Origin: Escherichia coli | Lineage (GTDB): Bacteria; Pseudomonadota; Gammaproteobacteria; Enterobacterales; Enterobacteriaceae | Direction: 5' to 3' (one strand) | Assembly: GCF_003334405.1 (NCBI RefSeq) | Contig: NZ_QOWM01000071.1 | DNA: 281 nt | Part shown: positions 1 to 281 of the stretch, piece by piece | How the letters are laid out: every line of letters begins with the position of its first letter | Numbering within the stretch: position 1 is the stretch's first letter | Notes under the pieces: model-generated | What the model saw: the letters and a program-made list of their open reading frames with translations, nothing else | Database searches by the model: none | Told to the model about the DNA's origin: nothing | Position numbers and translations under genes: made by a program

Positions 1-75
1 GGTCGTTAGCTCAGTTGGTAGAGCAGTTGACTTTTAATCAATTGGTCGCAGGTTCGAATCCTGCACGACCCACCA
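1..75 (+). tRNA. lysT: tRNA-Lys (anticodon UUU), 5'-partial (tRNA position 1 lies just outside the window), genomically encoded CCA at 73-75
   Basis: Sequence matches the E. coli tRNA-Lys gene as I recall it. Cloverleaf verified by hand: acceptor 1-6 pairs with 65-70; D-stem 9-12 GCTC with 21-24 GAGC; anticodon stem 26-30 with 38-42; anticodon loop 31-37 CTTTTAA with anticodon TTT at 33-35; T-stem 48-52 GCAGG with 60-64 CCTGC; T-loop TTCGAAT; discriminator A72; CCA 73-75. E. coli has several identical tRNA-Lys genes; lysT is chosen because a 135-bp spacer to a downstream tRNA-Val fits my recollection of the lysT-valT junction. Not verified by search. Confidence 0.96.
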
Positions 76-114
76 ATCGCTAAGGTGGAAGCGGTAGTAA
101 AACGTGAAGGATAA

Positions 115-130
115 CGTTGCATGAGCAACG
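115..130 (+). other. Predicted RNA hairpin in the spacer transcript: 6-bp perfect stem CGTTGC/GCAACG with 4-nt loop ATGA
   Basis: Inverted repeat read directly from the sequence: 115-120 CGTTGC pairs with 125-130 GCAACG, loop 121-124. The only ATG in the spacer (121-123) sits in the loop. Folding in vivo is not established. Confidence 0.5.
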
Positions 131-141
131 GCCCGAAGGGC
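131..141 (+). other. Predicted short GC hairpin: GCCC-GAA-GGGC (4-bp stem, GAA triloop), directly abutting the 115-130 hairpin
   Basis: 131-134 GCCC is complementary to 138-141 GGGC. The stem is short and the loop tight, so stability is uncertain. No U-tract follows, so it is not an intrinsic terminator. Confidence 0.35.
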
Positions 142-157
142 GAGACGAAGTCGAGTC

Positions 158-175
158 ATCCTGCACGACCCACCA
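158..175 (+). repeat. Perfect 18-nt direct repeat of the tRNA-Lys 3' terminus (copy of 58-75: ATCCTGCACGACCCACCA), offset exactly 100 bp
   Basis: Direct comparison: 58-75 and 158-175 are identical. Identity stops at 57/157 (A vs C) and at 76/176 (A vs C). The copy covers the last 2 nt of the T-loop, the T-stem 3' strand, the acceptor 3' strand, the discriminator and CCA. No complementary 5' acceptor or T-stem strand lies nearby, so it is a fragment and not a folded tRNA. Confidence 0.9.
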
Positions 176-190
176 CTAACATAGTTAGTT

Positions 191-210
191 GTAGTATCCA
201 GCGTAGTATC
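191..210 (+). repeat. Two copies of GTAGTATC (191-198 and 203-210) separated by CAGC; the second copy ends at the base immediately 5' of tRNA-Val
   Basis: Exact 8-nt direct repeat read from the sequence. A third GTAGTA hexamer occurs at 94-99, and TAGT also occurs at 182-185 and 186-189. This is an A/U-rich 5' leader of the downstream tRNA. Confidence 0.6.
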
Positions 211-281
211 GGGTGATTAGCTCAGCTGGGAGAGCACCTCCCTTACAAGGAGGGGGTCGGCGGTTCGATCCCGTCATCACC
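211..281 (+). tRNA. valT: tRNA-Val (anticodon UAC), 3'-partial (ends at tRNA position 71; last acceptor base, discriminator and CCA are outside the window)
   Basis: Sequence matches the E. coli tRNA-Val(UAC) gene as I recall it. Cloverleaf verified: acceptor 5' strand 211-217 GGGTGAT with its partner ATCACC at 276-281; D-stem 220-223 GCTC with 232-235 GAGC; anticodon stem 237-241 CCTCC with 249-253 GGAGG; anticodon loop CTTACAA with anticodon TAC at 244-246; T-stem 259-263 GGCGG with 271-275 CCGTC (one G-U pair); T-loop TTCGATC. Paralog assignment (valT rather than valZ or the valU-operon copies) rests only on context and spacer length. Confidence 0.95.

Follow-up and report, generated by a model that had tools for sequence, protein, structure and literature searches.

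The structured spacer between lysT and valT of Escherichia coli contains a dispensable, short-form unit of the RtT repeat family

Does the structured spacer between two adjacent tRNA genes of Escherichia coli give rise to a stable RNA, perhaps one that sequesters small RNAs? The question was raised by a preliminary description of a 281-nt stretch of DNA, hereafter the window, in which positions 76–210 were proposed to be a stable, sponge-like by-product of tRNA processing. The window is 100% identical to the lysT-spacer-valT region of E. coli K-12 and corresponds to NC_000913 780555–780835, window position p being NC_000913 position 780554 + p. The lysT gene, annotated in K-12 at 780554–780629, scored 71.1 bits against the Rfam tRNA family. 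Because lysT ends at 75 and valT starts at 211, the spacer comprises exactly positions 76–210 (135 nt), which we divide into an RtT unit (76–175) and the 5' leader of valT (176–210). Its features, and those flanking it, are the following.

1–75, plus strand: tRNA-Lys(UUU) gene lysT without its first G, with the CCA at 73–75.
58–75, plus strand: first copy of a direct repeat (sequence repeat), the genuine 3' end of lysT.
76–102, plus strand: variable linker after the lysT CCA, with a candidate small hairpin (76–80/91–95).
76–175, plus strand: RtT-family repeat unit, short form (Rfam RF00391), an insertion/deletion unit among E. coli strains.
103–112, plus strand: CGUGAAGGAU, the 5' side of closing helix P0 (partner strand at 158–167).
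115–130, plus strand: hairpin H1, CGUUGC-AUGA-GCAACG, with a conserved stem and a variable loop.
131–141, plus strand: hairpin H2, GCCC-GAA-GGGC, nearly invariant in sequence and present in minimum-free-energy folds.
144–152, plus strand: hairpin H3, GAC-GAA-GUC (stem 144–146/150–152), variable in sequence, with pairing always kept.
158–175, plus strand: second copy of the direct repeat (sequence repeat), a pseudo 3' end equal to lysT 58–75.
176–210, plus strand: 5' leader of valT, preserved in strains without the RtT unit.
211–281, plus strand: first 71 nt of the tRNA-Val(UAC) gene valT (Rfam and K-12 annotation).

A scan of the window against all Rfam families assigned positions 7–175 to RtT RNA (RF00391) with 58.8 bits (E = 2.8e-11), above the curated gathering threshold of 45 bits, and the K-12 lysT-valT locus likewise scored 58.8 bits. 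The portion of the window homologous to RtT is roughly 111–175; the 5' third of the model was placed on the T arm of lysT and a 44-nt insertion, with non-standard pairs flagged, indicating that the window copy is a short form. The K-12 lysT operon contains five RtT matches, one 3' of each of five tRNA-Lys genes, following lysT, lysW, lysY, lysZ and, past the terminator, lysQ. Four further copies, scoring 133–137 bits, occur at the tyrT locus; one of these is annotated as the 171-nt ncRNA rttR and overlaps the small gene tpr. When the nine K-12 copies are aligned, they share the conserved stretch AACGTTGC-loop-GCAACG-GCCCGAAGGGCGAG-hairpin-GAGT(C/A)AT, after which comes the host tRNA's 3' end.

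The lysT-valT element lies in the sense strand directly 3' of a tRNA gene, ends with the 3' end of that tRNA including its CCA, as the Tyr, Arg and Pro RtT copies end with theirs, and has its core hairpins enclosed by a helix that uses this pseudo 3' end. We conclude that the spacer element is a member of the already catalogued RtT repeat and no new RNA feature. Among the E. coli literature mentioning rttR, we found no paper dealing with the lysT copies.

The preliminary description had pointed to two adjacent hairpins, at 115–130 and 131–141, and to a CCA-terminated 18-mer, and these held up on closer analysis. The first hairpin has a perfect 6-bp stem (CGTTGC/GCAACG, 115–120/125–130) and a 4-nt loop, the second (GCCC-GAA-GGGC) was recovered in both minimum-free-energy folds, and the 18-mer, ATCCTGCACGACCCACCA, occurs at 58–75 and 158–175 as two copies 100 nt apart and identical at 18 of 18 positions. 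The first copy spans the last two bases of the T loop, the 3' strand of the T stem, the 3' strand of the acceptor and ACCA; the second supplies the 3' strand of P0 and leaves a ACCCACCA tail. Overlooked at that stage were the third hairpin (144–146/150–152), the closing helix (103–112/158–167) and membership of the RtT family. The spacer was also more structured than expected by chance, with folding energies of −42.3 kcal/mol (z = −2.84) for 76–210 and −34.7 kcal/mol (z = −3.06) for 76–175.

In Lys copies, P0 is formed by CGUGAAGGAU and AUCCUGCACG, the latter from the pseudo 3' end. The sequence of P0 follows the identity of the tRNA, being CGTGAAGGAT in Lys, CCAGGGAGGAT in Arg and GGGGAAGGAT in Tyr copies. 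In the short forms (Lys and Arg), the ten bases just 5' of the core pair with the pseudo 3' end; the matching arm is CCAGGGAGGAU in Arg copies, and long-form Tyr copies have GGGGAAGGAU farther upstream. Since the arms are matched to the 3' end of each host, the closing helix varies with host tRNA identity.

We evaluated covariation in 29 distinct Lys- and Arg-linked short-form copies, using a model with P0 (103–112/158–167), H1, H2 and H3. Overall, 95% of cells were paired, as compared with 28–48% when partners were slid by one to three columns, and two-sided changes affected 27 cells, against 8.9 in shuffles, none of 500 shuffles reaching the observed value. The compensatory changes in this set were located in P0 and H3. 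Pairing was kept in 98.9% of H1 cells, where variants such as CGTCGC/GCGACG preserve the stem, and in 100% of H3 cells, with the pair 63/71 occurring as GC, AU, CG and UA. Around 50 sequence variants of the H3 segment were listed, most of which form the stem, with stems differing on both strands. As the search pattern itself specified H2 and the 3' strand of H1, their pairing is informative and their invariance is not; the invariance of H2 among the retrieved copies is thus partly a consequence of the search. RNAalifold independently returned the same four helices. These results support an RtT unit that folds into a closing helix, P0, enclosing the three hairpins H1, H2 and H3.

The linker could form a further small hairpin (76–80/91–95), whose loop carries GGUGG (84–88), complementary to the CCACC of the 3' ends; an alternative pairing of 84–88 with 170–174 appears in the minimum-free-energy fold. 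Support for the linker hairpin is weak, with only one-sided, wobble-compatible changes in the orthologs compared. We also considered the pseudo-end as a full minihelix substrate for RNase P and rejected this for the Lys copies, in which pairing covers just 3 nt of the acceptor strand. Such a substrate is resembled far more closely by the Arg copies than by the Lys copies.

A thrice-repeated GTAGTA had likewise been noted in the spacer. The three copies exist (94–99, 191–196 and 203–208) and are more than expected (0.21; 1 of 200 shuffles reached three), but they do not constitute one shared feature. The valT leader contains a small hairpin, CUAAC-AUA-GUUAG (176–188), and two copies of GUAGUAUC (191–198 and 203–210). 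The second and third GTAGTA are part of this 8-mer direct repeat, GTAGTATC in the DNA, within the last 20 nt before valT, a leader repeat found before valZ too and retained in Citrobacter and Phytobacter. The first copy lies in the variable linker and reads GATAGTA or GATTGTA in Citrobacter/Phytobacter. A single functional motif was therefore discarded, two of the copies belonging to the valT leader repeat and the third not being conserved. A REP-like reading of GTAG beside a hairpin was discarded too, the GTAG before P0 not being conserved in paralogs or orthologs.

Comparison of E. coli genomes revealed that the RtT unit is polymorphic. In strain ST95-32, the CCA of lysT directly abuts the 35-nt valT leader (equivalent to window 176–210); none of the five operon RtT units is present, each gap running exactly from the tRNA CCA to the pseudo-CCA, and the seven tRNA genes are intact. 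Segment 76–175 is also precisely missing from L108, and in one mosaic E. coli genome the unit is gone from the first two spacers and retained in two later ones. Window 40–250 was kept, at a threshold of at least 80%, in 4,267 of 5,426 complete E. coli genomes, and a 111-nt deletion allele appeared in nine of 45 evenly spaced rows of the ranked matches. The body of the unit (76–157) had matches with at least 80% coverage in 3,550 of the 5,426 genomes, no listed record having an annotated feature under the match. Accordingly, the unit in its lysT-valT form is absent or diverged in about one third of E. coli genomes.

These results indicate that the RtT unit in the lysT operon is dispensable. The two 18-bp direct repeats permit precise loss of the unit, which accounts for its polymorphism within E. 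coli, and loss probably occurred by slippage or recombination between them. Copies preceded by a similar linker occupy this position in Citrobacter and Phytobacter, suggesting that presence of the unit is old and that its absence represents loss. Natural E. coli strains with and without RtT units thus provide ready, isogenic-like material for examining RtT function.

What happens to the spacer RNA can be approached from published work on processing of the operon. According to the text of Agrawal, Mohanty and Kushner (PMC4176162), northern analyses with two oligonucleotides inside the lysT-valT spacer yielded surprisingly few intermediates in the wild type, and signals from these spacer probes (2 and 3) are assigned only to precursors in rnpA49 strains. 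From the lanes which the text describes, we infer that the spacer probes gave no spacer-only band in the wild type. In the model presented there, RNase P cuts the 5' end of each tRNA, proceeding from the 3' end of the transcript, and generates the valine pre-tRNAs; long 3' trailers of pre-tRNA-Lys are removed by RNase II and PNPase, with RNase T finishing, and RNase E acts on the long spacers only in the absence of RNase P activity.

Curated Term-seq data (LB OD 0.4, LB OD 2.0 and M63) place 3' ends at lysT +3 and +5, valT +2, valZ +3 and lysZ +3 or +4, the pre-tRNA-Lys ends (780632 and 780634) corresponding to window 78 and 80. The curated set, in which peaks within 100 bp were merged, contains no 3' end inside the lysT-valT spacer in these three conditions, including positions 780729 and 780764; the pseudo-CCA (780729) is 95–97 nt from the lysT peak, that is, inside the merging distance. 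The tyrT-tyrV RtT copy has a dominant 'orphan' 3' end at its pseudo-CCA +4, with 35,500–39,091 reads. Together with RttR being an accepted RNA, this end indicates that RtT pseudo-ends can yield discrete species. We found no promoter or terminator in the sense strand of the spacer, the sole terminator-like match being H1 on the opposite strand.

From these results, we consider it probable that the RtT unit is a dispensable structured passenger after tRNA-Lys, with an RNA that is transient in tRNA processing, as 3' trailer and 5' leader. The unit would be transcribed within the seven-tRNA lysT precursor; RNase P cleavage at 210/211 would convert the spacer into a 135-nt 3' trailer on pre-tRNA-Lys, which RNase II and PNPase, and later RNase T, would strip. 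Removed in this way, the spacer would in wild-type cells be a short-lived intermediate and not an accumulating RNA. This reading draws on observed properties (that the unit belongs to the family, that its fold covaries, that it is polymorphic by insertion/deletion and that no sRNA partner was predicted, as described below), and the element would then have no trans-acting role. Against a pure passenger, the core sequence and its compensatory pairing are conserved across genera and in Lys, Tyr, Arg, Pro and 5S contexts. Such a pattern fits poorly with pure junk and usually reflects selection on RNA or single-stranded DNA structure, and it is mainly this strong structural conservation of the core that prevents us from assigning 'junk' with high confidence.

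Alternatively, the lysT-valT copy might yield a by-product comparable to RttR. By analogy, a cut 3' of the lysT CCA, together with RNase P cleavage at valT, would release the spacer, and exonucleases would trim it to the pseudo-CCA, where P0 and the CC-containing tail would stop them; the resulting stable RNA of approximately 95–100 nt might have a function: it could titrate enzymes of tRNA processing, for instance, or modulate the stringent response, which RttR has been proposed to do. Both the processing and the stable product seem to us unlikely, though not negligibly so. The copy belongs to the same family as RttR, the tyrT-tyrV 3' end sits at a pseudo-CCA +4, the pre-tRNA-Lys ends at +3 and +5 are what an endonucleolytic cut freeing the spacer could leave, and the fold of 76–175 is stable and conserved. 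However, the text of PMC4176162 describes no spacer-only band in the wild type, no curated 3' end occurs at 780729 or 780764, the short form is devoid of the 5' half of RttR, and about one third of E. coli genomes lack the unit or have it diverged. Furthermore, when RttR was overexpressed, biofilm, motility and fimbriae were screened and no phenotype emerged (PMC4606813). The proposal of a stable by-product of tRNA processing thus stands in part: it has a precedent in the spacer's own family, RtT/RttR, but the available evidence on the lysT-valT copy itself, although indirect, is negative.

The unit could also act in cis, its fold insulating neighbouring tRNAs against misfolding in the 1.1-kb precursor, or serving as a barrier or decoy for 3' exonucleases and allowing ordered, 3'-first action of RNase P. 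RtT belongs to the cis-regulatory class of Rfam, the elements are always found in stable-RNA operons, in the sense orientation and directly after a tRNA or 5S gene, and in PMC4176162 the nascent transcript is said to be protected until complete, with secondary structure suggested as a possible reason. Nevertheless, operons with the same seven tRNA genes and without RtT occur in a large fraction of E. coli, and a stable trailer structure should hinder, not help, exonucleolytic maturation of tRNA-Lys, so we judge a role in cis to be improbable.

The distribution of the core sequence bears on the origin of the unit. A scan with the core 19-mer, using one genome per species, retrieved at least 120 stretches, some of whose GC-rich or coding matches look like chance. 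Among the matches listed, those not attributable to chance were concentrated in the Enterobacterales, where nearly all complete copies end in the 3' end of their own host gene, and the core follows genes for tRNA-Lys(UUU), tRNA-Tyr(GUA), tRNA-Arg(ACG, CCG), tRNA-Pro(UGG) and 5S rRNA. Long forms have the arrangement T-stem + TTCGA + [core] + AT + T-stem + acceptor + CCA, and the listed matches from Citrobacter, Kosakonia and Phytobacter include pseudogenes resembling tRNA-Tyr whose T loop contains the core.

This organization might be taken for what a mobile or integrative element has left behind, whether a tRNA 3' end duplicated in attL/attR fashion by a tRNA-targeting integrase or a small interspersed repeat inserted in the T loop of a tRNA gene copy. 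The duplication does run from the T loop to the CCA, as in att sites at tRNA genes; the long forms look like a core inserted between T-stem + TTCGA and AT + T-stem, as do the tRNA-Tyr-like pseudogenes; and the same core is interspersed or in tandem in other Gammaproteobacteria. Conversely, only the 82-nt structured core lies between the repeats, with no integrase, other cargo or conserved ORF, and one core would need five different target RNAs. Simple target duplication leaves the 5' arm complementary to the 3' end of each host unexplained, and the Citrobacter and Phytobacter orthologs point to old vertical inheritance at the site. We therefore find an integrative scar very unlikely.

As for the sponge, in which the spacer RNA would sequester an Hfq- or ProQ-dependent sRNA in the manner of 3'ETS-leuZ or the metZ-metW spacer, we took 14 Hfq-dependent sRNAs annotated in K-12 and scored how well the spacer pairs with them, using 3'ETS-leuZ as positive control. 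Local duplexes were scanned in 22-nt windows with unpaired probabilities, adding the opening cost of both partners. The control scored −15.4 kcal/mol with RybB and −17.4 kcal/mol with RyhB, its known partners, and −8.9 kcal/mol or weaker with the others. The best score for the spacer was −8.4 kcal/mol, net, for an 11-bp match of window 90–102 to the 5' region of MicF. Taken alone, the MicF match is equalled in only 4% of shuffles; over the 14 sRNAs, however, the best score was matched or beaten by 80% of 80 dinucleotide-shuffled spacers, and the site is not conserved in Citrobacter, where GCGGUAG becomes GCGAUAG or GCGAUUG. For most sRNAs the native spacer paired worse than the shuffles because it is tightly folded, being almost wholly base-paired in the predicted structure. 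The search against known sRNAs that the preliminary description had called for, covering these 14, thus returned no partner above the shuffled background.

The known sponges likewise derive from tRNA-precursor spacers. The lysT-valT spacer has no terminator-type 3' end for Hfq binding, and many E. coli genomes are without its RtT unit. In the portion of the Hfq-CLASH tables examined there are no entries for lysT, valT or lysW and no chimeras, and the TRIC-seq interactome preprint recovers known sponges and does not name the lysT-valT spacer in its main text. Therefore, the claim of a sponge finds no backing here, and we regard it as highly doubtful; with the structured spacer being a catalogued RtT repeat, the idea can take low priority.

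Finally, a small Tpr-like protein as in the tyrT repeat can practically be dismissed: although ORF 121–216 (31 aa) has an ATG start and the frame equivalent to Tpr stays open through 20 codons starting at TTG 117, the ATG falls in the variable loop of H1 (ATGA here; GTCA, GCCA, GTTA or GTAA elsewhere), the ORF runs into valT and the Tpr frame has no ATG, so the spacer, lacking a conserved start or ORF, was rejected as coding.

Among known systems, RttR and the tyrT RtT copies are the relatives of the lysT-valT copy, which shares with them H1 (CGTTGC..GCAACG), H2 (GCCC-GAA-GGGC) and a variable yet always paired H3, as well as a position directly after a tRNA gene, in sense orientation, and a terminal copy of the tRNA 3' end with CCA. 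They differ in size (100 nt versus the 171–178 nt of the tyr unit), the lysT-valT copy having none of the tyr unit's 5' half, with its inverted and direct T-arm copies, extra hairpin and Tpr ORF, and in the closing helix, which in the lysT-valT copy is built from another 5' arm, matched to tRNA-Lys. According to Bösl & Kersten (1991, Nucleic Acids Res 19:5863, cited in PMC3318445), RttR arises by processing of the tyrT transcript, and it has been proposed as a modulator of the stringent response, whereas no RNA product has been reported for the lysT-valT copy.

The sponges 3'ETS-leuZ and the metZ-metW spacer (Lalaouna et al. 2015, Mol Cell 58:393, cited in PMC8175672) resemble the lysT-valT spacer in their origin from polycistronic tRNA precursors and in being released by the same processing enzymes. 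However, 3'ETS-leuZ offers an accessible, strong site for RybB and RyhB, ends in the terminator hairpin of its operon with a U tail and is annotated in K-12 as ncRNA, whereas the lysT-valT spacer, almost wholly paired in its predicted fold, has no partner above shuffles, no terminator and no annotation.

Duplications left by integrases at tRNA genes also produce a direct repeat of the tRNA 3' end from the T loop through the CCA, and the pseudo-tRNA fragments at the ends of E. coli K-12 prophages are att duplications of this kind. Conversely, lysT-valT has only 82 nt of structured non-coding sequence between its repeats, and the same RtT insert is found in all the operon's long spacers as well as in other families of tRNA.

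The core also extends beyond tRNA genes. The rrnB T1-T2 segment, located 3' of 5S rRNA and carried on common expression vectors, contains the H1-H2-H3 core, and its end repeats the 3' terminus of the upstream stable RNA (AACTGCCAGGCAT); it differs in its host, 5S rRNA, and in an extra 5' hairpin (AAATCCGCCGGGAGCGGATTT), and lies below the Rfam threshold for RtT, the related 5S-linked copies that were scanned giving no score. Intergenic four-hairpin repeats of Pectobacterium, Brenneria, Alcanivorax, Arsukibacterium and Alkalimonas have the same H1-H2-H3 core and share with the rrnB element an A/T-rich first hairpin, with identity to the rrnB unit at 52–63 of about 92 aligned positions, but they show no linkage to tRNA genes and no copy of a stable-RNA 3' end. 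They are interspersed or tandemly arrayed, and in Alcanivorax 74 nt separate one copy from the next. One Brenneria copy sits just upstream of a 5S gene.

The occurrence of the core after tRNA genes, after 5S genes and as interspersed repeats hints at a common origin, of which our literature search found no account. There is a slim chance that RtT units are the tRNA-linked branch of a wider, undescribed family with a three-hairpin core, placed on the 3' ends of stable RNAs and in interspersed repeats, and that tRNA 3'-end processing could yield stable, tRNA-ended RNAs that titrate processing enzymes or other partners in the strains concerned. Since the closing helix reproduces the upper half of the host tRNA, the tRNA 3'-end machinery could process RtT units.

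The tyrT region of Citrobacter, Kosakonia and Phytobacter contains an almost full-length tRNA-Tyr-like pseudogene, with a GCA anticodon and a degenerated 3' end, whose T loop harbors the RtT core in the arrangement TTCGA[core]AT. The long-form RtT units of E. coli, namely the tyr copies and the one that follows lysQ, have the same layout as this pseudogene from the T-stem onward. Because the pseudogenes and the E. coli long forms share this arrangement, sequence comparison suggests that the RtT family arose when the T loop of a duplicated tRNA gene received an insertion.

Features of the compared loci (L-numbers are locus handles).
L006 (minus strand, ~9367), L021, L105, L119: tRNA-Tyr-like pseudogene carrying the RtT core, tyrT region.
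L002 ~1360-1364 (NC_000913 1287359), minus strand: 'orphan' 3' end of the tyrT-tyrV RtT copy, from published Term-seq.
L001 2154-2350; L023 380-1680 (Klebsiella sp.); L097 2098-2500 (Pantoea sp.): tRNA 3' end, terminator and long-form RtT.
L123 320-430 (NC_000913 4171819-4171929): RtT-type H1-H2-H3 core (GAACGTTGCGAAGCAACGGCCCGGAGGGTGGCGGGCAGGACGCCCGCC) between rrnB terminators T1 and T2.
L010, L063, L065, L066, L083, L091, L110, L113, L117: 5S-linked copies resembling the rrnB T1-T2 unit.
L028-L042 (Alcanivorax sp. 24), L079/L080 (Pectobacterium), L098/L099 (Brenneria), L087-L090 and L116 (Arsukibacterium), L111 (Alkalimonas): core-bearing repeats, interspersed or tandem.

RtT units are variably present in the lysT operon of E. 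coli. Strain ST95-32 (L124 1461-2220) carries none of the five, each gap corresponding exactly to the stretch between the unit's direct repeats. The operon of strain SCPM-O-B-8794 (L108) is a mosaic, with spacers 1 and 2 devoid of RtT and the next two containing it, and O157:H7 genomes display a third arrangement, at ~91% identity, pieced from three aligned segments. The 20 nt preceding valT (GTAGTATCCAGCGTAGTATC, window 191-210) are retained in E. coli strains without RtT, and are found nearly identical before valZ (L001 1549-1568) and in Citrobacter and Phytobacter; this segment is a conserved tRNA-Val 5' leader. Farther upstream, in the pal-cpoB region preceding the lysT operon, Rfam identifies a CpoB/ybgF thermometer element (RF02782, 119 bits; L001 1-128), which is unconnected with the findings on the lysT-valT spacer.

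Within the spacer, window 90-102 shows 11 bp of complementarity, including two G-U pairs, to nucleotides 19-30 of MicF (net -8.4 kcal/mol). This match was nominally unusual with MicF considered alone, with 4% of shuffles as good, but no longer so once the 14 tested sRNAs were allowed for, and the complementarity is not conserved in Citrobacter.

After the last tRNA-Lys gene there is a repeated unit composed of the tRNA 3' end, a Rho-independent terminator and a long-form RtT, so that K-12 has two copies of the terminator. The entire unit occurs in three or four tandem copies in Klebsiella sp. and Pantoea sp. At the tyrT locus, the tyrT-tyrV RtT copy, distinct from the one that bears the rttR annotation, has a strong 'orphan' 3' end in published Term-seq data, 4 nt beyond its pseudo-CCA. 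The published Term-seq lists have no entry at the 3' end of the rttR annotation; a possible reason is that the rttR unit is repetitive and its reads align at multiple sites.

The rrnB T1-T2 segment combines its RtT-type core with a terminal copy of the 5S rRNA 3' end, AACTGCCAGGCATCAAAT. Comparable 5S-linked copies come, among the matches listed, from Superficieibacter, Siccibacter, Pseudocitrobacter, Rahnella, Budvicia, Phytobacter and a further E. coli genome; those that were scanned did not attain the Rfam RtT threshold. The repeats of Alcanivorax, Pectobacterium, Brenneria, Arsukibacterium and Alkalimonas, for which we know of no family name, consist of the RtT-type H1-H2-H3 core preceded by a hairpin that is A/T-rich and has a CGGGAG-type loop, and show no tRNA linkage. 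Successive copies are separated by 74 nt in Alcanivorax sp. 24, and a single Brenneria copy lies directly upstream of a 5S gene. In alignments with the rrnB T1-T2 unit, these repeats have 52-63 of ~92 positions in common.

Follow-up and report, generated by a model that had tools for sequence, protein, structure and literature searches.

The closest described counterpart of the sequence analyzed here is the RtT RNA (RF00391; rttR) of the Escherichia coli tyrT-tyrV operon, whose function is stated as unknown in one relevant preprint. An RtT-type repeat of this tRNA operon also contains tpr (b1229), a short ORF annotated as a 29-aa "protamine-like protein" with the sequence MRSFDQGSTRAPARERCRRQRPEGRSAQR. 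The second point of reference is the lysT operon itself, which ranks among the tRNA operons with the highest transcription and is expressed as a single transcript of about 1,100 nt that RNase P cleaves from the 3' end, while RNase E can cut the long spacers as a back-up to RNase P (PMC4176162). In that study, by Agrawal, Mohanty and Kushner 2014, probes to the 135-nt lysT-valT spacer were used and only precursors were reported; the term "RtT" occurs 0 times in it, and neither an RtT-like fold nor an ORF in the spacer is discussed there.

The window, by which we mean the whole stretch of 281 nt that was analyzed, is the lysT–valT junction and shows 100% identity to E. coli K-12. In MG1655, it begins at the second base of lysT (tRNA-Lys) and stops two bases before the end of valT (tRNA-Val), and window position 121 is position 780675 of NC_000913.3. 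The 135 nt between the two tRNA genes (window 76-210), which are the spacer probed by Agrawal and colleagues, are composed of a 100-nt RtT-like element (76-175) and the 35-nt leader of valT. An earlier note on this DNA had recorded a 31-codon ORF opening in the spacer at ATG 121, with the judgment that it was probably spurious. According to our analysis, this ORF is very probably a chance frame in the non-coding, structured RtT-like spacer of the lysT tRNA operon. The coordinates of all the features are compiled in Table 1.

The individual observations on which that note was based are all present in the sequence. The ORF listing gives MSNGPKGETKSSHPARPTTNIVSCSIQRSIG as the 31-aa translation from ATG 121 to TGA 214-216, with SSHPARPTTNIVSCSIQR as the tryptic peptide that its product would yield. 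The Shine-Dalgarno-like AAGGA is located at 107-111, leaving a gap of 9 nt, and the ATG makes up all but the last base of the ATGA loop of a hairpin. Downstream, the frame crosses an identical 18-nt copy of the tRNA-Lys 3' end, includes the rare codons CGA, ATA, and AGT (the latter three times), and stops within tRNA-Val. The ORF is not longer than chance gives: seven ORFs of at least 20 aa are found in the window, among them two longer ones on the opposite strand (40 and 41 aa), and a complete ATG ORF of at least 31 aa occurs in 50% of dinucleotide-preserving shuffles (n = 5,000). No CDS is annotated between lysT and valT in the curated NC_000913.3 (MG1655) or in PGAP records. The peptide was checked by exact-sequence look-up together with comparison at the DNA level, and the exact 31-aa sequence was not found among about 15 billion collected predicted proteins, whereas Tpr, our control, is present there with nine cluster members.

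Table 1. Features of the lysT–valT window, with window coordinates and the evidence for each one.
Feature	Position	Strand	Evidence
tRNA-Lys(UUU) gene lysT, first base missing at the window edge, 3' end ...ATCCTGCACGACCCACCA	1-75	+	Rfam tRNA 71.1 bits; ARAGORN; K-12 annotation tRNA-Lys / lysT
Direct repeat copy 1, the true tRNA-Lys 3' end, ATCCTGCACGACCCACCA	58-75	+	Repeat search, 100% identity, spacing 100
RtT-like structured spacer element, 100 nt, one of five lysT-operon copies	76-175	+	RF00391 58.8 bits vs gathering score 45
P1 5' strand CGTG-A-AGGAT, pairs with 158-167 (ATCCT-G-CACG); contains AAGGA 107-111	103-112	+	RNAalifold; 98.4% paired, 28 sequences
Hairpin P2: CGTTGC/GCAACG (115-120 with 125-130), loop ATGA 121-124	115-130	+	100% paired; 3 of 6 pairs compensatory
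TTG-started 20-codon ORF, MHEQRPEGRDEVESSCTTHH, tpr-homologous frame; also taken as non-coding	117-179	+	ORF listing, frame tabulation, similar profiling counts
31-codon ORF, peptide MSNGPKGETKSSHPARPTTNIVSCSIQRSIG; very probably a chance ORF and no gene	121-216	+	ORF listing, cross-species and strain comparison, protein look-up, shuffles
Hairpin P3: GCCC-GAA-GGGC (131-134 with 138-141); conserved RtT core, also in the tyrT RtT repeats	131-141	+	Alignment
Hairpin P4: GAC-GAA-GTC (144-146 with 150-152)	144-152	+	2 of 3 pairs compensatory
Direct repeat copy 2, pseudo 3' end closing the RtT-like element; 158-167 is the P1 3' strand	158-175	+	Repeat search; structure
valT 5' leader, 35 nt; small hairpin CTAAC-ATA-GTTAG at 176-188 and conserved GTATCCAGCGTAGTATC at 194-210	176-210	+	Repeat search; cross-species alignments
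tRNA-Val(UAC) gene valT, cut at the window 3' edge; holds the ORF stop 214-216	211-281	+	ARAGORN; Rfam 56.9 bits; annotation

Three lines of evidence support assigning the RtT-like spacer element to the RtT family. Its score lies above the curated gathering score of RF00391 (Table 1); its architecture is that of the family, with the element placed behind one of the tRNA genes of a tRNA operon and ending in a copy of the 3' end of that gene, including the CCA, as is also seen at tyrT; and it has a conserved secondary structure with covariation. There are five RF00391 matches in the K-12 operon, located after lysT, lysW, lysY, and lysZ, and after the terminator 3' of lysQ. The four copies other than the one in our window score 46.7-60 bits, and the fifth, behind the lysQ terminator, carries the label "RtT sRNA" from the NCBI pipeline.

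The RF00391 match at lysT (window 7-175) aligns tRNA-Lys to the model's 5' third and passes over 44 nt of spacer sequence, suggesting that elements of the RtT type represent partial, degenerate duplications of a tRNA. Because this match overlaps tRNA-Lys, pipelines that discard tRNA-overlapping hits label only the fifth copy. Downstream of lysQ, the fifth copy is flanked by a 54-nt exact direct repeat (locus L001, 3581-3634 and 3737-3790) that consists of the tRNA-Lys 3' end and a Rho-independent terminator; since the repeat is found on both sides, the operon has a pair of identical terminators at a spacing of 156 nt, and an RtT element lies between the two.

For the structural comparison, 47 loci were retrieved from one-genome-per-species bacterial assemblies with a pattern consisting of the tRNA-Lys 3' end located 25-55 nt before tRNA-Val. 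These loci contributed 25 further elements as well as 27 Lys-to-Val spacers without the element, and the structure alignment comprised 28 distinct sequences, including three K-12 paralogs. The four-helix structure has 22 pairs, and 99.0% of its 609 cells are paired, versus 27-45% when the partners are slid by 1-3 columns. Compensatory double changes are found at five pairs, a number reached by 0 of 500 shuffles. RNAalifold independently recovers 21 of the 22 pairs, the missing one being G106-C164, and the fold of the spacer is 2.8 sd better than that of shuffled sequences. P1 is formed by 103-106 and 108-112 with 158-162 and 164-167. The columns of the P2 loop are the most variable of the alignment, with GTC, GTA, ATT, TTC, GAA, and others, and P4 takes the forms GGC-GAA-GCC, GGC-AAA-GCC, GGT-AAA-ACT, or the shorter GC-GAA-GC in other copies.

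As a separate observation, the two P4 forms GAC-GAA-GTC and GC-GAA-GC (the GCGAAGC mini-hairpin motif) differ by one whole base pair, and both coexist in the K-12 operon, where the form shorter by 2 nt is found in paralogs (L001 2935-2941 and 3239-3245).

The accessibility of the AAGGA and the AUG was read from the fold of the spacer alone and from the comparative structure, both of which are predictions; in the spacer-alone fold, bases 108-111 have an unpaired probability of 0.00-0.21. A fold of the whole window was discarded for this purpose since the MFE fold of 1-281 lacks the tRNA cloverleaves. The AAGGA is conserved because it is paired with the ATCCT of the copied tRNA end, and the RtT-like element explains both the apparent Shine-Dalgarno sequence and the hairpin. 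The earlier note had recorded both and had not recognized the element that accounts for them.

The comparison between species shows no conservation of the reading frame. The codon homologous to ATG 121 is ATG in none of the 25 related elements; it is GTC in seven and GTA in four of them, ATT, TTC, GAA, and G-T in two each, and other triplets in the rest. A TAG is found at codon 6 in 15 of the 25, because the P3 loop is usually GTA instead of GAA. Frame-shifting indels of one or two bases occur in the loops (P2 loops have 3 or 4 nt, as do P3 loops), and P4 varies in length among GCGAAGC, GACGAAGTC, and GGCTTCGGCC. From AGGA to CCA, the element measures 66-69 nt, and the leader that follows it is between about 26 and 55 nt long. 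In the K-12 paralogs, the loop reads GTC, GCC, and GTT, and the in-frame TAG is present in two of them. When the overlapping frames that start at GTG 104, TTG 117, and ATG 121 are tabulated over the 25 elements, each one is truncated early in some of them, and the 121 frame is open in the fewest. The start codon is not retained in orthologues, the frame is not kept open by indels in multiples of three, and the substitutions do not follow a pattern of purifying selection: the variation is concentrated in the loops of the RNA, and the changes in its stems are compensatory.

Within E. coli, we searched 5,426 complete genomes with 43-mers that seed only across the loop. Of these, 846 carry the ATG allele (837 with an exact match), and both natural isolates and laboratory strains are among the carriers; ATC is present in 2,167 and GTC in about 601. 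About 1,400 genomes (~26%) match only downstream of the element, which means that the 100-nt unit is missing. Inspection of sampled strains confirmed ATC in RM9131, ATCC 8739, an O111:H8 strain, L3Cip3, and BL21(DE3), and GTC in ETEC1748 and CB6837; ECONIH4 combines ATC with a frame-breaking +1 indel. In K-15KW01 (L058) and an O145:H28 strain (L059), lysT is directly followed by CTAACATAGTTAG..., which is the window minus exactly 76-175. Since the ATG is found only in a minority of the genomes and the element is missing in many, the start codon is a minority allele and the element is dispensable. The view that the ORF is probably spurious and should not be called as a CDS is therefore borne out, with the start codon missing in 25 of 25 elements from other species and in ~84% of the E. 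coli genomes; the frame-breaking changes that the earlier note had proposed to look for in otherwise conserved orthologous spacers were found as the codon-6 TAG and the loop indels.

The 100-nt unit is present or absent among both strains and species, and its boundaries lie exactly on the 18-nt direct repeat. Judged from the sequences, this pattern of gain and loss is as expected from recombination between the true and the copied tRNA-Lys 3' ends. BL21 is without the copy between lysW and valZ (L060 505-707), where the spacer is 51 nt long, so that the copy number of the element varies within E. coli.

Ribosome-profiling data obtained with retapamulin and Onc112 were re-analyzed by Fesenko et al. 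In their Table S4, the ORF is listed as NC_000913.3_ORF.38031 (780674-780767), with a retapamulin TIS count of 34 and an RPF count of 28, and an Onc112 TIS count of 22 and an RPF count of 30 in MG1655; it has a cluster size of 315, dN of 0.021, dS of 0, and belongs to the class "Intergenic", that is, without predicted coding potential (PMC11188072). The lack of an initiation peak at 121, which the earlier note had named as evidence against translation, thus does not hold literally, with 34 + 22 reads listed; however, the counts are similar at the TTG and larger in a strain with the ATC allele. The ORF that starts at the TTG 4 nt upstream has practically the same counts in MG1655 (37 and 22), and in BL21 there are 56 reads for the TTG ORF and 79 for a GTG ORF at the position homologous to window 104, according to the same table (PMC11188072). 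The BL21 allele was checked here and is ATC, so these counts were obtained without an ATG. The paralogous lysZ-lysQ element, with GTT in its loop, also has 21 reads in MG1655 and 88 in BL21 (PMC11188072, Table S4). Taken together, the counts at the TTG, in BL21, and at the lysZ-lysQ copy argue that the weak initiation reads follow the element and not the ATG, and such reads could come either from ribosomes that bind incidentally or from pieces of an abundant RNA with a tight fold. Some genuine small ORFs have comparable counts in the same table (hisL, 21 and 13; ecnA, 8; PMC11188072), and the counts of our ORF being in the range of some of them, a certain degree of ribosome binding is possible. 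In the part of the Stringer 2021 tables considered, there is no entry at 78067x-78069x, which constitutes a weak negative.

How these reads arose can be explained in several ways. The first is that they are nuclease-resistant fragments of an abundant folded RNA, either the pre-tRNA spacer or an RtT-like RNA, that co-purifies with ribosomes, a reading to which we assign about the same probability as to its opposite. It is favored by the compact fold of the element, by the high transcription of the operon (PMC4176162), and by the spread of the counts over start codons 4-17 nt apart and over paralogs, whichever the start codon. The mapping procedure is also relevant here: in PMC11188072, reads were mapped uniquely and tRNA reads were discarded, and since the copies are near-identical outside the loop, the countable reads are limited to those spanning the loop. 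The RNA-fragment explanation is compatible with the chance-ORF explanation and refines it.

A second possibility is that the ORF is a very young, de novo microprotein gene, in which a K-12-like loop change to AUG behind a usable AAGGA would give rise to the 31-aa peptide at a low level. The AAGGA-9 nt-ATG geometry, TIS and RPF counts above zero in both of the independent drug-arrest data sets (as re-analyzed in PMC11188072), and the occurrence of the ATG allele in natural isolates as well as laboratory strains agree with such a gene, but we find it highly improbable, given that these counts are practically matched at the TTG, exceeded in BL21 with its ATC allele, and accompanied by counts at a lysZ-lysQ copy that has no ATG. 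Moreover, the Shine-Dalgarno-like sequence and the AUG sit in conserved helices and a loop, the dN/dS ratio is undefined with a dS of 0 (PMC11188072), the ORF uses rare codons and stops inside a tRNA gene, the whole element is missing from about 26% of E. coli genomes, and the peptide was never called among the about 15 billion proteins. We would be equally surprised by a proto-gene created in K-12-like E. coli through a single loop substitution (ATC/GTC to ATG) and translated from some of the lysT precursor molecules or of the RtT-like RNA after its excision.

Hardly any credence can be given to a third alternative, in which the translated frame is the tpr-like TTG ORF (LHEQRPEGRDEVESSCTTHH) as a short homologue of the C-terminal part of Tpr, because although its frame is homologous and shares QRPEGR with Tpr, its TTG lies in an invariant stem and so is widely kept, 19 of the 25 related elements have the frame open, and TIS counts of 37 and 22 in MG1655 and 56 in BL21 are listed in Table S4, this conservation is explained by RNA structure, the TTG being part of the P2 stem, the frame is truncated in 6 of the 25 elements by one-nt loop deletions or by loop changes that give an early in-frame stop (loci named L008, L010, L015, L028, L035, L042, and the L048 region), the same table gives dN of 0.049, dS of 0, and the class "Intergenic" (PMC11188072), and the TTG is a weak start just 5 nt after the AAGGA. 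Tpr itself is not among the translated small proteins in the part of Table S4 covered, an absence that carries no information since the tyrT repeats are not uniquely mappable.

We thus return to the chance frame as the preferred explanation, and the way in which it may have arisen can be outlined as follows. The closing helix (103-112 with 158-167) encloses three short hairpins. The AAGGA is the conserved 5' strand of P1, paired to the copied tRNA 3' end, and the ATG is one variant of a freely varying P2 loop that is found in some lineages only, with GTC or ATC elsewhere. One recent base change in the loop opens the frame, which by accident stays open up to the TGA in tRNA-Val. By analogy with the RtT of the tyrT operon, the element would probably be removed either as a processing by-product or as a small stable RNA, and any binding of ribosomes to it would be incidental. 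On the other side, if the helices open, the AAGGA, the 9-nt spacing, and the AUG together formally make up a good site for initiation.

Some observations on the surroundings of the element deserve mention in their own right. In the leader of valT, the 17 nt just 5' of tRNA-Val (window 194-210, GTATCCAGCGTAGTATC) are nearly invariant in Escherichia, Citrobacter, Salmonella, Klebsiella, Kluyvera, Enterobacter, and others, while the remaining leader is variable. The same GTATCCAGCGTAGTATC also precedes valZ, and its conservation is unusually strong for a tRNA 5' leader. The small hairpin at 176-188, right after the (pseudo) CCA end, is present in many species, with or without the RtT-like element, and has a compensatory variant, CTGAC...GTCAG, in L025; shorter valT leaders (CTTAAAGCAGTATCC...) are without it. 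This hairpin may have a role in 3' trimming or in the recognition of the leader by RNase P. A scan for promoters and terminators returned no promoter-like site in the scanned sequence, and its sole terminator-like match was the P2 hairpin on the minus strand, which we took as a by-product of the hairpin.

An ORF of 18 aa, MHNTRPEVALFLVVSCES, is listed 5' of the window in Table S4 of PMC11188072 (L001 2335-2391, which is NC_000913.3 780388-780442). It starts in the region of the cpoB stop codon and extends into hairpin-forming sequence downstream of cpoB. The same table assigns it to the class "Entero67K" (predicted coding potential), with RET TIS counts of 6 in MG1655 and 267 in BL21.

As a clean negative, ORF 121-216 indicates that an arrangement of Shine-Dalgarno sequence, spacer, ATG, and ORF can arise wholly from constraints on RNA structure, with a helix strand mimicking the Shine-Dalgarno sequence and a loop variant mimicking the ATG. 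It also indicates that weak initiation-profiling counts in the spacers of tRNA operons should not be taken as a claim of translation without an allele control, for which BL21, with its ATC, is the natural case. Translation specific to the ATG, if true, would represent a datable and still-segregating birth of an ORF on a tRNA precursor, polymorphic within the species and of moderate interest for de novo gene origin; nothing here favors it.

With respect to known systems, ORF 121-216 is itself one of the non-conserved "Intergenic" smORFs of PMC11188072, with low TIS counts and no signature of purifying selection, and the authors of that study state that for the majority of these ORFs the signal may stem from translation that is spurious or occurs at a very low level. 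It differs from the others in that it is located in a tRNA precursor, whereas ordinary "Intergenic" smORFs are in mRNA, and this location makes structured-RNA fragments a more serious alternative origin of its reads than they would be for an ordinary intergenic ORF. Like tpr, it is a short ORF inside an RtT-type repeat of a tRNA operon. The earlier note had cited tpr as a precedent, but the comparison does not extend to the ATG frame: the frame homologous to tpr, with the shared ...QRPEGR..., is the TTG frame at 117-179, one base off from the 121 frame. The start positions of tpr and ORF 121-216 differ, their peptides are without similarity, and ORF 121-216 is thus a homologue of Tpr neither in frame nor in peptide; tpr is annotated and present in protein collections, and ORF 121-216 is in neither.

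The lysT element and the RtT of tyrT have in common the core GCAACG-G/A-CCCGAAGGGCGA...ATCCT...CCACCA; both are located directly 3' of a tRNA gene and end in a copy of the upstream tRNA 3' end that includes CCACCA, and both are repeated within their own operon. The lysT element is shorter (100 nt vs the 178-nt tyrT repeats), shows no relationship to the tyrT repeat in its 5' part, and is found between tRNA genes, whereas the RtT of tyrT follows the last tRNA gene. The closing helix is built on the 3' end of tRNA-Lys in one case and on that of tRNA-Tyr in the other, where the equivalent of the P1 strand is GGGGAAGGAT opposite ATCCTTCCCC of tRNA-Tyr. The region belongs to a type of non-coding element that is already known, and the finding is an ordinary one.

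Follow-up and report, generated by a model that had tools for sequence, protein, structure and literature searches.

A second tRNA-Lys 3' end in the lysT-valT spacer of Escherichia coli as the 3' boundary of a tRNA-linked repeat

The window analysed in this study, a stretch of 281 nucleotides, covers the lysT-spacer-valT segment of Escherichia coli K-12 and is identical to positions 780,555-780,835 of strain MG1655. All features described here lie on its plus strand. The lysT gene for tRNA-Lys(UUU) occupies positions 1-75, with its first G missing (the first window position being nucleotide 2 of the gene) and its encoded CCA included; it was recognized by the Rfam tRNA model with 71.1 bits and is annotated in RefSeq for both K-12 and MFDS1001074. 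The first 71 nt of valT, which encodes tRNA-Val(UAC), are found at 211-281 according to ARAGORN, Rfam and the annotation. Seven open reading frames of at least 20 aa overlap the window, all of them of 41 aa or less, and a coding role for the spacer was rejected; the sole ATG-initiated frame on the plus strand (121-216, 31 aa) takes its ATG from the ATGA loop of hairpin 1, described below, and is not conserved in the paralogues, other copies carrying GTCA, GCCA or GTTA at this place. An internal promoter or terminator was also rejected, as no promoter-like sites were found in the window and the only terminator-like match was hairpin 1 read on the minus strand. A small hairpin, ACTAAC-ATA-GTTAGT, was detected at 175-189 as an inverted repeat and in the fold, its first base being the final A of the second CCA. 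This hairpin is part of the original lysT trailer: it stands directly 3' of the tRNA CCA in the allele without the repeat, and in Citrobacter werkmanii (L028) its stem is retained while the loop is altered.

The 18-mer ATCCTGCACGACCCACCA is present at 58-75 and again at 158-175, with 18/18 identity and a start-to-start spacing of 100, as the earlier note on this DNA had observed. The repeat is exactly 18 nt long, with A at 57 against C at 157 on one side and A at 76 against C at 176 on the other, and none of 200 dinucleotide-preserving shuffles held two matches, even when three mismatches were tolerated. Copy 1 is the genuine tRNA-Lys(UUU) 3' end, made up of the last two T-loop bases, the 3' strand of the T stem, the 3' strand of the acceptor stem, the discriminator A and the CCA. 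Copy 2 is divided in the predicted fold into the 3' strand of a closing helix (158-167) and a mostly unpaired, tRNA-like 3' tail, ACCCACCA (168-175). The spacing of 100 bp has no special meaning, because the four other copies of the lys operon are spaced by 98, 98, 99 and 156 bp.

Positions 158-175 are almost certainly the 3' boundary of a tRNA-linked repeat (TLR), the RtT family of Rfam (RF00391). [quoted passage not shown] The supplementary strain table of the same paper gives five TLRs for the lys operon, with the suffixes T, W, Y, Z and Q, within ten loci totalling 22, and the present element, lying in a window identical to MG1655, is one of those catalogued. The second tRNA-Lys 3' end is therefore nothing new in itself. 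The 100-bp unit at 76-175 (equivalently 58-157) begins right after the CCA of lysT, within the lysT-valT spacer, ends in the identical 18-mer, and is alignable in its core to the other four lys-operon elements, to Arg TLRs from four genera and to the RtT model; the alignment persists when the 18-mer is masked. Five matches to RF00391 were obtained in the lys operon, one on the 3' side of each tRNA-Lys and all with the same 18-mer end, of which PGAP labels only the terminal copy as RtT sRNA. For the window, the match at 7-175 reached 58.8 bits, but the 5' half of the model was there aligned to the real tRNA-Lys, with a 44-nt insertion; the spacer element alone scored 40.6 bits (gathering score 45; E = 4.4e-7), being 5'-truncated to model positions 51-130. 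The RtT consensus fold, an outer helix with a tRNA-derived 3' strand around internal hairpins, is present in the predicted folds. The proposal of the earlier note that the copy might be a duplication footprint of the tyrT kind thus went in the right direction and turned out stronger than it was put, as the RtT match makes the element homologous to the tyrT repeats and not a mere analogue of them.

The unit starts with a variable 5' part (76-102), in which GGTGG at 84-88 is pairable with CCACC at 170-174 in the minimum free energy (MFE) fold; this part varies among the paralogues, two of which bear a TTAACATC/GATGTTAA hairpin instead. Next comes the conserved core (103-175, about 73 nt), for which the predictions suggest three hairpins inside a closing helix, and then the tail already described. 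The 5' strand of the closing helix, CGTGAAGGAT (103-112), is complementary to 158-167 with one A.G mismatch (107.163), as judged from the folds, the RNAalifold consensus and pair counts on the Lys and Arg alignment; in the lysW-valZ copy a T at the mismatch position gives a G.U pair. Hairpin 1 (115-130, CGTTGC-ATGA-GCAACG) has an invariant stem with 99% of cells paired and a loop that is 8-41% variable per position among 96 unique copies. Hairpin 2 (131-141, GCCC-GAA-GGGC) has 100% of cells paired, with the central loop base 52% variable. Hairpin 3 (144-152, GAC-GAA-GTC) displays a compensatory change from A-U to G-C at its middle pair, the covarying columns being 34-35% variable. Whether the unit, the core or the whole precursor was folded, the MFE and centroid structures both contained the closing helix and the hairpins (z-scores -3.1 to -3.8), and RNAalifold recovered the same closing helix. 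On the Lys and Arg alignment, 86.7% of cells are paired, compared with 28-42% when the partners are shifted by 1-3 columns, and pair 17-78 is U-A in every Lys copy and G-C in every Arg copy. This Lys-Arg covariation amounts to essentially one class-level event, and neither the pair-count nor the pair-type measure of covariation rose above shuffles on the same alignment. The Lys closing helix is modest, with 9 of 10 pairs and about -11 kcal/mol, and weakly class-specific. By duplex energy, the 5' strands of the Arg and Tyr elements pair best with their own class (-18.7 vs -9.6 to -11.7 kcal/mol and -19.6 vs -9.4 to -15.0 kcal/mol, respectively). Class-specific complementarity was nevertheless rejected as a rule for the whole family, as it holds for Arg and Tyr, is weak in the short Lys elements, and fails for Pro and terminal Lys.

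Comparison of 96 unique Lys TLRs revealed non-consensus bases at 0-7% in stems, 20-50% in loops and 16-73% downstream of the 18-mer. The 18-mer itself showed 3.4% per site (1.8% for the helix-forming bases and 5.3% for the tail of copy 2) against 3-7% for the adjacent stems of the ~73-nt core, and about a third of the Lys TLRs carry at least one substitution in it, with tRNA-Lys itself unchanged. The earlier note had taken the 18-mer to be the one part kept intact between decaying flanks. This is wrong: in the alignments of the paralogous and orthologous spacers the 18-mer is not singled out, the whole core is kept, and drift is confined to the loops and the outer flanks of the core. Its related statement that the flanks are diverged stands for the comparison with the tRNA, but not for the upstream flank of copy 2 (about 103-157), which is conserved in the five operon paralogues and across genera. 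Since the stems are kept, the loops are free and the 18-mer is no better conserved than the stems, the substitution pattern suggests that selection acts on a fold and not on the tRNA-like sequence for its own sake, with the beneficiary of that selection left unspecified. The note had also reasoned that a copy absent or degenerate in close relatives, beside an unchanged tRNA-Lys, would speak for chance or a neutral recent duplication. The copy is indeed absent from many strains and degenerate in about a third of the elements, but the TLR is old and structured and is thus neither.

Beyond the lys operon, the same core is terminated by a copy of the 3' end of its upstream neighbour, be it tRNA-Lys, tRNA-Arg(ACG), tRNA-Tyr, tRNA-Pro(CGG) or 5S rRNA, a rule seen in Citrobacter, Enterobacter, Klebsiella, Pluralibacter, Superficieibacter, Acerihabitans and E. 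albertii. Where a tRNA-Lys variant ends in ...GCACGCCCCACCA (L070, L172) or a tRNA-Tyr variant in ...CCCCCGCCACCA (L064), the TLR carries the matching change. Escherichia, Citrobacter and Pluralibacter have orthologous copies in the corresponding spacer, and of the 11 metagenome contigs listed with at least three TLRs, 10 display the Lys-TLR-Val-Lys-TLR layout. Tandem TLR units occur in Klebsiella (L073) and at two metagenome loci (L140, L142), and the repeat length ranges across TLRs from 18 to at least 40 nt, whole terminators being included in some. A genome scan with the core motif gave, among the matches listed, mostly chance hits in high-G+C genomes; informative among them were loci of Enterobacterales together with a single group of loci from other Gammaproteobacteria. 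A free-standing repeat of ~74 nt, often in tandem and adjacent to terminators, without linkage to tRNA genes, occurs in Alcanivorax, Stutzerimonas, Salinicola, Pseudomonas and Stenotrophomonas, and the three-hairpin cassette appears to be common to it and the TLRs.

The unit is also polymorphic within E. coli. With 76-175 removed, the window is identical at 181/181 positions to strain AVS0790, which lacks all five TLRs of the lys operon and from which the unit is absent with precision. The TLR-specific 82-mer was detected in 3,585 of 5,426 genomes, and roughly 20-34% of the complete E. coli genomes (1,158-1,841/5,426) lack the exact 100-bp unit, a figure given as a range as genomes that contain TLRs partly match the junction query too. 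This strain survey, of the sort that the earlier note had suggested for copy-number variation, showed presence and absence of the exact unit. The Tyr TLR occurs in 4,726 of the 5,426 genomes, each of which has it at 1-9 places. The many strains without the exact unit, some of them lacking all five, are natural clean alleles that retain all seven tRNA genes, and a strain lacking all 22 TLRs has been built and used as a control (PMC8144298). The lysT TLR is dispensable. Taking both together, its host function, if any, must be weak or conditional.

In our opinion, the locus as a whole is probably best explained by the TLR identity in combination with dynamics at the DNA level and a processing handle at the RNA level, the parts being differently secure. 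At the DNA level, the 18-bp direct repeats would serve as substrates for unequal exchange or replication slippage, and such events could duplicate units, delete them precisely and keep them matched to their tRNA gene. These dynamics, which we consider quite likely, would explain the copy-number variation, the exact 100-bp polymorphism and the way in which TLR ends track lineage-specific tRNA variants; we infer the mechanism of homogenisation, as 18 bp is short for RecA-dependent exchange. The RNA-level role is put forward more tentatively, as a suggestion that could well be wrong. The lysT operon is transcribed as a single transcript, so that the spacer would be co-transcribed with the tRNAs, and its long spacers are cleavable by RNase E. 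The tRNA-derived strand would supply a terminal helix and an NCCA tail resembling the acceptor/T-arm stack of the upstream tRNA, and the nucleases that finish tRNA-Lys could cut and trim the element to a defined, protected 3' end. Published work proposes processing of the same kind for RrB of rrnB, a 173-nt RNA whose 3' end lies 3 nt past the repeat and for which its authors suggest recognition of the repeat by RNase E, and a tyrT TLR is also reported to give a discrete RNA. The processing study of the lysT operon assigned no RNA species to the spacer element and mapped no ends there.

Among the other readings, the one that deserves most attention holds that the TLR is a selfish or neutral repeat without a host RNA role, which persists via duplication and turnover in tRNA arrays, the 18-mer being the junction of each event and the structure either serving the repeat's own propagation or reflecting the recent common origin of its copies. 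We regard this reading as rather unlikely, though worth serious consideration. It agrees with the frequent absence of the unit from operons that are otherwise intact, the existence of a strain lacking all 22 TLRs, the literature's statement that TLRs have no known function, the substitutions in the 18-mer of a third of the copies, the variable copy number and the related free-standing arrays of other Gammaproteobacteria. It is less easily reconciled with orthologues at the same spacer in three genera, with the layout shared by nearly all of the metagenome contigs listed, and with substitutions that fall mostly in loops, stem changes being compensatory. The released spacer RNA might alternatively be a trans-acting regulatory sRNA or a sponge, for which RrA/B/F and 3'ETS-leuZ are precedents. 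The fold is conserved and predicted to be stable, and three members of the family, rrA, rrB and rrF, bind Hfq and CsrA in vitro; on the other side, the 19 tRNA-operon TLRs scored in the same study below 0.01 with InvenireSRNA for CsrB/C-like CsrA binding, the loops vary where a conserved seed would be expected, and there is no known target, making this role improbable.

Two further possibilities had been raised by the earlier note, and neither fared well. In one of them, copy 2 competes for the 5' acceptor and T-stem strands of tRNA-Lys, or acts as a decoy CCA end, and so modulates the maturation of tRNA-Lys and tRNA-Val. Such pairing is chemically possible, the strands being identical, and the poor activity of RNase P on tRNAs with long 3' trailers together with its 3' to 5' processing of this operon would leave room for it. 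All the predicted folds, MFE and centroid alike, nevertheless pair the acceptor and T stems with copy 1 and hold copy 2 by 103-112, so that the tRNA would fold alone; moreover, copy 1 is transcribed 100 nt ahead of copy 2, and the natural alleles lacking the element keep their full set of tRNA genes. Interference of this sort is thus very improbable. The other possibility was a relic att core, left by site-specific integration into the 3' end of lysT. Many integrases cross over between the T-loop and the 3' end of a tRNA gene, the repeat spans just this region, and the polymorphism is exact at the repeats. What decides against it is that merely 82 nt separate the repeats, with no integrated element or conserved ORF between them, that each tRNA-Lys of the array has its copy, and that the same core is tied to the Arg, Tyr and Pro tRNAs as well as to 5S rRNA genes, which have no T-loop, with a repeat length that is not fixed. 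We therefore give an att origin hardly any credence.

A more speculative extension of the TLR reading is that the repeat might be a minihelix mimic of its upstream tRNA, in which the 5' strand and the tRNA-derived 3' strand would rebuild the acceptor/T-stem stack with an NCCA tail, and the three-hairpin cassette would take the place of the T-loop. The cassette could then be mobile, colonising the 3' ends of stable RNAs in Enterobacterales and being excised by RNase P, RNase E and 3' trimming. The Arg copies, whose acceptor/T-stem-like stack is near-perfect with 12 of 14 pairs followed by ACCA, are consistent with this picture, which we nonetheless hold to be a long shot. A mobilome preprint that mentions rtT RNA ascribed its signal to RNA/DNA heteroduplex artefacts rather than to circular DNA. 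Re-identification of a catalogued repeat family adds little by itself, yet TLRs have had no assigned function since 1978, and the question could become easier to test through the natural clean alleles, the fold-directed substitution pattern and the possible membership of the TLR core in a broader repeat family of Gammaproteobacteria untied to tRNA genes. If the minihelix picture were true, the 18-mer would mark the colonisation of stable-RNA gene 3' ends by a widespread structured cassette.

Compared with known systems, the lysT element has all the defining features of the K-12 TLRs and differs from them in nothing essential. It represents the short TLR form of about 73-100 nt, whereas the Tyr, Pro and terminal Lys TLRs have an extra 5' module with a pseudo T-arm (GGTTCGAnTCGAGC). 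With RtT itself (rttR of the tyrT operon), it shares hairpin 1, CCCGAAGGG and the 3' strand with the CCACCA tail, which align at model positions 51-130, and the Rfam consensus likewise has an outer helix in which a 5' strand pairs with the tRNA-derived 3' end; unlike RtT, its tRNA-derived end comes from Lys rather than Tyr and it lacks a conserved Tpr-like ORF. RrA, RrB and RrF, the TLRs between the two terminators of rrnA, rrnB and rrnD, have in common with it the hairpin 1 and 2 core AACGTTGC-GAA-GCAACGGCCCGnAGGG and a 3' end that duplicates the final 18 bp of the upstream stable RNA. They differ in being linked to 5S rRNA, in having one more 5' hairpin and an extended hairpin 3, and in their binding of Hfq and CsrA in vitro, the tRNA-operon TLRs being predicted not to bind CsrA. 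The functional tRNA spacer fragment 3'ETS-leuZ offers a parallel in being excised from a tRNA precursor during processing, but its sequence is unrelated and it carries no repeat of the tRNA 3' end, while the lysT element, for its part, has no known target.

We confirmed that ATCCTGCACGACCCACCA occurs twice in the window, at 58-75 and again at 158-175, as the earlier note had read it, and this pair was the sole direct repeat detected there; with three mismatches tolerated, none of 200 dinucleotide-preserving shuffles gave a two-match outcome. The window, which is identical to 780,555-780,835 of K-12 MG1655, opens with lysT minus its first G (1-75), continues through a spacer of 135 nt (76-210) and ends 71 nt into valT (211-281). 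Mismatches at both borders of the two copies (57 A and 157 C; 76 A and 176 C) limit the identity to exactly 18 nt. The offset of exactly 100 bp has no meaning, as the two 18-mers of each pair along the operon start 100, 98, 98, 99 and 156 bp apart.

An Rfam search showed that the element belongs to the TLR/RtT family, as window positions 7-175 match RF00391, the RtT RNA or tyrT operon repeat, at 58.8 bits, above its gathering score of 45. The spacer without the tRNA matched RtT model positions 51-130 (E = 4.4e-7; 40.6 bits, under the gathering score), so that the element is related to the tyrT repeat and represents a short form; the higher score of the window stems from alignment of the model's tRNA-like 5' half to the real tRNA-Lys. 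Across the whole operon five RtT matches were obtained, one behind each tRNA-Lys and all terminating in the same 18-mer. The earlier note was thus right in part: the tyrT parallel that it drew goes back to homology, whereas its picture of a conserved 18-mer between diverged flanks did not hold, because about 55 nt upstream of the 18-mer (GTGAAGGATAACGTTGC...GCAACGGCCCGAAGGGCGAG...CGAGTC) are also conserved in an alignment of the five operon spacers. With regard to annotation, PGAP labels only the operon's terminal copy (locus L001, 3629-3754) as 'RtT sRNA, processed from tyrT transcript', and the K-12 RefSeq record (L126, whole operon) annotates none of the five, while all five, internal and terminal, exceed the RF00391 gathering score if the upstream tRNA is included; the annotation of the RtT copies of this operon is thus inconsistent.

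The finding is accordingly a rediscovery of an already known element, described under the name 'tRNA-linked repeats (TLRs)' by Stenum et al. 2021 (PMC8144298). According to that paper, TLRs were first sighted at tyrT by Egan and Landy in 1978, Rudd catalogued 22 of them in 1999 at ten K-12 loci with one to five apiece, and they are without known function, since what was claimed early on for the tyrT element was later withdrawn; its supplementary strain table contains the ten TLR loci, including the five TLRs of the lys operon, and a control strain deleted for all 22. The lysT operon is transcribed as a single RNA of ~1,100 nt, its tRNAs are separated by RNase P in the 3'-to-5' direction and its four long spacers are cleavable by RNase E, in a processing study that makes no mention of the repeats and assigns no RNA species to them (PMC4176162).

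Whether the input was the unit (76-175), the core alone (101-175), the complete spacer or lysT together with the spacer, the predicted MFE and centroid folds were the same, with the exception of the small hairpin 3 and an outer 84-88/170-174 pairing. In this predicted fold a closing helix, interrupted by one A.G mismatch, joins 103-106 and 108-112 to 158-162 and 164-167. Within it lie hairpins at 115-130 and 131-141; the algorithm's drawing of the third stem departs from our 144-152 assignment, and the tail (168-175) is unpaired or in part paired to GGUGG at 84-88. Fold z-scores ranged from -3.1 to -3.8. The same closing helix and first two hairpins came out of RNAalifold applied to 18 short-form elements (Lys and Arg), the outer helix is already in the Rfam RtT consensus, and a published covariation analysis names RtT among RNAs with covariation-supported pairs. 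Counted over two classes of related sequences (Lys, Arg), the explicit structure had 86.7% of cells paired, against 28-42% with partners slid one to three columns; pair 17-78 separated the classes, being U-A throughout the Lys copies and G-C throughout the Arg copies, and an A-U to G-C exchange was seen in hairpin 3. The two measures counting pairs or pair types were not above shuffles in the Lys and Arg alignment. In a duplex-energy test the 5' region clearly preferred the 3' strand of its own class for Arg and Tyr; this preference was slight for the short Lys copies and absent for Pro and the terminal Lys copies. The Arg-element helix (GCACCAGGGAGGAT/ATCCTCCCGGATGC, followed by ACCA) forms 12 of 14 pairs and in effect amounts to the tRNA-Arg acceptor stem stacked on the T stem; the lysT element has just three acceptor-equivalent pairs left. 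The 18-mer is therefore one strand of a conserved fold.

Species-representative genomes were scanned with the core motif GCRACGGCCCGNAGGGYG, and among the matches listed, which included many chance matches in high-G+C genomes, true TLRs were found in Citrobacter, Enterobacter, Klebsiella, Pluralibacter, Superficieibacter, Acerihabitans, Tatumella and E. albertii. In these genera the TLR core continues into a copy of the 3' end of whatever gene stands upstream, namely ATCCTGCACGACCCACCA behind tRNA-Lys, AATCCTCCCGGATGCACCA behind tRNA-Arg(ACG), AATCCTTCCCCCACCACCA behind tRNA-Tyr, ATCCTCTATCACCGACCA behind tRNA-Pro(CGG) and AACTGCCAGGCATCAAAT behind 5S rRNA. The length of the direct repeat is variable, and at operon ends it spans the whole terminator, reaching at least 40 nt, the greatest length that was scored. 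Three TLRs carry the same lineage-specific change as the 3' end of their tRNA: Citrobacter sp. FP75 (L070, rc ~884-1079) and a metagenome contig (L172, ~10700-10870) have Lys ...GCACGCCCCACCA, and Enterobacter sp. BIGb0383 (L064, 5279-5539) has Tyr ...CCCCCGCCACCA. Such exact mirroring indicates that both copies evolve in concert in some lineages; despite this, a third of the Lys TLRs have drifted. We also noticed orphan Lys-type TLRs on two metagenome contigs (L159 ~8270-8460 and L208 ~3830-4040), where the upstream tRNA-Lys is missing or a remnant, such as ...ATTCTGCACGACCCACCA preceded by unrelated sequence; apparently these are leftovers of rearrangement.

The constancy of the 18-mer was assessed in metagenome contigs scanned with the 5' strand and start of hairpin 1 (CGTGWAGGATAACGTTGC), so that the 18-mer was not selected on. 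Among the 119 elements with tRNA-Lys upstream, 79 carry a perfect copy of the tRNA 3' end, 18 have one mismatch, 9 have two, 12 have three or more mismatches or indels, and one was too short to score; the 18-mer has thus decayed in a sizeable minority while tRNA-Lys is unchanged. On 96 unique Lys-TLR sequences the non-consensus fraction per site was 3.4% for the whole 18-mer (1.8% for its ten closing-helix bases, 5.3% for its tail ACCCACCA), 3-7% for the other stems and linker, 20-50% for hairpin loops and 16-73% for the region 3' of the 18-mer. As the 18-mer rates like the other stems, it is kept as one strand of a structured module and is not singled out for protection.

Removal of exactly 76-175 from the window gives a sequence matching the lysT-valT junction of E. 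coli AVS0790 (L122, NZ_CP124436.1, 1500-2260) at 181 of 181 positions; that strain has all seven operon tRNA genes, none of the five TLRs, a single terminator, and spacers of 35 (lysT-valT), 51, 48 and 48 nt. The TLR-specific 82-mer (76-157) was found by megablast in 3,585 of 5,426 E. coli genomes and at least 80% of the whole window was covered in 4,268, so that ~1,158 to 1,841 complete genomes (21-34%) are without the unit; ATCC 25922 ('Seattle 1946') is among the empty-site matches. The unit is thus gained or lost exactly at the repeats, and the element is dispensable in nature. Given orthologous copies in Citrobacter werkmanii and Pluralibacter, and a Lys-TLR-Val-Lys-TLR layout shared by 10 of 11 listed metagenome contigs that bear at least three TLRs, TLR presence looks ancestral and the empty allele derived. 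Further turnover is displayed by E. coli CPww7 (L123, 1284-2361), with the order Lys-Lys-Val-Lys-Lys-Lys plus a terminal RtT, by tandem long-plus-short TLR units on two metagenome contigs, and by Klebsiella sp. BIGb0407 (L073, 1315-1700), whose three tandem terminal TLR-plus-terminator units (period 156 nt) are reminiscent of the tyrT 3.14 repeats. The Tyr element occupies one to nine places per genome and is missing from 700 of the 5,426. Separately, a hairpin (ACTAAC-ATA-GTTAGT, 175-189) starts on the final base of the second CCA, lies directly 3' of the tRNA CCA in the TLR-less allele and retains its stem in Citrobacter werkmanii (L028), with a different loop (TCA); it looks like a conserved piece of the original lysT trailer. 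An unannotated stretch of 77 nt in E. coli IH5 (L124, NZ_CP168949.1, 1501-1577), flanked by yieP and xapR, is 100% identical to lysT; it probably represents the lysV end of the valU operon, which that assembly either leaves without annotation or carries in rearranged form.

We propose that the direct repeats undergo unequal exchange or slippage, which would account for the duplication of units, for their precise deletion and for TLRs that follow tRNA variants. At the RNA level, the precursor would present a tRNA-like terminal helix with an NCCA tail, which might allow the tRNA 3'-end machinery to define and protect the end of an excised spacer RNA. This latter step follows the proposal made for RrB, an rrnB element, whose terminal repeat was suggested to be recognized by RNase E because RrB (173 nt) has its mapped 3' end 3 nt beyond that repeat (PMC8144298). 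From the natural and engineered TLR deletions, any host function must be weak or conditional. A neutral or selfish repeat is a rival explanation, as are a trans-acting sRNA and the relic of an att site. The remaining rival is a competitor or decoy for tRNA folding; with lysT and the spacer folded together, the tRNA is predicted to build its acceptor, anticodon and T stems with the copy at 58-75, which speaks against such competition.

Beyond the literature found, this study adds only the natural empty allele and a possible wider repeat family. Among the matches listed, the core-motif scan also hit a structured repeat of ~74 nt in Alcanivorax sp. 24 (L116 1583-1740, L120 4669-4810 and L121 717-875; tandem, with period 74), Stutzerimonas (L104 ~9534-9612), Salinicola (L080, L105), Pseudomonas (L075) and Stenotrophomonas (L019, L114, L115). 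It is often tandem or immediately 5' of a terminator; no tRNA gene adjoins it at these loci (in L080 a tRNA-Pro lies ~5 kb off), and a search of three of them (L105, L118, L121) against Rfam gave no match at E <= 0.01. The 5S-linked TLRs of Enterobacterales have the same hairpin order, consisting of AAAAATTGCC-GGGA-GCAATTTTT, AACGTTGC-nnn-GCGACG, GCCCGnAGGG, a variable GC-rich hairpin and an A-run; the stem sequences of the two differ in a compensatory way, and a CGGGAGC-loop hairpin outside the search motif is common to both. For sequences all selected by a shared 18-nt motif, these likenesses are suggestive of homology beyond that motif, and the TLR core may have its origin in a wider family that the ~74-nt repeat represents.

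Follow-up and report, generated by a model that had tools for sequence, protein, structure and literature searches.

Results

Organization of the lysT-valT locus

The stretch of DNA analyzed here (281 nt, referred to as the window) is found with 100% identity in E. coli K-12 (NZ_CP032667.1, 3100746-3101026, minus strand). It includes lysT minus its first base (1-75), the 135-nt lysT-valT spacer (76-210), and most of valT (211-281). The features, all on the plus strand of the window, are the following.

1-75, plus strand: tRNA-Lys(UUU) gene lysT without its first G (Rfam tRNA, 71.1 bits; RefSeq annotation at 1500-1575 of the K-12 operon, L001, corresponding to window 0-75)
58-75, plus strand: copy 1 of an 18-nt direct repeat, the true tRNA-Lys 3' end (ATCCTGCACGACCCACCA); the copies are 100% identical with a spacing of 100
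76-175, plus strand: 100-nt RtT-like unit, made of a post-CCA trailer module (76-100), then the RtT core, then a pseudo 3' end
within 76-175, plus strand: RtT core, hairpin AACGTTGC/GCAACG (114-131) plus GCCCGAAGGGC
94-99, plus strand: GTAGTA copy 1, within the trailer module ATCGCTAAGGTGGAAGCGGTAGTAA
158-175, plus strand: copy 2 of the 18-nt repeat, a pseudo tRNA-Lys 3' end closing the RtT-like unit
176-188, plus strand: small hairpin (inverted repeat) CUAAC-AUA-GUUAG, extendable to A175/U189
191-198, plus strand: GTAGTATC, copy 2; bases 191-193 are variable and the remaining five start the conserved block
194-210, plus strand: leader block GTATCCAGCG[T/C]AGTATC (-17 to -1 of valT), with invariant CCAGC at 198-202; predicted single-stranded
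203-210, plus strand: GTAGTATC, copy 3, ending at -1 of tRNA-Val; polymorphic in E. coli at -1, -5, and -7
211-281, plus strand: tRNA-Val(UAC) gene valT, 3'-truncated by 5 nt (ARAGORN 211-283, anticodon tac)

The identification of valT was supported by the Rfam tRNA model (56.9 bits) and by the RefSeq tRNA-Val at L001 1711-1786. ARAGORN, Rfam, and RefSeq all placed the start of tRNA-Val at 211, and the conserved block, which ends at 210, directly abuts +1. The initial annotation of this DNA had described a recurrent GTAGTA/TAGT motif in the 5' leader of tRNA-Val. The region is indeed the leader of valT, and every position given for the motif was reproduced: GTAGTATC lies at 191-198 and 203-210, with the second octamer ending at -1 of the tRNA, GTAGTA at 94-99, 191-196, and 203-208, and TAGT at 182-185 and 186-189.

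The seven genes of the lysT operon form one transcript (Agrawal, Mohanty & Kushner 2014, PMC4176162). Northern blots detected a single species of more than 1100 nt with probes from both ends of the cluster, which had formerly been divided into four transcription units by EcoCyc, as quoted in the same article (PMC4176162). Processing of this transcript needs RNase P, as seen on Northern blots, and proceeds in the 3' to 5' direction; RNase E plays "a very minimal role" while RNase P is present, and its cleavage upstream of valT was seen solely when RNase P was inactive (PMC4176162). The search of the window for sigma-70 promoter-like sites (-35/-10 hexamers with a 16-18 nt spacing) found none on either strand, which is consistent with the published single transcript. 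Both the locus and the pathway that processes its transcript have been studied in detail, and the finding as originally written adds little to them. As tRNA leaders go, this one is ordinary; what is mildly new is an unusually conserved 17-nt block within it.

In every genus examined, tRNA-Lys was always located 2-4 nt (CC, CTC, CTTC, or TCC) after tRNA-Val (gaps at L001 1787-1788 and 2090-2092, L002 1250-1253, and L004-L048). This constant gap indicates that the Val-Lys pair is a conserved dicistronic module, whatever its surroundings.

Statistics and origin of the repeated motif

The motif was compared with its expectation in shuffled sequences. GTAGTA was observed three times versus 0.21 expected (1 of 200 dinucleotide shuffles), and GTAGTATC twice versus 0.02 expected (0 of 200). 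A family-wise test is fairer because the motif was picked after looking at the sequence. In 5000 dinucleotide shuffles of the 135-nt spacer, the probability of any hexamer occurring at least three times was p=0.024 and that of any octamer occurring at least twice was p=0.087; for any octamer found twice within the 35-nt leader alone, p=0.074 was obtained. The proposal that three hexamers exceed what chance would produce was therefore upheld only in part: the repeat is real, but the excess is modest once the post hoc choice is corrected (p about 0.02 and 0.09). Conservation, described below, is stronger evidence than the repeat statistics.

The three GTAGTA copies are not equivalent. In E. albertii, the 5' half of the long-type Lys-to-Val spacers aligned with the trailer module that contains copy 1 (18 of 23 positions, p=0.0125). 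This module also aligned with the GGTGGAAGTAGT segment of the valZ leader, at a level that was not significant (p=0.06). In both the E. albertii long spacers and the valZ leader, the segment resembling copy 1 sits directly 5' of the conserved block. These alignments suggest that the three copies are parts of a compact, ancestral-type spacer that was split in K-12 by the RtT-like unit and the hairpin. At the corresponding place in the paralogous lysZ-lysQ spacer the hexamer reads GGTAGAGAA, so the copy-1 hexamer is not kept there.

The seven bases GCGGTAG at window positions 91-97 coincide with the core of the RfaH ops element (GGCGGTAGnnTG), without the flanking G and TG. This likeness is probably due to chance.

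The RtT-like unit is present or absent as a whole

The Rfam RtT model (RF00391) matched positions 7-175 with 58.8 bits, above its gathering score of 45. The match takes in the hairpin AACGUUGC/GCAACG, the GCCCGAAGGGC stretch, and the pseudo 3' end at 158-175. The leader segment 181-210 lies outside it, and the motif is consequently not part of an RtT element. Five RtT matches were found in the K-12 operon (L001 1507-1675, 1796-1962, 2100-2266, 2322-2489, and 2629-2754), of which just the terminal one is annotated in RefSeq ("RtT sRNA, processed from tyrT transcript"). At the four internal matches, the 5' half of the model covers the body of the tRNA-Lys gene that comes before.

When positions 76-175, which the two 18-mers bound, were removed, the window matched E. 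coli Nissle 1917 base for base. The RtT-like unit is likewise missing from O157:H7 and several other strains, in which the 35-nt leader comes immediately after tRNA-Lys. The exact match of Nissle 1917 to the deleted window shows that the "100-bp unit" is an RtT-like presence/absence element rather than a degenerate, motif-bearing duplication. The initial annotation had suggested a duplicated unit of about 100 bp with the motif at a similar distance from each copy of the 18-mer, and neither part of this suggestion was borne out: the repeat spans 18 nt only, the alignment of 76-110 with 176-210 was not better than expected (p=0.14), and copies 1 and 2 of GTAGTA are 97 nt apart, not 100. RtT-like units are precise presence/absence polymorphisms among E. 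coli strains, a property that matters for the use of these spacers as markers and for studies of RtT RNA.

At least 80% of the full window was covered in 4268 of 5426 complete genomes, and the segment 158-245 was covered in 5345. O157:H7 also lacks the lysW-valZ unit, having a 51-nt spacer in its place. On the minus strand, a terminator scan flagged 115-130 (CGTTGCTCATGCAACG followed by TTATCCTT); this is the hairpin of the RtT core read backwards and not the terminator of any annotated gene.

Hairpin and other RNA structures

The hairpin at 176-188 has undergone compensatory changes. Among 19 orthologues, 95.8% of the cells of the stem are paired, and in one stem pair A-U was replaced on both sides in three instances (by G-C twice and by C-G once). 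The covariation score was matched in only 1 of 500 shuffles. The two TAGT copies at 182-189, which had been counted with the repeat family, are instead accounted for by the 3' arm of this hairpin. The structure is missing from the short, 26-nt leader type, and it ends 22 nt upstream of the cleavage site.

Other potential pairings were noticed. The tract GGUGG(A/G) in post-CCA trailers (window 84-89, and L001 1972-1990 in the valZ leader) complements CCACC at the tRNA 3' end and, imperfectly, also UCCAGC in the block. In the minimum-free-energy fold of the K-12 spacer, 79-89 is paired with 197-207; in many genomes that trailer is missing, so the pairing cannot be a general one. In the lysZ-type tRNA-Lys, the leader UUUCAGG is complementary to the trailer CCUGAA (L001 2280-2314 and 2391-2400), and in four genera the palindrome CUUCGAAG takes both lysZ-flanking sides (L007, L044, L047, and L048). 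The covariation of these flanks suggests a conserved processing stem enclosing that tRNA.

A conserved 17-nt block precedes tRNA-Val

A total of 100,044 species genomes were scanned for a tRNA-Lys 3' end, 25-55 free bases, and a tRNA-Val 5' end. The query left the free bases unconstrained, admitted only spacers of 25-55 nt, and gave 46 loci. Conservation was scored on right-anchored, ungapped leaders. In the 43 distinct leaders, which came from 15 named genera, the last 17 nt were near-invariant (G T A T C C A G C G Y A G T A T C), and CCAGC was present in 43 of 43. The genera, all of them Enterobacteriaceae, were Escherichia, Salmonella, Citrobacter, Klebsiella, Kluyvera, Enterobacter, Kosakonia, Pluralibacter, Phytobacter, Yokenella, Siccibacter, Franconibacter, Superficieibacter, Pseudocitrobacter, and Pseudenterobacter. 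The short, 26-nt leader type occurs in roughly half of the genera. The leaders of Shimwellia and Edwardsiella were unrelated to the block.

Positions -17 to -1 had a mean of 1.78 bits per site, compared with 0.73 bits for positions -25 to -18, which are rich in insertions and deletions. The tRNA-Lys leaders of the same operons reached about 1.0 bit per site, although they also abut invariant tRNA genes. In the profile, G was present at -20 in 88% of the leaders, T at -19 in 44%, and A at -18 in 81%; position -7 was T or C. The block was kept whether the upstream element was a real tRNA-Lys gene or an RtT pseudo 3' end. In two lineages a different hairpin replaces the first AGTATC and leaves CCAGCGTAGTATC. 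On the evidence of these aligned leaders, the conserved unit is best taken as GTATCCAGCGYAGTATC with its invariant CCAGC core, and not as the hexamer GTAGTA. The expectation that the motif would be shared by orthologous leaders was thus correct for the 3' 17 nt, which are kept in the 15 named genera, and incorrect for GTAGTA/GTAGTATC, which is not a conserved unit.

Within E. coli, sampled strains carried GTAATATC, GTAGTATT, or GAAGTATC in place of the second octamer. The differences from K-12 were located at -1 (C>T), -5 (G>A, in O157:H7), and -7 (T>A), and each of them disrupts the octamer; part of the block consequently tolerates change. In window coordinates, the leader polymorphisms were 181 A>C in the hairpin loop (4 of the 8 non-K-12-type genomes sampled), 204 T>A, 206 G>A in O157:H7, and 210 C>T in O114:H49, O111:H2, and others. 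Over 158-245, 3286 of 5429 records were 95-99% identical to K-12.

When isolated spacers were folded, the mean unpaired probability of the block was 0.70 (53 leaders). The leader near the cleavage site is predicted to be unstructured, and UAUC (-4 to -1) is unable to pair with A73-C74-C75. By direct count, 181-210 is 63% A+U, while the block GUAUCCAGCGUAGUAUC is 53% A+U and has no UU.

An RNAduplex scan of the K-12 operon transcript found no partner of the block better than those of shuffled blocks (shuffled mean, -15.2 kcal/mol). The best duplex partners, GCUAUCUGCGAUACUC after the lysQ terminator (-15.3 kcal/mol) and GCUGGG in the tRNA-Val D-loop (-13.1 kcal/mol), were rejected. Pairing of leader and trailer across the Val-Lys pair was also rejected: the trailers of the downstream tRNA-Lys are of several unrelated types from genus to genus while the block is constant. 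A coding explanation was discarded since the variable positions -19 and -7 follow no codon period. A relic of a tRNA 3' half, an ops-like element, and Chi were weighed from the sequence and found too weak. No Rfam family matched the block.

In metagenomes, the 17-mer followed by tRNA-Val occurred at least 25 times among the 120 stretches listed. At least 102 other occurrences (96 metagenomic and 6 viral, among the matches listed) were in unrelated, mostly coding-looking sequence. By a rough estimate of collection size, the number of occurrences without tRNA-Val is about what chance gives.

Paralogous tRNA-Val leaders

The other tRNA-Val leaders of E. coli were compared with that of valT. The valZ leader is nearly identical to it and ends with TTGTAGTATCCAGCGcAGTATC. 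The tRNA-Val genes of the valU operon (valU, valX, and valY) are identical in sequence, but their leaders differ. valU has a 9-nt primary leader without the motif; the valY leader GAAGTACCGAAGT had no significant similarity to the valT leader (p=0.72); and valX has a degenerate version, TGTAGTCTCCGCCGTGTAGCA, displaced 14 nt upstream, with a similarity that is suggestive (p=0.017). The presence of the motif in paralogous leaders, which the initial annotation had raised as a point to check, was therefore confirmed for valZ, where it is nearly unchanged, but not for valU and valY, which lack it, or for valX. This distribution indicates that the motif is not a general tRNA-Val determinant. RNase P processes the transcripts of valU, valX, and valY in the absence of the block (PMC4176162).

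Discussion

A proposed open leader for RNase P

The explanation that we favor, to which we assign about an even chance, is that the block is a constrained, unstructured RNase P leader, and that the 17 nt next to the tRNA (GUAUCCAGCGYAGUAUC) are the functional unit. This reading was adopted because the block is predicted to be unpaired, cannot pair with ACCA, and has no partner in the operon transcript better than those of shuffled blocks, and because the nearest hairpin is 22 nt upstream. Selection on the block would presumably act through RNase P processing or through pre-tRNA folding.

The block would serve as a structure-free 5' leader that presents the cleavage site of valT, and that of valZ, to RNase P. 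The enzyme would cut between C210 and G211, and the upstream tRNA-Lys would then be released with the spacer as a 3' trailer to be trimmed by exonucleases. The AGUAUC...AGUAUC repeat, with its period of 12, may be explained most simply as an old tandem duplication that became fixed in a constrained leader. The hairpin at 176-188 and the RtT-like unit at 76-175 would be optional, lineage-variable additions between the tRNA-Lys CCA and the leader. Copy 1 of the hexamer (94-99) would come from a different trailer module, which the RtT-like insertion parted from the block.

RNase P, together with its C5 protein, is not known to contact more than about the first 8 nt of a leader. That RNase P would be involved in removing this one had been anticipated in the initial annotation, and it is in fact the enzyme that processes this transcript (PMC4176162). 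The sequence of a leader has only few-fold effects on the kcat/Km of RNase P, and the enzyme is slowed far more when the leader is structured close to the cleavage site or pairs with RCCA (PMC10731613). These effects of leader structure fit selection for an open leader. A contact of about 8 nt and few-fold effects mean, on the other hand, that recognition by RNase P alone does not account for invariance as far as -16. A further point against this explanation is that the block ends in a conserved U(-2)C(-1), whereas A(-2)U(-1) is the optimal cleavage-site context (PMC10731613). The processing of valU, valX, and valY without the block and the E. coli polymorphisms at -1, -5, and -7 also speak against it.

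A possible binding site for a partner

An unlikely alternative is that the block is the binding site of a trans partner, which could be a protein or small RNA acting on the precursor, or a target of the excised spacer acting in trans. The 17 nt are far more tightly kept than neighboring spacers and extend beyond the reach of RNase P, they are predicted to be single-stranded and hence accessible, and they include two AGUAUC half-sites 12 nt apart. A spacer that acts in trans would also be of an established kind, according to Lalaouna et al. (2015). Against it, the duplex scan of the operon gave nothing better than shuffled blocks, and the search of Rfam returned no match to the block. In the literature searched, no trans role was described for lysT, valT, or valZ in connection with sRNAs, Hfq, or sponges, and papers on RtT and tyrT gave no relevant function for this spacer. 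Hfq-dependent RNAs use a terminator hairpin and a U-tail. The released spacer would have neither.

A more specific form of this idea, equally doubtful, is that 13-17 nt of UAUCCAGCGYAGUAUC, with the CCAGC core and the two AGUAUC half-sites, constitute a putative recognition element for a dedicated factor. The factor, whether protein or RNA, could be one that sets the order of Val-Lys maturation or gates it, or else a trans partner of the excised spacer. If the recognition element were real, the block would be specific to the lysT-type operon of Enterobacteriaceae and not a generic RNase P leader. Should the constraint reflect a specific interaction, it would provide a handle on the fixed 3'-to-5' order of RNase P processing; otherwise the block is merely a well-preserved leader.

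Neutral history, RNase E, and DNA-level signals as alternatives

The possibility that the block has no function, being a neutral relic of tandem duplications and of the modular history of the operon that diverges slowly beside an invariant tRNA gene, also appears unlikely. The operon is visibly made of duplicated modules, as seen in its five RtT-like units, in the near-identical valT and valZ leaders, and in the precise insertion/deletion of 100-bp units through recombination between repeats. The corrected repeat statistics are weak, and the block is polymorphic at three positions within E. coli. However, a neutral relic is difficult to reconcile with a block that is near-invariant across 15 genera while the adjacent 5' sequence and the tRNA-Lys leaders are much more variable and rich in insertions and deletions. 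Concerted evolution within a genome cannot keep a sequence constant between genera.

It is quite improbable that the GUAGUA repeats direct recognition or cleavage by RNase E, parting tRNA-Lys from tRNA-Val before RNase P trims the leader. RNase E is able to cut somewhere upstream of valT and valZ (PMC4176162), and segment 181-210 has the A+U content given above and is mostly unpaired. The initial annotation had reasoned from this context that the leader fits the cleavage preference of RNase E. This was contradicted by the composition of the block, which at 53% A+U and with no UU does not fit that preference, and by the backup role of the enzyme: RNase E is dispensable for the lysT operon when RNase P is active (PMC4176162). 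The hexamer GTAGTA itself is not conserved. The RNase E consensus is reportedly RN↓WUU, in work attributed to Chao et al. in 2017. It is approached only at AG↓UUA and AG↓UUG (183-190), in the variable part of the leader and partly within the hairpin.

Direct-repeat sites of response regulators typically have a spacing of 10-11 bp, and G201, C210, and G211 fit the minimal consensus for transcription pausing. A DNA-level signal, that is, an internal promoter, a pause site (G-10/Y-1/G+1 at C210/G211), or a direct repeat that binds a protein, nevertheless seems highly unlikely: it could draw on the AGTATC repeat with its 12-bp period and on the four transcription units once proposed in EcoCyc (as quoted in PMC4176162), but that period is not typical of response-regulator sites, the pause consensus is of very low information, no sigma-70-like promoter was found on either strand of the window, and Northern blots detected one transcript of more than 1100 nt (PMC4176162).

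Comparison with known systems

The open RNase P leader that we favor can be compared with several characterized elements. With the RtT family (RF00391, the tyrT repeats) the locus shares the unit at 76-175, which likewise ends with a copy of the 3' end of the upstream tRNA. The motif studied here (181-210) differs in that it is outside the RtT match and is present with or without the RtT-like unit. With RNase E sites in tRNA precursors it shares a single-stranded, moderately A/U-rich context, and the block differs from them in having no UU. The 3'ETS-leuZ sponge of glyW-cysT-leuZ and the spacers of metZ-metW-metV, as presented by Lalaouna et al. (2015), are similar in that a conserved single-stranded stretch is released during processing; no complementary small RNA, Hfq-type features, or experimental indication were found in the present case, and the likeness is one of kind only.

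The closest relatives are the polycistronic precursors processed by RNase P (the valV-valW, valU, and lysT operons; PMC4176162), which comprise the same locus and the same arrangement, a spacer between co-transcribed tRNAs. Removal of the spacer by RNase P, with RNase E as backup only, is common to those precursors and to the spacer described here. That study describes neither sequence conservation nor a motif in the valT and valZ leaders (PMC4176162). The present block differs from leaders of that type in that it reaches beyond the known contacts of RNase P and ends in the non-optimal U(-2)C(-1).
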